Source: an uncultured Bacteroidales bacterium (GTDB lineage: Bacteria > Bacteroidota > Bacteroidia > Bacteroidales > UBA7960). Taken from it: 64,000 nt of DNA. Of this stretch, positions 1 through 64,000 are shown one piece after another. The DNA lies in the NCBI GenBank assembly GCA_964349365.1, contig CAYGFY010000013.1:3729-67728 (forward strand), written 5' to 3'. Both the position numbers and the translations under genes were made by a program. Within the stretch, counting starts at the first letter, position 1. Each line of letters opens with the position of its first letter. The notes beneath the pieces were generated by a model. It was not told the DNA's origin, ran no database searches, and worked only from the letters and a program-made list of their open reading frames with translations.

Positions 1-298
1 AGCCCGACCCCATTTCTTTTTCGACCCTGCGCATGTTTTCCTCAACCTCGGCCTTGATATTGTCAATTACAAATTGACGGCCCTTGGCGTTGTATAGCGT
101 GCAAACCTCTGTTGTAATGGTAAAACCGGGAGGTACGGGTGTACCAATATTAACCATCTCGGCCAAATTGGCTCCCTTGCCACCAAGCAAATTACGCATG
201 GTAGAATCGCCATCGGCTTTCTTTCCACCAAAAAAATATACCTTCTTGTTTTTCATGATGGCATCAATCATTTCAGCCACGTTTGTTTTTTTCTCCAT
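1..298 (-). CDS. ppdK: pyruvate, phosphate dikinase, N-terminal fragment (gene continues beyond the left edge)
   Basis: Own translation of the reverse complement from the ATG at 298-296 gives [66 protein letters not shown]... The strings [10 protein letters not shown] and [11 protein letters not shown] are hallmark N-terminal ATP-grasp motifs of PPDK/PEP-utilising enzymes. It is absent from the ORF track because it is truncated. The 84..341 + ORF is its antisense shadow. Confidence 0.85.
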
Positions 299-566
299 TG
301 TTAAATTAAAATTTGATTTATATCCTTACATTATAACTTAGAATGCTGATTTTGTTGCTTGTAAAACCAAAAGGGTTTTTTTTTGCGGCACAAAAATACA
401 AAATTATCGGATGCCAAGTTACGTAAAACTTACATTTATGTCAAACTGTTTGGATGCTGGTTCCAGCCCATTTTATTTTCAGGTATTTAGAAAATCCATT
501 CTAGACTTTTTTTGTTTTTTTAACGTATTGATTCTTTTCAAATCAAGCGAGACTAAAACAAAGTTG

Positions 567-574
567 TAATTTTG
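567..574 (+). promoter_or_regulatory. Bacteroidota-type -7 promoter box TAATTTTG upstream of the S41 peptidase gene
   Basis: Exact match to the TAnnTTTG consensus, 12 nt upstream of the ATG at 586. Confidence 0.4.
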
Positions 575-585
575 GAGTTGATTAA

Positions 586-2217
586 ATGAAAAAAATTCAA
601 AAAATTCTGGAAATGTACTTTAAGCCATCAATGCATAGAATTTCATTATTCTTTCTTTTTTTCTTTGCCACCCTGGGTTCTGTTTTTGGACAATTTGACA
701 GAAGGCAGCAAGAAAAACTTACTCGTGCCCTTCAAATAATCAATGCAGCTTACATTGAGGAGCTTAACAGCGAAAAGGTTGTGGAGGATGCCTTAAGAGG
801 TATTTTGAGAGAACTTGACCCCCACAGCTCTTATTTGTCTGGCGAAGATTTAAGGCGAGCCAACGAACCTCTCGAAGGAAGTTTTGATGGAATTGGTGTT
901 CAGTTTCAAATAGTCAACGACACGATTCTTGTTAACGGCCTGGTGGTTGGTGGTCCTTCAGAGAAGGTAGGAGTGCTGGCTGGAGATAAGATTGTGAGAA
1001 TAAACGCCGAAGTTTCGGTTGGAAGTCAAATAAACAACCAGTTTGTGCTTGATCGGCTCAGGGGCAGCAGGGGAAGTACGGTAACGATAGGCGTTATTAG
1101 GCGCAACGTAAGAGATATTATTTATTTTACAATTACTCGTGATCGCATACCCATTTACTCTATCGATGCCTCCTTCATGGTTTCACCAGGTATAGGCTAC
1201 ATTAAATTGAGCAGGTTTTCGCGAACCACGATGGAGGAGTTTTTCAAGGCGGTGGAGGAGCTTAAAGACCAAGGAATGGAAAGTATGATTCTGGACTTGA
1301 ACAACAATTCGGGTGGCTTTCTTAATGTTGCCATGGATCTTGGTGATCAATTTCTTGGTCAAGGCCAATTGATAGTTTATACCGAGGGTCGTTCGGTGCC
1401 TTCTCAGAGAAGGTCTAGTTCGGGCTTGGGTGTTTTTCAAAAGGGTAAATTAGTGGTTCTGGTTAACGAAGGAAGTGCGTCTGCAAGCGAAATTTTGGCA
1501 GGTGCAATTCAAGACTGGGACAGGGGTTTGATTGTTGGCCGACGAACCTTTGGCAAGGGTTTGGTTCAGCAACAGTTTAACTTGCCCGATGGGTCGCAAC
1601 TTAGGCTCACCACCTCGCAATATCACACCCCAACCGGTCGCACAATTCAAAGACCTTATCAAGAAGGGAATGAAAAGTACCGTGAAGATTTGCGCAATCG
1701 TTTTGAACGAGGCGAACTTGTTAGCCGAGACAGCATTTACCTGCCCGACTCACTTCGATTTTACACTAAAATAAACAATAGGCTGGTATTTGGTGGTGGC
1801 GGTATTATTCCCGATTTCTTCGTTCCGTTGGACACGGCAAGGATTTCTGACTTTCATGCCCGAATAAGCAGGACTGGAACCTTGAATACTTTCTCAATCG
1901 AGAAAACCAACGAAATGAGAGAAGAATTGAAGAAAAGGTTTCCTGACGTGGATAAATTTAATGTTGGTTTTGAGGTTAGCGAGAAAATGATAAATCAACT
2001 TGTTGACTACGCAAAACAAAGAGAAATTTACAATGATGATTGGAAAGCTGGGCTTGACATGGAATTTCTCAAATTGCAGCTAAAGGGCTTAATTGCCCGA
2101 AATTTATTTGATTTTGGTGCCTTCGTAAAGGTAATGGTACCCACTGACAATGCCTTGCAAAAAGCCATTGAGTTGATCAAGGATAGCACCTTTGAAAAGA
2201 TGAACATTTTATATTAG
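586..2217 (+). CDS. S41 family C-terminal processing (tail-specific) peptidase with PDZ domain
   Basis: 543-aa ORF with an N-terminal hydrophobic anchor/signal (ISLFFLFFFATLGSVFG). It has a PDZ-like segment LVVGGPSEKVGVLAGDKIVRIN. S41 catalytic-region strings VNEGSASASEILAGAIQD and GRRTFGKGLVQ are present. Confidence 0.9.
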   Translation: MKKIQKILEMYFKPSMHRISLFFLFFFATLGSVFGQFDRRQQEKLTRALQIINAAYIEELNSEKVVEDALRGILRELDPHSSYLSGEDLRRANEPLEGSFDGIGVQFQIVNDTILVNGLVVGGPSEKVGVLAGDKIVRINAEVSVGSQINNQFVLDRLRGSRGSTVTIGVIRRNVRDIIYFTITRDRIPIYSIDASFMVSPGIGYIKLSRFSRTTMEEFFKAVEELKDQGMESMILDLNNNSGGFLNVAMDLGDQFLGQGQLIVYTEGRSVPSQRRSSSGLGVFQKGKLVVLVNEGSASASEILAGAIQDWDRGLIVGRRTFGKGLVQQQFNLPDGSQLRLTTSQYHTPTGRTIQRPYQEGNEKYREDLRNRFERGELVSRDSIYLPDSLRFYTKINNRLVFGGGGIIPDFFVPLDTARISDFHARISRTGTLNTFSIEKTNEMREELKKRFPDVDKFNVGFEVSEKMINQLVDYAKQREIYNDDWKAGLDMEFLKLQLKGLIARNLFDFGAFVKVMVPTDNALQKAIELIKDSTFEKMNILY

Positions 2218-2365
2218 TCGAAAGAAAATTGTAAAAGGTTGAAAGGTGTGTTAGAGAATTTTAATTACTAATTTGCGAATTGTTAATGCCATAAGTGCAT
2301 TTTGACCAACGATTACCGGTCGCTGGATGCTCACTACTGCCTGCTAAATTCTAATTTTTTGAAGT

Positions 2366-2992
2366 ATGAAAACATTTATCGCCATTTTTTTGAGCTTTTT
2401 GCTTTATTCTGCTTCGGCGCAGGATATCAACCTTCCTTTGCCAAAAACCGAGGGTGGTATTCCATTGATGCAAGCCTTGAAGGAGCGTAAAACCAGCAGG
2501 GAATTTTCCGAAAAGGAATTGGATTTGCAAACCCTTTCAAGCCTTCTTTGGGCAAGTTATGGCTACAACAGGCCGGAGGAAAAAAAACGCACGGCTCCAA
2601 CCTCGCGTAACATGCAAGAAATCGATGTTTACGTGGCACTCAAGTCTGGATTGTATCTTTACGATGCCGGGCAAAATCAACTCAAACTGGTGCTGGGTGA
2701 GGATATTCGGGCAAAAACCGGAACTCAACAATTTGTTGGCACTGCTCCAGTTAACCTGATTTTCGTTGCGAACCAAAATAGAGTTAGAGAACCCCATGCC
2801 GAAAGGCAATTGAGGGCATCGCACACCAATGTTGGCTACATTTCGCAAAACGTTTACCTTTTTAGTGCTTCCGAAAATCTTGCAACGGTGGCAAGAGCAG
2901 CGTTCAATGCCGAAACCTTGAAGAAAACCATGGGGCTTGGAGACGAAATTGTTATTGTACTTTGCCAATCCGTAGGGCATCATCCTGATTAG
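2366..2992 (+). CDS. secreted nitroreductase-family (SagB/ThcOx-like) oxidoreductase
   Basis: 208-aa ORF with a signal peptide (MKTFIAIFLSFLLYSASAQ). It carries a nitroreductase-like core: RKTSREFSEKELDLQTLSSLLWASYGYNR and TNVGYISQNVYLF. Confidence 0.65.
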   Translation: MKTFIAIFLSFLLYSASAQDINLPLPKTEGGIPLMQALKERKTSREFSEKELDLQTLSSLLWASYGYNRPEEKKRTAPTSRNMQEIDVYVALKSGLYLYDAGQNQLKLVLGEDIRAKTGTQQFVGTAPVNLIFVANQNRVREPHAERQLRASHTNVGYISQNVYLFSASENLATVARAAFNAETLKKTMGLGDEIVIVLCQSVGHHPD

Positions 2993-3044
2993 GAATTTTG
3001 GTGAAACCTACATTTGGCAAGGCCGGAGGATTCGCGATTCCAGC

Positions 3045-3692
3045 TTAATGGCATGCCAGAATATCCTCTAACTCCTTGAAGTTGGAAATTACCGTGGTAC
3101 CGGTTGCCCTGAGCCTTTCTTCTGATTGGTGGCCCCTTGAAACTAACACCACGTCAACTCCTATTTCAGTGGCCACTTCAGCATCATGAATTGTGTCGCC
3201 AATCAAAATGGCTTCCGACGGATTTATTCCGTTTATCGATATTAATTTCTTTGCGTTTTCAGTCTTTGAACGTGCAAAATTATCGCTTATGCCACATACA
3301 CTCTTAAAAAATTGCGCGATTCCCCTTTTTTGGACCGATGCAACCAGCAAGTTTTGCTCCATTGCCGACAGTATGAATTGACTTAAACCGAGATTTTTAT
3401 TTCGTGTCAATGCATTAAAAGCATCGTCGAAAAGGTTTGCAGCACTTAGCATTTGCTTGTAATGAACAATAAACTCTTCTGCCGGTGTTTCAAATGGTTC
3501 CTTCGAATAATCAAAGCCGGCCAGTTGGTAATAATCTTCAACGGGGAATGTAAAAATTTGCTTGTAACGTTGCTTGGTCAACAACGGTAGGGTTCTTTTT
3601 TTCAGAAGTATGTTGATTCCTTCGAGGCAGATGTCAACATCATCCAATAGGGTTCCGTTCCAGTCCCACAATGCTACTTTTTTCTTATTCAT
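3045..3692 (-). CDS. HAD-superfamily hydrolase (phosphatase-like)
   Basis: 215-aa ORF. HAD motif I region is VALWDWNGTLLDD and the C-terminal motif is ILIGDTIHDAEVA. Confidence 0.75.
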   Translation of the reverse strand: MNKKKVALWDWNGTLLDDVDICLEGINILLKKRTLPLLTKQRYKQIFTFPVEDYYQLAGFDYSKEPFETPAEEFIVHYKQMLSAANLFDDAFNALTRNKNLGLSQFILSAMEQNLLVASVQKRGIAQFFKSVCGISDNFARSKTENAKKLISINGINPSEAILIGDTIHDAEVATEIGVDVVLVSRGHQSEERLRATGTTVISNFKELEDILACH

Positions 3693-3703
3693 CGTAGTTT
3701 GTC

Positions 3704-3745
3704 AAAAATAAAAAAAGGCCCGTACAATATTGCAGGGCCCTTCTA
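3704..3745 (-). terminator. rho-independent terminator after the Cys-rich lipoprotein gene
   Basis: On the minus strand, GGGCCCTGCAATATTGTACGGGCC (GGCCC/GGGCC stem) is followed by TTTTTTTATTTTT. Confidence 0.6.
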
Positions 3746-3760
3746 TTTGATAAACGAATA

Positions 3761-4006
3761 CTAGATGGCAGGTTCGGCTTTAACTTCCTCTCCTTCAACT
3801 TTACTCTTGCAGCATTCATTTTTTTCACCGCAGCATTCTTTTTTTGATTCGCATCCCTCGGTCTTCCCTGAATCACAGCATTTCTTTGCGCATTCTGTTT
3901 TGCTTTTACATTTAGAGTCGCATTCTTGCGAACTGGAAGAACCGCAAGCGGCAAAGAAAATAAAGCCAACGATGGTCAAAATTGCAAAAAACTTTTTCAT
4001 TTCCAT
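3761..4006 (-). CDS. small cysteine-rich lipoprotein (metallothionein-like composition, function unknown)
   Basis: 81-aa ORF with a signal peptide and lipobox (FIFFAAC|G). The mature ~61 aa contain about 12 Cys in CC/CxxxC spacing among Lys/Glu (ECDSKCKSKTECAKKCCDSGKTEGCESKKECCGEKNECCKSK). It has its own -7 box and terminator. Confidence 0.65.
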   Translation of the reverse strand: MEMKKFFAILTIVGFIFFAACGSSSSQECDSKCKSKTECAKKCCDSGKTEGCESKKECCGEKNECCKSKVEGEEVKAEPAI

Positions 4007-4030
4007 TTTTGTTTAAGGTATAAAGTGGCG

Positions 4031-4038
4031 CAAATTTA
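4031..4038 (-). promoter_or_regulatory. -7 promoter box TAAATTTG for the Cys-rich lipoprotein gene
   Basis: The reverse complement of CAAATTTA is TAAATTTG, 25 nt upstream of the ATG at 4006. Confidence 0.45.
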
Positions 4039-4120
4039 TGAAAAAAAACCAAACCAATGCAAAAAATTTGAAATTATTATAAAATATTGCCCCATTAAAG
4101 AAACTAATCATTACTGTAAA

Positions 4121-7100
4121 CTACTCCTGAATGAATGACAATTTTTTTAGCTCCTTTTCAAACTCGTGTAACTTGTATCCCGATTCGTCAGACATGGTCA
4201 GGAGCAGGTAAAATAATTCAGTGCTTTTGGTAATATGTGCCAATACATTAGCCTCGGCCTTGGTTCGGGATTTTGGTAAATTCCTCGCAAACCTAATTAG
4301 CGCAAAATCGAACATCCAGCATAAAAGCTGTTCGAAACTTTCCTTGCTGAAATAAACAACCCCCTCGTGGGTGTTGGTACCAATAAATCTAGTCACCTCG
4401 TTTATTGCCAGCATTCGGAGTAATTGAAAAAACTTTACCGACAAAAGATCCTTCTTCTTGGTATTTTCATCTAACCTGGAAATAAAGGCCTTGATTTCTA
4501 CATCCTCAAATAAAAAAACTTGTTCGTCAATTTGATAAAGAGTTTCTAGCAGCAAGATATCGTGCGAAATTTCAACTTTTCCCTTGCCGGTTTTGGCCAA
4601 TACCCTTTCGAGCGGAAACTGCAAAGGCAGGCGATAGGAAAAGAAACCCTTTTCTTGGTTTTTGGCTGGCAAACCATCCAGTGCCTTTTTGGCGTAGTAG
4701 CCAATTGCAATTATTAGATTTTCGCGCAAAGAGCCACCATTAGCCAGGAAATCTTTTGACTTGTATCGCTTGCTCCTTTTAGTAATTTTGGCTTGATCCG
4801 GGTCAAGATCCCTTACAGTGATGAAGCACTCTTTAAGCGACTTGAGGTTCAAGGTAAATTCGTTTGTGGCGTTGCTTGCATCGCTTTCTAAACCAAAATG
4901 TGCCCTAACCTCGGAAACAAAAATGTTGTAACTTGAAATTAGTTGATCTATGGCCGTACTCTTGTTGCAATTTTCAATTCCCTTTTGAATGCAATCAATT
5001 AGGGGGTTGAGGGTATTTGATTTGAAAAGTGATTCGAATGCCAAGAAGACCTTTTCGAACTTCAGTTCAAGAATTTCCCTTTCGAGGTTTATCACCCCTT
5101 GTCCCATAAGTTTTTGGTTGAGCCTGTAATAAAGACCGGTATTGTCTTTTATTTCCCTGAATTGCCAAAAAACGCGATATTCGAAACCGTTTAGCGACCA
5201 ATGCACCCCATTTTGGTACAAATCCTTGCCGCTTCTAAGGTACTCCAACCCAGAAACGTGCTCTTTAAAGGCGTAGTAATAATCGCCTTCCGAGTTCAAG
5301 GCAAGCGCCTCGGCAAGCTTTAGATTTCTGGCTATGCCATCACGGTACATTTTTGGCGCAGAAACATCAAAACGCCCCGAAACCGACTCGTATTGATTAT
5401 TGTACAAAATAATGGCTCTTTGGCCATGGCTGCTGTTGCAATACGCCATCACACTTTCATCGAGGTTGCCTCCATCGGTAATGAAGTCAAAGAAGTTGAA
5501 ATTCTCCACCTCGCTAAACAGGTACCTTTTTTCGAGCAACGGGAAAATTTCTTTCTGATGCTTCTCAACTAACCATTGCTGAGGCTCCTCGTTGTAATAA
5601 GCCCTTTGGTACTCCATGCCGTATTTCTCGGTAAAACCTTCAATTTGCCCGTGAGCAAACATTGGCAATCCCGGAAGTGTGCACATCAAAACGCAGATCC
5701 CGAAATACTTGTCACCGGTGCCAAACTGCCTTATGGCAGTTTCTTCATCGGGGTTGCTCATAAAATTGACGTACCGTTTTAGTATTTCTGGATCAAACTC
5801 AAGGGTATTGGTTATAAGGTCGCGGTATTTTTCGTTTTCCTCGTTGTTGAGCATATGCATGAAGGCCGAGTTGTAAACCCTGTGCATGCCCAAAGTACGT
5901 ACGAAATAGCCCTCCATAAACCAAAATGCCTCTGCCAGCAATAGGGTTTCCGGAAGCTCGTTGTTTATGCGGTCAACAACTTCGCGCCAAAACTCCACCG
6001 GGAAAAGTTGGTCGAATTGAGCCTGGCTCATTGCATGATCGGCCCTCGAGGGAATGTCGCCTCCGGTTCCAGGACGCGGGTACCATAACCTTGCAAAATG
6101 TTTCTTGGCAAGGGTCATTGCCGCGTCAAACCTGATTATTGAAAACCTGTGGGCAACCTCGGAAATCTTTTTGATAACCGCCTCCCTAACTTCCTGCTTG
6201 AGCATGTCAAGTTGAGCAGTATCGTTCCAGGGCATATTTGTACCATCGTTACCATGGTAAATATACCTTACATCATTATTTCTCTTATCAATTCTTTGAA
6301 AAACAACAGCGGCATCAGATTTTGAGAAGTATCCGTTTTCTATCCTTATTTCAACATCGGGATGAGTTGACAGGTTTTCGCCAGTAAAATGATATGCAGG
6401 GAATGGTGGAACCCTGGATTGAATGAAATAGTCAGGATTCTCTACAACCCATTTTGAAAAAATTCCTGTATGGTTTGGAACCATATCGCTGGCGAGCCTA
6501 ATTCCCCTTTGCCTGGCTCGGGCGTCAAGATTTCGGTAGGCCTCTTCTCCTCCAATGTCTGCCGCTACTTGGTAATCGTAGAGCGAGTATGCCGATGATA
6601 CTGCATCGACATTGCCCATTAAATGTTTTATCCTTTTCGATGCCTCGCTCCGCTCCCAAAGTCCGATAAGCCACAAACCGTTGAAATTCCAGCGAGCAAG
6701 TTGATCCAGTTCTTCATCAGGAATCTGGTCTAAACTTTTGATTGCCCTTCCATATTTTTTCGAAAGTTGGTCCAGCCAAACGTAGGTGTTTTTTGCCATT
6801 AATACAACCTTGGGCATCCAGTGTGTATCGGGTGTAAATGCTTCGTGTTCTTGGTAGTCGTGGTATGATTCCGACACAAAATCGTAGCCAGATTTTCCGA
6901 TGAATGATGCTTCGTTGGTCTGGCCAACCCTACCCTTGTAAAAAGGAACAAAGGTTGGGGATTCACCTCCGCCACCGCCACCGTGATCGCCCAGCATTGG
7001 GTAGTCTTCTTTGATCAAATCCCTTGCCCTGAGCAGTTTTATGGCCAAAGATTCGGGCAAGAAATTCTTCCATTTACTTAGTATCATTTCGAGTTGGGCT

Positions 7101-7771
7101 TGAATATCATTAGGAAACCTTTTCATGGGCATCTTGAGCAATGATATTATATCAAGGTTATCGGGTCCAAATTTTGGTTCGTTTTTAAAAAACTCCTGCA
7201 ACTCGATGAAAAACTCATCAACCAACTTTGGGTTTTCAAGGTACTTAGTGTCAAAAAGATCACGAAACTTGCTTGTGGCAGGGTTGAAATTGGCCAAAAC
7301 AACCATTAGCAACTCTTCGATGGCAATAGTTTGATGCTTGCGATTTTTTGATACACCATGAAGCCATTCTACTGATTTCTGCTCGCCAAGATAAACAGTA
7401 ATTGGTGGGAATTTCTCCACAAAATCAATCATCAAACTGTTAAATCTGTCTTCACGCAGTTTCTTTCCAAGAAATTTTCCGGCCTTTTCAAAAATACCTG
7501 GATTAATTTGAGTTTCGTATTCGCGAATCAAAAGGTGAAAAACCTCGTCAAGGAGACCGGCAGCATTAAGTTCGCCCGGATAAACATGGTTTTCGGGGTT
7601 TCTATGTTTATTAATTTTATATGAAAGTTCACGAACTGCCTGAAAATTGGCAAAAATAATTTGTCCGTCGGTCGAGAAAAAGCTCTCGTGAATATCCATC
7701 TGGCGACGCACCCGTCCTGCAATATGAAATTCAAAAACGCCATGATAACTGCTTGTTTCCCTCGTTTTCAT
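4121..7771 (-). CDS. large cytoplasmic GH13 (alpha-amylase family) glycoside hydrolase with long N- and C-terminal extensions
   Basis: 1216-aa ORF with no signal peptide. GH13 conserved regions are GIRLASDMVPNHTG (region I), IIRFDAAMTL (region II Asp), LLLAEAFW (region III Glu) and FMSNPDEE (region IV-like). Confidence 0.85.
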   Translation of the reverse strand: MKTRETSSYHGVFEFHIAGRVRRQMDIHESFFSTDGQIIFANFQAVRELSYKINKHRNPENHVYPGELNAAGLLDEVFHLLIREYETQINPGIFEKAGKFLGKKLREDRFNSLMIDFVEKFPPITVYLGEQKSVEWLHGVSKNRKHQTIAIEELLMVVLANFNPATSKFRDLFDTKYLENPKLVDEFFIELQEFFKNEPKFGPDNLDIISLLKMPMKRFPNDIQAQLEMILSKWKNFLPESLAIKLLRARDLIKEDYPMLGDHGGGGGGESPTFVPFYKGRVGQTNEASFIGKSGYDFVSESYHDYQEHEAFTPDTHWMPKVVLMAKNTYVWLDQLSKKYGRAIKSLDQIPDEELDQLARWNFNGLWLIGLWERSEASKRIKHLMGNVDAVSSAYSLYDYQVAADIGGEEAYRNLDARARQRGIRLASDMVPNHTGIFSKWVVENPDYFIQSRVPPFPAYHFTGENLSTHPDVEIRIENGYFSKSDAAVVFQRIDKRNNDVRYIYHGNDGTNMPWNDTAQLDMLKQEVREAVIKKISEVAHRFSIIRFDAAMTLAKKHFARLWYPRPGTGGDIPSRADHAMSQAQFDQLFPVEFWREVVDRINNELPETLLLAEAFWFMEGYFVRTLGMHRVYNSAFMHMLNNEENEKYRDLITNTLEFDPEILKRYVNFMSNPDEETAIRQFGTGDKYFGICVLMCTLPGLPMFAHGQIEGFTEKYGMEYQRAYYNEEPQQWLVEKHQKEIFPLLEKRYLFSEVENFNFFDFITDGGNLDESVMAYCNSSHGQRAIILYNNQYESVSGRFDVSAPKMYRDGIARNLKLAEALALNSEGDYYYAFKEHVSGLEYLRSGKDLYQNGVHWSLNGFEYRVFWQFREIKDNTGLYYRLNQKLMGQGVINLEREILELKFEKVFLAFESLFKSNTLNPLIDCIQKGIENCNKSTAIDQLISSYNIFVSEVRAHFGLESDASNATNEFTLNLKSLKECFITVRDLDPDQAKITKRSKRYKSKDFLANGGSLRENLIIAIGYYAKKALDGLPAKNQEKGFFSYRLPLQFPLERVLAKTGKGKVEISHDILLLETLYQIDEQVFLFEDVEIKAFISRLDENTKKKDLLSVKFFQLLRMLAINEVTRFIGTNTHEGVVYFSKESFEQLLCWMFDFALIRFARNLPKSRTKAEANVLAHITKSTELFYLLLTMSDESGYKLHEFEKELKKLSFIQE

Positions 7772-7916
7772 GTAAGTCCTTTTAATAAATTGAAAAATTG
7801 CAACATCACAAACAAAAATAGCCCTTAAAAGCGACTTTATTTACCATCAACAAAAATAGCAATTTATATTCAAGGAAAACCTTTGAAGAAAAATATTTGA
7901 GGAGATACCAAGTTGG

Positions 7917-9392
7917 TTAATCTCCCTCGGTTATCGGGTAGAAGTTTATGGCACCTAAATCGAAGCTATTAGTGCGATTATTACCCTCAAAGTCAACGGG
8001 TATTTGAATTGAAAATTCGGACTTTCCGGCTCCTATTGCTGGCGATCCTTTTCCGAGTCTGAAATCTTGGTTAATGGTTTTGTGAAACCTGGGGTCTGCA
8101 TTTCGTAAAACGCTGATGAAGTTTGACTCGCTTGTCGGGCTCTTTGTTCTGATGATGCAATGATCGAAAAGGAAGTTAGAAAAGGTAGTTCCCGGAAAAA
8201 GTTCAAAGCCAATTTCGTCGTCATGATTGCCGTAAATAATCGAGTTGCCAAAAATGACCTGACCTATGGTGTTTTGATAAACCAGCTCTGGTCCCCCGGC
8301 CACTTCCTGATAACTAAAGAAATTGGCAAAAAGAATTGCGGGAGTCCTTCTTGGGTTTGAATTAGGTAGCGAAAAGTAATTGGCAAAAGTGCAATGCAAA
8401 AATGCAGCGCTAGCACCCGGCCCTATATAAACCGAAAAATCTCCACAATTACCTACTATGATATTATTTGCAACCAAATTACTTTCCACCACCATAATGC
8501 CGGTGGAAGCCATATTTTTTATAAGACTGTTTCGAAGAATGAAGTTTGAGCCAGAATTTTGCCCGTTCGTTCCGATATGCAACCCAACGGTACCATTTTT
8601 GATTATCGCGTAATTTATTTCGTGTCCCGAACTTTGCGGCGAAAAGAAAATTCTTCCCCATTGTCCAGGCCTATTTTGGTACTCCCTTTCTAGCCTGTCT
8701 CCTTGAAAAACAACAGGATTATCAATGGTTCCGTTTATTTTCAGTGTCGAATTATCTAAAAAAAAGATGCTTTTTCTGTTATGAAGGTGCACCTTTGTGT
8801 TTGGCTCTATCTCGAGAGTTACTCCAGGTGCGGCCACCACACTGCTATAAACCACAATGGGCTTATCAGAGGTCCAGCTAGCATTTTGGGTCAAAAGATG
8901 AAATCTCGGCTCGTTGGCAGGGTAGTTGGCTTTAAGAAAAACGGCATCTTGCCCCCAAGCCACCAATTTCACATCTTGAACCTTATTGTTAGTAACAAAA
9001 ACCAAACTATCAAGTACAACCAGCGGCAAGTTAATACCCGAAGGATCCAGGGTAACCTCGGCAAAGACAAAAATACTGTCATTGGCTCCAATTTCAACAT
9101 CGCGGTGTTGGCCGCCCGAAACACCGTTAACGTTTATTCTAAATGGTGAACCAGCCCCCGATCCAATCCTTATCGAACTAATCTTTATCCTTTTATTATG
9201 ATTGTTGTGCACCGTGAAAGACCGAGTGGCAGAACCAACAGTGGTAAAAACGGTATCAAACAGGAGGGTGTCAACAGAAAAAGAAAGCGTAACGTCGCCG
9301 ACAAGGTCAATGCCTTCATCGCGGCAAGAAAAAAGGAAAATGGAGAAATAAAGAAGGGTCAAAAATCCACAGATGTTCCCAACGAATCTCAT
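7917..9392 (-). CDS. lipoprotein with right-handed parallel beta-helix repeats (function unknown)
   Basis: 491-aa ORF with a lipobox (FLFSCRDE). It has PbH1-like repeats such as ILRNSLIKNMASTGIMVVESNLVANNIIVGNCGDFSVYIG and IFGNSIIYGN. Confidence 0.55.
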   Translation of the reverse strand: MRFVGNICGFLTLLYFSIFLFSCRDEGIDLVGDVTLSFSVDTLLFDTVFTTVGSATRSFTVHNNHNKRIKISSIRIGSGAGSPFRINVNGVSGGQHRDVEIGANDSIFVFAEVTLDPSGINLPLVVLDSLVFVTNNKVQDVKLVAWGQDAVFLKANYPANEPRFHLLTQNASWTSDKPIVVYSSVVAAPGVTLEIEPNTKVHLHNRKSIFFLDNSTLKINGTIDNPVVFQGDRLEREYQNRPGQWGRIFFSPQSSGHEINYAIIKNGTVGLHIGTNGQNSGSNFILRNSLIKNMASTGIMVVESNLVANNIIVGNCGDFSVYIGPGASAAFLHCTFANYFSLPNSNPRRTPAILFANFFSYQEVAGGPELVYQNTIGQVIFGNSIIYGNHDDEIGFELFPGTTFSNFLFDHCIIRTKSPTSESNFISVLRNADPRFHKTINQDFRLGKGSPAIGAGKSEFSIQIPVDFEGNNRTNSFDLGAINFYPITEGD

Positions 9393-9550
9393 TTATCAAA
9401 CTTGTTTTGATATCAAACGAAATAAAAACAAAGTTATTTAACCGCCTTGTAAAAATTGTCCTGTCTTCAAGGCAAAAAGATTTTAGCTAATTTGACCTCA
9501 AATTTGGTCGAAAAATTGATTAAAACAATGCTTTAAAGGAAAAAAATAAC

Positions 9551-9558
9551 TAATTTTG
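9551..9558 (+). promoter_or_regulatory. -7 promoter box TAATTTTG upstream of the TPR gene
   Basis: Exact TAnnTTTG match, 21 nt upstream of the ATG at 9579. Confidence 0.45.
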
Positions 9559-9578
9559 CAGCCTAAAATTTTGAAACC

Positions 9579-10268
9579 ATGTCGAAAAATGTAAAAGACC
9601 AAAAGGCCGATAAGAATATTATTGCGGTTGAAAAGGCATTGAGCCGCTCGGAGCAGTTTATCGAAAAGAATCAGAAGCTTATTCTTATTGCAGTTGGGGT
9701 AATTCTTTTGATTGTTGCCCTATTCATAGGCTTCACCCGATTTTACCTTCCAGCAAGAGAAAAATCTGCCAGGGCAGAAATGTTTATGGCCGAAAATTAT
9801 TTTGAAAAGGATAGTCTTAGTTTGGCGCTAAAAGGTGATGGCCTCCACCTGGGATTCCTTGACATTATTTCTGATTTCAAATACACCAAGTCGGCCAACC
9901 TTGCAAGATACTATGCAGGCATAACCCATTTGCACCTGGGACAATACGAAGATGCCATAAAGCATCTTGTGAAATTTAAAAAGCGTGATCAAATGCTCGG
10001 TGCAATGGCTTACGGTGCAATTGGAGATGCTTATGTTGAGCTTGAGAATATCTCAAAAGGTTTGGAATATTACGAAAAAGCATATAAATTCAAGCCAAAT
10101 GAGTTTACCACTCCAATTTTTCTTTTCAAAGCCGGGATGCTCAACGAAATTAATGGAAACCTAAAAAAAGCACTCGAACTTTACCAGAAAATTAAAGACG
10201 ATTACGAAAACTCAAACGAGGGCAGGAATATAGACAGGTACATTGCCAGGGTTTCTGCTCGGTTGTAG
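9579..10268 (+). CDS. membrane-anchored tetratricopeptide-repeat protein (YfgM-like)
   Basis: 229-aa ORF with a single TM segment (LILIAVGVILLIVALFIGF). TPR-like helices include ARYYAGITHLHLGQYEDAIKHL and GAIGDAYVELENISKGLEYYEKA. Confidence 0.7.
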   Translation: MSKNVKDQKADKNIIAVEKALSRSEQFIEKNQKLILIAVGVILLIVALFIGFTRFYLPAREKSARAEMFMAENYFEKDSLSLALKGDGLHLGFLDIISDFKYTKSANLARYYAGITHLHLGQYEDAIKHLVKFKKRDQMLGAMAYGAIGDAYVELENISKGLEYYEKAYKFKPNEFTTPIFLFKAGMLNEINGNLKKALELYQKIKDDYENSNEGRNIDRYIARVSARL

Positions 10269-10297
10269 AACCAATTACGCTTTACTCCGCGTAAGTA

Positions 10298-10336
10298 CAA
10301 AGGCCAATAAAGAGTTTCAAACCTTTTTTGGCCTTT
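10298..10336 (+). terminator. possible terminator hairpin after the TPR gene
   Basis: CAAAGGCCAA ... TTGGCCTTT gives a 9-bp stem with a 20-nt loop, followed by ATTGTTTATTTT. Confidence 0.4.
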
Positions 10337-10391
10337 ATTGTTTATTTTCATATCAAGCTTTCTAAAAAACCGTACTTAACAATCAATTTTC

Positions 10392-10910
10392 ATGGCCATC
10401 GAGAAAAACAAGTACCTCTCATTGCACGATACCAGCCATATTGAAAGCCCAGCTGGGCTCAAGATAGGAATAGTTGTTGCAGAATGGAATCCCCAAATAA
10501 CCAATTCATTGCTTGAGGGCACTTTGTCGGAACTCAAGAAACTGGGGGTTGTTGACGAGGACATTTTTACAATACACGTGCCAGGAAGTTTCGAGCTACC
10601 CCAGGGGGCGTCTTTATTGCTAAAAAAGAAGAAACTTGACGCTGTAATATGTTTAGGTTGCGTTATTCAAGGCGAAACAAGGCATTTTGAATTCATCTGT
10701 CAAGCCGTTAGCCAAGGCATAACCAATCTTTCCATCCAGGAAAGAAAACCCGTGATTTTTGGAGTCCTTACTACCGAAAATATGGAGCAAGCCACCGAAA
10801 GATCTGGCGGAAAGCACGGAAACAAAGGTCATGAAGCGGCGGTTACAGCAGTGAAAATGGCATTACTCAGGAAAACCCTTAAAGAAGAAAGCAAGGGAAA
10901 AAAGGAATAA
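10392..10910 (+). CDS. ribH: 6,7-dimethyl-8-ribityllumazine synthase
   Basis: 172-aa ORF. Lumazine synthase signature strings are IVVAEWN, VPGSFELP, CLGCVIQGETRHFEF and FGVLTTEN. Confidence 0.93.
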   Translation: MAIEKNKYLSLHDTSHIESPAGLKIGIVVAEWNPQITNSLLEGTLSELKKLGVVDEDIFTIHVPGSFELPQGASLLLKKKKLDAVICLGCVIQGETRHFEFICQAVSQGITNLSIQERKPVIFGVLTTENMEQATERSGGKHGNKGHEAAVTAVKMALLRKTLKEESKGKKE

Positions 10911-10912
10911 AT

Positions 10913-11863
10913 ATGAATCCCAAGGATTTGCAAGTTGTTTTTTTTGGAACACCGGTTCTTGCTAGCTACTGTTTGTCAACCCTTGTGGACAACGGTTACA
11001 ATATTGTTGGGGTTGTTACCGCACCTGACAAGCCTGCCGGCCGTGGTCAATTGCTCAAAGAATCGGAAGTGAAGAAATTCGCTTCTTCCAAAAACTTACC
11101 CGTATTTCAGCCGACCAACCTCAAAGATCAGGAGTTCAATCAAACTCTCGAATACCTAAAACCAGACGTGCAGGTTGTTGTTGCATTTAGGATGCTTCCC
11201 GAGGTGGTATGGAGAATTCCAAACCATGGGACTTTCAACATGCATGCTTCCCTCCTACCCAATTACCGGGGTGCCGCTCCTATTAACTGGGCAATAATAA
11301 ACCAAGAGAAGAAAACAGGGGTTAGTACTTTTTTCATTGACAACAACATTGACTCGGGCGAGGTTATCATGCAGAAGGAAATTATCATTGACGAAAAAGA
11401 AACAGCAGGTACTCTTCACGATAAAGTAATGATCGAGGGGGCGTTATTAATTCTCAAAACCCTGAATGCAATTGCCCAGGGCGATGCCAGGATTACCAAG
11501 CAAGCCGAAATTGATTCGGGATGCCTTGAATTGAAAAAAGCCCCAAAAATCTTCAAGGAAACTTGCAAAATTGATTGGAACCAAAGTTGTTTTCAGGCTG
11601 AAGCCCTCGTAAGAGGCCTGAGTCCGGCTCCTGGAGCCTTCACGCTGGTCAACTCAAGGGGATTGCAAAAGGTAATGAAAATTTTTGAAGCCGAAGCACG
11701 CCAAGAAAGCCATACCCATCAAATAGGATCATTTGTTTCGGTTGATAGAAGTGATTTTGGTTTTGCTGCCGCGGATGGTTTTTTGATTCCTAAAGTTGTT
11801 CAACTTGAAGGAAAGAAAGTAATGACATTAAGGGAGCTGTTAAGGGGTAGTCAATTAGTCTGA
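10913..11863 (+). CDS. fmt: methionyl-tRNA formyltransferase
   Basis: 316-aa ORF with VVTAPDKPAGRG and HASLLPNYRGAAPINWAI. It starts 2 nt after the ribH stop. Confidence 0.93.
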   Translation: MNPKDLQVVFFGTPVLASYCLSTLVDNGYNIVGVVTAPDKPAGRGQLLKESEVKKFASSKNLPVFQPTNLKDQEFNQTLEYLKPDVQVVVAFRMLPEVVWRIPNHGTFNMHASLLPNYRGAAPINWAIINQEKKTGVSTFFIDNNIDSGEVIMQKEIIIDEKETAGTLHDKVMIEGALLILKTLNAIAQGDARITKQAEIDSGCLELKKAPKIFKETCKIDWNQSCFQAEALVRGLSPAPGAFTLVNSRGLQKVMKIFEAEARQESHTHQIGSFVSVDRSDFGFAAADGFLIPKVVQLEGKKVMTLRELLRGSQLV

Positions 11864-12004
11864 TTCTTCCCCTTTTTTTGCACCTTTAATGCGCTTAAAA
11901 CCCTTATTTCAGATATTTTTTGACCATTTGTTAACATTTTCCGCATTTTATGAACAAATTAACAAAGTTTTTTTCAAAAAACTTGACAAACCCGTTTAAA
12001 ATCT

Positions 12005-12012
12005 TATATTTG
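12005..12012 (+). promoter_or_regulatory. -7 promoter box TATATTTG upstream of hup
   Basis: Exact TAnnTTTG match with CTTGAC about 20 nt upstream. Confidence 0.5.
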
Positions 12013-12072
12013 CAGAACTTTTGAATAAAAAGAGTGTTTTTAACCCCTTTGTCAAACTAAAACAAAAAAGAC

Positions 12073-12336
12073 ATGAACAAAGCAGAACTAATTAATGCAA
12101 TTGCAGCAGGAGCTGGTTTAACCAAGGCTGATTCAAAAAGAGCGTTGGATGCTACTATTGGAGCCATTTCTGGAGCCCTGAAAAAGGGTGAGAGGGTAAG
12201 TTTGGTAGGTTTTGGTTCTTTCTATGTAGCTAAGAGAAACGCACGTACAGGTCGCAACCCACAAACGGGCAAGGAAATTAAAATCGCAGCCAAAAAGGTA
12301 GCCAAATTCAAGGCTGGAGCTGGCCTAGCGGTTTAA
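12073..12336 (+). CDS. hup: HU family DNA-binding protein
   Basis: 87-aa ORF: [11 protein letters not shown]...[37 protein letters not shown]. Confidence 0.93.
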
Positions 12337-12356
12337 TTACTACCATTTTATTATAG

Positions 12357-12385
12357 AAAAGCTCCGTTTTCGGGGCTTTTTTTTT
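12357..12385 (+). terminator. rho-independent terminator after hup
   Basis: AGCTCCG-TTTT-CGGGGCT stem-loop (one G-U pair) followed by nine T. Confidence 0.7.
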
Positions 12386-12442
12386 AGAATACTCCAATTT
12401 GCCAACACAAGTGTATAAATTTTCACCAAACCACGGTAAAGA

Positions 12443-13486
12443 ATGGCCAAGAAAACAACAATTGATTACAATCCTAATCTCACAAGCATTATAACGAACA
12501 ATATTTTTGGGCTTCCCCATACACCCTCAAAATCCCGATTGGTTTTCATTCCGGTTCCGTGGGATGTTACTGTATCAAACTTTTCTGGAACATCCGAGGG
12601 GCCACAAAGGATATTTGATTCTTCGTTTCAAATTGACCTGTTCGATACGTTTGCAACTGACGAATGGAAAAGGGGCATGGCAATGGAGAAAATAGATCCC
12701 AAAATTGTTGCCCGGAACAGGCGATTCCGAAAGAGATCAGTCGAGTACATCAAGTTCGTTGAAAATGGTGGGCAGGTTGAAAAAGACAAGAAGCTTCAAA
12801 AGACCCTGGAAGAGATTAACGTTGCGTGCGAGGAATTGGGACAACTTATTGAGCTTAAATCTCACATGCACCTGGAACAAGGAAGGATTCCTGTGGTGAT
12901 AGGCGGAGACCATAGTGTTTCTTACGGATTAATTCGCGCCCTTTCAAAAAGGCAGGCCGGATTTGGAATACTCCAGATAGATGCGCACGCCGATTTGCGC
13001 GAAAATTACCAAGGATTTACGTTTTCTCATGCATCGGCAATGTTTAACGCAAAACGGCTAAGGGGGGTGAAGAAAATTGTGCAGGTGGGTGTAAGGGAAC
13101 TTTGTTACGACGAATACAACTTGATAAAGAAATCACAAAAAACCATATCAACGTTTTTTGATAGAGATGTGCAAAAAAGAATGATAGAGGGTGAACCATG
13201 GGCAAAAATTTGCAACGATATTATTGACGAATTACCCGACACCGTTTATATTTCCATGGATGTTGACGGTCTGCAGCCTTCGCTAGCACCAACCACGGGC
13301 ACCCCTCTTCCCGGTGGCTTGTTTTTTAACCAGGTGCTTTACCTTTTCGAATTGTTGATAAAAAGAGGAAAAACCATTATTGGAGCCGATTTGGTTGAAA
13401 CCGGACCCGGAAACCTGGATGGAATTATATCAAGTCGGTTACTTTTTAACATGGCCGGTATTATCCTTAAAAGCAACCCAGAATAG
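12443..13486 (+). CDS. arginase-family hydrolase (agmatinase/formimidoylglutamase-like)
   Basis: 347-aa ORF with metal-binding motifs GGDHSVSYG, QIDAHADLR and SMDVDGLQPSLAPTTGTPLPGG. Confidence 0.8.
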   Translation: MAKKTTIDYNPNLTSIITNNIFGLPHTPSKSRLVFIPVPWDVTVSNFSGTSEGPQRIFDSSFQIDLFDTFATDEWKRGMAMEKIDPKIVARNRRFRKRSVEYIKFVENGGQVEKDKKLQKTLEEINVACEELGQLIELKSHMHLEQGRIPVVIGGDHSVSYGLIRALSKRQAGFGILQIDAHADLRENYQGFTFSHASAMFNAKRLRGVKKIVQVGVRELCYDEYNLIKKSQKTISTFFDRDVQKRMIEGEPWAKICNDIIDELPDTVYISMDVDGLQPSLAPTTGTPLPGGLFFNQVLYLFELLIKRGKTIIGADLVETGPGNLDGIISSRLLFNMAGIILKSNPE

Positions 13487-14123
13487 CAAATTAGGCCGAT
13501 TTTCGAGACCTTGAAGAATAGGTGAAACTCTTCGTCGTTGACGAAAGGTACTCCAGGCTAAAATATGTTTTAAAAAAACCGGGTCAGGTATGTATTACCC
13601 AGGTTTCCTAATATATCTTGGAAGCGCATATTGTCAGCGCAGTACTTAAGACGAATGATATTCACTTAATTGAATACACTAATCATTAAACAGGCACAAC
13701 CGGGCAGCAAACCACACAAAGAGTTTTCTATAGTCACCAAACAAGATTGGTCATACCTTCTTAGCCGCAGGCCGGCAAGCCGAAGGTCGTACCCCTCTAA
13801 ACTTACACCCGCATAAACCTATCGCATTTTACTTGTTGCCGAACCCGAAATATTTGCCGATGAAGCCATGAGCCTTGCAGGTAAATTCATAAATAAACCA
13901 ATGATTGGCTTCACCCATGATTTCAACATTCGTGTTTTAGCTTGCTACCCCTTACGATTTATGCAAAAAATCAACAATTCCGCAGACCTTAATTGAAAGC
14001 CCCATAATTTCGAGAAAGATGAAGTATTACTCGGAATGGCTCCAGAAAAATGTAAATACCTCGAACTTGTTATTGAAAGTTTTGGAAAGTATAGTTAAAC
14101 CTAAATATTTTTGTCTTTTTACT

Positions 14124-14131
14124 TATTTTTG
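14124..14131 (+). promoter_or_regulatory. -7 promoter box TATTTTTG upstream of the Thx gene
   Basis: Exact TAnnTTTG match, 43 nt upstream of the ATG at 14174. A second match lies at 14106-14113. Confidence 0.4.
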
Positions 14132-14173
14132 CATTGTAGTTTTTTCCTATCGATGATCATTAACATTTAGCTT

Positions 14174-14314
14174 ATGGGAAAAGGTGATTTAAAAACCCGA
14201 AGAGGGAAAATTGTTAGGGGAACTTTCGGGAAAACCAGGCCCAAGAAAACAACAAAAAGTCTGGGTTCAAACGATGCATCCCCTGAATGTCAACAAAAGA
14301 AAACCAAGAAATAG
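14174..14314 (+). CDS. 30S ribosomal protein Thx (bTHX)
   Basis: Own translation gives MGKGDLKTRRGKIVRGTFGKTRPKKTTKSLGSNDASPECQQKKTKK* (46 aa), which is below the ORF-track cutoff. The N-terminal MGKGD.KTRRGKI.RG.(F/Y)GK.RP(R/K)K string is the Thx signature. A strong terminator follows. Confidence 0.8.
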   Translation: MGKGDLKTRRGKIVRGTFGKTRPKKTTKSLGSNDASPECQQKKTKK

Positions 14315-14336
14315 TTCTTGGTTAATCTCAGAAAAA

Positions 14337-14369
14337 AGGAGGCTGGATTATCCAGCCTCCTTTTTTTTA
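14337..14369. terminator. bidirectional rho-independent terminator between the Thx gene and the convergent protease gene
   Basis: AGGAGGCTGG-ATTAT-CCAGCCTCCT is a perfect 10-bp stem. It is flanked by an A-run on the left and a T-run on the right. Confidence 0.85.
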
Positions 14370-14385
14370 AAAACATGCAAGGCTT

Positions 14386-17300
14386 TTATTGCTTCACAAT
14401 CTTGCGCGTAACAACTTCGTTGTTAATTCCTACGAGTTTAACCAAGTAAACTCCTGCAGGCAAAAGGCCGGTTTGAACCTCAATTAGCGCATCACCTTGG
14501 TTATAAACCCTAATTAATTCTTGGCCGGTGATACTTGTAATTGAAACTTTTTTGAGTTCGGTGGTTCCGTGCAGGAATAATCTTGTTCCAAATGGATTGG
14601 GATATATTTTGACTTCTTGGAGGTTAGTTTCCCTTACATTGGTTTCTAAAAGGACACCCAAGGAAACGTTATCATTTACCACCGAAATAGAACCAGTAAT
14701 TACCGGAAAGTGCAAGTACCTAACCTCGTAAGGATATGTTCCTGGTATAAGGTTTATGTTTGCATGACCAGTGTTGTTGGTATGAATGGTTTGTCCTCCA
14801 ATTTTGATCTCTGCCTGAAACAGAGGGCCTCCCGAAGTAGCCACATGAAACGTTACTGTAAAAACCCGATGCAAGTTAACTTCAACCACCTTGTTCTGTC
14901 CATCGACAATTACCTGGCCAGAGACGGGCTGAAAACCACTTTTTGTAACCACGTAAGTGTAGGTACCGTTTGTCAGGGTAATAGAAGCGGTTCCCTGATT
15001 GCTAGAAGCTAACGATGCGTTGTTAATGGCTATTGCGGCCCCTTCAATAGGTGTTTGTCCTGATTTTACATTGAACATCACTGTATATAATTTGTTTAGA
15101 ACAACTGGGAACTGTGCACCAGCCACTACGTTTACAGTTCCTGATGTTGGTTGAAAGCCAGCCTTTGTTACCGAAAACTGTCTATTACCTGCTTGTATCC
15201 CTTGAAGGACTGCAACACCGCTTGCATTGGTCAAGACTTCTGTGCCGTCAACCTTTACCAGCGCACCCTCAACCGGCCCGTCTGGCCCGGTTACAGTAAA
15301 GGTAACATCATGAAAGGGTCCGCGGCACGAGACAACCGCCGACCAACCAGCCCTTACATTGACAATATCGCTTATGAAATGGAAAGTTAGGGAACCGTTT
15401 GTTGAAGTAAACGGACCAGGGATTGTGGTTCCGCAGAATCTTCCTAACAAGGGGGAACTAGTATTCGGCCCATTGTAAACTAATAATCTGTCGTAATTGC
15501 AATTCCAGTGACTTTCAATGTTGAAAGTTAAAAACTCCACCCTTATGTTTGAGTTTTCAATTCCAGGGTGAAAAGTGTAAATAAAACTTTCATTGTTTTG
15601 ATAGTTCCCATCAGGGCCACCCGAATCAAAAAACGTTGCATTACAGGTGGTTGAAGATCCATTTGTCATAAAAACTGCTCCTTGAGAGGCAAGCAGAACC
15701 GAGTTTGATGTAATTTCAGCTCCCACTCCCGACTGATTAACTCCGGCTATGGTGTAAGTGTAATTTCCCATTATTGGCACGGTTGTGTCTAAGAACTGAA
15801 CACTATTGCCAGGAACATTAAAAACAGTATTACCGGGCCTTCTTGTAATTACGTAGTGGGTGAGAGATGTGGGATCGTAAAATGCATTGTGTTGTCCGCG
15901 AGTGGGGGCCGTCCATGTTAACAAACCATCGTTGCCAACCGCGGTTAAAAGGAGATTGCCGACAGGTCCGGGCCTGTCATGACCAACATAACCCGAAATT
16001 TCCACCTTTGGACCCTCACCATTTGAGTTTGCTCCCCTAACAACATAAGTGTAAAAGTTGGATGATGATAGGCCTTGATCCGTGAAATTAGCCTGTGCTC
16101 CAATTTGGGCGGGAGTTAACGAGTTAATCAAAACCTGGTCTCTATAAATGTTTACGGAGCTTAGTTGGGCTAGCGGAGCACCAGAAAAAGATAATGATGG
16201 ATTTGTCCAGCTCAAGTTTGCCGATAACTGGCCGTTGGCGGCAGGAAGCAAGGTAAGATTAGTCACTGCTGCCGGGGCGGCTGGGTTGGTGGCGTCTAGT
16301 ATGGGATCGTAACCATTAATTGCAACAACACCAGTATTATTGGGATCCAACCAAGGTCTCAACACGTTGTTCATTGAAACCCCAAACCTGCCGTACCAGT
16401 CGGGTAGAGTGTTTCCACAAGCGGCATACCCTCCGTGCAATTGACCGATAATTCTTCCTTCCGAATCAAAAATTGGCGAGCCACTTGATCCCCCTTCTGT
16501 CGTGGTGCCTCCATCCCATGTTATCCTCCAGTGTGATGTTCCAGAATTTGGGGCTCCAAGATAACTTGCACGTGTAACGCCAGAATTCGAAAAGCTAAAC
16601 TTTTTAATGTCTCCGGCTGGGTGGTGCACCCCGGTGATAAGGCCTGGAATGGCATCGCTTAGGTCGCGGTTCCAGCCAGGGAAATAAACATTAAAATCCA
16701 AAGGAATTGGGTTGTTAAATTCTAAAAGCCAAACATCAGAAATTGAGCTTCTAGCCCTTGTTACAGCTCCACTAATTGTGTGCACCACAGGGGGTGCCGT
16801 GGGTGGGTTTGCACAGGTGGGGCTTTGCCAGTTGAAAATAAAAACCAATGAACCTTCAGTAGCAAAACAGTGATTGGCACTTAAGAAATATGGCTTACCG
16901 TCATTTTCGGTGTTGTTTATCAAGGCTCCCGTGCACCAATCGGCACCGTTTCTGAGTATTTTGGCAACCGACCTTATCTGCTTGCTCCAGGGTTCTGCTG
17001 CCGGGCAAGCAACGTTCATATTGCAGGCACCTGAATGTCCGAAGCCTTTGTCGGTAAGTTCGCCCATCCCGCGGTATCCGTGTGTAACTCTAAAAAGGTT
17101 AAAGAAACCTTCAAACTCAACCTTTGCCGGTTCGTGGTATTCAACAATTATTGCATCACCAAGAATGGGAGCAGTGGCAAAATAACCATCTTGCTGGTTG
17201 TTGTAACTAGTAAATGCTCCTTGAATATTTTTTCCGCAAGGGGTGTAAACAAACAGTTTGGAACCTTCCGGAATGCGAAAATCATCAAAAGCAAGGTTTA

Positions 17301-17646
17301 TTGAAATGGCTCCCTTGCATTCAATTCCCATGCGCCAAAGCTTCGATCCATCCTCAAGTGCTTCCCACTGACCCGAATTCTTTAAGTTAAGATTTACGTG
17401 ATGATTGTGGCCAAAACGCCAAGGCTGGCCTGGTTGGCCATCACGGATGGCATCTTCCGCCCTAAGGGCTTCGATGTCAAATGTGGGCATCGACTCGAAT
17501 ACAACACCTTGTATAAGCTTCAATTTTTCAAGCTCAATTGCAACCGGTGTACCACCCTGATTTACTTGCGAGTACAAAACAGACGTTGCGCAAAAGAATG
17601 CAAAGAAAACAGTGGCAATTGCTCTAAGGGTAAAATTTTTGTTCAT
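14386..17646 (-). CDS. secreted multidomain S1 (trypsin/lysyl-endopeptidase-like) serine protease with FN3, CUB-like and Ig-like domains and a T9SS C-terminal sorting domain
   Basis: S1 motifs are FLSANHC (His) and TEGGSSGSPIF (Ser). A CUB-like block is CNATFFDSGGPDGNYQNNE...YDRLLVYNGP...RAGWSAVVSC. The T9SS CTD is VKIYPNPFGTRLFL...GVYLVKLVG...KIVKQ. I place the start at the ATG at 17646 (MNKNFTLRAIATVFFAFFCATSVLYSQ, a signal peptide). The track start at 17691 is a TTG that adds 15 aa before the signal peptide. Confidence 0.85.
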   Translation of the reverse strand: MNKNFTLRAIATVFFAFFCATSVLYSQVNQGGTPVAIELEKLKLIQGVVFESMPTFDIEALRAEDAIRDGQPGQPWRFGHNHHVNLNLKNSGQWEALEDGSKLWRMGIECKGAISINLAFDDFRIPEGSKLFVYTPCGKNIQGAFTSYNNQQDGYFATAPILGDAIIVEYHEPAKVEFEGFFNLFRVTHGYRGMGELTDKGFGHSGACNMNVACPAAEPWSKQIRSVAKILRNGADWCTGALINNTENDGKPYFLSANHCFATEGSLVFIFNWQSPTCANPPTAPPVVHTISGAVTRARSSISDVWLLEFNNPIPLDFNVYFPGWNRDLSDAIPGLITGVHHPAGDIKKFSFSNSGVTRASYLGAPNSGTSHWRITWDGGTTTEGGSSGSPIFDSEGRIIGQLHGGYAACGNTLPDWYGRFGVSMNNVLRPWLDPNNTGVVAINGYDPILDATNPAAPAAVTNLTLLPAANGQLSANLSWTNPSLSFSGAPLAQLSSVNIYRDQVLINSLTPAQIGAQANFTDQGLSSSNFYTYVVRGANSNGEGPKVEISGYVGHDRPGPVGNLLLTAVGNDGLLTWTAPTRGQHNAFYDPTSLTHYVITRRPGNTVFNVPGNSVQFLDTTVPIMGNYTYTIAGVNQSGVGAEITSNSVLLASQGAVFMTNGSSTTCNATFFDSGGPDGNYQNNESFIYTFHPGIENSNIRVEFLTFNIESHWNCNYDRLLVYNGPNTSSPLLGRFCGTTIPGPFTSTNGSLTFHFISDIVNVRAGWSAVVSCRGPFHDVTFTVTGPDGPVEGALVKVDGTEVLTNASGVAVLQGIQAGNRQFSVTKAGFQPTSGTVNVVAGAQFPVVLNKLYTVMFNVKSGQTPIEGAAIAINNASLASSNQGTASITLTNGTYTYVVTKSGFQPVSGQVIVDGQNKVVEVNLHRVFTVTFHVATSGGPLFQAEIKIGGQTIHTNNTGHANINLIPGTYPYEVRYLHFPVITGSISVVNDNVSLGVLLETNVRETNLQEVKIYPNPFGTRLFLHGTTELKKVSITSITGQELIRVYNQGDALIEVQTGLLPAGVYLVKLVGINNEVVTRKIVKQ

Positions 17647-17854
17647 GAATAATGGTTTTTGGGTTAAAATTGTTTTACTGTTTTTTTTCAAGTGCTTTCT
17701 ATTAAGTTGACAGCCAACAAGTAATGCCGCAATATAAGGCTACATAAAAAGGAAGCTTGGCTTAATTCCAATCGAAAGCAGCGGTAAAGGTAGAAAAATA
17801 ATTAAAACAAAAAACCTCCTTTGTTTTGGTAGTTTTTTTTGATGTAATAGTTTT

Positions 17855-20800
17855 TTACCGTTGCTTTACCATTTTACGTATGATGGTTTGGTTGCTTGGG
17901 CCAACCAGTTTAACCAGATAAATTCCCGCTGATAACCCACCGGTCGGTATTTCCATTGTGTTGGCCCCTTGGTTATCTATTTTTAACACTTCCTGGCCGG
18001 TAATGGTCGAAATTGTAACAAACTTAACGTTATGAGTACCTGTGAGATTAATCTTCGAATTAAAAGGGTTTGGAAACAGGGCTACCTCGTTCAAGGTTGG
18101 TTCGTAAACACTTGTTTCGATAAGTACCGGCAAGAATTTGTCATCGTCAATCACGTTTAGTGAACCTGAAACCGTTGGAAATTCCAGGTACTTAACCGAA
18201 TAATTGTAGGTACCGGGTATTAGTGAAAGTGAGCAACGTCCGACACTATTTGTAAGTAGCGTTTGGCCAGCAATTTTTATTTCGGCTTGGAATAGCGGGC
18301 CTCCGGATGTTGCCACTTGAAAAGTAACAGTGTACAAGGGCTGAAGATTTATATCCACCTCGACATTCTGGCCATTAACTACAAGCTGGCCGGCAACCTG
18401 CTGGAAGCCATTTTTTGTAACCAAGTAAGGATAAGTACCGTTTATCAGATTCACGTATGCTAAACCGTTGCTGTTTGAAACCACGCTACCATTGTTAATA
18501 TCAATTGAAGCGCCTTCAATCGGATTTTGATTAGATTTGATGGTAAAAGTTGCAATGTACAATGGCAACAGGCTAATATAAACCGGTGCATTTGCCGCAA
18601 CAACAAAGGTACCAGAGGCAGGCAAAAACCCTATCTTGGTAACATTATAAATCGAAGTACCTGCCTGAAGACCCTGCAAAACAACCATCCCAGAAGCATT
18701 AGTTGTGCCCTCTTTATTACCAACCTTAACCAAAGCTCCCTCTACAGGCCCGGATGGGCTGGTAACTGTAAATGTGACATCATGGAATGGCCCGTGACAT
18801 GAAACCTGTGCAGACCACCCAGAACGAACAACGCTATTGTCACTAATGAAATGGAACGTTAACGGGCCGTTGGTTGAAGTGAAAGGTCCGGGTATTGAGG
18901 TACCACAAAAACGACCCAGAAGAGTTGATTGAGTATTTGGGCCGTCATAAACAAGTAATCTATCAAAATTGCAAGTAGATTGGCTTTCCACATCAAAGGT
19001 AATGAATTGAACCCTTAACATTGCATCTGCAATGGCTGGATTAAATGTGAGTATCAGGTTTTCTTGGCCGGAATAATTGGCTGATGGCCCACCCGAATCG
19101 TAAAATAATGCATTGCAGGTAGTTATTGATCCATTGTGCATATTTACAATCGTTGCTAATTGAGCAGTGAAGAACGACCAAACAGGGCAACCAGCGGCAC
19201 TGCCCGATCCGTTTTTGGGTACCACCTTCCAAACGTAATTTGAATACTCCTGGATGATAAAATTAAAGCTATTGGTGGCTACCGTGGCTGTAACGGTTTG
19301 TGGCAACGACTCCACCCCAATGAATACATCATATTCGACGGCGCCCGGTACAGGGTTCCAACCTAACGTAACCGGGCTTGCATTAACAACCTGACCAATT
19401 GGTGGGGTGGGGTTGGTGGCGCAACTTGGCGGAACACTTAAATCAATACAGAAAAAGTCTGCAGCCCATCCTGGTCTTACAACAGAACCATCTGAAGTGA
19501 AAACAAAGGTAATTGCCCCTTGTTCGTTTGTGGCCATAACGGTACCTGGCGAAACAGTTCCCATAAACGGGCTTCCAGGAAATTGGGGTGAGGAAGAATT
19601 TGGGCCATTGTAAATGAATAATCTATCAAAGGTATTCTCTGTATTGAAAGAGGTAAAATTAAACAATAACCTTGCCTGGGGGTTAGTAGGCATAAAAGTC
19701 ATGGTTAGGTTCTCGTTGTTTGAATAATCTCCGGACACCCCTCCACTGTCATAAAAACGTCCGATACAGGCCGATACCTGACCGTTTTGCATGTTGAACA
19801 CAGGAATGAAACCAACAATTATGGTTAAATCTTTGTTCGCTGAATAGTGCCCTGATCTAAGGTCAAGGTTTACCACGGTACTAGTTTCCAGGGGGGTGTT
19901 AGCATTGGCAGTAACCGAAAAGGCAGCTGTTGCCGATTGGCCGGCGGGGAGCGAGGTAATGTTTATGGTGGGTGAACCGTTTATGCTCAAAAATGGCGAT
20001 TGGGTGGTGAGTAATGCCGCAACATTGTTGGCAGCCGAGTTGCCAGCATTAAAAACTTGAATTACGGCGTTGGCAGTTTCTCCTGCATCTAATACACCGG
20101 GTATGCCTTGGTTATTATCGTCGATTGTAATTGACCCAATTGACAAAACAGGTGCCTGGGCCTTGATCCTTATGTTTGACGTCCAAACCTTATCGCCACT
20201 TGTGATTGTGAGGACAAAAGTGGCTTGATGCTGATTAGGAACATTGTTTGTCAAGGTAAAAGAAAAAGCATCATTTACCGTTGCAGTATTTCCGCTGGCT
20301 CCATAAGCAATGTTTCCGAAATGTACTGGCCCCGTGGTTGTGGCCGAGAAGAAATCATCACTACCCGATAGTGTTGCCGTGATATTTGCTCCAAGGTTGG
20401 CACCAACATTTTTTAGGGTTAGATTAATAGAAAAACTCTCACCATAATCGGCAAGACCGTTATTATTACCAGATTGGTCATTGATAACGAAATTGTCAAC
20501 TACAATAAATGGACCCTCCAAAGCTGCTGCCGGAACTTCCATGATGTATGGAATATGCTGTGGCTTGGTAACGACAATCATAACATTTCCACCTTCGAGT
20601 ATTGGTTGAATTGGCACTGCAACTTCACCTGTAGCACCAACGAAAGCAGCTCCATGCAACACCCCATTTTTCGAAATTCCAACATAAGAACCTGGAAGAG
20701 CATTAACAGTATAGGTGCTAAGCCCAATCGGAACTATTGGAAGGTGTGTTACCTGGTTTGTTAATCCTTCCTTTAAATAAATGTAAGTTGACGGGTCTCC

Positions 20801-22639
20801 AAATGTGTGGTATGCCTGCCAGTAGTAGAGAGCGCTTTGATGAGTGGGCCAATTATTGGCTGCCGCTGTTGTAATTGCCAGGTTTCCCACAAATTTAAGG
20901 GCAGCGACCGACAGGTAGTCCGAAACAAAAGGTGCGTCGTATGCACCCACCGTGGTTTGGGCAACGGTAGGCACGTATCCATCGTTTTGTCCTACTATGG
21001 GGAATGCCCCTACGGCCCAGTAGAAATCATTAAACCAGTGAGTATTGGGAGCCGAGCCAATATAAGCCACCGCTCCCTTGTTTTGGGCGCGTACCCAGGC
21101 CTCCCCTATTGATTCAGGGTTGCTAAACAATGAGCTTTTGCAGCAGTTGCCAATAGCTAGCGGGTATTTGCCGGTGTTTGTCATTGCATGAACCATGGCA
21201 GTGGTAAGCGTTGGGTCGGCCCACGAGGTGGGTGAGCAGTGAGCGGTGAAGTTTATCAAGCTCACCGATATTCTCGCATTATCGTAGCATCCTGCATACC
21301 CAGGGCTATTGTTTGGGTTGTTTGGATCGTTAGCCACGCCGTAGCCCCATACCGTGGCAAAACCGTTGGCAGCATTAAAATAATTTGCGGTACCGTATTT
21401 TACGGTAGGTTGACCAATTCTAGGATTCCAGGTTGCATCCTGGCCGGCAATCAATGTAACATTATTCAAGTAAGTTGGATCGGCAAACTCGTATCTTTGA
21501 TAGTACAAAATCTTGTCAATCTGGTTTTGCAATTCTTGTACGTTGCGTGCCGAGAGGCGGCCGTAGTACATTTCGGGAAACATGTCACCATCAACAGAGG
21601 CATAATAGAGGTCGGTTACCGAATTGGTGGCACTTCCGTTTGCAGATGCTGGCATTGTGGCCGGGTCACCAACCATAATAACAAATGTGGGTGCAGGGTT
21701 ATCGGGGGTGGCGGCATTGTAAATTCCGTGAATAAAGTTTCTAATGGCCGTTACTGTTGTTCCGATTACATCAGTATAGCCAACTGTTACATAAATACCC
21801 TGCTGGGTTTTCCACTCAATAAACGGTTGCAGGGTTGCCTGAAACATCCTGTTGCTTACAATCACCATTTTAATGGGATTTTTCGTAAGGTCAGGATGTG
21901 AATTGTAAAGGTTTTTGCTTGGCAGTCTCGTTTTTAACCTGTTGTAAACTGGCTCGAAATATGGCGAGAATGTTGACGCCTGTGCAATCATGGTTCGCGA
22001 AATGTCGGCATTTCTATAATTAATTTCTATTTCCAGATCGTTGTAAACTTCAAGAATTCCTTCAGACGGGTTATATCTGATTGGAGCCACCGTTAGTTGG
22101 GCAATCCTTACACCGCGAAGAACACCCAGGATGTCAATTTTTGCGAGTAGCTCCTCATTAAATGATTTGTCGGCATAGGCCTCTGGTTTGAATTCAAATT
22201 TCACCTCTGAAGGGTCTTGGTCCTTGCGTAGCATTGGCTGTGCCGGCATAATTAGGTTTGTAACCCCTACCTCGGAGAGCTTGATTGTTGACTTTGAGAA
22301 CCTCACCACCTCAACATCAACATCTGCCCCGAATGGAATTTCGATCAGGTGCTTGGATGCTGGCAATTTCGGGGTTCCGAATTCGCCCACGTAATGACCA
22401 CCTTCAAGAAAAAACTCCGTGAAAACTCCTTTTTCGGTTTCAACATTTATTCCTTGAAGGCTTTGAAAGTTAAATTGGAATACCGCTCGATTGAAGTCGC
22501 TTTGTTTAACTTCGGTAGAACTTTTCTCGGCAGAAAGGCCGATGGAAATTGGTTGGGCAATAACTGACTGAAAACTGAAAAGGATTGTTAATACGAGAAC
22601 CAATTTTAATGGTTTGGTGCCTTGGTAAAGTGCTTTCAT
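17855..22639 (-). CDS. secreted peptidase C25 (gingipain-family cysteine protease) with two CUB-like domains, FN3/Ig-like domains and a T9SS C-terminal sorting domain
   Basis: C25 catalytic-region strings are INFTAHCSPTSW (His) and LAIGNCCKSSLF (Cys). MVIVSNRMFQATLQPFIEWKTQQG is typical of C25. The CTD is VALFPNPFNSKINL...GIYLVKLVG...KMVKQR. I place the start at the ATG at 22639 (MKALYQGTKPLKLVLVLTILFSFQSVIAQ). The -7 box at 22669-22676 lies downstream of the track start 22681. Confidence 0.85.
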   Translation of the reverse strand: MKALYQGTKPLKLVLVLTILFSFQSVIAQPISIGLSAEKSSTEVKQSDFNRAVFQFNFQSLQGINVETEKGVFTEFFLEGGHYVGEFGTPKLPASKHLIEIPFGADVDVEVVRFSKSTIKLSEVGVTNLIMPAQPMLRKDQDPSEVKFEFKPEAYADKSFNEELLAKIDILGVLRGVRIAQLTVAPIRYNPSEGILEVYNDLEIEINYRNADISRTMIAQASTFSPYFEPVYNRLKTRLPSKNLYNSHPDLTKNPIKMVIVSNRMFQATLQPFIEWKTQQGIYVTVGYTDVIGTTVTAIRNFIHGIYNAATPDNPAPTFVIMVGDPATMPASANGSATNSVTDLYYASVDGDMFPEMYYGRLSARNVQELQNQIDKILYYQRYEFADPTYLNNVTLIAGQDATWNPRIGQPTVKYGTANYFNAANGFATVWGYGVANDPNNPNNSPGYAGCYDNARISVSLINFTAHCSPTSWADPTLTTAMVHAMTNTGKYPLAIGNCCKSSLFSNPESIGEAWVRAQNKGAVAYIGSAPNTHWFNDFYWAVGAFPIVGQNDGYVPTVAQTTVGAYDAPFVSDYLSVAALKFVGNLAITTAAANNWPTHQSALYYWQAYHTFGDPSTYIYLKEGLTNQVTHLPIVPIGLSTYTVNALPGSYVGISKNGVLHGAAFVGATGEVAVPIQPILEGGNVMIVVTKPQHIPYIMEVPAAALEGPFIVVDNFVINDQSGNNNGLADYGESFSINLTLKNVGANLGANITATLSGSDDFFSATTTGPVHFGNIAYGASGNTATVNDAFSFTLTNNVPNQHQATFVLTITSGDKVWTSNIRIKAQAPVLSIGSITIDDNNQGIPGVLDAGETANAVIQVFNAGNSAANNVAALLTTQSPFLSINGSPTINITSLPAGQSATAAFSVTANANTPLETSTVVNLDLRSGHYSANKDLTIIVGFIPVFNMQNGQVSACIGRFYDSGGVSGDYSNNENLTMTFMPTNPQARLLFNFTSFNTENTFDRLFIYNGPNSSSPQFPGSPFMGTVSPGTVMATNEQGAITFVFTSDGSVVRPGWAADFFCIDLSVPPSCATNPTPPIGQVVNASPVTLGWNPVPGAVEYDVFIGVESLPQTVTATVATNSFNFIIQEYSNYVWKVVPKNGSGSAAGCPVWSFFTAQLATIVNMHNGSITTCNALFYDSGGPSANYSGQENLILTFNPAIADAMLRVQFITFDVESQSTCNFDRLLVYDGPNTQSTLLGRFCGTSIPGPFTSTNGPLTFHFISDNSVVRSGWSAQVSCHGPFHDVTFTVTSPSGPVEGALVKVGNKEGTTNASGMVVLQGLQAGTSIYNVTKIGFLPASGTFVVAANAPVYISLLPLYIATFTIKSNQNPIEGASIDINNGSVVSNSNGLAYVNLINGTYPYLVTKNGFQQVAGQLVVNGQNVEVDINLQPLYTVTFQVATSGGPLFQAEIKIAGQTLLTNSVGRCSLSLIPGTYNYSVKYLEFPTVSGSLNVIDDDKFLPVLIETSVYEPTLNEVALFPNPFNSKINLTGTHNVKFVTISTITGQEVLKIDNQGANTMEIPTGGLSAGIYLVKLVGPSNQTIIRKMVKQR

Positions 22640-22668
22640 AAAATGGTTTTTGTGTGCTTGATGATGGG

Positions 22669-22676
22669 CAAATTTA
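22669..22676 (-). promoter_or_regulatory. -7 promoter box TAAATTTG for the C25 protease gene
   Basis: The reverse complement of CAAATTTA is TAAATTTG, 30 nt upstream of the ATG at 22639. Confidence 0.45.
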
Positions 22677-22711
22677 CACAAAAATCGTTATAAAACGAAA
22701 TTGCACGAAAT

Positions 22712-24103
22712 TTAACTCGAGTACTTTCTAACCAAATTCTTGAAAGCCATACCTCTTTTTTCAAAGTTTTTGAACTCATCATAGCTCGAGGCAGCAGGGG
22801 ATAAAAGGCATATTTTACCTCTTGGCGTAAAGTCTAGTGCTAATTTAACAGCATTTTCAAAATTTTCGGGCAGTAATATGCTTATGTTGCCAATTGCACT
22901 TTTTTTATCCAAGCTTTCATGAATTTTTCTTCCGGCTTGGCCAATTAGGATTAGGGTTTTTAAATTGGTATCGGGTAGAAAATCGGCCAAGGGTTTGTAA
23001 TCAATCCCACGGTCAAACCCTCCGGCAATAAGGGTTGAAGTTTCGGGGAAGGCCTTAAGTGCCTCGATGGTTGCCTGGGGAATGGTCGAAATTGAATCGT
23101 TGTAAAAATGTATTCCCCGAGCTTCACCCACGTACTCGAGTCTATGGGGCAGCCCCTTGAAAGAAGAAACTCCTGTTTTAATGGCATCGGGGTTCAGACC
23201 ACACAAAATTGCCACCAGGGCAGCGGCCGAAACATTTTTTAGATTATGCCTGCCGGGGATTTTTATCATTTTTGCCAAGCCTTCAATTATTTGCCTATTG
23301 TTCGCGATATCAATAACAAAATCATCGCCTGCAAAAAAAAAGGATTCCTTTTTCTTGTCATTTGTTCCAATAAACAGGATTGTTCCATCCAGGGTTAGGC
23401 TATTAATTAAATTCAAAACATCATGGTTGGATATATCGGTGATGAAAAAGTCATTTTTTGATTGAAACTTGGCAATATTTGCCTTTGCCAAGTGGTAATC
23501 GAAATACGAACGGTAGTGGTCGAGATGTTCTTGAAAAAGATTTAGCAAAACCGAAATACGTGGAGAAGTCGAACAATTTTCGAGTTGGTGACTGCTTAAT
23601 TCCAAAACAATAATCGAGTCTGGGGTTACTTGGTTTATGATTTCGAAAGGCGGGACCCCAATGTTTCCTGCCAAAAACGATTTACGCCCCGCAGAAATCA
23701 AGATATGATGCAAAAGGCTCGAGGTGGTGCTCTTGCCTTTAGTTCCGGTTATACCTACAACTTGGTCTCTGTAAAGCCTCAAAAACAGGTCTGCTTGAGA
23801 ATAAATTTGCCCTTTGTACCCAAAATTTTCAAGCACCATTGTTGGAATGCCAGGGGATTTTACAATTAAGTCGGTTTCGGACAGTTTTTCAAGATAATTT
23901 TCACCCGTGAAAGTTTTCACGTTGGCATCGGCAGCAAGAATATTTTTCTTTTCTGCTGACAATTCAGACTTATCCAGTATCATCATTTGCGATCCGGGAA
24001 CGTATTTTCTGATGGTTTTGTAGGTTGAGATACCCTCGCGGCCAAAACCCAAAATTCCAATCCTTTGGTGGGCAAATAGGTCAGCAAAAAACTGTTCAAT
24101 CAT
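22712..24103 (-). CDS. murD: Mur ligase, MurD-type (UDP-N-acetylmuramoyl-L-alanine--glutamate ligase)
   Basis: 463-aa ORF with an N-terminal Rossmann segment IGILGFGREG, the Mur ligase P-loop GITGTKGKSTT, and a C-terminal SPAASSYDEFKNFEKRG. Confidence 0.8.
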   Translation of the reverse strand: MIEQFFADLFAHQRIGILGFGREGISTYKTIRKYVPGSQMMILDKSELSAEKKNILAADANVKTFTGENYLEKLSETDLIVKSPGIPTMVLENFGYKGQIYSQADLFLRLYRDQVVGITGTKGKSTTSSLLHHILISAGRKSFLAGNIGVPPFEIINQVTPDSIIVLELSSHQLENCSTSPRISVLLNLFQEHLDHYRSYFDYHLAKANIAKFQSKNDFFITDISNHDVLNLINSLTLDGTILFIGTNDKKKESFFFAGDDFVIDIANNRQIIEGLAKMIKIPGRHNLKNVSAAALVAILCGLNPDAIKTGVSSFKGLPHRLEYVGEARGIHFYNDSISTIPQATIEALKAFPETSTLIAGGFDRGIDYKPLADFLPDTNLKTLILIGQAGRKIHESLDKKSAIGNISILLPENFENAVKLALDFTPRGKICLLSPAASSYDEFKNFEKRGMAFKNLVRKYSS

Positions 24104-24157
24104 TGGTTTATTTTTATACGTGGTTTGACTTGATTGAAACGCAGATGTAATTATTGT

Positions 24158-25225
24158 TCATGATGCTTTAGTTTTTGCCTTGTCAATTTTTCCGCTTTCA
24201 AGGTAATGGAATTCGGGCTTGAAAATTACTTTTCGTGGTATTTCAGCTTTTTCAAGCAATGAGCCAAATTGTTTGCCAAGATAATCAAGGTCAAAATCAT
24301 CGGCTTTTGCTTGGATGTAAAGCACCGGGTTTTGACCTGCCAGTGGATTGTCTTCGGCACCGATGAAAAACGGAACGCTCAATACTTGCTCAAGTTTTCT
24401 TTCGATCAGGGCAGGATGGAGTTTGTTTCCGGCACTGATAATTGCTTCGTCATACCGTCCTAAAATCTTGAACTTATTACCTTTTAAAATTGCAATGTCG
24501 TTTGTAACAACTTTTTCAGGTGCCAATTTTGGAGCCTCGATTACAATGCAACCCCTATCGTCGAGTTCAATTAAAACACCGGGTAAGGGTTTAAACCATT
24601 CGCTTCTGCCGGGTCCATTTATCTTTCTCAACGCCACGTGCGAAAGGGTTTCGGTCATTGCATAAGTGTGCCAGCAATTAGTTTTCACTCCTTGCAGTTG
24701 GCTCTCCAAGGCGCTTGAAATGGACGAACCACCAATTATTAACTTCTGAATCTTTTGGAGTTGTTTTGGGTCTTTCTTCAACATGTTGGATACTTGGAGT
24801 GGTACCATTGCGGCAAAATTAACCATTTGGTTTACTCCGTCAAGGGGATATCCAAAATCTTTGGAGATGATTAAGTTTAGCTTAAGTTCTATTGCCCTAA
24901 CAATCATCATTTTACCGGCAACAAAATCGGGAGAAAGGCAAAGAAGCGCGGTATGGTTCTCTTTGAGATTAAAGAGCCGGCCGGTCATCATGGCACTTGC
25001 CACCATGTTGCTTTTTGCAACAAAAATCTCTTTTGGTTTACCTGTCGATCCCGAAGTTTGGAGTCTTAAAGTTGGCCACTTGTCGGCCCACTCTGCTAAA
25101 AATCGATTAACCTTTGCCTTGATTGAACCATCTCCTTCAGAGAGCGAACTAACCCCTTGCGCCACCTTTTCAAGCAATAGTATTTCTCCGTTAATGATAA
25201 TTATTTTCTTGTTTGGCAATAGCAT
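24158..25225 (-). CDS. menE: o-succinylbenzoate--CoA ligase (short Bacteroidota-type AMP-binding enzyme)
   Basis: 355-aa ORF with AMP-binding motifs TSGSTGKPK and YAMTET. It sits last in the men gene string. Confidence 0.8.
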   Translation of the reverse strand: MLLPNKKIIIINGEILLLEKVAQGVSSLSEGDGSIKAKVNRFLAEWADKWPTLRLQTSGSTGKPKEIFVAKSNMVASAMMTGRLFNLKENHTALLCLSPDFVAGKMMIVRAIELKLNLIISKDFGYPLDGVNQMVNFAAMVPLQVSNMLKKDPKQLQKIQKLIIGGSSISSALESQLQGVKTNCWHTYAMTETLSHVALRKINGPGRSEWFKPLPGVLIELDDRGCIVIEAPKLAPEKVVTNDIAILKGNKFKILGRYDEAIISAGNKLHPALIERKLEQVLSVPFFIGAEDNPLAGQNPVLYIQAKADDFDLDYLGKQFGSLLEKAEIPRKVIFKPEFHYLESGKIDKAKTKAS

Positions 25226-25314
25226 TTCCTTAAATTAATTGGTAGTAACATATTATCAAAACGACTATTTACTGGCACCCTGATTATGCAGGTACGCCAT
25301 CAAGATAATTTAAA

Positions 25315-26361
25315 CTATACATTAATTTCCCATTCAATTTCTGGAAAATGAAACAGTTTTCCGTTTGAAACAGTTAGAGGCGATTGGAAATTGTTTGTGT
25401 AAAGTTGTCCGGTTCCAAGACCTTGTATTGTGCTAGGGTTTTTATTAGAAATCCACTGGGCAATTGCATTAAGCCCCACGTTTGACTCAAGTGCCGATGT
25501 TACCCACCAACCCATCTTCAGTTCTTTGGCAAGGTAAATCCAATCTTCGGCCTCACCCAAACCGCCCAACAGGCTAGGTTTTAGAATGAGGTATGAGGGA
25601 GCAATCAACTCCAAAATTTCTTTTTTCTTGTTGTTGGCCACAACACCGATTAGTTCTTCGTCAAGTGCAACGGGTATTGGACTTGTTTTGCAAAGCTCCG
25701 CCATTTGTGCAATTTGGCCTTGCTTTATGGGTTGTTCTATTGAGTGAATGTTAAAATCAGATAGGGTTTTTAGCTTTTGTAAGGCTTCTTCAGTTTTGAA
25801 AGCACCATTAGCATCCAATCTTATTTCAAGGTTTTCGTTTTTGAATTCTTCACGTATGTATCTGATCAAATCAACTTCTTGATCAAAATCAATTGCCCCA
25901 ACCTTTAACTTTAGGCAATCAAATCCCTGTTCCACCTTTTCAATGATTTGCTTCTTCATTTCCGACTTACTTCCCATCCATATCAAGCCGTTTATGGGCA
26001 AACCTCGCTCTCCGGCAAGAAAGTCATTTTCATGAAAAACTCGTTTACCTCCGGCCATAAAATCGTTTAGGGCGGTCTGTAAACCAAACTTGATAGCTGG
26101 AAACAAACGACTTCTGTATTCCATCCAATATTCGTGCAAGTTTATTGACTCGCAAACAGCATTTAGTTCGTTTTCAATTTTATCAAAGGGGTCGGGGCTT
26201 AAACCTGGAATTATGCTGCACTCTCCAATTCCGCAAGTCTCCGGGTTTTTATCATCAAAAATGAAAATCAGCCAAGAATCCTTGTAAAGCAGCACACCTC
26301 GCGATGTTGTTGCAGGCTTGCGGAAGAAAATTCTGTAATACTTCCAGGTTGCCTTAAGCAT
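25315..26361 (-). CDS. menC: o-succinylbenzoate synthase (enolase superfamily)
   Basis: 348-aa ORF with LKLKVG, EIRLDANGAF and SIEQP metal-ligand regions. It is adjacent to menA with a 2-nt gap. Confidence 0.8.
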   Translation of the reverse strand: MLKATWKYYRIFFRKPATTSRGVLLYKDSWLIFIFDDKNPETCGIGECSIIPGLSPDPFDKIENELNAVCESINLHEYWMEYRSRLFPAIKFGLQTALNDFMAGGKRVFHENDFLAGERGLPINGLIWMGSKSEMKKQIIEKVEQGFDCLKLKVGAIDFDQEVDLIRYIREEFKNENLEIRLDANGAFKTEEALQKLKTLSDFNIHSIEQPIKQGQIAQMAELCKTSPIPVALDEELIGVVANNKKKEILELIAPSYLILKPSLLGGLGEAEDWIYLAKELKMGWWVTSALESNVGLNAIAQWISNKNPSTIQGLGTGQLYTNNFQSPLTVSNGKLFHFPEIEWEINV

Positions 26362-26363
26362 TT

Positions 26364-27263
26364 TTATATATTTATTAAAATTATGTAAACCACTGTGAGC
26401 AACAAGGTTTTAATGGCCAGCTTGCGCAGAAATGGGTCGAGAAATTTTTCACATTTCGATTTTTTAATATCAATTAGGTCGGCGAGAAAAAGTGGAAGAA
26501 CAATTAAAAAGCCAAGGCCAATTAAGTTACGACTACCAATAAAGAGGTAGAGCAAAAGCAAAGGAAAAGGTATCAAAATCAATGCAGCCTGAAATGTCCT
26601 TGCCCTATCAAGTCCTAACCGTGATGCAATTGTTCGCTTGTTGTTGGCAATGTCGTTTTCGATGTCGCGCATGTTGTTTATGTTAAGTACACCTGCAGAA
26701 AGCAATCCCATTGCCGATGCGGGCAAAAGAACGGGCCATTCCCAGAAACCAACTGATAGGTAAAAGGTTCCGCCAACGGCCACAATGCCGAAAAACAAGA
26801 ATACGAAAACTTCACCAAATCCCTTGTAGCCATAAGGGTTGTTTCCAACGGTGTAGAGTATTGCAGCCAGGATTGCCATTAATCCCAAAGCCACGAAAAC
26901 CATTTTTGCCACGGCCGTTACTTGCGAAACTGCAAATATTAACACCAGGCCGTTTATCAAGGCAATGACTGAAAAAACAACTATTGCCGCTTTCATTTGC
27001 TTCGAAGAAATGGCCCCACTTTGAACCGACCGTGTGGGTCCTACTCTTTTTCTGTTGTCAACGCCAGAGGTAAAGTCGCCGTAATCGTTGGCAAAATTAG
27101 ATAGTATTTGCAAAAACAAAGTAGTTAATGCCGCACAAATCACGGCCAAATAGTTGAAACTTTCTTGCGAAAGGGCAAGCCCCCCTCCCATGAATATTGA
27201 TGCAAGTGCCAAAGGCAAGGTACGCAGTCGGGCAGCTTTTATCCAAGAGGCGAGTGAAGGCAT
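26364..27263 (-). CDS. menA: 1,4-dihydroxy-2-naphthoate polyprenyltransferase
   Basis: 299-aa polytopic membrane ORF with the UbiA-family motif NDYGDFTSGVD. Confidence 0.88.
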   Translation of the reverse strand: MPSLASWIKAARLRTLPLALASIFMGGGLALSQESFNYLAVICAALTTLFLQILSNFANDYGDFTSGVDNRKRVGPTRSVQSGAISSKQMKAAIVVFSVIALINGLVLIFAVSQVTAVAKMVFVALGLMAILAAILYTVGNNPYGYKGFGEVFVFLFFGIVAVGGTFYLSVGFWEWPVLLPASAMGLLSAGVLNINNMRDIENDIANNKRTIASRLGLDRARTFQAALILIPFPLLLLYLFIGSRNLIGLGFLIVLPLFLADLIDIKKSKCEKFLDPFLRKLAIKTLLLTVVYIILINI

Positions 27264-27395
27264 TTGGTTGGACGGATTATGTTTTGACAGGTTGCTCCTC
27301 GACTTTGCTCAATTTTAAATTTGCAGGGCAGTTGTGTGGTTTATAGTATTCAAGAGTTTATAATCTACTTCTGCCGACAATCTTTTTATCAAACA

Positions 27396-28220
27396 TCATG
27401 GAAATTTCGGGTACTTGTGAAAGTCCGGGTCACGTTTCTCAAGAAATGCATGCTTGCCTTCCTGGGCTTCTTCGGTCATGTAATAGAGCAATGTTGCGTT
27501 TCCGGCAAATTCCTGCAATCCAACCTGCCCGTCAAGTTCGGCGTTAAGTCCCAACTTTAGCATTCGCAAGGCCATTGGGCTGCGTTTGTGGATTATTTGG
27601 CACCATTCAATGGTTGCGTCTTCAAGTTTTTCAAGAGGAACGACCTTGTTGACCAAACCCATTTCAAGTGCCTCTCTTGCTGAATAAAACTGATTTAAAA
27701 ACCAAATTTCTCGAGCTTTTTTTTGCCCCACAATGCTTGCAAGGTAGCTGCTTCCGAGCCCGGCATCAAAACTGCCAACTTTCGGACCAACTTGTCCAAA
27801 CCGGGCATTTTCAGATGCAACCGTAAGATCGCATATCACGTGTAAAACGTGGCCTCCACCCACAGCCCAACCATTTACCATTGCAATAACTGGTTTTGGC
27901 ATTGACCTTATGCGCCGTTGCACATCCAAAACATTCAGGCGTGGTATTCCCTCATCGTCTATGTAGCCGCCGTGTCCCTTTACTTGTTGGTCGCCGCCAC
28001 TGCAAAAAGCCTTGTCGCCCTCGCCTGTAATTACAATGGTGTAAATATCTTGTCGTTCGCGGCAAATATCAAGGGCATCGGCCATTTCGAAGGTTGTGGC
28101 TGGCCTGAATGCATTTTGAACCTCAGGCCGGTTAATGGTTATCTTGGCAGTGTTGCTAAAAATTTCAAAACGAATATCCTTGTATTTCTTGAGATTTTCC
28201 CAATTGCGTTTTTCCGACAT
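27396..28220 (-). CDS. menB: 1,4-dihydroxy-2-naphthoyl-CoA synthase
   Basis: 274-aa crotonase-fold ORF with [26 protein letters not shown] and a C-terminal FLEKRDPDF. Confidence 0.92.
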
Positions 28221-28298
28221 GTTTAAAATGTTAAATTTTGTAAGTTATCGAAGTTCGTGTCAAAATTAGCAAAAAAAGTTTAATCCTGGTATCCCAAA

Positions 28299-29159
28299 TC
28301 ATGGTACATCTATTCTCCTGATGACCTTTAAAAGCAAAAACCAGTCTTCCGTTGTGATTTCGATTTGACGGGCTTTGGATTGACTTTCGATTCTCGCGGC
28401 AGATGTGGTGCCTATAACCGGAATAATTCCTGACGGGTGTTTTAGGAGCCAAGCCAAAAGCAGGGCATCGGCATTACACGAGTATTTATGGGTTAATTCT
28501 CGAAAAATGGTTGAAACTTCTGCTATTTCCAGCAAACCCTCCTGAAAAAAGGTTCCTAATGGTTTCCAGGCCATCGGAACAATCCCGTTGGTTTCCATGT
28601 AATCAAGCAAATCGCCGAAAAGATGGTCGGGCTTTGTTGCCGATACCTCTATCTGGTTGTACTTTATGGGCAACTGCCTTGCTAAAAGGCCGATTTTTGA
28701 GGCGCCAAAGTTCGAAACTCCAAAAGACTTAATTGTTTCGTTCTCGATTAGAGGATTGATCACGTGGGCGATTTCACTCACGTTCATTAGTGGACTTGGC
28801 CTGTGAAGCAAATAAAGGTCGATGTACTCCGTTTTTAGGTTTCTCAAAGAGTTTTCGAGCGATTGCTTAAGTTCTTTGCTCGAATAATCGTAGTGTTTTA
28901 CCCTGTATGAATTGTTTCCGCAAGGATACTGGATGCCGCATTTCGTGACAAATTGAACCTTATCTCGCGGAATTCCGGTAAGCTGAAATGCCTTGCCAAA
29001 ATCTTTTTCGGTTGTGTACGCGCCATATATTGCAGCGTGGTCAAATGAGGTAAGTCCAAGCTCGCAGGATTTTTCAATTAATCTAGCAATTTGCACACTG
29101 GAGTAATTGGCGCCCCATCGGCCCCACTTCATCGTTCCTATTACTATTTTTGAGAGCAC
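28299..29159 (-). CDS. aldo/keto reductase embedded in the men cluster
   Basis: AKR strings are IGTMKWGRWG, FDHAAIYG and LYLLHRPSP. I place the start at the GTG at 29159 (VLSKIVIGTMKWG). The track N-terminus (29294) translates an intergenic word array into FRFLTFDFQPFTFDFSLL and is probably not real. Confidence 0.75.
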   Translation of the reverse strand: MLSKIVIGTMKWGRWGANYSSVQIARLIEKSCELGLTSFDHAAIYGAYTTEKDFGKAFQLTGIPRDKVQFVTKCGIQYPCGNNSYRVKHYDYSSKELKQSLENSLRNLKTEYIDLYLLHRPSPLMNVSEIAHVINPLIENETIKSFGVSNFGASKIGLLARQLPIKYNQIEVSATKPDHLFGDLLDYMETNGIVPMAWKPLGTFFQEGLLEIAEVSTIFRELTHKYSCNADALLLAWLLKHPSGIIPVIGTTSAARIESQSKARQIEITTEDWFLLLKVIRRIDVP

Positions 29160-29354
29160 CTTTTGAAAGTTAGAATTTAAAAGTGAGAAGTCGAAAGTAA
29201 AAGGTTGAAAGTCAAAAGTTAAAAACCTAAAGCCAAAATCCATTTTGCAAACTAAAGGACACCAAGCAAAGTCGCTCAAAGGGCACAAAGTCAAAAGCTA
29301 ATCCGTGATAATCCGTTAAATTCGGGTAATCCGCGTTTCAATCTATTCGTAGTT

Positions 29355-31040
29355 TTAATCAACCATTTTCAAGTTTGCAAAGTAATCTTTAAGCACCTTG
29401 GCGTTACCTTCGGCAGGCGTAAAAACTTCAAGGACCAGAGGTTCGTTGGGGTCGAGAAAAAGCCTATCAAGCGAGGTTTGCAATGACATTAAATCATTGG
29501 CGTGTAAATACTTTAGGCCAAAAGTTTCAACAATTCCTTTAATCGATATGTTGTGGCTGGCCTCGAAGTGTTTTTCGAGCAACCCGGTTGATTCGGGACC
29601 ATCCAGTATTCGGAAAATTCCTCCACCCCCGTTGTTTAAAACGATAACCTTTAGGTTTTGTGGGTAATGCTTGTTCCACAAGGCATTTGAGTCGTAAAAA
29701 AAGGCAAGATCGCCCGTAATAAACAATGTAGGCTTTCCAGATGCCAGGGCTGCTCCAACCGCAGTAGAAAAACTGCCATCAATGCCACTCACCCCGCGAT
29801 TGGAGTAAACATCAAATTCATTTTTGTAGTCGAAAAGTTGCGCGTACCTAACCACGGTGCTGTTTGCTAAATGTAGGTCGTAACCGTGGGTGAGGTTTTC
29901 AATTACCGTTTCAAAAACCTTTAAGTCAGAATAAGGGCAATATTCCATAAACTTGCCATGCCTTGCCTTTACTTTCCCCGAAAGGTTTAACCAAAAATCT
30001 AGAAATACCTTGTTTTTACTTGAAACAAAGGGCAAAATTTGCGAGAAAAACTCACCCGGGGTTATCGGAATTGACATTTCCAGCCTTCCGTAAGTGTCCA
30101 TTTGCAGCTGACCGACATCAACGTGCCAATGCGATTTTGGTTTGGCGTTTCTCAACCATACTTTTATCTTTTTTGACAAAACAGATGTTCCACAAGTAAC
30201 AAGCAAATCGGGAACCAATGCCGAATCGCTTGATTCGTTGGCTTCCAGGCACCTGTCAATCCATGAAATGAACTCCTCACCGTGAAGGTTGCTGGTGGTT
30301 TCTGACAAGACTACTGCCCCTTTATCATTAACAAACTGCTTCAAAATTGTTTCTAAATTTTTATCGGGATTCGACTGCCCTACAAGAATCATGACTTTAG
30401 CTGACTGGTCAAATCTTTCAGATAATAGTTGCACCTGATCGGGCTTAAGAGATCTATTGACTGCAGGAACTTTGAAATCTTTTGGCTCGAACTCTAACGG
30501 TTCAGTGGTACCGTAAAGCGGCTCTGAAAGCGGAATATTCAAGTGCACCGGAGCAAATACCGGATTTGTGCACAAGTTGAGGGCTTCGGAGCAAATTCGG
30601 CTGGCAGCGATTAATTGACTTGGTGTGGTTGCAACCTCTGGCAAGATAAGAGTTTTTCTGGTGAAATTCGAGAAAATGCCTGGTTGCCTTATGGTTTGAC
30701 CAAAGCCTTGATCAACCATTTCTGGTGGCCTGTCCGCAGTTAACACCAAAAGAGGAATCCGCTGGTAATATGCTTCGGCTATTGCTGGCGCGAGGTTTAG
30801 TGCAGCAGATCCAGAGGTGCAAGTAATTGCCACGGGCTTTCGGGTTTGCTGGGCAATTCCGAGAGCAAAAAAACCAGCGCTGCGCTCGTCCACCACGTTG
30901 TAGCAGGAAAATTTCTTGTCGTTACCGAAAAGGTTAATAATTGGCGCATTGCGCGACCCAGGCGATACAACCACCTGCGTAATGCCGCGTTTGGCCATAA
31001 GGCTGCTCAATATTTTAAGGCTGTTGCGATTTTGATGCAT
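29355..31040 (-). CDS. menD: 2-succinyl-5-enolpyruvyl-6-hydroxy-3-cyclohexene-1-carboxylate (SEPHCHC) synthase
   Basis: 561-aa ThDP enzyme with GSRNAPI, GDLAFFYDSNAL and NNGGGGIF. Confidence 0.92.
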   Translation of the reverse strand: MHQNRNSLKILSSLMAKRGITQVVVSPGSRNAPIINLFGNDKKFSCYNVVDERSAGFFALGIAQQTRKPVAITCTSGSAALNLAPAIAEAYYQRIPLLVLTADRPPEMVDQGFGQTIRQPGIFSNFTRKTLILPEVATTPSQLIAASRICSEALNLCTNPVFAPVHLNIPLSEPLYGTTEPLEFEPKDFKVPAVNRSLKPDQVQLLSERFDQSAKVMILVGQSNPDKNLETILKQFVNDKGAVVLSETTSNLHGEEFISWIDRCLEANESSDSALVPDLLVTCGTSVLSKKIKVWLRNAKPKSHWHVDVGQLQMDTYGRLEMSIPITPGEFFSQILPFVSSKNKVFLDFWLNLSGKVKARHGKFMEYCPYSDLKVFETVIENLTHGYDLHLANSTVVRYAQLFDYKNEFDVYSNRGVSGIDGSFSTAVGAALASGKPTLFITGDLAFFYDSNALWNKHYPQNLKVIVLNNGGGGIFRILDGPESTGLLEKHFEASHNISIKGIVETFGLKYLHANDLMSLQTSLDRLFLDPNEPLVLEVFTPAEGNAKVLKDYFANLKMVD

Positions 31041-31041
31041 G

Positions 31042-32148
31042 TCAGCATTGCTGTTCTATAATCAGTAAGAGTGTTTGCGCTTTGAGGTTGGTTTCATCCC
31101 ATTCGGACTCTGCACTTGAATCTGGGGTAATTCCACCACCCACAAAAATAGAGGCTTTTTGATTAACCACGGCCATACACCTTAAATTTACAAACAAGTT
31201 TACGGAAGTTTTGTTGGAAACCGGCCCAAGAAATCCGCTATAATATGCCCTGTTGTGTGGCTCAATGCTTTGGATAATTTGAAGGGCCCTTTTTGGTGGC
31301 AGTCCACAAACTGCAGGTGTTGGATGAAGTTTTAAAGCAAGATTTATTGGGCTTTCGTCAAATGGTAAATCAAAAGAAAAAAGTTTCTGTAAGTGCTTGA
31401 CAGGGCCAGCATTCCTGACTTCTAGTTTATGTTTAGTTAGGTTCTTTACATTGCTGTATTCCAATATTTTAACAATGTAATCAGTAACCAATTCCTGTTC
31501 GTGCAATTCTTTTTGAGAGAACTCCGTTGTATTTTCTTTTTGCCCAGAGTTGTGAGCAACGGTACCGGCAAGCGACATTGTTTCACATTTTCCTGATAAA
31601 GATGTTAGAAGGGTTTCTGGTGTTGCTCCAACCCAGATTTGGCCGTTTCCAATGTTAAAAATATAAACAAAGGCCGATGGATTGGCATTGCAGAGTTGAG
31701 CAAACAATCTGCCAAAATTAAAGTTTTTTGACAGGGGCCTATTAATTATGCGCGAAAAAACAACTTTTTCAATTTCGTTTGATTTGCAAGAGTTGATAAG
31801 CTGATTGGCCAAAAGGTTATACTGTGCCTCTGACTGCTCGGTAAAACAGCTACTAAAGTCAGCATTCAGGCTCCGTTTAGGAATTAAAGCATGGTTTGGG
31901 CAATCGAAATCCCACCCCTCGAATCGCTCTCCTTCGAAAAAAAACAGGGCGGGAAACCTGTCACTTACTGCGAACGGATGAATTAAGAAACCACTTGCCT
32001 CCCGAATACTTTCAGGATTATCAAAGACCACAACTTTTGAAGTTTTCATGGTAACAGGAAACTGGCTATCTGGTAGGCGATAACTAACAAAAGGGCTGTC
32101 TGCCTCTATTGTTTTTTTTATGAAATCTTCCAAATTCATGAACACCAA
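31042..32148 (-). CDS. menF: isochorismate synthase
   Basis: 368-aa chorismate-binding ORF with HPTPAVCG, YYSGFLG and VGGGITPDSSAESEWDET. Its stop lies 1 nt from the menD start. Confidence 0.88.
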   Translation of the reverse strand: MVFMNLEDFIKKTIEADSPFVSYRLPDSQFPVTMKTSKVVVFDNPESIREASGFLIHPFAVSDRFPALFFFEGERFEGWDFDCPNHALIPKRSLNADFSSCFTEQSEAQYNLLANQLINSCKSNEIEKVVFSRIINRPLSKNFNFGRLFAQLCNANPSAFVYIFNIGNGQIWVGATPETLLTSLSGKCETMSLAGTVAHNSGQKENTTEFSQKELHEQELVTDYIVKILEYSNVKNLTKHKLEVRNAGPVKHLQKLFSFDLPFDESPINLALKLHPTPAVCGLPPKRALQIIQSIEPHNRAYYSGFLGPVSNKTSVNLFVNLRCMAVVNQKASIFVGGGITPDSSAESEWDETNLKAQTLLLIIEQQC

Positions 32149-32154
32149 AAGGCT

Positions 32155-32565
32155 TTATTGTTTGGTTACTATGAAGTTTGTTACCCTAACTGTAGAAACA
32201 AGCTGGTTGGCCTCGTCAAAAACATCAACATTCCAAACGTGGGTGTTGTTGCCTTTATGGACAACGGTAGCCTTTGCAACCACTCGTCTCGAGTTACATG
32301 CACGTACGTGGTTGGCGTTCAATTGAGCGCCCCTGACTTCTGAAACAGACGGGTCAACAAGCAACCAAGATCCCAAACCTGCAATGGTTTCGGCAAGTGC
32401 AATGCTGGCACCACCGTGCAGGATTCCGGCAGGTTGTTTGGTGCGATGATCAACCGGCATGGTGGCGGTAACGTAGCCTTGTCCAATTTCGGTGTACTCT
32501 ATTCCTAGGCTTTCCATAAGGGTGCCCGTGTTGAGGGTGTTAAGTTGTTCGAGGGTGAATTGCAT
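32155..32565 (-). CDS. hotdog-fold thioesterase (PaaI/MenI-like, probable 1,4-dihydroxy-2-naphthoyl-CoA hydrolase)
   Basis: It contains GILHGGASIALAETIAG. I place the start at the ATG at 32565 (MQFTLEQLN...). The track start at 32598 is a TTG inside the cassette inverted repeat. Confidence 0.8.
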   Translation of the reverse strand: MQFTLEQLNTLNTGTLMESLGIEYTEIGQGYVTATMPVDHRTKQPAGILHGGASIALAETIAGLGSWLLVDPSVSEVRGAQLNANHVRACNSRRVVAKATVVHKGNNTHVWNVDVFDEANQLVSTVRVTNFIVTKQ

Positions 32566-32585
32566 GGTATTTATATTTTGAAATA

Positions 32586-32600
32586 AGCTATTGCACAAAG
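32586..32600. repeat. left terminal inverted repeat AGCTATTGCACAAAG of the GxxExxY cassette
   Basis: It is the perfect reverse complement of 33163-33177. CACAAAG/CTCAAAG words follow it inward. Confidence 0.9.
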
Positions 32601-32603
32601 TTA
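32596..32603 (-). promoter_or_regulatory. outward-facing -7 box TAACTTTG spanning the inner edge of the left inverted repeat, positioned to drive the men gene string
   Basis: The reverse complement of CAAAGTTA is TAACTTTG, an exact TAnnTTTG match, 31 nt upstream of the ATG at 32565. Confidence 0.4.
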
Positions 32604-32682
32604 CTCAAAGAAAAATCTCAAAGTTCCACAAAGAAAACCACAAAAAGGGCTTATCGAAGTCAAAACAAGTAATAGAAAGAAA

Positions 32683-33054
32683 TCAAATTACAACCCGCTT
32701 TATTCCTTTTTTCAATGAAGTAACTTGAAAATTCAACGATAACCCAAGTTTATAACCACCTAATCCAAGGTATGTCAAAACTTGCGCAGTATGGACATCA
32801 GTAAATGCTTCAACCGTCTTTATCTCAACTACCACTTTATCATTTACCAGCAAATCAATGCGATACCCATGATCAAGTTTAACATCTGTGTAAACAATTG
32901 GCATTGGTTTTTCTTTAACCACATTATGCCCTTTGCTCTTCAATTCAAAATTTAGACATTCTTGAAAGGCGGATTCAAGCAGGCCGGACCCTAGCATCCC
33001 GCGAACATCAATAGCACAACCAATTATTTTATTGGACAACTCATTTTCGTTCAT
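32683..33054 (-). CDS. GxxExxY-family protein (PD-(D/E)XK nuclease-like fold)
   Basis: 123-aa ORF. The family motif region is GSGLLESAFQECLNFEL and the PD-(D/E)XK-like core is YRIDLLVNDKVVVEIKTV. Confidence 0.85.
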   Translation of the reverse strand: MNENELSNKIIGCAIDVRGMLGSGLLESAFQECLNFELKSKGHNVVKEKPMPIVYTDVKLDHGYRIDLLVNDKVVVEIKTVEAFTDVHTAQVLTYLGLGGYKLGLSLNFQVTSLKKGIKRVVI

Positions 33055-33162
33055 ATCGGGGACATTATTGGTTTGGAGCGAAATTTTAAAAGCATTCTAA
33101 ACACATTAAGATTAAGATTTTGCTGCAAACTATTTTGTGTTTTTTGTGAATCCTTTGTGTTC

Positions 33163-33177
33163 CTTTGTGCAATAGCT
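33163..33177. repeat. right terminal inverted repeat CTTTGTGCAATAGCT of the GxxExxY cassette
   Basis: It is the perfect reverse complement of 32586-32600 and ends 3 nt from the rimO stop codon. Confidence 0.9.
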
Positions 33178-33180
33178 ATT

Positions 33181-34476
33181 TTATTTTCCACAACCTTCGA
33201 AGGTAGCAAAAAGTTCAAAATCAGTTGCCGAAGTAATGGTTACATTTGCAAATTCGCCCACTTTAATACAAGGATGAAACGAAACCAGCACCTCGTTGTC
33301 AACTTCCGGTGAATCGAACTCGGTGCGGCCCGTGAAATATTCCCCTTCAAGCCTGTCGATTATCACCTTGAATGTCTGCCCGATTTTCTGCTGATTCAAC
33401 TCCGCCGATATTTTGCGCTGCATCTCCATCAATTGATTGGCACGGCGTTGTTTTTCCTTTTCAGGAACATCATCGGGCAGTTCATAGGCCCTCGTGCCCT
33501 CTTCGGGCGAATAGGTAAAAACACCCAGCCTATCAAACTTAACCAACGCCACAAAATCCATGAGTTCCTTAAATTGTTCCTTTGTTTCACCAGGGAAACC
33601 CAACATAAGTGTTGTTCGCAGGGCTATTCCCGGTACCTGCTGCTTGAATTTTTCCAAGAGGCCCAAAGTCATGGCTTTATCGTGTCCCCGGCGCATATCG
33701 CTCAAAATCTTGTCGTTGATGTGTTGTAGGGGTATGTCAACGTACTTGCAGATTTTCGGATTGGTTGCCATTATGTTTATTACGTCCTCCGGGAAGTTTT
33801 TCGGGTAAGCATAATGAAGCCTAATCCATTCTATGCCATCAATTTCACTTATTTGTTGGAGCAGAGGCGCAAGCAACGATTTCTTTTCCAAATCATAACC
33901 ATAATAGGTCAAGTCCTGGGCAATAAGGAGCAATTCCTTAACCCCCTTTCTTGCCAGTTGGGTTGCCTCGGCAACAAGGCTTTCGATGGTTCGCGATTTG
34001 GCTTCGCCCCTAATCAATGGAATGGCGCAGAAAGAACAAGTGCGATCGCAACCCTCCGAAATTTTCAAGTAGGCAAAATGGCCAGGCGATATCAAGAACC
34101 TTTCGCCAATTTGGTTGTGGGGCTTGTTAGCGAAATGCTTCAAAATGTCTTCTAATCCACGAGCGCCAAACCAAAAATCCACCTCCGGAATTTCGGCCTT
34201 TAGCTCATCCATATACCTCTGAGATAGGCATCCCAAAACAACTAGTTCTTTTACTTGTCCCTCTTGCCGCGCCCTTGCATACTGCAAAATGGTTTCAATG
34301 CTTTCTTCCTTGGCATCCTTTATGAAGCCACAAGTATTGATCACGACAATATCGGCGGGTTCAGCGGAATCGTGCATTATTTTAAAATCAATTTCGGAAA
34401 GTTGGCCCAGAAAATGTTCGGAGTCAACCAAATTTTTCGAACATCCGAGAGTTATGAGGTTTAGAGAGGTAGGCAT
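33181..34476 (-). CDS. rimO: ribosomal protein S12 methylthiotransferase
   Basis: 431-aa ORF with the UPF0004 N-terminus LITLGCSKNLVDSE, the radical SAM motif CDRTCSFCAIP and a C-terminal TRAM domain. Confidence 0.92.
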   Translation of the reverse strand: MPTSLNLITLGCSKNLVDSEHFLGQLSEIDFKIMHDSAEPADIVVINTCGFIKDAKEESIETILQYARARQEGQVKELVVLGCLSQRYMDELKAEIPEVDFWFGARGLEDILKHFANKPHNQIGERFLISPGHFAYLKISEGCDRTCSFCAIPLIRGEAKSRTIESLVAEATQLARKGVKELLLIAQDLTYYGYDLEKKSLLAPLLQQISEIDGIEWIRLHYAYPKNFPEDVINIMATNPKICKYVDIPLQHINDKILSDMRRGHDKAMTLGLLEKFKQQVPGIALRTTLMLGFPGETKEQFKELMDFVALVKFDRLGVFTYSPEEGTRAYELPDDVPEKEKQRRANQLMEMQRKISAELNQQKIGQTFKVIIDRLEGEYFTGRTEFDSPEVDNEVLVSFHPCIKVGEFANVTITSATDFELFATFEGCGK

Positions 34477-34481
34477 TAATT

Positions 34482-34549
34482 AAGTGAAAAGTGAATAGTG
34501 GTTGAGAGGTTTAGAGGTTTAGAGGTTGAGGGGTCGAGAATTTTAGAGG
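34482..34549. repeat. C-depleted word array (GTGAAAAGT / AGGTTTAG units)
   Basis: The 68-nt sequence is AAGTGAAAAGTGAATAGTGGTTGAGAGGTTTAGAGGTTTAGAGGTTGAGGGGTCGAGAATTTTAGAGG. It contains a single C. Confidence 0.85.
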
Positions 34550-34587
34550 CTTGGGGCAAAAAGCCAATAGGCAATGCCTAACAGCCA

Positions 34588-35544
34588 TTACCTATCAGCA
34601 AACAACGAATCGACAAATGCTTCACGGTTGAAAAGTTGCAGGTCGGTGATTTTCTCACCAACGCCGATATATTTTACGGGTATCTGAAACTGGTCGCTTA
34701 CGCCAATTACAACGCCGCCCTTTGCTGTTCCGTCCAGCTTGGTTATTGCCAGGGCGTTGACTTCGGTGGCCGCGGTAAATTGCTTGGCTTGTTCAAATGC
34801 GTTTTGGCCAGTGCTTCCGTCGAGCACCAACAATATTTCGTGGGGCGCATTGCGAATTACTTTCTGCATAACCCTCTTAATCCTCGAAAGCTCGCTCATA
34901 AGATTTACCTTGTTGTGAAGTCTACCCGCGGTGTCAATTATTACAACATCCGCATCGTTTTTCAAGGCAAATTGCAAGGTTTCAAAAGCCACGCTCGATG
35001 GGTCGGCACCCATACCCCCTTTAACCACTGGAACCCCTGCCCTTTCTGACCAAATTACCAGCTGATCAACGGCGGCAGCCCTGAAAGTGTCGGCAGCCCC
35101 AAGTACCACCTTGGCCCCACCCTCCTTGAACCTGTGTGCCAGCTTGCCAATGGTGGTTGTCTTGCCAACGCCATTAACTCCAACGACCATTATTACGTAA
35201 GGTCGTTCGCCAATATCTTGAACCAGTTTTTGAGTATCGGTAGAGCTATTTTCGGCAAGGAGTGCGGCTATCTCTTCCTTCAGTATCTTGCTAAGTTCAG
35301 AGGTGCCGAAATACTTGTCGCGCCCCACGCGTTGCTCCACCCTTTCGATAATCTTTACGGTTGTGGCAACACCAACATCGGAGCTAATAAGTACCTCCTC
35401 AAGGTTGTCAAGCACTTCGTCGTCAACTTTTGACTTGCCAATAACGGCTCGCGAGAGTTTGCCCAAAAACGATTCCCGGGTCTTGTTTAGCCCCTCGTCG
35501 AGGTTTTCCTTTTTATCTTTCTTGAAAAAATCAAATAATCCCAT
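34588..35544 (-). CDS. ftsY: signal recognition particle receptor
   Basis: 318-aa ORF with SRP GTPase motifs GVNGVGKTTT, DTAGR and TKLDGTAKGG. Confidence 0.93.
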   Translation of the reverse strand: MGLFDFFKKDKKENLDEGLNKTRESFLGKLSRAVIGKSKVDDEVLDNLEEVLISSDVGVATTVKIIERVEQRVGRDKYFGTSELSKILKEEIAALLAENSSTDTQKLVQDIGERPYVIMVVGVNGVGKTTTIGKLAHRFKEGGAKVVLGAADTFRAAAVDQLVIWSERAGVPVVKGGMGADPSSVAFETLQFALKNDADVVIIDTAGRLHNKVNLMSELSRIKRVMQKVIRNAPHEILLVLDGSTGQNAFEQAKQFTAATEVNALAITKLDGTAKGGVVIGVSDQFQIPVKYIGVGEKITDLQLFNREAFVDSLFADR

Positions 35545-36169
35545 GATAATGCAGGGTTTAAATACGGGTGCAAAGGTAACGATTTATGATTAACGATTGG
35601 CGGTTGGCAATTTATGATTTATTGAAGTGCGGTGATTGGATTTGTTGATGAGTTCAAATGAACTTTGACAAATTTGGTTAAATGATTGGCCGTTTTGGTC
35701 TTGGCAAGCTTAGCGGCTCCCTTTGACCCCTGAGGGCTTGCAGATTAGAATTGACAAGCTTTTGCTGCTGATTGCCTTGCAAACGCTGATAATCGCCGAT
35801 TACCGAATGTTGCCTCCAGGCTGCATTGCAGAGCCTTGGCTATTGGAGGGCAAGGATCGACCTTCATCAATTTTTCGACCTACATGGGTGGGATGCGCTA
35901 GCAAACCAGCCAGCAAGGTACCACCCAAAATCAAAAAACAGGGCAAAACCCGGAAGTGATTTACCGTGGCGCCCAGTTCTGAACAATGGGCAACCATTGC
36001 GCAATCATTGGGCTAAAATCGGTCGGGCAGGCAACCAGAAAACTCCTCGCCCAAATCCGCAACATTGTGTTGTGTGGCCAGGGGTAGCGAAAAATTGCAA
36101 TAATTATCGCAATGGAGCCATAACGCATGGGTACTTGATTGATTTTGTAATTTTTTCCATTGAATTTCC

Positions 36170-36177
36170 TATTTTTG
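36170..36177 (+). promoter_or_regulatory. -7 promoter box TATTTTTG upstream of recF
   Basis: Exact TAnnTTTG match, 19 nt upstream of the ATG at 36196. It lies inside the longer track ORF, which argues for the shorter start. Confidence 0.45.
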
Positions 36178-36195
36178 CAAAACAAATCCCTCAAA

Positions 36196-37326
36196 ATGCA
36201 TTTGCAAAGGCTTTCGCTGGTAAATTTCCGAAATTATGCCGAATTGTCGGTCGAGTTTTCGCCAAAGTTCAATTGTTTGGGCGGAAAAAACGGCACCGGA
36301 AAAACCAACCTACTGGAGGCCATTTACTATCTTTCGTTTTGCAAGAGTTTCTCCAATCCAATTGATACCCAAAATATTATGTTTGGGCAAGAGATGTTCA
36401 TGATTCAGGGGCAGTATTTAATAAACGGCACTACCGATGAGCTTTATTGTGGCGTAAAGGCACGGCAACGAAAGGTTTTCAAGCGCAACAAAAAGGAGTA
36501 CGAGCGTTTAATGGACCACATTGGGAGCTTCCCGTTGGTTTTGGTGAGTCCCGGCGACGCTCGCCTAATTGACGAGGGAAGTGAAGAGAGGCGTAAGTTT
36601 GTTGACGGTGTTATTTCGCAATATAACAATTCATACTTACACAACCTGATTGATTACAATAGAGCATTAGCGCAGCGCAATGCCCTTCTAAAGATTTTTG
36701 CCGAGAGGCGAAGGTTCGACGCAGCTTCTCTAGAAATTTGGGATGAACAATTGGTTGGTCACGGCGAGGTTATTTTTGCAGAGCGCAAAAGATTTTTCGA
36801 GGACTTCTTGCCCGTGTTCATGAAATACCACCAAAAACTATCAGGTGGAGCAGAGACCGTAGGAATGACCTATCAAAGTACCCTTTTCGATGGAGATTTT
36901 GCAAGCCAAATAGTGGATGAACGCGAAAAAGACCGAATAATGCAACACACCACCGTGGGCATTCACAAAGACGACCTTGTTTTTGAAATTCACCAGGTGC
37001 CAGTAAAGAGGTTTGGCAGTCAAGGCCAACAAAAAACCTTCCTCATTGCACTGAAACTTGCGCAGCATGCTTTTATCAGAAACCTCAAGGGATTTAGCCC
37101 GATTTTACTGTTTGACGACATTTTTGACAAACTGGACGAAAACCGCGTGGAACATTTAATGACCTTGGTTAGCCAGAACAATTTCGGGCAGGTTTTCGTT
37201 ACCGATACTCATATTGACAGGCTCAAGAACCTTTTCACAAGAATAAAGGGCGAATCCTTCGTTTTTGAAGTTGAACAGGCCTCCGTAACAAAAAAGGCAA
37301 CTATTAACAAACAGGCAAATGCTTGA
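36196..37326 (+). CDS. recF: DNA replication/repair protein RecF
   Basis: MHLQRLSLVNFRNY, then the Walker A GKNGTGKTNLLEAI, the signature FGSQGQQKTF and the Walker B ILLFDDIFDKLD. Start moved to 36196 from the track start 36160. Confidence 0.92.
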   Translation: MHLQRLSLVNFRNYAELSVEFSPKFNCLGGKNGTGKTNLLEAIYYLSFCKSFSNPIDTQNIMFGQEMFMIQGQYLINGTTDELYCGVKARQRKVFKRNKKEYERLMDHIGSFPLVLVSPGDARLIDEGSEERRKFVDGVISQYNNSYLHNLIDYNRALAQRNALLKIFAERRRFDAASLEIWDEQLVGHGEVIFAERKRFFEDFLPVFMKYHQKLSGGAETVGMTYQSTLFDGDFASQIVDEREKDRIMQHTTVGIHKDDLVFEIHQVPVKRFGSQGQQKTFLIALKLAQHAFIRNLKGFSPILLFDDIFDKLDENRVEHLMTLVSQNNFGQVFVTDTHIDRLKNLFTRIKGESFVFEVEQASVTKKATINKQANA

Positions 37327-37609
37327 CCACAACCAGAAACGAATTGGCGACCTGATCAAGAGTTTAATCAAGGAATTAGGACTTGAAGAAAAGCTTAACG
37401 AGGCCAAGATATTTGCAGTATGGGAAAAAAAAATGGGGCCGAGTATAAAGAAGCACACCAAGAAAATAACCTTGAAAAAAAGTACCGTAACAATATATCT
37501 AGATTCGCCCGTATTAAGACAAGAGTTCCTGTACGAAAAAACTAGTTTGATAAAAATGTTTAATGAGGAGCTTGGTTTCGAGGGGGTTAAGGATGTGGTT
37601 TTGAGGTAA
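37319..37609 (+). CDS. DUF721 domain protein (conserved RecF neighbour)
   Basis: 96-aa ORF overlapping the recF stop by 8 nt. IFAVWEKKMGPSIKKHTKKITLKKSTVTIYLDSPVLRQEF is typical of DUF721. Confidence 0.75.
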   Translation: MLDHNQKRIGDLIKSLIKELGLEEKLNEAKIFAVWEKKMGPSIKKHTKKITLKKSTVTIYLDSPVLRQEFLYEKTSLIKMFNEELGFEGVKDVVLR

Positions 37610-37636
37610 TCCTTTTGCCATTAGGGGACTTTTTTG
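37610..37636 (+). terminator. possible weak terminator after the DUF721 gene
   Basis: TCCTTT...AGGGGA stem with two G-U pairs, followed by C and six T. Confidence 0.35.
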
Positions 37637-37638
37637 TA

Positions 37639-37678
37639 GCACAAAGTTTCTCAAAGCATTTCACAAAGTTCCACAAAG
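37639..37678 (+). repeat. solo CACAAAG/CTCAAAG word array homologous to the left end of the GxxExxY cassette
   Basis: The sequence is GCACAAAGTTTCTCAAAGCATTTCACAAAGTTCCACAAAG. The cassette end reads GCACAAAGTTACTCAAAG....CTCAAAGTTCCACAAAG. The two share blocks of 17/18 and 15/15 identity. Confidence 0.8.
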
Positions 37679-37744
37679 TAAGGCAATAAAAGATTAGGAA
37701 CACAAATGGTTTTTGAGTTTTTCGATTGAGATTTAATAACAAAT

Positions 37745-38707
37745 ATGAGAGGTAAGAAAAGGGAGGTTTTTTTAGGTATCGATGTCGGAGGCACCAGCAT
37801 AAAGGCCGGTCTTTTTGACACCAAATACCATCTACTATCGCGTTTTAGCCTTGCAGTGAGCAAGGACGATAACCCTTCCGATTGTTTTACTACCTTGTTA
37901 GATTGGTTAAAGACTCCCGAGGTTTCAAACCAATACAATGTTATTTCTGCCGGAATGGGCTTGCCGGGGTTGTTCGACCAAGATTCAGGTGCTTTGAAAA
38001 TGGCTCCAAACCTTCCAAAATGGGTTGGTTTCGGGATTAGAACCTTTTTCGAGAAGGAAACTGGATTGAAAATTTTAGTTGATAACGACGCAAATATGGC
38101 TGCTCTTGGCGAATACGAGGTTGGCAGTGGCAGTGATTTTGCCAGTATGGTTATGCTTACCCTTGGAACGGGTGTTGGAGGAGCTATAATCGTTGACGGG
38201 AAAATGCTCGAGCTAAACGGTTTTTCAAGTGAAATAGGCCACATGATCATAGATATTAACGGTGTGTTGTGTAGCTGTGGCCACCGAGGCTGCCTTGAAA
38301 CTCTCGCAGCCAAGAATGGTATTATAAGGCTTTTCTACAATACCTTGGAAAAAAACGGTGCGGTAGAAAGCAATTACAAGGATTTAGAACAAATTACTCC
38401 ACTGCAACTATCCAAATTGGCCCGAGAGGGCGACAAGTTTGCCATGTGTACTTATAGGCAATCGGGCAGGGCCGTTGGAATAGGGATTAGCAACATTCTT
38501 AATATTATTAGACTCGATGGTGTTGTAATTGGTGGTGGGATTGCCAATGCCTGGGATGGTTTTTTTCAATCAATAGAACAAACCGTTGCAAAATTAACCT
38601 TTGATTTCAACCCCGAAAAAACCAAAATCAAAAAAGCCTCTCTAGGCTCCGATGCCGGGATTATTGGATCAGCAGTAATGGCGAGGAAAGTGAAAAATGA
38701 AAAGTGA
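37745..38707 (+). CDS. ROK family sugar kinase (glucokinase-like)
   Basis: 320-aa ORF with FLGIDVGGTSIKAGL and the ROK zinc motif CSCGHRGCLET. The overlapping 37651..38313 minus ORF is an antisense shadow. Confidence 0.88.
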   Translation: MRGKKREVFLGIDVGGTSIKAGLFDTKYHLLSRFSLAVSKDDNPSDCFTTLLDWLKTPEVSNQYNVISAGMGLPGLFDQDSGALKMAPNLPKWVGFGIRTFFEKETGLKILVDNDANMAALGEYEVGSGSDFASMVMLTLGTGVGGAIIVDGKMLELNGFSSEIGHMIIDINGVLCSCGHRGCLETLAAKNGIIRLFYNTLEKNGAVESNYKDLEQITPLQLSKLAREGDKFAMCTYRQSGRAVGIGISNILNIIRLDGVVIGGGIANAWDGFFQSIEQTVAKLTFDFNPEKTKIKKASLGSDAGIIGSAVMARKVKNEK

Positions 38708-38900
38708 AAAGTGAAAAGTAAAAAGTAATTGGTGATTGGTGACAAAAAAGAGTTTAAATGTTTTTAAGTTTTATGGTTTAAACGATTAAACATTTCAACC
38801 TTGAAACCCTCTTCAATTCGTAATTCTCAATTGTCATTCGTTAATCGTTAATATCTCAATCGTTCCATCTCTCCATCGTTCAATCGTTTCCTCGCTCTCT
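38689..38900 (+). repeat. composite skewed-word element, copy A (heptamer GTGAAAA array + GGTGATTGG + AACGATTAAAC...CTCTTCAATTCGTAATTC + CAATCGTT words)
   Basis: Its core 38727-38832 aligns with 44150-44290 and with the reverse complement of 57896-58030. The left half is nearly C-free and the right half is G-poor. Confidence 0.85.
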
Positions 38901-38903
38901 GCC

Positions 38904-39518
38904 TTAAGCTCCCAGCACATCCTCTGCCTTAACGACTTTACCGCCCTTCGAAATGATCTCTTGCTTCATTTTTTCGAATCCTTCCGTGTCAATAGGCCTG
39001 GTGGCATCATGAATTAAAAAGGTTTCGAAACCTTGCTCAATGGCATCTAGTGCCGTAAACCCCACACAGTAATCGCCCGCCAGGCCCACCAAATATACTC
39101 GGGTAACTCCCCTGCCCTTCAGGTATGCTGCAAGCCCCGTGTCCTTTAGTTTTCCATTATCGAAAAAACCACTGTAAGAATCTATTCCCGGATCGGTTCC
39201 CTTTCGAAAAATCGCTTCGATTGGGTTTTTATCGAGGAGTTGGGCCAACTCGGCTCCTGCAAAACCCTGCATGCAATGATCAGGCCACAGAACTTGATCC
39301 ATGCCTCCCAAAACGCCCATGTCGAATGGTTTCGCACCCACGTGAGAAGATGCAAAGCTACCGTGGTTTTCAGGATGCCAATCTTGAGTGGCAACAACAA
39401 TTTCGAAAATGGGTTGTAACGAATTTATAACTCCTATTATTTGATCGCCCCCGGGTACGGCCAATGCACCACCGGGCAAGAAATCATTTTGAACGTCGAT
39501 AATTAACAGGGCTTTCAT
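38904..39518 (-). CDS. pncA: nicotinamidase (isochorismatase family)
   Basis: 204-aa ORF with LLIIDVQNDF and the catalytic Cys region GLAGDYCVGFTALDA. It is adjacent to pncB. Confidence 0.88.
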   Translation of the reverse strand: MKALLIIDVQNDFLPGGALAVPGGDQIIGVINSLQPIFEIVVATQDWHPENHGSFASSHVGAKPFDMGVLGGMDQVLWPDHCMQGFAGAELAQLLDKNPIEAIFRKGTDPGIDSYSGFFDNGKLKDTGLAAYLKGRGVTRVYLVGLAGDYCVGFTALDAIEQGFETFLIHDATRPIDTEGFEKMKQEIISKGGKVVKAEDVLGA

Positions 39519-39538
39519 GTAAATTTCTATTTTATGGT

Positions 39539-40942
39539 TTACGGGGTCGAGGTTCTGTCCTTCACAAGCTTGGCTTTTAAATCAAGTAATTCGGCAGATA
39601 TTCCAACTTTGTAAATGTGCGGAAAATCGAATCGCTGATGTTCGAGAGGAAGGCTTTTCAATCTTTCCCTCGCCACGGTTTGCAAATCCCCGAGGGTTTT
39701 CCTTTCGGAAACGGTTTTTCCGTCTTTAATGTGCCGGACAAACACTTCAGTAGTTTTCAATCCTATAAGCGAAATGTATTTTTCCTTATCCGTGGGGTGA
39801 AACATTTTATCTGGCAATGGCTGTCCTTCCAATACAATGCAGTCGGCCTGGAAATATCCATCTTCATCAACAAAACGCAACACCTTTTTCTTTCCGGGAA
39901 GGGTAATCTTTTGAACGTTTTCGGAGATTTTTAGCTTTGGAATGCCAGCCGATTCAGAAAGCTTGAAAACCCCATCGAGGGCTCCGTCGGGCCTGCCGAT
40001 AATCATACTCGTACCAACGCCAAAAATGTCGATGGGGGCGCCTTGCTCGAGCAAGCTCTTAATAACGTACTCGTCGAGTTGGTTTGAAACTACTATCTTA
40101 ACATAATCCAAACCATTTTTGTCGAGAATAAGGCGGGCTTTTTTGGAAAGGTAAGCCAGGTCGCCGCTATCGAGCCTGATGGCGTTAAGTTTGCGACCAA
40201 GTGCTTCAAGTTCCTTTGCAACAGTTATTGCATTTGGAATTCCGCTTGATAGAGTGTTGTAAGTGTCAACCAGCAAAACACACTTATCCGGAAAGGTTTG
40301 GGCGTAAGCCCTAAAGGCTTCAAGCTCGGTATCGAAGCTTTCAATAAATGAATGAGCCATTGTTCCGGATGGTGTTATTCCAAAATCGAGTGCAGCCAAA
40401 ACGTTTGAAGTGCAATTGAATCCGCCAATTATCGAAGCCCGAGTGGCCAGCATTGCTCCTGTGCCCTGTGCGCGTCTCAAACCAAAATCCACAAGTATCC
40501 TCTGCCCTGCCGATTGTCTCACACGCGCGGCCTTTGTTGCAATAAGCGATTGGAAGTTAACAAGGTTGAGCAAAGCCGTTTCAATAAGCTGACACTCTAG
40601 TATGGTACCTTCCACACGCAAGATCGGTTCGTTCGGAAAAACTACCTCGCCTTCAATCATACCACAGATGCTTCCGCGAAAGCGAAACCCTTCTAGATAT
40701 TCCAAATACTGCCGATCAAAGCCCTGGCCTTTGAGGTAATCAAAATCTCTTTCCGAAAAACGAAAATCTTCCAGAACTTCAAACAGGGGTTCCAATCCGG
40801 CAAGTATCACAAAACCACCCTTGAAAGGGAACTTGCGAAAAAAATAATCGAAGCAAGAGGTGGTTTCGTGCTTGTTTTGTTTAAAATAAGCCTGCCCCAT
40901 TGTTAGCTGGTAAAGGTCGGTATAGAGGGGGGAAATTTTCAT
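39539..40942 (-). CDS. pncB: nicotinate phosphoribosyltransferase
   Basis: 467-aa ORF with TDLYQLTMGQAYF, DFGLRRAQG and SGTMAHSFIESF. Confidence 0.9.
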   Translation of the reverse strand: MKISPLYTDLYQLTMGQAYFKQNKHETTSCFDYFFRKFPFKGGFVILAGLEPLFEVLEDFRFSERDFDYLKGQGFDRQYLEYLEGFRFRGSICGMIEGEVVFPNEPILRVEGTILECQLIETALLNLVNFQSLIATKAARVRQSAGQRILVDFGLRRAQGTGAMLATRASIIGGFNCTSNVLAALDFGITPSGTMAHSFIESFDTELEAFRAYAQTFPDKCVLLVDTYNTLSSGIPNAITVAKELEALGRKLNAIRLDSGDLAYLSKKARLILDKNGLDYVKIVVSNQLDEYVIKSLLEQGAPIDIFGVGTSMIIGRPDGALDGVFKLSESAGIPKLKISENVQKITLPGKKKVLRFVDEDGYFQADCIVLEGQPLPDKMFHPTDKEKYISLIGLKTTEVFVRHIKDGKTVSERKTLGDLQTVARERLKSLPLEHQRFDFPHIYKVGISAELLDLKAKLVKDRTSTP

Positions 40943-41411
40943 GTGATGAGTGAATGGTTAACGGTTAAGAGTGAAGAACTAAGGCTTTGTTTTCGATTTT
41001 AACGGGCCGGTTGACGAGACCAAAATTGATGCTTGTTCTTTGCATTGAAAGGAAGGTTCTCAAACGGGGATTCATTTAAAAAATCAGTGTCATTTAAAAT
41101 GTTTAACCATTACCCTTTTTCGTTAGCTTCTTTTGGTGCGAAGGTAAATTTATTCACGAAATCAGGTTAACTTGGTTCTGATCGGCTTCCCTTGCCAAGG
41201 CATCAATTGCGGTTCCCTACTTTAGCAGTTGTATGGTTATTACGAATTCATTATGTTCCATAACCTGCAACCGACATAATCTAACAACCTCAACAGCAAA
41301 ATCGCATGACTGTTCTTTTAAGGGTCCAACCTTACGCCCAGATTTCAGGTTAATTTATTCTTTAAACTCTTGGTTCTTAGTTTTTAACTCTTTGCTCTTC
41401 ACTCTTTGTTC

Positions 41412-42794
41412 TTAACTTTTAACCACAAAAACCTGCGCTGTCTCGTATTTTACAACGGTTACTTTTTCACCCTTTTCCACGTAGCCGGTAAGAGCCGTGG
41501 CATCGTAAACTTCGCCATTGATCTCAACCTTGCCGCTGGGGCGAAGCACCGTAAAGGCAACACCCGATTGGCCAACCAACGCTGCAATCTCACTAATTGC
41601 CGAAGTATATCCTTTCTCCTTGCCCTGTTCGGTTTGGAGGGCAAATCCGGCAAACCTCTGGGTTTTGGTAAAAAGCTTTCCTGAAAGCCAAATTGAACCA
41701 ACTATGGAAAGAAACATGGCGATTAAAACCACCGAAAACGAACCCACTATCTCCTTGGTAGGGATGCCCCTGAAATTGAACCCATCATTTCCGAGCATGG
41801 CCAAAACCAACGACATAACCATGAAGGAAATACCAATGACTCCTGCAACCCCAAAACCAGGCAATACAAAAATTTCGACACCAAGAAGTATAATTCCAAT
41901 CCCGAACAAAATAATTTCCCAATTGGAAGCCAATCCTTCAAGGTAATTTGGAGCGAAAAACAAGGTAGCAGCAATTATTGCAACAAGCAGGGGGAAGCCC
42001 ACACCCGGCGTTTGGAACTCAAAGTAAACACCGCCAAGGATTAGCATGATCAGCAAACCGCTGATTAAAGGATTAAGTAGAAAAGTAATAATTCTATCAA
42101 GAATTGTAAGTCTTAGTTCCATGATAGTGTAATTCTCAATCCCTGCAATGGTTAATACTTCGGAAACGGTTTCTGCCGTGCCTTCACTAAAACCGTGTTT
42201 CTTGGCTTCGGAAGCGGTGAATGTAAGAACCTTGCCTTCTTCTATTATTCCCGGAATTTCGATGCTAGGGTCAACCATTGCTTGCGCAATATCGGGGTTG
42301 CGTCCCTTTGCTTCGGCAGTTGACCTCATCATGCTACGCATGTACGATTGAAATTTGTCGGCAACCACTTCGCCGGTTTGGTCAACAACAGTGGCGGCAC
42401 CAATGTTTGCACCGGAGCGCATGTAAATACGGTCGGATGCAATAGAAATCAAGGCTCCTGCAGAGGCCGCGTTGTTGTCAACAAACACGATTACCGGAAT
42501 TTTTGATTGCATTATTCGAGTGCGTACCGAGTCGGCAATATTAACCATTCCCCCGTAGGTGTTCATGTGTATTAGAATGAAGTCAACCTTGAGGCTATCA
42601 GCTTCCTTAAATGCCTTTTGAAGTTTGAACAACACGGGGGGGGCAATATTTTCCTTCATTTCAAATTTGTAAACCATGAAGGTTCTTGTGGGGTCTTTTT
42701 CAATAATTTGAGAAATGCGGTCATTCTCTCTGGCAAAACTAATTAAAGAGAAAACCATGATGGAAATGGCCAGAAACGCAAATCGCTTTTTCAT
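41412..42794 (-). CDS. membrane-bound NfeD-family protein (ClpP-class serine protease domain + TM bundle + C-terminal OB fold)
   Basis: 460-aa ORF. The N-terminal ClpP-like domain has NTYGGMV and NNAASAGALI. Central TM helices follow, then a C-terminal RPSGKVEINGEVYDA. Confidence 0.82.
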   Translation of the reverse strand: MKKRFAFLAISIMVFSLISFARENDRISQIIEKDPTRTFMVYKFEMKENIAPPVLFKLQKAFKEADSLKVDFILIHMNTYGGMVNIADSVRTRIMQSKIPVIVFVDNNAASAGALISIASDRIYMRSGANIGAATVVDQTGEVVADKFQSYMRSMMRSTAEAKGRNPDIAQAMVDPSIEIPGIIEEGKVLTFTASEAKKHGFSEGTAETVSEVLTIAGIENYTIMELRLTILDRIITFLLNPLISGLLIMLILGGVYFEFQTPGVGFPLLVAIIAATLFFAPNYLEGLASNWEIILFGIGIILLGVEIFVLPGFGVAGVIGISFMVMSLVLAMLGNDGFNFRGIPTKEIVGSFSVVLIAMFLSIVGSIWLSGKLFTKTQRFAGFALQTEQGKEKGYTSAISEIAALVGQSGVAFTVLRPSGKVEINGEVYDATALTGYVEKGEKVTVVKYETAQVFVVKS

Positions 42795-42849
42795 GTTGTG
42801 GGTTGAATAATCATTTGTGAAACGAAATTAATCAAAAATAAATCAATTG

Positions 42850-42894
42850 CTGAAAATAAAACAACTCGGCTTTAACAATGTTTGGAAGCCGAGT
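42850..42894 (-). terminator. rho-independent terminator after fsa/tal
   Basis: ACTCGGCTT ... AAGCCGAGT is a 9-bp stem. On the minus strand it is followed by TGTTTTATTTTC. Confidence 0.6.
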
Positions 42895-42932
42895 ATTTAT
42901 TATTAAAAATCATAGGTTTCTGAAACAAAAAC

Positions 42933-43586
42933 CTAAAGGAATTTCTTGGAATCGGCAAGGAATTTTTCCAAACCCAAATCTGTAAGCGGGTGGTTTAGAA
43001 GTGCGAGAATTGGCTCGAGCGGACAGGTCACCACGTCGGCACCGGCTTCTGCACACGACACGATATGCCTTGCATGACGGATGCTGGCTGCCAAAACCTG
43101 TGTTTCGAACCCATGAATACTGTAAATGTTCACAATTTCGTGAACGAGGGTGAGACCATCAACCGAAACATCGTCAAGACGGCCTATAAAAGGGGAAACG
43201 TAGGTTGCTCCGGCTTTGGCGGCAAGAATTGCCTGACCAGGCGAAAAGACCAAAGTGCAGTTGGTTTTTATTCCTTTTTTAGAAAAATACTTGATGGCCT
43301 TAATGCCGTCCTTGATCATTGGAACCTTAACAACGATTTGAGGATGAAGCGCGGCCAAGGCTTCGCCTTCGCGCACTATTCCTTCAAAATCGGTTGCAAT
43401 AACCTCGGCACTAACATCGCCGTCAACAATGTTGCAAATGTCAACGTAATGCTTCATTACGTTTTCGTGCCCGCTTATGCCAACCTTTGCCATTAGCGAT
43501 GGGTTGGTGGTTACACCATCGAGTATTCCAAGGTCATTTGCTTCCCTTATTTGGTCAAGGTTTGCTGTATCGATGAAAAATTTCAT
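42933..43586 (-). CDS. fsa: fructose-6-phosphate aldolase / short (class 3B) transaldolase
   Basis: 217-aa ORF with MKFFIDTANLDQI, GVTTNPSL and VVKVP (Schiff-base Lys). Confidence 0.88.
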   Translation of the reverse strand: MKFFIDTANLDQIREANDLGILDGVTTNPSLMAKVGISGHENVMKHYVDICNIVDGDVSAEVIATDFEGIVREGEALAALHPQIVVKVPMIKDGIKAIKYFSKKGIKTNCTLVFSPGQAILAAKAGATYVSPFIGRLDDVSVDGLTLVHEIVNIYSIHGFETQVLAASIRHARHIVSCAEAGADVVTCPLEPILALLNHPLTDLGLEKFLADSKKFL

Positions 43587-43819
43587 TTTTAAAAGTTTTA
43601 AGAGTTTAAATGTTTAAAAAGTTGATACGTAGAGGGTTATTTGGGTTTGCGGTCATTTATGGTAGGTTGCACATGGCAACATTAAGCAAAATTATAGCTC
43701 ATGGCACAAAGCAGGTGTCGATGGTCTGTTTTTGCAATTTCAATATTGAGTTGTATTTATTACCAATCAACAATCAATCGCCGTTTAGCTTTTTGCCCTT
43801 GGCCATAACCACAAAAAAA

Positions 43820-43914
43820 GGGTAAGCTTAATATCGCACCGCTACGACCGCCTACCCTTGCTACCTTCCGATCCTGGGGGAGTTCAGCGGGAGCTGGTCG
43901 TATCAACCTTACCC
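43820..43914 (-). ncRNA. ffs: signal recognition particle RNA (small bacterial type)
   Basis: The minus-strand sequence is GGGUAAG..UACGACC...CCCCCAGGAUCGGAAGGUAGCAAGGGUAGGC GGUCGUA...CUUACCC. It has the universal domain IV pattern CAGG..GGAA tetraloop..AGCA. The terminal helix is GGGUAAG/CUUACCC and the inner helix is UACGACC/GGUCGUA. A U-run follows at 43813-43819, and a TACTTTTG -7 box sits 5 nt upstream. Confidence 0.85.
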
Positions 43915-43918
43915 GGTG

Positions 43919-43926
43919 CAAAAGTA
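43919..43926 (-). promoter_or_regulatory. -7 promoter box TACTTTTG for ffs
   Basis: The reverse complement of CAAAAGTA is TACTTTTG, immediately upstream of the predicted 5' end of the SRP RNA. Confidence 0.5.
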
Positions 43927-44094
43927 ATACTTTTTTTTCGAAAATATTATTTTTTAATTGAAAGCAAAAGGTAGATAGTCAAAAAGTTAAAAGTCGGTAG
44001 TTGATCTGTGTAAATCTTTTCGATTACTGGCGGTTCTGTGATGAAACATTTGGTAGTTTGTGATTAATAAGTTGCTGGTTTTCTATCAAAGGCC

Positions 44095-44290
44095 CTTTTT
44101 TACCACAATTACACGAAGCTGAAGCCACGCAATGAACGCAAAGTCAAGAGTGATTGGTAATTGGTGATTGGTAAAAAAAAAGTTAATTGTTTTAAAGTTC
44201 TAAACGATTAAACCTTTCAACCTTAAAACCCTCTTCAAATCGCAATTCGCAATTTTTAATTCTCATTTGTTCATTCTCAATTCTCAATTA
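44095..44290 (+). repeat. composite skewed-word element, copy B (long form)
   Basis: The sequence is TTTTACCACAATTACACGAAGCTGAAGCCACGCAATGAACGCAAAGTCAAGAGTGATTGGTAATTGGTGATTGGTAAAAAAA...AACGATTAAACCTTTCAACCTTAAAACCCTCTTCAAATCGCAATTCGC. It aligns along its length with the reverse complement of 57896-58078. Confidence 0.88.
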
Positions 44291-44308
44291 AAATTTGCGG
44301 TTTTTGGT

Positions 44309-44316
44309 TAAATTTG
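44309..44316 (+). promoter_or_regulatory. -7 promoter box TAAATTTG upstream of uvrB
   Basis: Exact TAnnTTTG match, 17 nt upstream of the ATG at 44333. Confidence 0.45.
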
Positions 44317-44332
44317 CAGAAATCAACATTTG

Positions 44333-46360
44333 ATGAAATTCCAGATAGTTTCTGATTTCGTGCCTACCGGCGATCAACCCGAAGCCATTTCGCAACTGGT
44401 TGACGGTCTTAATGCCGGACTTGATTCGCAAACACTTTTGGGGGTTACGGGTTCGGGGAAGACATTTACAATAGCAAATGTTATTGAAAGGGTTCAAAAG
44501 CCCACATTGGTTCTTAGCCACAACAAGACTCTTGCAGCACAACTTTACGGTGAATTCAAGCAGTTTTTTCCAGAAAATGCAGTGGAATACTTCGTTTCGT
44601 ATTACGACTACTACCAGCCGGAGGCCTACATTCCGACCACCAATACATACATTGAAAAAGACCTATCAATAAATGATGAAATTGAGAAATTGCGTCTTAG
44701 CGCAACCAGTTCACTTTTGTCGGGTCGCAGGGATGTAATTGTGGTCAGTTCCGTTTCGTGCATTTACGGCATAGGCAACCCTGCCGACTTCAAGGAAAAC
44801 ACGACCAGCCTGAGGGTAGGTGACGTGGTGAGGCGCAACAAGTTCTTGCACCGGCTTGTAGAAAGCCTTTACACGCGCACCAGGGCCGAGTTCAATCGTG
44901 GAAACTTCAGGGTGCAGGGCGACACCGTTGACATTTTTCCGGCCTATGCCGACATTGCTTTCAGGGTAGTTTTTTGGGGCGACCAAATTGAAGCCCTGCA
45001 AACCATTGATCCTGCAAGCGGCACCAAAACAAACGAAATGGACATGATGACCATTTATCCTGCCAACATTTTCGTCACCAGCAAGGAAAGGATTGGCAGT
45101 GCTATAAGGCAAATACAGGATGATTTGTTCAAGCAAGTCGCATTTTTCCGAAACCAAGGGCGCAACCTGGAGGCAAAAAGATTGGAAGACAGGGTGAATT
45201 ATGACATGGAAATGATTAAAGAGCTTGGCTACTGCTCGGGAATTGAGAATTATTCGAGGTATTTCGACGGACGCGAAATTGGCACTAGACCGTTTTGCCT
45301 GCTTGATTTCTTTCCCGATGATTTCTTGATGGTTATAGACGAGAGCCACGCAACGGTGCCACAGGTTAGGGCAATGTACGGAGGCGATTTTTCTCGAAAG
45401 TACAATTTGGTTGAGTATGGTTTCAGGCTTCCGGCAGCATTGGACAACAGGCCATTAAAGTTTGAAGAATTCGAGCAGTTCATGCGGCAGGTAATATTTG
45501 TTAGCGCAACCCCGGCTGACTTCGAACTTGCCAGAAGCCATGGGGTCGTGGTTGAACAAATTATAAGGCCGACCGGACTTTTGGAGCCGGTGATTGATGT
45601 AAGACCAAGTCAAAACCAGATTGACGACTTGCTCGAAGAAATAATTCTGCGCACCGAAAAAGATGAGAGGGTTTTGGTTACCACGCTCACTAAAAGAATG
45701 GCCGAGGAGTTAACCAAATATCTTACCAAGGCAAGCGTTAGGGCTCGCTACATACACTCCGATGTTGAAACTTTGGAGAGGGTTGAGATACTTCGTGATT
45801 TAAGGTTAGGATTATTTGACGTTTTGGTTGGTGTAAACTTACTGCGCGAGGGTTTAGACTTACCTGAGGTGTCGCTTGTGGCCATTCTGGATGCAGATAA
45901 GGAAGGGTTTCTTCGCTCGGAGCGTTCACTTATTCAAACCTCTGGTAGGGCTGCCCGCAATCTTAACAGTAAGGTGATAATGTATGCAGATAAAATTACT
46001 AGATCAATGCAGGTTACCATTGACGAGACAAACCGCAAGCGCGAAAAGCAATTAAAGTACAACCAGGAGAACAACATTACCCCGGCTCAAATTAGGAAAT
46101 CTGTTGAGGCCATTCACGGGCAGTCGCAGGTGGCCGGAATTTCAGGTTCAGTCTCAAAAGCTTACACGGAAAGGGAAATTGCCGATATGGCCGCAGACCC
46201 GGTAGTGCAATACATGACAAAGGAACAAATGCAAAAGACCATGATAAAAACCCGCAAGGAAATGGAAAAAGCCGCCAAGGCTCTTGATTTCATCGAAGCA
46301 GCCAGGGTTCGAGATGAGCTTTTGGCCCTGGAAAAGTTGTTTGGTGAGAGGTTTTTGTGA
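44333..46360 (+). CDS. uvrB: excinuclease ABC subunit B
   Basis: Contains GVTGSGKTFT, DESHATVPQ, helicase motifs and the C-terminal UVR domain EAARVRDELLALE. The ATG at 44333 is preferred over the TTG at 44330. Confidence 0.95.
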   Translation: MKFQIVSDFVPTGDQPEAISQLVDGLNAGLDSQTLLGVTGSGKTFTIANVIERVQKPTLVLSHNKTLAAQLYGEFKQFFPENAVEYFVSYYDYYQPEAYIPTTNTYIEKDLSINDEIEKLRLSATSSLLSGRRDVIVVSSVSCIYGIGNPADFKENTTSLRVGDVVRRNKFLHRLVESLYTRTRAEFNRGNFRVQGDTVDIFPAYADIAFRVVFWGDQIEALQTIDPASGTKTNEMDMMTIYPANIFVTSKERIGSAIRQIQDDLFKQVAFFRNQGRNLEAKRLEDRVNYDMEMIKELGYCSGIENYSRYFDGREIGTRPFCLLDFFPDDFLMVIDESHATVPQVRAMYGGDFSRKYNLVEYGFRLPAALDNRPLKFEEFEQFMRQVIFVSATPADFELARSHGVVVEQIIRPTGLLEPVIDVRPSQNQIDDLLEEIILRTEKDERVLVTTLTKRMAEELTKYLTKASVRARYIHSDVETLERVEILRDLRLGLFDVLVGVNLLREGLDLPEVSLVAILDADKEGFLRSERSLIQTSGRAARNLNSKVIMYADKITRSMQVTIDETNRKREKQLKYNQENNITPAQIRKSVEAIHGQSQVAGISGSVSKAYTEREIADMAADPVVQYMTKEQMQKTMIKTRKEMEKAAKALDFIEAARVRDELLALEKLFGERFL

Positions 46361-46394
46361 AAAAGGGCTGCCAAAATTAGTTGACAGCCCTTTT
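46361..46394. terminator. bidirectional terminator between convergent uvrB and gdhA
   Basis: AAAGGGCTG-14 nt-CAGCCCTTT stem, with T-runs following on both strands. Confidence 0.65.
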
Positions 46395-46412
46395 AGTTTA
46401 GAATTTAAGGAA

Positions 46413-47750
46413 TTAAATCACCCCTTGGTCAATCATTGCATCGGCAACTTTGATGAAACCGGCAACGTTGGCACCCTTTACGTAGTTAACGAAACCATCC
46501 TCTTCGCGGCCATACTTAACGCAAGCCGCATGAATGTTAATCATAATTTGGTGAAGCTTCTCTTCAACCTCTTTGGCGTTCCAGTTTAGTTTCATGGCAT
46601 TCTGGGTTTGCTCAAGACCCGAGGTGGCCACACCACCTGCGTTTGATGCCTTGCCTGGAGCATAAAGAACCTTGGCTTTCAAGAAAATTTCCATTGCCTC
46701 TGGAGTGCATGGCATATTGGCTCCCTCCGAAATGGCAATTACCCCGTTGTTTACGAGGTTTTGGGCATCTTGACCGTTAAGTTCGTTTTGAATAGCGCAC
46801 GGGAAAGCAACATCGCACTTGACCTCCCACGGGCGCTTGCCCTCGAAAAACCTGGCATTTGGATACTCGGAAGCGTATGGTTTTACAATGTCTTGGTTGG
46901 AAGCTCTAAGTTCTAAAAGATAATCAATCTTGTCACCATTTATTCCGTCGGAATCGTAAACATAACCATCGGGTCCACTAATTGTTACAACCTTTGCACC
47001 GAGTTGGGTTGCCTTAATTATGGTTCCCCACGAAACGTTGCCAAAGCCAGAAACGGTGCAAATTTTTCCTTTCATTGAATCGCCCCTGGTTTTTAGCATT
47101 TCCTCGGCAAAATATACCGCACCGAAACCTGTGGCTTCCGGGCGAATCAAACTACCACCCCAGTTGCGTCCCTTTCCGGTAAAAACACCATTATGGGTGT
47201 TCATAATCTTCTTGTACATACCATACATGTAACCAATTTCGCGACCACCAACGCCAATATCACCCGCAGGAATATCGGTGTCGGGCCCGATGTACCTGTA
47301 AAGTTCTGCCATCAGGGCGTGGCAGAATCTCATTACTTCGGCATTTGACTTGCCTTTAGGGTCAAAGTCGCTACCACCTTTTGCACCACCCATCGGAAGT
47401 GTAGTGAGTGCATTTTTGAAAGTTTGCTCGAATCCCAAGAATTTAAGGCCACCAAGAGTTACGCTCGGGTGGAAACGCATGCCTCCTTTGTATGGGCCGA
47501 TGGCGTTGTTGAATTGCACGCGGTAGGCTTTGTTAACTTGCACGTTGCCCTTGTCGTCGAGCCACTCAACCTTGAATGAAATAACCCTATCGGGTTCAAC
47601 TATCCTATCAAGGATGTTTGCCGCTTGGTACTTGGGGTTTTCTTTAATCAAGTCCTCGATGGTTTCGAGAACCTCTTTCACTGCTTGCAAGAACTCTGGT
47701 TGACCGGGGTTTTTTTTGTCCAGGTCGGCCATAAATTTTTCTAAATTCAT
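46413..47750 (-). CDS. gdhA: NADP-specific glutamate dehydrogenase
   Basis: 445-aa ORF with KGGMRFHP, LPMGGAKGGSDFDPKGKS and GFGNVSWG. Confidence 0.94.
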   Translation of the reverse strand: MNLEKFMADLDKKNPGQPEFLQAVKEVLETIEDLIKENPKYQAANILDRIVEPDRVISFKVEWLDDKGNVQVNKAYRVQFNNAIGPYKGGMRFHPSVTLGGLKFLGFEQTFKNALTTLPMGGAKGGSDFDPKGKSNAEVMRFCHALMAELYRYIGPDTDIPAGDIGVGGREIGYMYGMYKKIMNTHNGVFTGKGRNWGGSLIRPEATGFGAVYFAEEMLKTRGDSMKGKICTVSGFGNVSWGTIIKATQLGAKVVTISGPDGYVYDSDGINGDKIDYLLELRASNQDIVKPYASEYPNARFFEGKRPWEVKCDVAFPCAIQNELNGQDAQNLVNNGVIAISEGANMPCTPEAMEIFLKAKVLYAPGKASNAGGVATSGLEQTQNAMKLNWNAKEVEEKLHQIMINIHAACVKYGREEDGFVNYVKGANVAGFIKVADAMIDQGVI

Positions 47751-47841
47751 GATTTAATTGGTTAAATGAGTTAATAAAGGGTAGTTACGAAAAAAATGTT
47801 TTGCTAAAACTCGGGGCGAAGTTATAGGTTTTTTTTTGTAT

Positions 47842-47857
47842 TGTGAAAAATTTCACA
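47842..47857. promoter_or_regulatory. perfect CRP/FNR-family type palindrome TGTGA-N6-TCACA upstream of gdhA
   Basis: The site is TGTGAAAAATTTCACA, with an extended 9-2-9 inverted repeat ATTGTGAAA/TTTCACAAT at 47840-47859. Its centre is about 100 nt upstream of the gdhA ATG. Confidence 0.5.
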
Positions 47858-47876
47858 ATAATATTTTAACTTCGGA

Positions 47877-48374
47877 TTATAATTTTGAAAGCATCCTAAA
47901 AACAGCCTTTTTGACCCCTGGCGAAAGTGTTTCAATGTACTCTTGGGTGGTATTGGTTTTGATCTCGTTTTTTAGCTCCGGGTGTTTTTTAGCTATTCGA
48001 TGCAGTGTAAGTAAAGCCCTATACCGAGTAACTGGCTGTCTGGCAATTGACAGCCAAATTCTAGTGCAAATATCAAACAAATTCCCTTCATCCTGCTCGT
48101 CCCAATCCATGAATGAAACAATTCGAAGCAGGTCGCGCTGTTGGCCGTCACGGCTCGTTGAAATTGCCCCGATGATTCTTTTCACGTGGTTTTTTATTCT
48201 CGGGTCGTTTTCTTCAACTACATCCCCCAAAACCCAAGCCGCCCTCCAACTGAAAGGCTGGTCGTTGCCAATTGCAAGCCCCAAGGCTTCTTCAATATCA
48301 TGCTGATTGGATTTAAGGTAATGAACAATCTCCTTTTTGCAAAAACCCAGTAGCAATTGTTTGTAGGGAGTCAT
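47877..48374 (-). CDS. hypothetical protein (all-helical, HEAT/ARM-like by eye)
   Basis: 165-aa ORF with no recognisable catalytic motif. I prefer it over the overlapping + ORF at 47836..48306, which has low-complexity, Ser-rich composition. Confidence 0.55.
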   Translation of the reverse strand: MTPYKQLLLGFCKKEIVHYLKSNQHDIEEALGLAIGNDQPFSWRAAWVLGDVVEENDPRIKNHVKRIIGAISTSRDGQQRDLLRIVSFMDWDEQDEGNLFDICTRIWLSIARQPVTRYRALLTLHRIAKKHPELKNEIKTNTTQEYIETLSPGVKKAVFRMLSKL

Positions 48375-48593
48375 TTGCCAAGATAAATAAGAAATTAATA
48401 ATTGTAAACACGGCGAAGCGGGGTTACGACCAAAAGCAGTAATTGCGAATTACAAGCAGAAGTCGGCAGGCAACAAGCAGCATTGGGTTTTGTCAAGTTT
48501 TATTGCATCAGGTTTAATCCAAGCAACGAAACCCATGCGTGAACCAAGCGTTATTTGCCCCCTGGAGTAAAAAAGGCCCTTGACTTTCGACCT

Positions 48594-51572
48594 TCAGTTA
48601 ACTTGCGGTTTTGAAACAATCCCAACGTTCTTCTTGCCGTCAATTTTAATTATCAAGGGCTTTTCGAACCTTACGTGCCTCACGAGTTCATCTTCGTAAA
48701 CAGCGGGCAACGAATCCAGGAAATCTACATCATAGCAGCCATCATTTATGAATGGATTAATGGTAAAATACCCAACATTGAAGGAAGTTAGGTTTTGAAA
48801 AAAGTGGGTGCCCTGGCTTGGGTCAATTTGAAAATCTTTTAATCCCGATTCGACAATTAGCCTTGCGGCAGAAATTTGGGCCCACTTTACCGGCACCCCT
48901 AACCACGGGTCGGACGAGCCCCAACGACCCGGGCCAACCAAGACGTAGTAAGATTTTGTTGCAACAAATTTCCGGTTTAGGTTATCAATTACCACTGCTA
49001 TATCATTGGTCTTGGCAGGATTAAACAACCGGGGCTTTACATAAATCAGGTCTTTTATGTTTTCGATAACACCATTGCCCAGGGCCATTTTAGCCCCAAT
49101 TAAGCAGTTTTCGAAGTCAGAATCGGTGACCTCGGTTGGTTTTTTCTCCTGTTCGGCTACTATTGGTCTGATTTGCAAGAAGTTAAAAATTGCATCATTA
49201 AATCCTGGCGAATTGCTAAGGTTCACCGCAAATTCTATTTCTACATTAATATTCATTTCTTGTTTGCCCACGCGTAGCAGGGTTTTGATTATTTCGGCAA
49301 GCGGAAAGGTTTTGTTGCGGAGCACGTTCGAAAAAGTAACAATTACATTTCCGGAGTCGCAAACCCCATCTCGAATAATTTTGTCATGATAATCGTAGGT
49401 GGAGGCAATTTTGTTGAGCGAGCCATCACCCACGGCATCTTTGATTTTCAGGCGAAAAAGGTTGTAAGATTCATCAACGTTTGGAGTGAATTTATTTGGG
49501 TCTAAATCAAGGCAAAAGAAATTTTTCTGACTTTGTCGCAGGGCAAGTTCGGGCGTTGAGAGTTGGAGTGCCCTTTCAGGATACTCGGGAGAAAAGCGCA
49601 AGGAAGCGGCGCCATCAACAATGGTTTTGCCCAGCCCCAGGGCAATGTTTGCAACGCCATCTTCATACTTTTCGGGTGCAATGGGGTAAAAATTTACCGA
49701 CCTGGCCACCCCCGAAAAAGTTGGATAGAACCTATTGCCATATTCCGAACCGGTGATTTCCTGAATTACGATGGCCATCTTTTCTTCGTCAATCACGTTT
49801 TGGGTGGCTGCAATATACCCCTTGCTTTCCTTGTAAAAAACCGAGGCGTAAACACTTTTTATGGCTTGTTCCAGCTGCAGGTCGCGAATCTTGATGTCGG
49901 GATGATTGTTCGGAATCATGTAAGTGGAATATAAACCCGCAAAAGGTTGGTAGTGACTGTCCTCGAGCAAACTGCTTGACCTAACCGCAAGTGGCTTGCC
50001 AAAAAAATCAATCGTATCCTTGACGTAATCTTTTAGCCTATTGGGGGTTTTTGCATTCACGAATCTTTTGAGAATTTCATGGTCTGGCTTATCCTTCAAC
50101 GCAAATTCGTACAGAGAATTGGTTTCCATGAACTCGTCAAAAAGGTCGGTGGTGAGAACCACGGTTCGGGGAATCGCCACGGTTACACCCTCCCACTTGT
50201 TGCGCAATTTGTATTTTTTGAGCAAGACATCAACAAAAGCCAACCCTCGGCCTTTGCCGCCAAGCTGCCCATCTCCAAGACGAGTAAAAACTGCATAATC
50301 GTCAAACCTGCTTGCTATAACACCTCGCCCCTTCATCTTGCGGTAATTGGTTATAGTATCAATCAAGTAACTCCTTACCTCGTCTATCTGGCCAAAATCA
50401 TCACGACTCTTATCGGCAAAAAGATTGGCAAGGGCAAAAAGAGCCCGGGCTTTCAGCCATTTCGAAAAATGATTGTTAGAAACATGATACTCAAGGCTAT
50501 TTCCGGATATTGTGGATAACTTTTCCTGCAAGCTGTTCAAATTATGAGCCCTGTCGAGTTCTTGATTGTTTTGCGGATCCTTGAATACAAAATCACCAAA
50601 ACCATAGTTCTCCTTTATGTAGGTTTTAAGCTCAAAAAGCAAGTTCTTTGAGTACTTGTTTATAAAGGAGGCCTTGAGGTAAGATATTTCTTGTGGACTC
50701 CAATCATCGGATGACTGCAATAAAATGGGTATGTCAGGGTCGTTTTTCCTTATGAATTCGGCAAGTTTGATTCCGGCCCTTTTATCTCGAATTCCGCCTC
50801 GCGAATAGCTGATGTCGGAGATTACTCCAAGCAGGTTGTTTTTATACTTTTGGTAAAGTTCTGAAGCTTCTTCGTATGACTTGGCGAGCAGGATTTTTGG
50901 CCTGGCACGCATGCGCATTGTTTTGCGGTGTTCGTTAAGCCCTTCTACCATCATTTCGGTGGTTTGCTCGATTATGGCTTTGTAAATGGTGGGCAGGTAT
51001 GACGAGTAGTACCTTATTGAGTCTTCCACGAGCAAAATTGCTTGAATGCCGCTCACTTCAATATCGTCGTGGGCATTCATCCTATCTTCGAGCAGTTTAA
51101 TTATTGCAAGCATTAGGCTGGTGTTGCCAAGCCAAGAAAAAACGTAATCGATGCCACTCAAGTCTTCGTTTGAAAGCTTAAGGGAAACTTCCCGGCTAAA
51201 GTGGGTAAGTACTACCACCGGAATGTTTGGATGCTTCACCTTCATTCTCCTGCCCATCTCAAAAGCATCAACCTCACCAATGTTTAGCATCGTTACAACA
51301 AGGTCTATCTTCTTTGATTCCAGTACCTTGAATGCTTCTTCGGCCGAATTTGCCTTGGTAAACTGTGGTGGATACCTTAGGTTCTTTGATGTGTATTCCA
51401 AAAAAATCTTTTCGTTTATGCGACCATCTTCCTCGAGCATGAATGCATCATAGCTGCTGCAAATTAGCAAAACGTTTATGATTCGCTTTTGCATGAGGTT
51501 TTCGTGATCTATTTCTTTGAACTCGAAATTATCTGTAGAAAAAAGCTGGTTGTATGTACGCCTTGCTTCCAT
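48594..51572 (-). CDS. fusion protein: two response-regulator receiver-like domains + PPDK_N-type PEP/pyruvate-binding (ATP-grasp) domain
   Basis: 992-aa ORF. Receiver-like 1 is VLLICSSYD...IDLVVTMLN. Receiver-like 2 is ILLVEDS...LLGVISDISY...ILLQSSD. PPDK_N strings are GGKGRGLAFV, AVRSSSLLEDSHYQPFAGLYSTY and FLQIRPI. Confidence 0.8.
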   Translation of the reverse strand: MEARRTYNQLFSTDNFEFKEIDHENLMQKRIINVLLICSSYDAFMLEEDGRINEKIFLEYTSKNLRYPPQFTKANSAEEAFKVLESKKIDLVVTMLNIGEVDAFEMGRRMKVKHPNIPVVVLTHFSREVSLKLSNEDLSGIDYVFSWLGNTSLMLAIIKLLEDRMNAHDDIEVSGIQAILLVEDSIRYYSSYLPTIYKAIIEQTTEMMVEGLNEHRKTMRMRARPKILLAKSYEEASELYQKYKNNLLGVISDISYSRGGIRDKRAGIKLAEFIRKNDPDIPILLQSSDDWSPQEISYLKASFINKYSKNLLFELKTYIKENYGFGDFVFKDPQNNQELDRAHNLNSLQEKLSTISGNSLEYHVSNNHFSKWLKARALFALANLFADKSRDDFGQIDEVRSYLIDTITNYRKMKGRGVIASRFDDYAVFTRLGDGQLGGKGRGLAFVDVLLKKYKLRNKWEGVTVAIPRTVVLTTDLFDEFMETNSLYEFALKDKPDHEILKRFVNAKTPNRLKDYVKDTIDFFGKPLAVRSSSLLEDSHYQPFAGLYSTYMIPNNHPDIKIRDLQLEQAIKSVYASVFYKESKGYIAATQNVIDEEKMAIVIQEITGSEYGNRFYPTFSGVARSVNFYPIAPEKYEDGVANIALGLGKTIVDGAASLRFSPEYPERALQLSTPELALRQSQKNFFCLDLDPNKFTPNVDESYNLFRLKIKDAVGDGSLNKIASTYDYHDKIIRDGVCDSGNVIVTFSNVLRNKTFPLAEIIKTLLRVGKQEMNINVEIEFAVNLSNSPGFNDAIFNFLQIRPIVAEQEKKPTEVTDSDFENCLIGAKMALGNGVIENIKDLIYVKPRLFNPAKTNDIAVVIDNLNRKFVATKSYYVLVGPGRWGSSDPWLGVPVKWAQISAARLIVESGLKDFQIDPSQGTHFFQNLTSFNVGYFTINPFINDGCYDVDFLDSLPAVYEDELVRHVRFEKPLIIKIDGKKNVGIVSKPQVN

Positions 51573-51736
51573 TATTTTTTATTGTCGAATTAATACAAGC
51601 ATCAAAAATAGAGCAATTTTTAATTTATTGGCACTTTTGGGGGAAATTTATTGCAATGGATTTTGTAATTTAGCACCCTGATTTGTTTTTTGAGAATTTG
51701 TTAAGCCAAATTGATTTAAAATAATCTTTAACAAAA

Positions 51737-52906
51737 GTGAATAAGCTCTTAACCTCAAACCTAAAATTAGGCATTATTGCCGGAGGCCAGCTTGGCAAGA
51801 TGCTTATTCAGGAGGCATCCAAGTGGGATATTACAACCTTCGTTTTAGACAATGACGAAGATTGCCCTGCCGGTAAAATTGCCTCGCACTTCTACGGGGG
51901 CAGCAATGTTGATTTTGACTCGGTTTACCATTTCGGAAAATTGGTTGACGTGCTTACATACGAACTTGAAAACATTAACATTGAGGCCTTGAAAAAACTT
52001 AAGGCAGAGGGTTGTTTTATTGTCCCCGATCCTGTTGTTTTGGAGTTGATACAAGACAAGGGTCTTCAAAAGGATTTTTATGCAAAAAACAACATTCCTG
52101 CGGCCAACTACAAAATTTGCAAAACGAAAGATGAAATTATTGAAAGGTTGGAAGCTGGCGAAATAAAATTTCCATTCGTTCAGAAACTAAGGACCGGTGG
52201 TTACGACGGGCGCGGAGTTGCAGTTATCAAGAACAAAACTGATTTGATGAATTTGCTCACTGGCGCTTCGGTTATCGAAGAAAAAATTGAAATCGAAAAG
52301 GAGATTGCGGTAATCGTTGCACGCAACAAGTCGGGTCAAATCAGGTCTTATCCAGTTGTAGAAATGCTATTCGACTCAAGAGCTCACCTCGTTGACAAAC
52401 TTTTTTGCCCATCGACAATTACCCCCGAACAAGCCAAACTTGCAGCCGATATTGCATGCCGCATAATAGAATTGCTCGAAATGGAAGGGCTCCTTGCCGT
52501 TGAGCTTTTCGTAGATTGCAATGGCAAGGTGCTGGTTAACGAGGTTGCCCCAAGGCCGCATAATAGCGGGCATCATACTATCGAAAGCGTTGCAACATCG
52601 CAGTTTGAACAACACCTGCGTGCAATCCTTAACCTGCCCCTGGGACCTACATCGCTCTTATTCCCGTCGGTAATGATAAACATGCTTGGTGCCGAAGGCC
52701 ACCAAGGCCCGGTTTTTTATGAAGGATTGCTGCAAGGTTTGGCAATAGATGGGGTAAACGTTCACCTTTACGGAAAGAAAATCACAAAACCTTTTCGAAA
52801 AATGGGGCACGTAACGGTGGTTGCACCTACGCTTGATCTTGCACTTAAAAAGGCTGAAAAAGTACAGAAACTCCTTAAGGTAAAAACGCTAAAAGGAGTT
52901 AAGTAA
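51737..52906 (+). CDS. purK: N5-carboxyaminoimidazole ribonucleotide synthase
   Basis: 389-aa ORF with a GTG start. It contains IIAGGQLGKML, an ATP-grasp core and APRPHNSGHHT. Confidence 0.9.
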   Translation: MNKLLTSNLKLGIIAGGQLGKMLIQEASKWDITTFVLDNDEDCPAGKIASHFYGGSNVDFDSVYHFGKLVDVLTYELENINIEALKKLKAEGCFIVPDPVVLELIQDKGLQKDFYAKNNIPAANYKICKTKDEIIERLEAGEIKFPFVQKLRTGGYDGRGVAVIKNKTDLMNLLTGASVIEEKIEIEKEIAVIVARNKSGQIRSYPVVEMLFDSRAHLVDKLFCPSTITPEQAKLAADIACRIIELLEMEGLLAVELFVDCNGKVLVNEVAPRPHNSGHHTIESVATSQFEQHLRAILNLPLGPTSLLFPSVMINMLGAEGHQGPVFYEGLLQGLAIDGVNVHLYGKKITKPFRKMGHVTVVAPTLDLALKKAEKVQKLLKVKTLKGVK

Positions 52907-52969
52907 AACTTGGTTAATGCTTTTTGTTTAACAAATAAGACCGTTTGAATCAGAAAAATTTTTTTAAAA

Positions 52970-53554
52970 ATGAATAAATATTTAGGTATCTTATGCATCT
53001 TGTTTCTTTTCCCTTTTAATGTTCATTGTCAATTCAAGTTCGAAAGGGAATACCGAATCAAAAGGAGGGATGTACCCTTGATAGCCCTCTCGTTTGTCGA
53101 TTCACTGACCTTCGACTCCAGAGTTAGATGGTTTAAGGAGGAGGGTTTGACCAACAATTATTTTGAAGCCAAGGCAACTCTAAACAGAGAAAGATACAGT
53201 ATAAAATTTGCCGAAAACGGATCTTTCCAAGATGCCGAAATTGAAATTAAGCAAAACAAAATTCCAAAAGACGTTTATTCTAACATTTTAGCTGTTTTTA
53301 CCAAAAATTACGAGAGATTTAAAATCGAAAAAATCCAGATTCAATACTCTGGCGACAGGGAAGCCGTGTTGAACTTTTTGAGAGAAAACATCAAAAATCA
53401 AAACTGTGTTACCATTAATTACGAAGTTGTGATTTCGGTCAGGGTTCGTGGTAAGTTTGTCTCATTGGAATATACTTTTTCCGAATCTGGCGATTTTCTG
53501 TTTAGTAAAACAATAATTGAAACCAGAAAAAGCAACATTGATACGGGTCTATGA
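52970..53554 (+). CDS. hypothetical secreted protein
   Basis: 194-aa ORF with a signal peptide (LGILCILFLFPFNVHCQ). Its stop overlaps the next gene start by 4 nt (ATGA). Confidence 0.6.
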   Translation: MNKYLGILCILFLFPFNVHCQFKFEREYRIKRRDVPLIALSFVDSLTFDSRVRWFKEEGLTNNYFEAKATLNRERYSIKFAENGSFQDAEIEIKQNKIPKDVYSNILAVFTKNYERFKIEKIQIQYSGDREAVLNFLRENIKNQNCVTINYEVVISVRVRGKFVSLEYTFSESGDFLFSKTIIETRKSNIDTGL

Positions 53555-54207
53555 AAAAGTATTTCTCTATAATTCTTCTATCTATTTCGAGCATTGGTTT
53601 TTCGCAAAGCAACCAGCTGGGGTTGTTACCGTCATTAAACCTGCGGAAAAATTTTCCCCTAAATTGGTCTGCCACCATTAGAGTTGAATCAAGGCAATCA
53701 GTTTTCAGGGAGGAACTGAAACATGAATATTTGCTCACCGATATTTCATTGGTGGCAACAAAACGAATTACTCCCGACATTACCCTTGGTGGTGGTTATT
53801 TGTTGAGGGTTGATGATGATGGCATTTACCACAGAACGATACAACAGCTTGTTTTTTCGAGAAGATTTCCTGAATTTCGAATGGCTCACAGATTCATGAC
53901 AGATCAAACATTCGGAAATGACGAAAATACCAGATACCGTTTTAGATACAGGATGTCGGCCGAAATACCGTTACAAGGTCAAACTATTGACGTTAAAGAG
54001 TTTTTCTTAAGGGCAAACAACGAGTACAATAATTTACTCCACGGAGGCAAATACGACTTGGAAGTTAGATTTGTTGCGTTAGTGGGGTATTCAATATCGC
54101 CAAAAAACGAAGTTGAAATGGGCGTTGATTACCGTGTTAGCGGTTTTGTGAGCGGTGCTGCACGAAACAGGGTTTGGCTAAACATCAACTTTTTTCATTG
54201 GTTCTAA
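53551..54207 (+). CDS. DUF2490-like outer-membrane beta-barrel protein
   Basis: 218-aa ORF with a signal peptide (ILLSISSIGFSQ). It shows an alternating beta-strand pattern and the HRF..R.RYR..AE segment typical of DUF2490. The C-terminal residue is aromatic (HWF). Confidence 0.6.
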   Translation: MKKYFSIILLSISSIGFSQSNQLGLLPSLNLRKNFPLNWSATIRVESRQSVFREELKHEYLLTDISLVATKRITPDITLGGGYLLRVDDDGIYHRTIQQLVFSRRFPEFRMAHRFMTDQTFGNDENTRYRFRYRMSAEIPLQGQTIDVKEFFLRANNEYNNLLHGGKYDLEVRFVALVGYSISPKNEVEMGVDYRVSGFVSGAARNRVWLNINFFHWF

Positions 54208-54269
54208 AACACTACTTACAAATACAAAACAATGCAGTCGTTTAACACTAACTTTATTACCTACAATTC

Positions 54270-54518
54270 ATGAACAAAAACAACAAAATAGCTTGGGTTT
54301 TTCCAAAAATAATCCTCGTTGTTGCATTAACTGCCTGGCTTTTTTCTTCCTGTGGAGATGTTAGCAAAAGAGTTAATGAAAAATTAGACGAACTTTCTAA
54401 AAAAACCGAGTCTTTAGATTCGCTAATCAAGAACCATATCAACGAAATTATCCCAATTGATTCCCTTACAAAAAAGGGAAGTGAAAGTTTGAACAAAATT
54501 GATTCACTAATTAATTAA
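54270..54518 (+). CDS. small hypothetical lipoprotein
   Basis: 82-aa ORF with a lipobox (WLFSSCGD), followed by a coiled-coil-like repeat of LD..S / IDSL. Confidence 0.5.
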   Translation: MNKNNKIAWVFPKIILVVALTAWLFSSCGDVSKRVNEKLDELSKKTESLDSLIKNHINEIIPIDSLTKKGSESLNKIDSLIN

Positions 54519-54640
54519 CCATTGAAAAAAGATGGTTCAATTGACAGCAGGAAATCAAATTTTTATAGCAAATCACAATCAATTTTGATCGTAAAATTAT
54601 TTCAAACAAACACGTAGTTGAACCTGGAAAAATAAAGTGC

Positions 54641-55132
54641 ATGATAAAAACAAGGGTTAGCATTGTTATGGGTTCAGATACTGACCTGCCCGTAATGCAA
54701 CAAGCAGCCGAAATGCTTGATTTTTTTGGTATTGCATACGAGATTGACATAGTATCTGCGCATCGCACCCCCGAAAAACTTTTCGATTTTTCAGCCAACG
54801 CCCACAAGCGCGGTATAGTTGCAATTATTGCCGGTGCGGGCGGTGCTGCACACCTTCCAGGTATGGTCGCTGCATTATCGCCACTACCAGTGATTGGCGT
54901 GCCAATAAAGTCGAGCAACTCCATTGATGGCTGGGACTCGGTGCTTTCAATACTTCAGATGCCAAGTGGGGTTCCGGTGGCAACGGTGGCCTTAAACGGT
55001 GCCAAAAACGCCGGAATCCTTGCCGCCCAAATAGTGGCTGTAAATGACGGCACCATCCTACAAAAGATAATAGACTACAAGCTTGACCTTAAACAGCAGG
55101 TTGTTGCCAAAGCCGAAAAGTTGAAAGGATAG
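54641..55132 (+). CDS. purE: 5-(carboxyamino)imidazole ribonucleotide mutase
   Basis: 163-aa ORF with VSIVMGSDTDLPVM, VSAHRTPEKL and AGGAAHLPGMVAA. Confidence 0.94.
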   Translation: MIKTRVSIVMGSDTDLPVMQQAAEMLDFFGIAYEIDIVSAHRTPEKLFDFSANAHKRGIVAIIAGAGGAAHLPGMVAALSPLPVIGVPIKSSNSIDGWDSVLSILQMPSGVPVATVALNGAKNAGILAAQIVAVNDGTILQKIIDYKLDLKQQVVAKAEKLKG

Positions 55133-55145
55133 AAAAATCTCAAGG

Positions 55146-56309
55146 TTGAAAAAGCACTTAACCGTTTTGGCATCGTTTGTTATTATGCTCTGCATTGGCG
55201 GTGTGTATGCATGGAGCATTGTTGCCGCCGAACTAATTTCTGGCCATGGCTTCTCGGCCCTCCAATCACAGGTGATTTTTGGTTTTCTTATTGCAATTTT
55301 CCCCACTACAATGATAATCGTGGGTAAAATTGGAAACCAAATTAAACATCGGCATATAGGATATATTTCCGGGTTTTTGTTTTGGCTTGGATATTTTTTG
55401 GCAAGTAAATCGCAAGGCAATTTCTTGATTGTTTTCGTGGGCCTCGGCGTTATAACCGGGGTTTCCACGGGATTTGGGTATTGGCTATCACTAACATCTC
55501 CTGTAAAATGGTTTCCAAAAAACAAGGGGCTAATAACAGGTGTTGCAGCTGCAGGCTTTGGACTCGGTGCGGTGTTCATGTCCGAAATATCGCAAGCTCT
55601 CCTGAAAAGTGGTTACAACATAATGGAATTGCTAGGCTTGATGGGAATTTCTTACGGAATTATAATAATTGTTGCATCTAATTTCATTTTCCAAGTTCCA
55701 AGTTCACCCTCTGAAACAAGTTTGCCACTAAAACTTTCGGAAACATTTCGGTCAAAAACCTTTAAGAGGCTTTTTCTTGGCATTTTTTTGGGCACCTTTG
55801 CGGGGCTCCTCGTGATAGGAAGCTTGAACCTTATAGGCCGTGAAAATGATATTTCCACCGGCAACCTTGTTCACGCCGTGGCCATTTTTGCCATTGCTAA
55901 TTTCCTTGGAAGGCTTTCATGGGGTATGCTCAGCGATAGAATTGGGGCAAGTTTGAGCATTTTTTTGGCTTTGCTGGTACAATCTATATCAATATTGTCA
56001 TTGATACTTTTCCCACTGTCAGATGCCACTTTCTGGCTTATTTCTTTTCTTGTTGGGTTTGGATTCGGCGCCAATTTCGTGCTTTTTGCAAGGGAAACTG
56101 CACAGGTTTTTGGATTGGACAATATGGGCTCAATTTACCCCTACGTATTTCTGGGCTACGCAATTGCCGGTGTTGCAGGCCCGGCAGCTGGCGGGTTTAT
56201 TTTTGATATTTCGGGATCGTTTACAATGGCAATACTTCTTGCCAGTTTAATTAGCTTGGCTGGTGGCTTGCTGTTTTTCAAACAATCATTTTTAAGAAGC
56301 AAAACATGA
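55146..56309 (+). CDS. MFS transporter (oxalate/formate antiporter-like family)
   Basis: 387-aa polytopic ORF. The N-terminal LCIGGVYAWS is typical of OFA-family MFS proteins. The start codon is uncertain (TTG at 55146 or ATG at 55185). Confidence 0.75.
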   Translation: MKKHLTVLASFVIMLCIGGVYAWSIVAAELISGHGFSALQSQVIFGFLIAIFPTTMIIVGKIGNQIKHRHIGYISGFLFWLGYFLASKSQGNFLIVFVGLGVITGVSTGFGYWLSLTSPVKWFPKNKGLITGVAAAGFGLGAVFMSEISQALLKSGYNIMELLGLMGISYGIIIIVASNFIFQVPSSPSETSLPLKLSETFRSKTFKRLFLGIFLGTFAGLLVIGSLNLIGRENDISTGNLVHAVAIFAIANFLGRLSWGMLSDRIGASLSIFLALLVQSISILSLILFPLSDATFWLISFLVGFGFGANFVLFARETAQVFGLDNMGSIYPYVFLGYAIAGVAGPAAGGFIFDISGSFTMAILLASLISLAGGLLFFKQSFLRSKT

Positions 56310-57301
56310 GCATTGTCGGGCAAATAGAAATTGCAGCAAAACACATAAAAGAAGGAAGAATTGTTGCTTTTCCAACCGAAACTGTTTACGGGCTAGGGGC
56401 AAACGCCTTAAACCCGTTGGCTGTTGCCAAAATATTTGAATTGAAGGAGCGTCCTTCTTTTGACCCGCTCATCGTGCATATTTCAGATTATGCCCAGCTA
56501 AACGAAATAACCACTTCCAACGACGAAAGGATTACCAAGATTGCAGAGAAATTCTGGCCTGGACCCTTAACAATGGTGCTGCCCAAAAGCCATGGGGTCC
56601 CAAACATTGTCACCTCAGGCCTTCCAACGGTAGGTGTTAGAATGCCAAACCACCAAATTGCACTTGAACTAATACGAATGTCCAACTGCCCCATAGCGGC
56701 TCCAAGTGCCAACAAGTTCGGCCGGATTAGTCCCACGACGGCTGCCCATGTGCGAAAGCAGCTCCCAAATGTTGATTTTATCATTGATGGCGGTAAAACT
56801 ACCGTGGGCATTGAATCAACCATCATAAGATTGACCCGGATAGGCTTTCAAATACTCCGTAACGGAATAATCACACAGGAAGAACTCGAACAAGTGGTAC
56901 CGTTCGACCACTCAACCCCAATTGAAGCCCTCTCGGCACCGGGAATGTTAAAATCTCACTACAGCCCTAAAAAAAAACTTTTAATAGCCGGAATACAAAC
57001 CAGCACAATTGACATATCAAGGGCCGGGCTCATTTCATTTACCGGCAAATTGGATTCGGGATTTAAAAAAGTTTTTAGGGTTTCTGATACTGACGATCTT
57101 AAAGGATACGCCGTGAATATGTTTGAAGCAATGCACGCATTTGAAGATGACAGTGAAATAGATTTAATTATGGCCGAACCCGTTTGCGAAAAAGGTATTG
57201 GCAAGGCCATAATGGACAGGCTGAAAAAGGCCGAATTTGGTTGGAGGCAGTACAAACCAGGAATTACTCGTGCAAACTGCATGTTTTTAACAATGCTTTA
57301 A
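56306..57301 (+). CDS. tsaC: L-threonylcarbamoyladenylate synthase (YrdC + Sua5 domains)
   Basis: 331-aa ORF with VAFPTETVYGLGANA, APSANKFGRISPT and a C-terminal Sua5 domain. Its start overlaps the MFS stop (ATGA). Confidence 0.88.
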   Translation: MSIVGQIEIAAKHIKEGRIVAFPTETVYGLGANALNPLAVAKIFELKERPSFDPLIVHISDYAQLNEITTSNDERITKIAEKFWPGPLTMVLPKSHGVPNIVTSGLPTVGVRMPNHQIALELIRMSNCPIAAPSANKFGRISPTTAAHVRKQLPNVDFIIDGGKTTVGIESTIIRLTRIGFQILRNGIITQEELEQVVPFDHSTPIEALSAPGMLKSHYSPKKKLLIAGIQTSTIDISRAGLISFTGKLDSGFKKVFRVSDTDDLKGYAVNMFEAMHAFEDDSEIDLIMAEPVCEKGIGKAIMDRLKKAEFGWRQYKPGITRANCMFLTML

Positions 57302-57316
57302 AAAATTCATTTTACT

Positions 57317-57324
57317 TATATTTG
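57317..57324 (+). promoter_or_regulatory. -7 promoter box TATATTTG upstream of the NuoE-like gene
   Basis: Exact TAnnTTTG match. It favours the ATG at 57368 over the TTG at 57338 as the start. Confidence 0.45.
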
Positions 57325-57367
57325 TCCATAAAATTGTTTGAAACCCCTCAACGATAATAATTGTCAA

Positions 57368-57886
57368 ATGCGTGTAAAAAGAATTGCCCCGCTATACGAA
57401 GTCAAAACCGAAACCGCTCCCATTGACCTTGCTCTCATTGACCCCATTTTGGAAAAGTACAAGGGGGAGGCCGGAAACCTGATACCCCTGCTTCAGGGCA
57501 CACAGGAGGCATTGGGGTTCATTCCAAGGGAGGCATTGGTGAAAATTAGCCGGGAAACAGGCATCCCAATTACCGACCTTTACGGTGTGGCAACCTTTTA
57601 CGCACAATTCAAGCTTGTGCCCAGAGGCAAGTACATTATAAAAATGTGCCACGGTACTGCCTGCCACGTGCAAACCGTGCACGAAGTAACAAACCAATTA
57701 CTTGATTTTTTGGAAATAAAAGATGGGGAAACAACCGCCAACGGCTTGTTTACCCTCGAAACAGTAGCTTGCCTCGGTTGCTGCTCTCTGGCACCTGTAA
57801 TGATGATTAACGAAGACACGCACGGAAAGCTCACACCGGCGCAGGGGCTGAAGATTGTGAAGGAAATAAAACGCTCTAATCATTAA
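57368..57886 (+). CDS. NuoE/HydC/HndA-type thioredoxin-like [2Fe-2S] subunit
   Basis: The cluster ligand pattern is CHGTACHV ... CLGCCSLAPVMMI. The start could alternatively be at 57338. Confidence 0.88.
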   Translation: MRVKRIAPLYEVKTETAPIDLALIDPILEKYKGEAGNLIPLLQGTQEALGFIPREALVKISRETGIPITDLYGVATFYAQFKLVPRGKYIIKMCHGTACHVQTVHEVTNQLLDFLEIKDGETTANGLFTLETVACLGCCSLAPVMMINEDTHGKLTPAQGLKIVKEIKRSNH

Positions 57887-57895
57887 TGGTTAATG

Positions 57896-58078
57896 GACAA
57901 TTGAGAATTACTAATTACGAATTGAAGAGGGTTTCAAGCTTGAAATGTTAATAGCTTAAAACTTTAAAACTTTAAAACTTTAAAACAATTAAACTCTTTT
58001 TTTACCAATCACCAATTACTAATCACTCTTGACTTAGCGTTCATTACGTGGCTTTAGCTTCTTGTAATTGTGGTAAAA
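57896..58078 (-). repeat. composite skewed-word element, copy C (long form, inverted) between the NuoE-like and NuoF-like genes
   Basis: Its reverse complement aligns with 44095-44290. It contains a local tandem AAAACTTT x3.5 at 57957-57986. Confidence 0.88.
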
Positions 58079-58165
58079 ATGGCTTTTGATTGATGGCTAA
58101 CGATTCATTAACCGCAGATTAACACCGACCGGCTATTGCCATAATACTTTGAACTCTTAACCAAT

Positions 58166-59944
58166 ATGAGCAAAACAACCATTATTGTTGGGCTTGGGAG
58201 CTGCGGTATTGCCGCGGGGGCTTCAAAAACATACGCCGAGCTCGAAAGGATCAAAAGTGCCGACAAACTGGATTTCGAGCTTAAAAAAACCAGTTGCGTG
58301 GGCATGTGCTTCCGCGAGCCACTGGTTGAGGTCATTGACGAATCTGGAACTTACCTTTACGGAAACGTAGATCCCGAAAGGGTCGACGAAATAATTGACA
58401 AGCACGTCAAGAACTTCTCGCCAATTCATGATTACATCGTACATGGCAAGAACCTCCAAACCGCCGATGATGGATTTTTTGAAGGCCAGGTAAAGATTGC
58501 CCTGAAAAACTGCGGTTTTATAGACCCGGAGAAAATAGAAGAGTACGAAGCCAACGGCGGCTACGATGCAATACGAATGATAGCCGACGGATCAATTGAC
58601 CAGGACAGGGTAATACAAATGATAATAGATTCCGGCTTGCGTGGCCGAGGGGGTGGCGGCTTTCCAACCGGAATGAAATGGCGGCTTGCACGCAACGCAA
58701 AAAGCGAAAAAAAATACGTTATCTGCAATGCCGACGAGGGCGACCCCGGAGCGTTCATGGACAGGTCAATCCTTGAAGGCGACCCTCATGGAGTGCTCGA
58801 AGGGATGATTATTTGCGGATACTCAATAGGAGCTTGCGTGGGCTACATATATTGCAGGGCCGAATACCCGCTGGCAATAAAACGGCTAAACGTTGCAATT
58901 GGTCAGGCGCGAGAAAAAGGTTACCTCGGAAAAAACATTTTCGGCATGGTGGGATTTGACTTCGATATAATAATAAAAGAGGGTGCAGGCGCATTCGTTT
59001 GTGGAGAGGAAACAGCACTTATTGCTTCTATCGAAGGTAAACGTGGCATGCCGCGCAAACGTCCGCCATTTCCGGCTAACTCGGGCTTGTGGAGGTATCC
59101 TACTAACATAAATAACGTTGAAACCTTCGTTAACATTCCGCGAATAATACTTGAAGGCCCTGAAAAATATGCAGCGCTTGGCACCGAAAAAAGCAAGGGA
59201 ACCAAGGTATTTGCCCTCACGGGAAAAATAAAACGGGGCGGTTTGGTTGAAGTTCCCATGGGAATTAGCATCAAGGATGTGATTTACAAGCTTGGTGGCG
59301 GTATAGTTGCCGACAAAAAGTTCAAGGCAGTGCAACTCGGAGGCCCTTCTGGCGGATGCTTGCCCGAGTACCTCTCTGATACCAGGGTTGATTACGATTC
59401 GGTAAACGCCACCGGTGCCATCATGGGTTCGGGGGGTATGGTAGTCATGGACGAAACCACCTGCGTGGTTGACATTGCTAGGTTCTTTTTGGATTTTACT
59501 TGCAAGGAATCGTGCGGCAAGTGTACATTTTGTCGCATTGGCACCAAGCGAATGCTGGAAATCTTGACCCGGATAACCCAGGGCGAAGGCAAGGAAGGCG
59601 ACATTGAACTGCTCGAGGAACTTTCTACCACCATCAAGAACAACTCGCTTTGCGGACTGGGCCAAACGGCACCAAACCCGGTGCTCACAACAATAAAGTA
59701 TTTCCGAACAGAATACGAGGCCCACATTAACAACAAGAAGTGCCCGGCGTTGAGTTGCAAGAAGCTACTAACATACACCATAAACAAGAAAGCTTGCACC
59801 GGCTGCACCGCTTGCGCCAGAGGCTGCCCTGTAACGGCAATCATCGGCGAGAAAAGGATGCCACACGAAGTATCGCAAGAAATCTGCATCAAATGCGGAA
59901 TTTGCTACACCAAGTGCAAGTTTGGGGCTATAGTTTTAAGTTGA
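58166..59944 (+). CDS. NuoF/HydB/HndC-type NAD(H)- and FMN-binding iron-sulfur subunit with C-terminal 2x[4Fe-4S] ferredoxin domain
   Basis: 592-aa ORF with GRGGGGFPTGMKW, CNADEGDPGAFMDR, ESCGKCTFCRIG...CGLG, and a C-terminal CTGCTACARGCP and CIKCGICYTKC. It has an N-terminal thioredoxin-like domain. Confidence 0.9.
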   Translation: MSKTTIIVGLGSCGIAAGASKTYAELERIKSADKLDFELKKTSCVGMCFREPLVEVIDESGTYLYGNVDPERVDEIIDKHVKNFSPIHDYIVHGKNLQTADDGFFEGQVKIALKNCGFIDPEKIEEYEANGGYDAIRMIADGSIDQDRVIQMIIDSGLRGRGGGGFPTGMKWRLARNAKSEKKYVICNADEGDPGAFMDRSILEGDPHGVLEGMIICGYSIGACVGYIYCRAEYPLAIKRLNVAIGQAREKGYLGKNIFGMVGFDFDIIIKEGAGAFVCGEETALIASIEGKRGMPRKRPPFPANSGLWRYPTNINNVETFVNIPRIILEGPEKYAALGTEKSKGTKVFALTGKIKRGGLVEVPMGISIKDVIYKLGGGIVADKKFKAVQLGGPSGGCLPEYLSDTRVDYDSVNATGAIMGSGGMVVMDETTCVVDIARFFLDFTCKESCGKCTFCRIGTKRMLEILTRITQGEGKEGDIELLEELSTTIKNNSLCGLGQTAPNPVLTTIKYFRTEYEAHINNKKCPALSCKKLLTYTINKKACTGCTACARGCPVTAIIGEKRMPHEVSQEICIKCGICYTKCKFGAIVLS

Positions 59945-60157
59945 TGGACTGATATTTTTATAGGTTGGGGATTTAATGAGGCCTATGAGGTGAATGGTTT
60001 AAAGGTTTAAAAATATGGCTGAGTGGCAATTAAAATGAGAAATGAAAATTTCTGCACGAACTCAGCGCTCCCAGCGTACATGCGGCTAAAAATTACTTTT
60101 TGATCGGGCGATTGGCTTTAAAACATTGCGATAAGAGGAAAAAAATAATTACATTTG

Positions 60158-63100
60158 ATGGATCAACCGAACATTATTCTTAACGGTGAAATTGTTAAAG
60201 GCAACACTGGCGAGACTATTTTAGCCTTGGCTAATCGCTTTTCTGTTGAAATTCCAACCCTTTGCAACGATCCACGGCTGGAGCCGTACTCGTCGTGTTA
60301 TGTTTGCGTGGTGGAAATTGAAGGTATGCGCAACCTGCAGCCTGCCTGCTCAACCACCCTCGCAGAGGGGATGAGAATTAGCACCAACAACCAACGCGTA
60401 AGGAATTCGCGCAAAATGGCTCTGGAGCTGATGGCAAGTAACCATTACGCCGACTGCCTTGCCCCATGCCGCGAAACTTGTCCTGCGGGGGTTGACGTGC
60501 AAGGTTACATTTCGATGATTAGCAAGGGTAAACACCGCGAGGCTGTTGAAATCATCAAGGAAACCAACCCGTTGCCAGCAATTTGCGGAAGAGTGTGCGT
60601 GAGACCCTGCGAGGTGGCTTGTCGTCGTAATCTTGTTGAAAATACAGGCGTTGGCATTGACTACCTCAAAAGGTTTTCGGCAGATATTGACCTGGAATCC
60701 CCCGATAGGTTCGTACCAACCAAAAAACCCGCCACCGGCAAGAAAGTAGCCATTATAGGTGCCGGGCCCGGGGGGCTTTCGGCAGCATTTTTCCTGGCAA
60801 GGGAAGGCCACGAGGTTGAAGTTTTCGAGGCCAGCAAGCACGCCGGAGGAATGCTAAGGTACGGCATTCCTCCCTACAGGCTTCCAAATGTTATTATTGA
60901 CAAGGAAGTGGAAGGGATAACCGCCCTGGGTGTAAAGATTCACTTTGAAAAAAAGCTTGGAGAAAACCTTAGCTACAAAGACTTGCAAGAAAATTTTGAT
61001 GCAGTGATACTTGCCATCGGGTCGCAAAGCGGTACCCGAATTGGTTGCGAGAACGATGATGCCGGAAACATCTTTTCGGGTATAGACTTCTTGCGAAATA
61101 TGGAAGTTAGTGGCCAAAAGTACGATTTCAGCGGTAAGAAAGTGGGGGTAATTGGGGGCGGGAATACCGCCATGGATTGCTGCCGCACGGCAATTCGCTG
61201 CGGTGCCAAGGAGGTAATGATTATTTACCGTCGTACCGAAAAGGAGATGCCTGCCAATCCCATCGAAATTCATGAATCGAAGCTTGAGGGAGTCAAGTGC
61301 CTGTTCTTGACGGCTCCCGCAAGGGTAAACAAAAACATTGACGGAAACATCAAGTCGCTCACCTGCTTCAGGATGGAACTCAGCGAGCCCGATGACTCGG
61401 GGCGCCGCAGGCCGGTGAAGATTGACGGCTCCGACTTTGACGTACCGTTGGATGTTGTCCTTGCCGCAATAGGCCAGAAAACAGACGTTAATTTCATTGA
61501 CGACATAAACAAGCACGCCCCCGCAGAGCTTGTAATAAACCGTTGGGGCGACATTGAGGCCAATCCCAAAACTCTTCAAACTTCGATAGAAAAGGTGTTT
61601 GCCTGCGGCGATGGGGTAACCGGCCCCGAAACGCTAATTGAAGCAATTGCACACGGCAAGCTTGCAGCCCAAAGTTGCAACAAGTACCTCCGGGGCGAGG
61701 TCATAACTCCCCCCACCTACGAGTTCTTGAGCCGCAAGGAAAACTTTCGCAGACAGGCAAGAAACGATTTCGAGGCGTGGTTCGAGAAGCAAGAGCGTGA
61801 AGAAATGCCCACAGTTAACCCGACAGAGCGCGGCAACTTCGACGAAGTGGAACTTGGCTACACCATACAGGCGGCCATGAACGAAACCAACCGCTGCATG
61901 GAGTGCGGTTGCAGCGAGCTTTACACTTGCAACCTGAAGAAATACTGCACCGAGTACGGTGCCCATCAGAAAAGGTACCAGGGCGAATTCAAGGAATACA
62001 AGGTGAAGTTCGATCACCCGCTGGTGGAAATCGACAACAACAAGTGCATACTTTGCAGCCGCTGCATAAGGATTTGTTCCGAAGTGGTTGGTGCCAACGC
62101 CCTGGGGCTCATAAACCGCGGCTTCGACACCTACGTTGCGCCCAGCCTTGGCGAGTCGCTGCTGCACACCCAGTGCGAAAGCTGCGGAATGTGTATTGAC
62201 ACCTGTCCCACGGGTGCCATTACCGAAAACGTGAACCACAAGCCGATGCCGCTGAAGCTCAACTCGTTTACCACCATTTGCAACTACTGCTCGGTAGGCT
62301 GCACGGTGGAACTGCACCACAAGTCGGGCTACTTTGCCCGCGCCACCGGTGCCAACGGCCTCATTAACAAGGATGCCAGCCTTTGCGGGATGGGCAAGTT
62401 TGGCTACCGCCTCCTCAACAATCCGCAGCGCGTTACCAAGCCGTTGCTCAAGGTAAAGGGCTCTTTCGAGGAAATCTCTTTCGAGGAAGCCCTTGCATTG
62501 ATTACCGACAAGTTAAAGGCCGTTGAACCCTCTCAAAATGTGTTCTTTGCAGGTGCGAGGCTTACCAACGAGGAGCAATACCTGATTCAAAAACTTGCCA
62601 GGGCGGTGGTCAAGACCAACAACGTGGGGAGCCTTGCAAATGCCCTTTCCGACAAGGTAAACCATATTGCGGCAATGACCCAAACGCCCTTCGAGCAGAT
62701 GGGCAAGGTGAAGAACTTTTTCATTTTCGGCGGAAGCCTGAATCTCCAAAACGGCGTGGTGGGCTTTTACATAAACAACCAACGGGTGGTGGGCAAGGCA
62801 CGGGTGAGCCTGGTTACCAAGGCCGAGCACAACGCCATTGGCCACAAGGCCGACAAAACCACCATTATTGACTCGTACTACCATTTTGCCCGGGCCGCCA
62901 ACCACCACGTCATTAGCCAAGCCCTGCACAACGCCCGCTACCTGACCGACCATTGCGTGGGGTTCGACCATTACAGCAAGGCCATTATGGCTGAGGATTT
63001 CGACGCGCTGGTGCAAAAGGCCGGTTGCAGCAAGGAAGATGTTGCCACTTTCGTGGAAAGCTTAAACGCCGAGCACCAATCTGTAATTGTGGTGCCACCA

Positions 63101-63835
63101 GCCACCGTGGGACACAATACCGCCGTGGAACTTTACAACCTGGCACTGATAACCGGAAAGGTGGGCAAGGAAGGAGCTGGAATCATGGTGCTGCAACCAA
63201 AGAACAACTCGCAGGGATTGGCCGACAACGGGCAGTCGCCAAACCTTGCACCCGGTGGCACAGAATGCGCCCAAAGCATTGCTTTGCTGAAAGAAACGTG
63301 GAACGTTGATGGGCTACCAAGTGAAACCACCCTAAACCCCGTTAAACTGCTCGAAAATGGGTCTGCCAAAAACTGCTTCATATTTGCCGAAGACCCCGTG
63401 GGCACTTCCACCAACCCCGATGCCGTGGCCAAGTGGCTGCAAAAAGCCGACTTCAAGGTGGTGCAAGACCTGTTCGTAACCCCAACGGCACAACTGGCAG
63501 ATCTGATACTGCCCGCCTCGCTCCACTTCGAAACTGGCGGCAGCTTCACCAACACCCAAAGGTACATACAGCAGTTCGACCCACAAATACCCTCGAAAAT
63601 AGAGCTAAACTCACTGCAACAAATTACCACCCTGGCCAACAACCTCGGCGAAAACTGGCCCAACCCAACCCCAGCAACGGTACTGCAAGAGATAACCTCA
63701 ATCATGGGCAAACTCCCAAAACCCGATGGAAAGCACCAGATTATCTTTACCAAGGAAGAAGAAAAAGAGGGGGTTTTGTATAACTTTGGAGGTGATTATT
63801 TGCAATGGCAGGCCGCGAACGACTTGTGGAAGTAG
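60158..63835 (+). CDS. fusion oxidoreductase: 2Fe-2S ferredoxin domain + GltD-like NAD(P)H/FAD module + NuoG/FdhA-type Fe-S region + truncated molybdopterin-oxidoreductase (MopB) domain lacking the Fdh catalytic dyad
   Basis: The N-terminus is CNDPRLEPYSSCYVCVVE...PACST. The GltD-like module has CRETCPAG..NPLPAICGRVCVRPCEVAC, VAIIGAGPGGLSAAFFLA, VGVIGGGNTAMDCCRTA..IIYRR and ACGDG. Fe-S motifs are CILCSRCIRIC and CESCGMCIDTCP. The MopB cluster motif is ICNYCSVGC. KTNNVGSLANALSDKV sits where Fdh enzymes carry Sec/Cys-His. Confidence 0.85.
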   Translation: MDQPNIILNGEIVKGNTGETILALANRFSVEIPTLCNDPRLEPYSSCYVCVVEIEGMRNLQPACSTTLAEGMRISTNNQRVRNSRKMALELMASNHYADCLAPCRETCPAGVDVQGYISMISKGKHREAVEIIKETNPLPAICGRVCVRPCEVACRRNLVENTGVGIDYLKRFSADIDLESPDRFVPTKKPATGKKVAIIGAGPGGLSAAFFLAREGHEVEVFEASKHAGGMLRYGIPPYRLPNVIIDKEVEGITALGVKIHFEKKLGENLSYKDLQENFDAVILAIGSQSGTRIGCENDDAGNIFSGIDFLRNMEVSGQKYDFSGKKVGVIGGGNTAMDCCRTAIRCGAKEVMIIYRRTEKEMPANPIEIHESKLEGVKCLFLTAPARVNKNIDGNIKSLTCFRMELSEPDDSGRRRPVKIDGSDFDVPLDVVLAAIGQKTDVNFIDDINKHAPAELVINRWGDIEANPKTLQTSIEKVFACGDGVTGPETLIEAIAHGKLAAQSCNKYLRGEVITPPTYEFLSRKENFRRQARNDFEAWFEKQEREEMPTVNPTERGNFDEVELGYTIQAAMNETNRCMECGCSELYTCNLKKYCTEYGAHQKRYQGEFKEYKVKFDHPLVEIDNNKCILCSRCIRICSEVVGANALGLINRGFDTYVAPSLGESLLHTQCESCGMCIDTCPTGAITENVNHKPMPLKLNSFTTICNYCSVGCTVELHHKSGYFARATGANGLINKDASLCGMGKFGYRLLNNPQRVTKPLLKVKGSFEEISFEEALALITDKLKAVEPSQNVFFAGARLTNEEQYLIQKLARAVVKTNNVGSLANALSDKVNHIAAMTQTPFEQMGKVKNFFIFGGSLNLQNGVVGFYINNQRVVGKARVSLVTKAEHNAIGHKADKTTIIDSYYHFARAANHHVISQALHNARYLTDHCVGFDHYSKAIMAEDFDALVQKAGCSKEDVATFVESLNAEHQSVIVVPPATVGHNTAVELYNLALITGKVGKEGAGIMVLQPKNNSQGLADNGQSPNLAPGGTECAQSIALLKETWNVDGLPSETTLNPVKLLENGSAKNCFIFAEDPVGTSTNPDAVAKWLQKADFKVVQDLFVTPTAQLADLILPASLHFETGGSFTNTQRYIQQFDPQIPSKIELNSLQQITTLANNLGENWPNPTPATVLQEITSIMGKLPKPDGKHQIIFTKEEEKEGVLYNFGGDYLQWQAANDLWK

Positions 63836-64000
63836 CAGATTTTTGAGGATGGTTAGATTTTTTTCGGGTAATGCGTTAACGATTGGTGGTGAAATTTATT
63901 TTCTTTTATATTACTCCGGGGCATCAACCTGAAGGGGAAGTAGGCCGCGGTATTTACAAATCTGCCTTTTACTGGATTGGTGATTGAACGGTTGAAATCG

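Follow-up and report, generated by a model that had tools for sequence, protein, structure and literature searches.

Pneumococcal BOX elements (boxA-boxB(n)-boxC) are dispersed, non-autonomous intergenic repeats of modular build with a variable internal module, and we know of no cognate transposase for them. In Porphyromonas gingivalis, BrickBuilt has been described as a species-specific, always intergenic MITE in which tandem repeats are placed between a leader and a tail (Klein et al. 2015; PMC4596501). BrickBuilt elements carry small inverted ends, some copies are without leader or tail, and the number of repeats is variable; the 23-nt unit is present in 1-23 copies and elements extend to 991 nt (PMC4596501). 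Bidirectional promoter activity has been demonstrated for segments of BrickBuilt (PMC4596501). Arrays of shorter units are also known; TAACTGA-type heptamer arrays occur in Beggiatoaceae, Cyanobacteria, and some Bacteroidetes, where they are intergenic, often lie by start or stop codons, and mix several heptamers in one spacer, and close relatives have shorter, array-free spacers (PMC4679880). BOX elements are also mentioned in a review (PMC10969869).

By description, the closest analogue of the repeat family reported here is BrickBuilt, as both are found in Bacteroidales and are lineage-restricted, intergenic, non-coding, and modular. However, the 23-nt units of BrickBuilt contrast with units of 7-8 nt in 2-6 copies in our family, its maximum of 991 nt with elements of 125-230 nt, and its promoter activity with the absence of a promoter box (TAnnTTTG -7 box) from both strands of all four copies identified here. 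BOX and RUP/SPRITE are likewise dispersed modular intergenic repeats with a variable internal module; BOX, by contrast, belongs to another phylum, has no sequence relation to our family, and is built from 45-60-nt modules with stable structures, whereas the units here are 7-8 nt long and the structures are weak. With heptamer arrays (including cyanobacterial STRR) the family shares head-to-tail 7-nt words in intergenic regions and, in the case of copy A (see below), a shorter, empty spacer in a relative; those arrays are purely tandem and of TAACTGA type, whereas the arrays here are short, are embedded in a dispersed element with unique sequence, and use words such as GGTGATT, CGTAATT, and AAAGTGA. 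The family is real and previously uncatalogued, and it is of a familiar kind. The original prediction, which had been made from the window (i.e., the whole stretch of 64,000 nt analysed here), could match the element to no described repeat family, and database searches bore this out. Rfam contained no family for the element, with ffs as the sole match in the whole window; when the threshold for the elements was relaxed to E 1, one single hit appeared, to CAESAR (E 0.14), which is attributable to chance. BLAST searches of plasmids and phages gave no match to the element either.

The contig that contains the window is part of ENA assembly ERZ27247798, and the same strain is present in Logan assemblies of ERR3094288-ERR3094301. 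Among named entries, the nearest UvrB homologues come from MAGs labelled Bacteroidales or Bacteroidetes, and the host is an uncultured Bacteroidales bacterium. Four copies of the element lie on one contig of 76,661 nt (the 64-kb window plus extensions):

38725-38838, + strand: copy A, core alone (profile match with E 8e-47, A itself being in the model)
approximately 44060-44275, + strand: copy B, full length, with left extension, foldback module, and core (alignment)
44157-44275, + strand: core of copy B
57892-58117, - strand: copy C, full length, inverted (alignment)
57892-58019, - strand: core of copy C
L129:18984-19112, same contig, about 5 kb past the end of the window: copy D (profile)

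The sequences predicted for the three copies in the window are present at their coordinates, and the family extends beyond the window, where a profile built from A, B, and C retrieved copy D with an E value of 3e-23; a lack of further copies there would, by the original prediction, have spoken against it. All four copies have in common a core of approximately 125 nt with 78-82% pairwise identity. B and C can be aligned end to end in opposite orientation, as had been claimed, and a repeat finder reported them as an inverted-repeat pair (44094-44223 and 57953-58082) with 130-nt arms that are 82% complementary; the same program found an A/C pair (90 nt, 80%) and an A/B direct repeat (97 nt, 75%), the latter in agreement with the claim that copy A has the right two-thirds of the element. 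Near identity of the left parts of B and C was likewise borne out, with 5 differences in approximately 81 nt (94%). With expected counts taken from dinucleotide-preserving shuffles, the 28-nt right core had 3 matches in the window at up to 2 mismatches (0 expected) and the 32-nt left end 2 occurrences (0 expected), and GTAATTGGTGATTGGT is present exactly in A, B, and C (3 occurrences); because these string counts are far above those in shuffles, the repeat is real and not a product of chance. In addition, copy C is where contigs of two other assemblies (L130, L131) begin, either within it or at its edge, which is the behaviour expected of a repeat.

The boundaries of copy B, on the other hand, had to be moved from those originally predicted. 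Its left end had been placed at 44095, but B and C remain homologous for approximately another 35 nt, to 44060 and 58117, respectively, and the left end is now defined by this 23/36 identity to copy C beyond the T-run. Its right end had been placed at 44290, but the end common to A, C, and D corresponds to approximately 44275, and the right end is now defined by the last block in common with these copies (CTCATTTGTTCATT, 44262-44275); the last 15 nt up to 44290 are flank, which is partly conserved in relatives too. Within these boundaries, copy B has the following parts:

44095-44182, + strand: left foldback module with inverted repeats, in which TTTTTTACCACAATTAC pairs with GTAATTGG(TGAT)TGGTAAAAAA; module ends TTTTTACCACAATTAC
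44157-44172, + strand: left terminal words of the core, GTAATTGGTGATTGGT, C-free heptamer units (TRF period 7)
44173-44229, + strand: A-run hinge and AT-rich (GTTTTAAA)-type segment, which includes a small hairpin, GTTTTAAAGTT / AACCTTAAAAC
44215-44242, + strand: unique right core, TTTCAACCTTAAAACCCTCTTCAAATCG
44262-44275, + strand: right terminal words, CTCATTTGTTCATT (consensus CTCAATTGTCAATT)

The core is bounded by imperfect inverted ends, GTAATTGGTGATTGG on the left and CTCAATTGTCAATT on the right, and is ordered as GTAATTGGTGATTGG words, A-run, GTTTTAAA-like octamers, weak hairpin, unique motif (TTTCAAsCTTrAAACCCTCTTCAA; extended form TTTCAAsCTTrAAACCCTCTTCAAwTCG), and CTCAATTGTCAATT words. 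Complementarity between the ends covers 14-16 nt, with 9/14 positions Watson-Crick and the rest G-T, and the ends are AATT-containing heptamers, which easily match each other. The left foldback module, which has an interior of approximately 45-50 nt between its paired arms, is found only in B and C and is 85-120 nt long. Octamer and heptamer copy numbers vary among copies, with 3.9 octamer units in C according to TRF, and the tandem arrays found, i.e., (AAAGTGA)5.7, (ATTGGTR)3, (TCAATTC)7.9, and (GAATTAC)2.7, make up only part of the element. Similarity among the copies is mosaic: B and C are 94% identical over 81 nt of the left module, and C and D have an exact 34-mer in common at the right end. 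This pattern points to recent copying of, or recombination among, the copies. The copies are homologous and dispersed, are confined to spacers, and gain or lose modules and 7-8-nt words.

The mirror G/C skew described in the original prediction is present, with 9 G and 0 C at positions 61-100 of copy B and 5 G and 23 C at positions 101-196; since a C-poor part is followed by a G-poor part, the element reads the same on both strands. In each of the four copies, stop codons occur in all three frames within 5-68 nt of either end. The element had also been said to hold no ORF, and indeed none of the four copies contains a called gene and no ORF is conserved between copies; reverse-strand ORFs of 31 aa and 21 aa in B and C represent common DNA read in different frames. 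Inspection by eye revealed an 11-codon ORF in the left module, at 44132-44167 and at the equivalent position in C (MNAKSRVIGNW and stop in B, MNAKSRVISNW and stop in C), with one of two differences synonymous. This ORF probably reflects chance; two sequences give no statistical power.

All four copies are intergenic, with A in a convergent, B in a divergent, and C and D in tandem arrangements. The genes and signals around them are as follows:

copy A: between convergent ROK-kinase and isochorismatase-family genes
38687-38726, + strand: (AAAGTGA)5.7 heptamer array (TRF), abutting copy A in the same 7-nt register
43816-43921, - strand: ffs (small SRP RNA) of Bacteroidales type (Rfam RF04183, 87.6 bits), left neighbour of copy B, outside the element
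43926-43919, - strand: ffs -7 box TACTTTTG, outside copy B
44309-44316, + strand: uvrB -7 box TAAATTTG, outside the element
44333, + strand: uvrB start
copy C: flanked by two + strand genes, NuoE-like (stop at 57886) and NuoF-like (start at 58166)
copy D: 150-nt spacer that separates the two - strand genes of a split transketolase

The original prediction had regarded copies inside coding regions at the same rate as in spacers as an argument against a spacer-specific function, and four out of four copies lie in spacers. Its placement of copy B between divergent ffs and uvrB stands, as Rfam confirms ffs and uvrB starts at 44333; its statement that the uvrB -7 box directly follows copy B does not, as the box begins 19 nt after the end that had been given. 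Both -7 boxes are in sequence that is conserved with relatives. Taken together, convergent, divergent, and tandem contexts, including a likely operon, indicate that the copies follow no single regulatory logic.

Two further observations concern these spacers. The ROK gene ends at 38707, with its last 7 residues and stop codon (RKVKNEK and stop) provided by the (AAAGTGA)5.7 array, and the C-terminus of its counterpart in the congener L125 is different (AKKLNN and stop); because the array encodes the end of the ROK protein and the congener end differs, the spacer repeat has rewritten the C-terminus of this protein. At the copy B locus, the uvrB-carrying Logan contigs (L121-L124, four independent contigs) all begin inside ffs, at approximately 43860-43875, and not at the repeat, probably because a conserved SRP RNA that is common to other community members breaks the assembly graph.

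Comparisons with relatives drew on two congeners, i.e., L125 (NCBI GCA_964624065.1), which has a UvrB that is 92% identical and is syntenic across the region, and L126, with a UvrB that is 93% identical. The ROK-isochorismatase spacer is 32 nt long in L125 versus 196 nt here, and both copy A and the heptamer array are absent. The spacer between ffs and uvrB is different in each of the three genomes compared, and neither L126 nor L125 has an intact copy B. At the same position in L125, this spacer holds 45 nt that are approximately 80% like the left arm and hinge (z 7.6 versus block shuffles). In L126, no element is found in the ffs-uvrB spacer, and an inverted 29-nt right-arm fragment, 86% identical to B, lies in the TAL_FSA-ffs spacer. 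Two fragments are also present in the window:

43587-43618, + strand: hinge-like fragment TTTTAAAAGTTTTAAGAGTTTAAATGTTTAAA, directly upstream of the TAL_FSA (transaldolase-family) start; alignment to copy D, z 8-9 (local alignment versus block shuffles)
59970-60012, - strand: degenerate right-module-like segment in the next spacer downstream, 44 nt approximately 70% like B, z 5.3 (weak)

These comparisons place the family in this genus-level lineage, in which it turns over fast and leaves fragments behind. Relatives with 82-83% UvrB identity showed no synteny and no match to the element, and the only close homologue lies on a 6.7-kb contig that ends short of the C and D sites. With regard to the words themselves, 7-8-nt word arrays occur at about the same frequency in each genome compared, and arrays in a sister species use the same words, CGTAATT and TTCAATT. 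One spacer of the sister species (L136:5633-5879) has a similar layout, namely a stop codon, C-poor AATTGAA words, GCCACG...AATGAAC, a palindrome (41-nt inverted-repeat match with 93% identity, CTTGAACCCTTAAAC), G-poor octamers, and a start codon, and its similarity to the element is marginal (z 2-4); GCCACG...AATGAAC is also present in the left module of the element.

JGI metagenomes yielded no additional copies in exact-motif scans, and the 22-base right core had zero matches. The scan with the left words plus hinge retrieved only two unrelated contigs (L127:1116-1163 and L128:765-837) with exact GTAATTGGTGATTGGT, in one of them inside a heptamer array of GGTAATT, GGGATT, and GGTGATT; the presence of GTAATTGGTGATTGGT in unrelated contigs indicates that the same heptamers recur in distant organisms. 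A scan of 596 Gb of genome contigs with the 16-mer TTRAAACCCTCTTCAA was discarded, as this pattern is too short and all 120 loci were chance matches by BLAST.

Skewed word arrays that are not copies of the element are found in other spacers. Strongly strand-skewed tandem words lie by gene ends at 34477-34549, 40943-40983, 41384-41417, 29162-29224, 2218-2260, 47751-47830, and 59945-60020; an example is (TAGAGGTT)6.8, which lies immediately upstream of the MiaB-like gene and has 31 G versus 2 C over 80 nt. A small PD-(D/E)XK nuclease-superfamily gene (32686-33054, - strand; PDDEXK_3, Pfam E 2.5e-37) is located between thioesterase and MiaB-like genes and is bracketed by 30-nt inverted repeats (32581-32610 and 33153-33182) that are 83% complementary and rich in CACAAAG; with its brackets (32581-33182), this gene looks like an inserted cassette. 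An array of CACAAAGTT words, which are related to the words that bracket the nuclease gene, is present at 37640-37692. Finally, approximately 1.1 kb without a called gene follow a 1225-aa oxidoreductase gene (63836-64000, continuing on to L129:13679-14785); this gap holds an 84-aa ORF in other assemblies and no Rfam match at gathering thresholds.

We consider it probable, at roughly 0.6, that the element represents a lineage-restricted, non-autonomous, modular intergenic repeat family that is MITE-like in a broad sense. Its size of 125-230 nt is under the MITE limit of approximately 500 bp and no coding capacity is conserved, and presence/absence is seen at orthologous sites, with A absent from L125 and intact B absent from both L126 and L125. 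The term MITE-like, as used in the original prediction, fits insofar as a small element without coding content is present in several copies, with ends of imperfect inverted similarity and with an orthologous site that is empty in a relative; it does not fit with respect to target-site duplication and partner transposase. No target-site duplication was found at the boundaries of A, B, C, and D, where word arrays blur the ends and a 2-nt duplication would be possible, and no transposase, RAYT, or IS was found in the window plus extensions (76.7 kb). With weak terminal repeats, no target-site duplication, and no transposase in 76.7 kb, membership of the MITEs in a strict sense is thus not established.

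In terms of mechanism, copies would be spread in trans by a transposase or recombinase whose gene lies elsewhere, through recombination with each other, or in both ways; slippage during replication would then diversify their word arrays, and the copies would decay into fragments. An old, now immobile family that is maintained by recombination would likewise fit the divergence of approximately 20% among copies and the fragments in relatives. The element is probably mainly selfish or neutral. Its mirror composition would make it alike in both orientations and would allow it to adjoin gene ends and starts without creating long ORFs, which may explain its tolerance in every gene arrangement. On present evidence, the element reveals no new regulatory mechanism.

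Among the alternatives, a cis-acting spacer or insulator that separates neighbouring transcription or translation units is the one that survives best, and we regard it as improbable. The bidirectional transcription insulator that the original prediction had raised as a possibility is unsupported, and the case for an insulator or leader is circumstantial. Incoming transcripts would run into a C-poor arm that has stops in every frame and outgoing transcripts would receive a G-poor, weakly structured leader; translation in Bacteroidetes does not rely on a Shine-Dalgarno sequence, and a G-poor leader would be suited to it. The mirror skew is real, and the all-frame stops within 5-68 nt of each end are found in the four copies. 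C and D, both in tandem arrangements, turn their G-poor ACCAATCACCAATTAC side to the downstream start codon, with this side approximately 20 nt from the ATG in D, between the two transketolase subunit genes, and other strongly skewed word arrays abut gene starts as well (e.g., 34477-34549 and 40943-40983). However, only these two copies are informative for the agreement in orientation, and a G-poor 5' flank is not general; the rule of G-poor 5' and C-poor 3' flanks was rejected, as 14 genes had C>G versus 13 with G>C among 30 called. Moreover, no intrinsic-terminator-like site was found in copies A and B, which were the two covered by the scan, and no promoter-like site was found in the copies; the left hairpin has a T-run before it and an A-run after it, which is the reverse of the terminator order, and its stems are AT-rich. 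Copy A is dispensable in the congener L125, and copy B lies upstream of both promoters, where there is no transcript to insulate.

A structured RNA produced from the + strand of the element, either as a small RNA gene or as a cis-regulatory hairpin with arms pairing through G-U, is less likely still. In an RNAalifold consensus, the two blocks of terminal words form 16 pairs, of which 5 are G-U, and one strand alone can hence form a helix; folding of the copy C core gives -26.1 kcal/mol (z -2.75) versus -11.8 for the other strand, and the left module has a z of -2.2 in B (-18.4 kcal/mol) and -2.8 in C. The cores of A, B, and D, by contrast, reach a z of only -0.8 to -1.0, and whole elements folded on both strands were no better than shuffles (z +0.3 to -0.9). 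Covariation was absent, with the observed score reached by 254 of 500 shuffles; in the small central hairpin of copy C, a G-C pair replaced by C-G looked compensatory and was rejected, as the left arms lie in non-homologous octamers and the stems are weak. Further points against such an RNA are that no promoter box is found in or next to the copies, that Rfam gave no match, that the foldable strand is antisense to both flanking genes in C and D, and that the element is not conserved at orthologous sites.

A broader proposal, to which we assign a similarly low likelihood, is that the family and the other skewed spacer arrays together represent a functional intercistronic cassette that works in either orientation, in bacteria that translate without Shine-Dalgarno sequences. 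In such a cassette, the proximal C-free arm would halt incoming translation in all frames, and the distal G-poor words (ACCAATC/ACCAATT) would act as an unstructured leader for the next gene or be bound by a regulator of single-stranded RNA or DNA, e.g., S1 or a cold-shock protein; if true, translation of adjacent genes would be rewired as the element spreads.

A REP/BIME- or IS200/IS605-type hairpin element, moved as single-stranded DNA by a Y1 transposase (RAYT or TnpA), ranks slightly lower yet. As in such elements, the left module and the core centre form imperfect hairpins, and the copies are extragenic, with one located between convergent genes like many REPs. The original prediction had offered REP-like as an alternative label, and this part does not hold, as the unit is modular and 125-230 nt long and thus differs in size and architecture from a palindrome of 20-40 nt. 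Its hairpins are weak and rich in A and T, with -2 to -9 kcal/mol for the central one, and neither RAYT nor any other Y1 transposase is present in the 76.7 kb. The conserved 5' tetranucleotide of REPs is, to our knowledge, not evident in the element.

Least likely of all, and already contradicted by the unique sequence that the copies share, is the absence of any element, with independent local expansions of heptamer and octamer words favoured in spacers of this lineage; 7-8-nt word arrays are common here and in relatives (2.5-15 per 10 kb), CGTAATT and TTCAATT are also arrayed in the sister species, and GGTAATTGGTGATTGG is present in unrelated metagenome contigs, but long non-repetitive stretches (the 28-nt right core, the module interior of about 50 nt, and the hinge) are common to the copies in the same order and the fourth copy was recovered by a profile at E 3e-23, so that this explanation survives solely as an origin of the arms.

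If the reading as a MITE-like, modular intergenic repeat family is true, this family would be the second modular tandem-word intergenic repeat in Bacteroidales after BrickBuilt, in an order in which small non-autonomous elements are barely catalogued. Such repeats would break metagenome assemblies, as seen for the two contigs that start at or inside copy C, and could serve as strain- or species-level markers. They would also inflate and reshape the spacers of their hosts and, as in the case of the ROK gene next to copy A, can rewrite the last codons of a gene.

Follow-up and report, generated by a model that had tools for sequence, protein, structure and literature searches.

A predicted NfnABC/Stn-type electron-bifurcating transhydrogenase operon in an uncultured Bacteroidales bacterium

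Toward the end of the analyzed window, a 64,000-nucleotide stretch of a contig from an uncultured Bacteroidales bacterium, three genes on the + strand encode a NuoE-like protein, a NuoF-like protein and a 1,225-aa fusion protein. Do they specify a bifurcating oxidoreductase of new architecture, as the initial annotation had proposed, or a member of a known family? All three ORFs are present and intact as originally described, with the starts at ATG 57368 and ATG 60158 called by gene callers on identical public contigs (Table 1). Several metagenome assemblies, made independently, contain the same sequence, and an identical public protein exists for the large subunit (P0001). The Bacteroidales affiliation is backed by a small SRP RNA match and by the nearest homologues.

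Table 1. Features of the locus, in window coordinates
Feature	Position	Strand	Description
Possible Bacteroidetes-type -7 promoter element TATATTTG	57317..57324	+	TAnnTTTG pattern; 44 bp upstream of nfnC ATG; consensus match only
nfnC / stnA / bfuC	57368..57886	+	NuoE-like thioredoxin-fold [2Fe-2S] subunit, 172 aa; C1 cluster, CHGTAC...CLGCC
Spacer 1	57887..58165	.	279 bp; dispersed intergenic repeat copy at 57892-58093
nfnB / stnB / bfuB	58166..59944	+	NuoF-like FMN/NAD(H) subunit, 592 aa
Spacer 2	59945..60157	.	213 bp; unique, A/T-rich, non-coding
nfnA / stnC / bfuA	60158..63835	+	1,225 aa from ATG; Pfam, NCBIfam and PDB matches
NfnL/GltD-like NADPH module	60455..61879	+	aa ~101-575
NuoG-type cluster region	61880..62254	+	aa ~576-700; PF22117
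FdhF-like MopB domains I-III	62255..63835	+	aa ~701-1226; PF04879 + PF00384; no domain IV cap; degenerate active site
Pseudo-active-site segment KTNNVGSLANALSDKV	62612..62659	+	aa 820-835; alignment to HDCR FdhF 7qv7_S and YjgC 8rqz_C

The locus is very probably a three-gene nfnCBA operon (equivalent to stnABC, Type 1 Nfn-Bfu). Judged by sequence, the enzyme is a Bacteroidales member of the known NfnABC/Stn family, and its architecture is not new. For all three proteins, the top three PDB matches are subunits of Caldicellulosiruptor NfnABC (9BOV/9BP5), Sporomusa ovata StnABC (8OH5/8OH9) and Thermococcus sibiricus NfnABC (9N5U/9N5V). The Sporomusa-type Nfn (StnABC = NfnABC = Nfn-Bfu) was purified in 2020 (PMC7483475), cryo-EM structures of the family were published in 2023 and 2025 (8OH5, 9BOV and 9N5U; PMC10482914, PMC11829005, PMC12018979), and Nfn-Bfu had already been noted in Bacteroidetes in 2022. 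The claim of an architecture unmatched by any characterized enzyme thus fails, because the same fusion, in an identical three-subunit StnABC/NfnABC complex, has been purified, biochemically characterized and solved, an outcome that the initial annotation had itself set against its claim. Direct support for the assignment comes from homology and colinearity, from the retention of all cofactor ligands and motifs, from a formate dehydrogenase site that has lost its catalytic residues, and from synteny kept in relatives.

The nfnC product matches PF01257 (E=2.8e-47), and its best PDB matches are 9bov_C (3.5e-56), 9n5u_C and 8oh5_A (E range 3.5e-56 to 3e-48). The nfnB product has a thioredoxin-like domain at its N-terminus (B5 site) and a 2x[4Fe-4S] domain for ferredoxin docking at its C-terminus (B3/B4), along with the B1 [4Fe-4S] cluster and a His/Cys linker (Zn, B2 site); Pfam matches it to PF01257 (weak, N-terminal), PF01512, PF10531, PF10589 and a C-terminal 2x Fer4. 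It aligns end to end with 8oh5_B (851 bits), 9n5u_B (846) and 9bov_B (840); all Cys/His motifs are kept relative to these three proteins, as are the FMN/NADH motifs and the His/Cys Zn linker in the alignment to solved homologues.

In the nfnA product, an N-terminal [2Fe-2S] domain is followed by an NfnL/GltD-like module (2x[4Fe-4S], FAD, NADPH), NuoG-type clusters and a cap-less FdhF-like MopB domain. Pfam reproduced the domain list predicted initially (PF13510, PF14691, PF07992, PF22117, PF04879 and PF00384), including the absence of a Molydop_binding match, and NCBIfam PRK12814 spans residues 2-644. The protein scores 772 bits against 9bov_A (E≈1e-230), 721 against 8oh5_C (E 2e-215) and 559 against 9n5u_A (E 3e-166). 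Its cysteine count corresponds to six [4Fe-4S] and one [2Fe-2S] clusters, matching Caldicellulosiruptor saccharolyticus (Csac) NfnA. The NADPH module carries H97-x3-C101-x3-C105-x3-C109-P, C144/148/152/156 and Lys172, an FAD site (IIGAGPGG), an NADPH site (IGGGNTA, GxGxxA, with YRR) and ACGDG, residues that are invariant in an alignment of 11 relatives. Cys109/148/152 and Lys172 align opposite Csac NfnA Cys108/147/151 and Lys170, the published A7 ligands (PMC11829005), so that the unusual Cys3-Lys A7 site is kept. The NuoG-type ligands (C581-x2-C584-x-C586-x5-C592, CILCSRCIRIC and CESCGMCIDTCP) are likewise all retained relative to Csac NfnA and invariant among relatives.

Comparison with characterized enzymes was by phmmer bit scores, and percent identities were obtained by tblastn against non-Bacteroidota homologues from genome loci. 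C. saccharolyticus NfnABC (Nfn-Bfu, Type 1 Bfu; 9BOV/9BP5; PMC11829005) has the same three subunits and domain order, is the best PDB match for the A and C subunits, and shares the cluster ligands including Cys3-Lys A7, the pterin-free Fdh-like domain and the B-subunit Cys/His pattern. It differs in coming from another phylum (a Firmicutes thermophile, as opposed to the Bacteroidales MAG here), in its shorter NfnA (1,178 aa; the window protein has ~50 additional C-terminal residues), in a MopB domain that scores only 106 bits against the C-terminal 538 aa of the window protein, and with respect to the long spacers in the window. S. ovata SOV_1c07740-60 shows the same order of nuoE-like, nuoF-like and GltD/NuoG-like genes, and StnB is the best PDB match for the B subunit. 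StnC, of nearly equal size (1,172 aa), has the same domain succession ([2Fe-2S] 1-101, GltD 102-565, NuoG clusters, inactive FdhF-like end 683-1172; PMC7483475, PMC10482914), although its phmmer alignment is good no farther than residue ~822 of the fusion protein in the window. T. sibiricus NfnABC and T. litoralis NsoABC (9N5U; PMC12018979, PMC9304861) share the BC core and the arrangement of NTD, NfnL-like part and NuoG clusters, whereas the archaeal NfnA (963 aa) is ~200 aa shorter and monomeric, with a partial Fdh-like domain and one cluster fewer; the window has the long bacterial form. Counting against the assignment, identity to non-Bacteroidota homologues is moderate over the N-terminal 687 aa of the large subunit (~44-50%) and low in the MopB domain (~25-29%). 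The assayed homologues all come from outside the Bacteroidota/Ignavibacteria clade, which also counts against it.

Among related genome loci, the order nuoE-nuoF-fusion is kept in 57 of the 69 whose upstream sequence was long enough, and in 42 of the 48 that have the long form. Further subunits had been suspected beyond position 64000, and none was found on public contigs with identical sequence. The stn genes of the acetogen S. ovata adjoin Wood-Ljungdahl genes, whereas the neighbors of the window operon are unrelated housekeeping genes.

It appears unlikely that the enzyme is an NAD(P)H oxidoreductase without bifurcation, reducing some other acceptor such as sulfur/polysulfide, O2, Fe(III) or a quinone. 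Such a role was initially put forward for T. litoralis NsoABC and Geobacter sulfurreducens SfrAB, two homologous systems to which activities of this kind were attributed; fusions in Shewanella and Aliivibrio stand alone without NuoEF; and in one relative the operon adjoins a rubrerythrin gene, with AhpC/redoxin genes close by. However, no oxidative-stress genes adjoin the operon within the window, which encodes a complete Bfu core (B N-terminal domain, Zn linker, C-terminal 2x[4Fe-4S] and C subunit). Such a core typifies bifurcating members, and all close characterized homologues that possess it bifurcate. SfrAB, a soluble NADPH-dependent Fe(III) reductase likened to the window proteins by description only, consists of two separate subunits without a NuoE/NuoF-type bifurcating core; SfrB resembles the N-terminal 2Fe-2S and GltD part and SfrA the NuoG/MopB part. 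Viewing the large subunit as an SfrB-SfrA fusion is valid as domain homology, and published family papers had already discussed this resemblance along with the inactive FdhF-like domain.

The spacers have exactly the lengths initially given according to public gene calls, longer than the 10-50 bp of most relatives, so that co-transcription and stoichiometric expression are only putative. Their description as repeat-laden holds for spacer 1, where four imperfect 8-nt tandem units (D1, consensus TTAAAACT), each 71-75% identical to the reference, lie inside a copy of a dispersed repeat. This repeat occurs at least four times nearby: by BLAST and alignment the spacer copy is 90% identical over 124 nt to window 44082-44291(-), with a further copy at window 38709-38825(-) and a fourth in genome locus L001 (18991-19104). 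Spacer 2 does not fit the description: we found no direct repeats there, no repeat copies elsewhere and only one short inverted repeat (12-nt arms, 59993-60004 / 60116-60127). Both spacers are unstructured (RNA fold z=-1.5 and z=+0.57, respectively), match nothing in Rfam, and lack + strand terminator-like hairpins. They are also lineage-specific: no conservation of spacer 1 was found in the closest relative (L006), and spacer 2 is not alignable with the 142-bp spacer there. The TAnnTTTG consensus is known from Bacteroides promoters; apart from the possible element upstream of nfnC, a second such motif at 60150 directly precedes the nfnA start. The insertion, the spacer lengths and this motif would fit an operon broken by the repeat, its genes independently expressed or decaying with no functional complex. 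We consider this improbable, and somewhat more so than a non-bifurcating enzyme, given the intact ORFs with every ligand kept, the identical sequence from independent assemblies, the hairpin-free spacers, and spacers of 270 and 142 bp in the closest relative, whose genes are nonetheless intact.

Alignment to FdhF bears out the loss of formate dehydrogenase catalytic residues and reveals a degenerate site in place of an intact Mo/W-bisPGD active site. Leu-Ser stands in KTNNVGSLANALSDKV where HDCR FdhF (NNVDHCARLCHAP) has the catalytic Cys/Sec-His, Gln replaces Arg (LQPKNNSQG for LRGQNNVQG), and Met replaces Lys two residues past the fourth Cys of the Molybdop_Fe4S4 ligands (C709/712/716/744). 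The pseudo-active-site motif had been noted initially at 62614-62655, slightly off the extent found here; the cap-less end is likewise confirmed, with 89 rather than about 80 aa between ...FTNTQRY and the ORF end. The least probable reading is a formate dehydrogenase that depends on NAD(P)+ and may bifurcate, even though JGI and NCBI annotate relatives as 'formate dehydrogenase major subunit' or 'molybdopterin-dependent oxidoreductase' and the MopB domain (AF2 model, pLDDT 86) scores slightly better against true FDHs (185 bits for HDCR FdhF; Foldseek TMq 0.80-0.83) than against the degenerate domains of 9bov_A (0.75) and 8oh5_C (0.73), since the catalytic residues and domain IV are missing, MopB is the fastest-evolving domain of the protein, the S. 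ovata enzyme lacks formate:MV activity, and no density for a pterin is seen in Csac NfnA (PMC11829005). The domain is best explained as a cofactor-less structural remnant with a dead-end cluster branch.

For the NfnABC-type enzyme, we infer activity, reaction direction, oligomeric state and co-transcription, and carry the mechanism over from solved homologues. NADPH would transfer a hydride to the FAD of the GltD/NfnL-like module, and single electrons would pass through A7 (Cys3Lys), A6, A3, A2 and A1 to the NuoF-like subunit, where electron pairs would be split at FMN with the adjacent B1 and C1 clusters. One pair would reach NAD+ as a hydride. The other would arrive at ferredoxin after passing the NuoE-like subunit's mobile [2Fe-2S] domain and the 2x[4Fe-4S] domain at the C-terminus of the NuoF-like subunit. 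The MopB domain, which mediates tetramerization in bacterial homologues, would be structural. NfnAB/NfnSL of Thermotoga and Pyrococcus (4YLF, 5JCA) catalyzes the net reaction proposed here, and its large subunit shares homology with the nfnA product over residues ~103-515 of the latter (E=4e-94 and 6e-81). However, NfnSL lacks NuoEF-like subunits and a NuoG/MopB part and bifurcates at the NfnL FAD, whereas in the Stn/NfnABC type the GltD-like FAD merely feeds electrons to bifurcation at FMN/B1/C1.

The initially proposed bifurcating NADH/NADPH/ferredoxin transhydrogenase, with a GltD-like module, a cofactor-less MopB scaffold and a NuoEF-type core, probably stands, in agreement with solved homologues. 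Biochemical work has established that NADPH oxidation is coupled to the reduction of NAD+ and ferredoxin by the enzymes of S. ovata, C. saccharolyticus and T. sibiricus. The reaction would be reversible, and the window enzyme most likely makes NADPH from NADH and reduced ferredoxin; in fermentative Bacteroidales, the likely net reaction would be NADH + reduced ferredoxin + 2 NADP+ -> 2 NADPH. Enzymes of this family balance NADH, NADPH and ferredoxin in anaerobes.

On sequence grounds, we assign the locus to the known, biochemically and structurally characterized NfnABC/Stn (Nfn-Bfu) family, of which it appears to be a Bacteroidales member. In a sequence search against all PDB chains, the top matches of all three proteins were subunits of the same three complexes, namely Caldicellulosiruptor saccharolyticus NfnABC (9BOV/9BP5; A, 1,178 aa, E≈1e-230; B, 840 bits; C, E=3.5e-56; PMC11829005), Sporomusa ovata StnABC (8OH5/8OH9; A, 1,172 aa, E=2e-215; B, 851 bits; C, E=3e-48; PMC10482914) and Thermococcus sibiricus NfnABC (9N5U/9N5V; A, 963 aa, E=3e-166; B, 846 bits; C, E=9e-50; PMC12018979). 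The A subunit is colinear with C. saccharolyticus NfnA (9bov_A) across residues 14-1165, and also with StnC (8oh5_C). StnC, of 1,172 aa, was described as a [2Fe-2S] hydrogenase-like N terminus (1-101), a GltD fold (102-565), NuoG clusters and a "catalytically inactive" FdhF-like domain (683-1172) (PMC10482914), a layout with which the A subunit agrees. As the domain order is that of published StnC, the fusion is one already characterized biochemically, and what the initial annotation took for a new architecture of unmatched domain order is a rediscovery of Stn/NfnABC. Its functional guess, a bifurcating NADH/NADPH/ferredoxin transhydrogenase, is right in essence. Schut et al. 2022 assigned the S. 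ovata enzyme to the Bfu family as a Type 1 Nfn-Bfu; judging by the motifs and alignments below, all defining features of Nfn-Bfu that can be tested in sequence are present in the locus. The only family members with demonstrated coupled activity are those of S. ovata, C. saccharolyticus and T. sibiricus (PMC7483475, PMC11829005, PMC12018979).

The three adjacent, co-directional ORFs are present as initially annotated, the Pfam search returned the predicted series of domains with Molydop_binding absent, and gene calls on identical public contigs reproduced the spacers of 279 and 213 bp. The GltD insertion in the A subunit comprises 465 aa (Pfam), and residues 2-644 correspond to PRK12814, "putative NADPH-dependent glutamate synthase small subunit" (NCBIfam). 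In the NCBIfam search of the window proteins, the NuoF, NuoG and Fdh-alpha models all scored under their curated cut-offs.

Coordinates of the genes, spacers, repeat copies and other features discussed (window positions unless a locus is named)
Feature	Position	Strand	Remarks
nfnC/stnA (ORF 1, C subunit)	57338/57368-57886		Alternative starts; public contigs call ATG 57368; PF01257 (Pfam) and CHGTAC...CLGCC (motif); carries [2Fe-2S]
nfnB/stnB (ORF 2, B subunit)	58166-59944		Co-directional with ORFs 1 and 3; weak N-terminal PF01257, PF01512, SLBB, PF10589, two C-terminal Fer4 motifs (Pfam)
nfnA/stnC (ORF 3, A subunit)	60155/60158-63835		Alternative starts; public contigs call ATG 60158; PF13510, PF14691, PF07992, PF22117, PF04879, PF00384, in that order (Pfam)
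MopB domain of nfnA	62255-63835		
Spacer 1	57887-58165		
Spacer 2	59945-60157		
Repeat copy	57892-58093	+	In spacer 1, nfnC-nfnB
Repeat copy	44082-44291	-	Just upstream of SRP RNA gene, ~160 nt
Repeat copy	38709-38825	-	
Repeat copy	L001 18991-19104		~5 kb past the window, between two split-transketolase genes
TAnnTTTG motif TACATTTG	60150-60157		Overlaps nfnA start region
Small SRP RNA gene, Bacteroidales	43816-43921	-	RF04183, 87.6 bits; gathering score 55.2
Operon of a Bacteroides-like relative	L004 4149-13350		Relative 65% identical

The cysteine map of the A subunit comprises one [2Fe-2S] site (C37/48/51/65) and six [4Fe-4S] sites, a complement equal to that of C. saccharolyticus NfnA (PMC11829005). 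In the latter, the A7 [4Fe-4S] cluster is unusual in being held by three Cys and one Lys (Cys108, Cys147, Cys151 and Lys170; PMC11829005). By alignment, the corresponding residues of the window A subunit are C109, C148, C152 and K172, which are invariant in 11 relatives. The motifs H-x3-C-x3-C-x3-CP and C-x2-C-x-C-x5-C, noted for Stn/Nso, are also found in the A subunit, which keeps the FAD motif IIGAGPGG and the NADPH motifs GGGNTA and YRR. Residue-by-residue alignments of the B subunit with StnB, T. sibiricus NfnB and C. saccharolyticus NfnB run end to end. The B subunit keeps the three N-terminal Cys, the FMN/NADH motifs, the B1 ligands, both C-terminal 4Fe-4S motifs and the H...C...C linker, where Zn is bound in the solved structures. 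Its N-terminal thioredoxin-like domain is present and, with the [2Fe-2S] of the C subunit, completes the bifurcating BC core.

One alternative is that the MopB domain is a working Mo/W-bisPGD formate dehydrogenase (FDH) of the FdhF/FdsA type. In sequence comparison, the bit score of the domain is 185 with true FDHs, above the 115 with StnC and the 106 with C. saccharolyticus NfnA, and an AlphaFold2 model of residues 689-1226 (36-sequence alignment, mean pLDDT 86) is predicted by Foldseek against the PDB to resemble FDH catalytic subunits (TMq 0.80-0.83) somewhat more than C. saccharolyticus NfnA (0.75) or StnC (0.73). Despite these scores, the catalytic residues are missing. In alignments of KTNNVGSLANALSDKV with HDCR FdhF (7qv7_S) and Bacillus subtilis YjgC/ForCE1 (8rqz_C), Leu-Ser occupies the Cys/Sec-His position, in agreement with the loss of the dyad initially reported, and the catalytic Arg is replaced by Gln. 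The cluster-proximal Lys is missing as well, with C-G-M-G-K in place of C-x-K-G. The C-terminal cap is absent, as had been anticipated: Pfam gave no match to PF01568 (the Molydop_binding beta-barrel cap, domain IV) in the A subunit, the ORF stops 89 residues past FTNTQRY, and the FDH alignments end ahead of FDH domain IV. Similarly, the S. ovata enzyme lacked formate:methyl viologen activity (PMC7483475), and the pterin site of C. saccharolyticus NfnA is incomplete and empty, its associated clusters forming a dead-end branch (PMC11829005). We therefore reject a working FDH.

Nor is there support for the idea that the MopB domain arose independently from an FDH: NfnA homologs from outside Bacteroidota score 120-206 bits, about as FDHs do, and the domain simply diverges faster than the rest of the A subunit. 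Compared with the same 65%-identical relative, its identity is 49% versus 78% for the N-terminal 687 residues; beyond the Bacteroidota/Ignavibacteria clade the values are 25-29% versus 44-50%. The MopB domain is thus the fastest-evolving part of the A subunit, at about twice the rate of the rest, and this divergence would fit a relaxed, noncatalytic scaffold.

SfrAB-type soluble NADPH oxidoreductases consist of two subunits, the GltD-like SfrB and the NuoG/Fdh-like SfrA, without NuoE/NuoF partners, whereas here there is one polypeptide with nuoE- and nuoF-like genes ahead of it. The SfrA/SfrB likeness, for which we rely on the published comparison, has already been discussed for the S. ovata enzyme (PMC7483475). 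In NfnAB/NfnSL, the small NfnA/NfnS (ferredoxin-NADP reductase-like, with FAD and [2Fe-2S]) pairs with NfnL, and bifurcation occurs at the NfnL FAD; no NfnS-like gene was found at the locus, which has NuoE/NuoF-like partners instead and shares only the NfnL-like module. A complex I N-module (NuoEFG) would lie inside a nuoA-N cluster, with a NuoF free of extra N- and C-terminal Fe-S domains and a NuoG free of the GltD insertion, but the B subunit carries extra domains, the A subunit has the insertion, and there are no further nuo genes in 10 kb on either side.

For the NfnABC/Stn assignment, a mechanism can be carried over from the solved homologs (PMC10482914, PMC11829005). NADPH would reduce the FAD in the GltD-like module, from which single electrons would pass via A7, A6, A3, A2 and A1 to B1 and FMN. 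The FMN/B1/C1 "flavobicluster" would then bifurcate, with hydride going to NAD+, while ferredoxin would receive low-potential electrons by way of the mobile C1 domain and B3/B4. We infer that in a fermentative Bacteroidales cell the physiological direction is likely the reverse, NADPH-producing one.

The gaps between subunit genes are typically 10-50 bp in relatives, with a few of 100-1,700 bp; in L006, which is the closest genome relative at 84-90% protein identity, they are 270 and 142 bp. Both spacers were initially described as laden with repeats, which holds for spacer 1 alone. Within it lies one copy of a repeat of ~120-210 nt that is dispersed among intergenic sites; core GAATTGAAGAGGGTTTCAAGGTTGAAA comes first, then imperfect 8-nt tandem units (consensus TTAAAACT) and then core TTTACCAATCACCAATTAC. 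Spacer 2 is unique sequence. Two of the four listed copies lie within multi-gene units, separating the subunit genes of nfn (nfnC-nfnB) and of the split transketolase. The repeat was not found in L006 and yielded neither an Rfam match nor a significant fold. A conserved regulatory element is not supported, since neither spacer aligns with those of L006. A structured RNA or riboswitch is likewise rejected: Rfam is blank from 36 to 64 kb save for the SRP RNA elsewhere, and the spacers fold no better than shuffled sequences (z-scores -1.5 for spacer 1 and +0.57 for spacer 2). The SRP RNA gene supports a Bacteroidales origin of the window. Internal terminators can be dismissed, with no plus-strand terminator-like site in the spacers and overall counts at the shuffled expectation. 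A scan for sigma-70 promoters carries no information in Bacteroidota. The Bacteroides promoter -7 consensus is TAnnTTTG, and a motif of this type, TATATTTG, lies 44 bp ahead of the nfnC ATG as a consensus match alone. The second such motif, TACATTTG, is too near the ATG for a promoter role and has probably arisen by chance. The spacers are most plausibly lineage-specific insertions rather than working components of the system.

The operon has a GC content of 0.50 and a GC3 of 0.54-0.63, reaching 0.63-0.75 in the 3' half of nfnA, with flanks near 0.42. Such a jump might suggest horizontal transfer, but the nfn operon exceeds its flanks by 3-7 points in all 12 related loci tested. The excess thus gives no reason to infer a recent transfer and is instead a feature of composition or codon usage shared by the family.

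At least eight metagenome contigs encode the exact A-subunit protein (P0001). On the longest identical public contig, ~1.1 kb of noncoding sequence lies 3' of the operon, and the next genes, on the opposite strand, encode hypotheticals, an ECF sigma factor, the split transketolase and a PBP, so the further subunits suspected past the window edge are not there. About 7,800 database proteins match the A subunit at E≤1e-50. The best 120 of these are of 1,213-1,252 aa, save one 1,088-aa partial, with 56-100% identity, and come, where named, from Bacteroidales, Bacteroidia and Ignavibacteria MAGs. GTDB species genomes contain at least 592 confirmed relatives, and the 80 retained come from Bacteroidales, Ignavibacteria, Calditrichia, Aminicenantes, Firmicutes, Desulfobacterota and others. 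In 57 of the 69 loci with enough upstream sequence, and in 42 of 48 long-form loci, the large gene lies downstream of nuoE- and nuoF-like genes on its own strand. Shewanella and Aliivibrio fusions that stand alone are among the exceptions. Full-length homologs of the large fusion at L055, L056, L058 (Shewanella), L060 (Aliivibrio) and L062 align over query residues ~5-1182 with 33-35% identity, with NuoE/NuoF-like genes absent in 6 kb around the fusion; by their sequence these appear to be stand-alone fused SfrB-SfrA-like proteins without the bifurcating core. The operon of the Bacteroides-like relative L004 is tightly packed (gaps of 18 and 28 bp), with a glutamate dehydrogenase gene ahead of it, a rubrerythrin gene directly after its stop codon and, on the opposite strand nearby, two AhpC/redoxin genes. 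These neighbors may point to a connection with NADPH-consuming nitrogen assimilation or with defense against oxidative stress.

The MopB domain could have retained a function lost in Firmicutes, such as nucleotide or pterin-like ligand binding, flavodoxin/ferredoxin docking or electron storage. For anaerobic Bacteroidales, the enzyme could serve as the main NADPH source, linking biosynthesis with PFOR-derived ferredoxin, and the dispersed repeat, inside two multi-subunit operons, could be a small mobile element with a regulatory effect. We consider this set of readings very unlikely.

In conclusion, the locus matters mainly as a correction: the public annotations "formate dehydrogenase major subunit" and "molybdopterin-dependent oxidoreductase" mislead for this A-subunit family, whose Bacteroidota/Ignavibacteria clade is abundant in metagenomes. 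Bacteroidales appear to carry a Bfu-type transhydrogenase that would be able to couple the ferredoxin, NADH and NADPH pools. This is a modest physiological point, which opens no new question and is useful for the metabolic reconstruction of MAGs.
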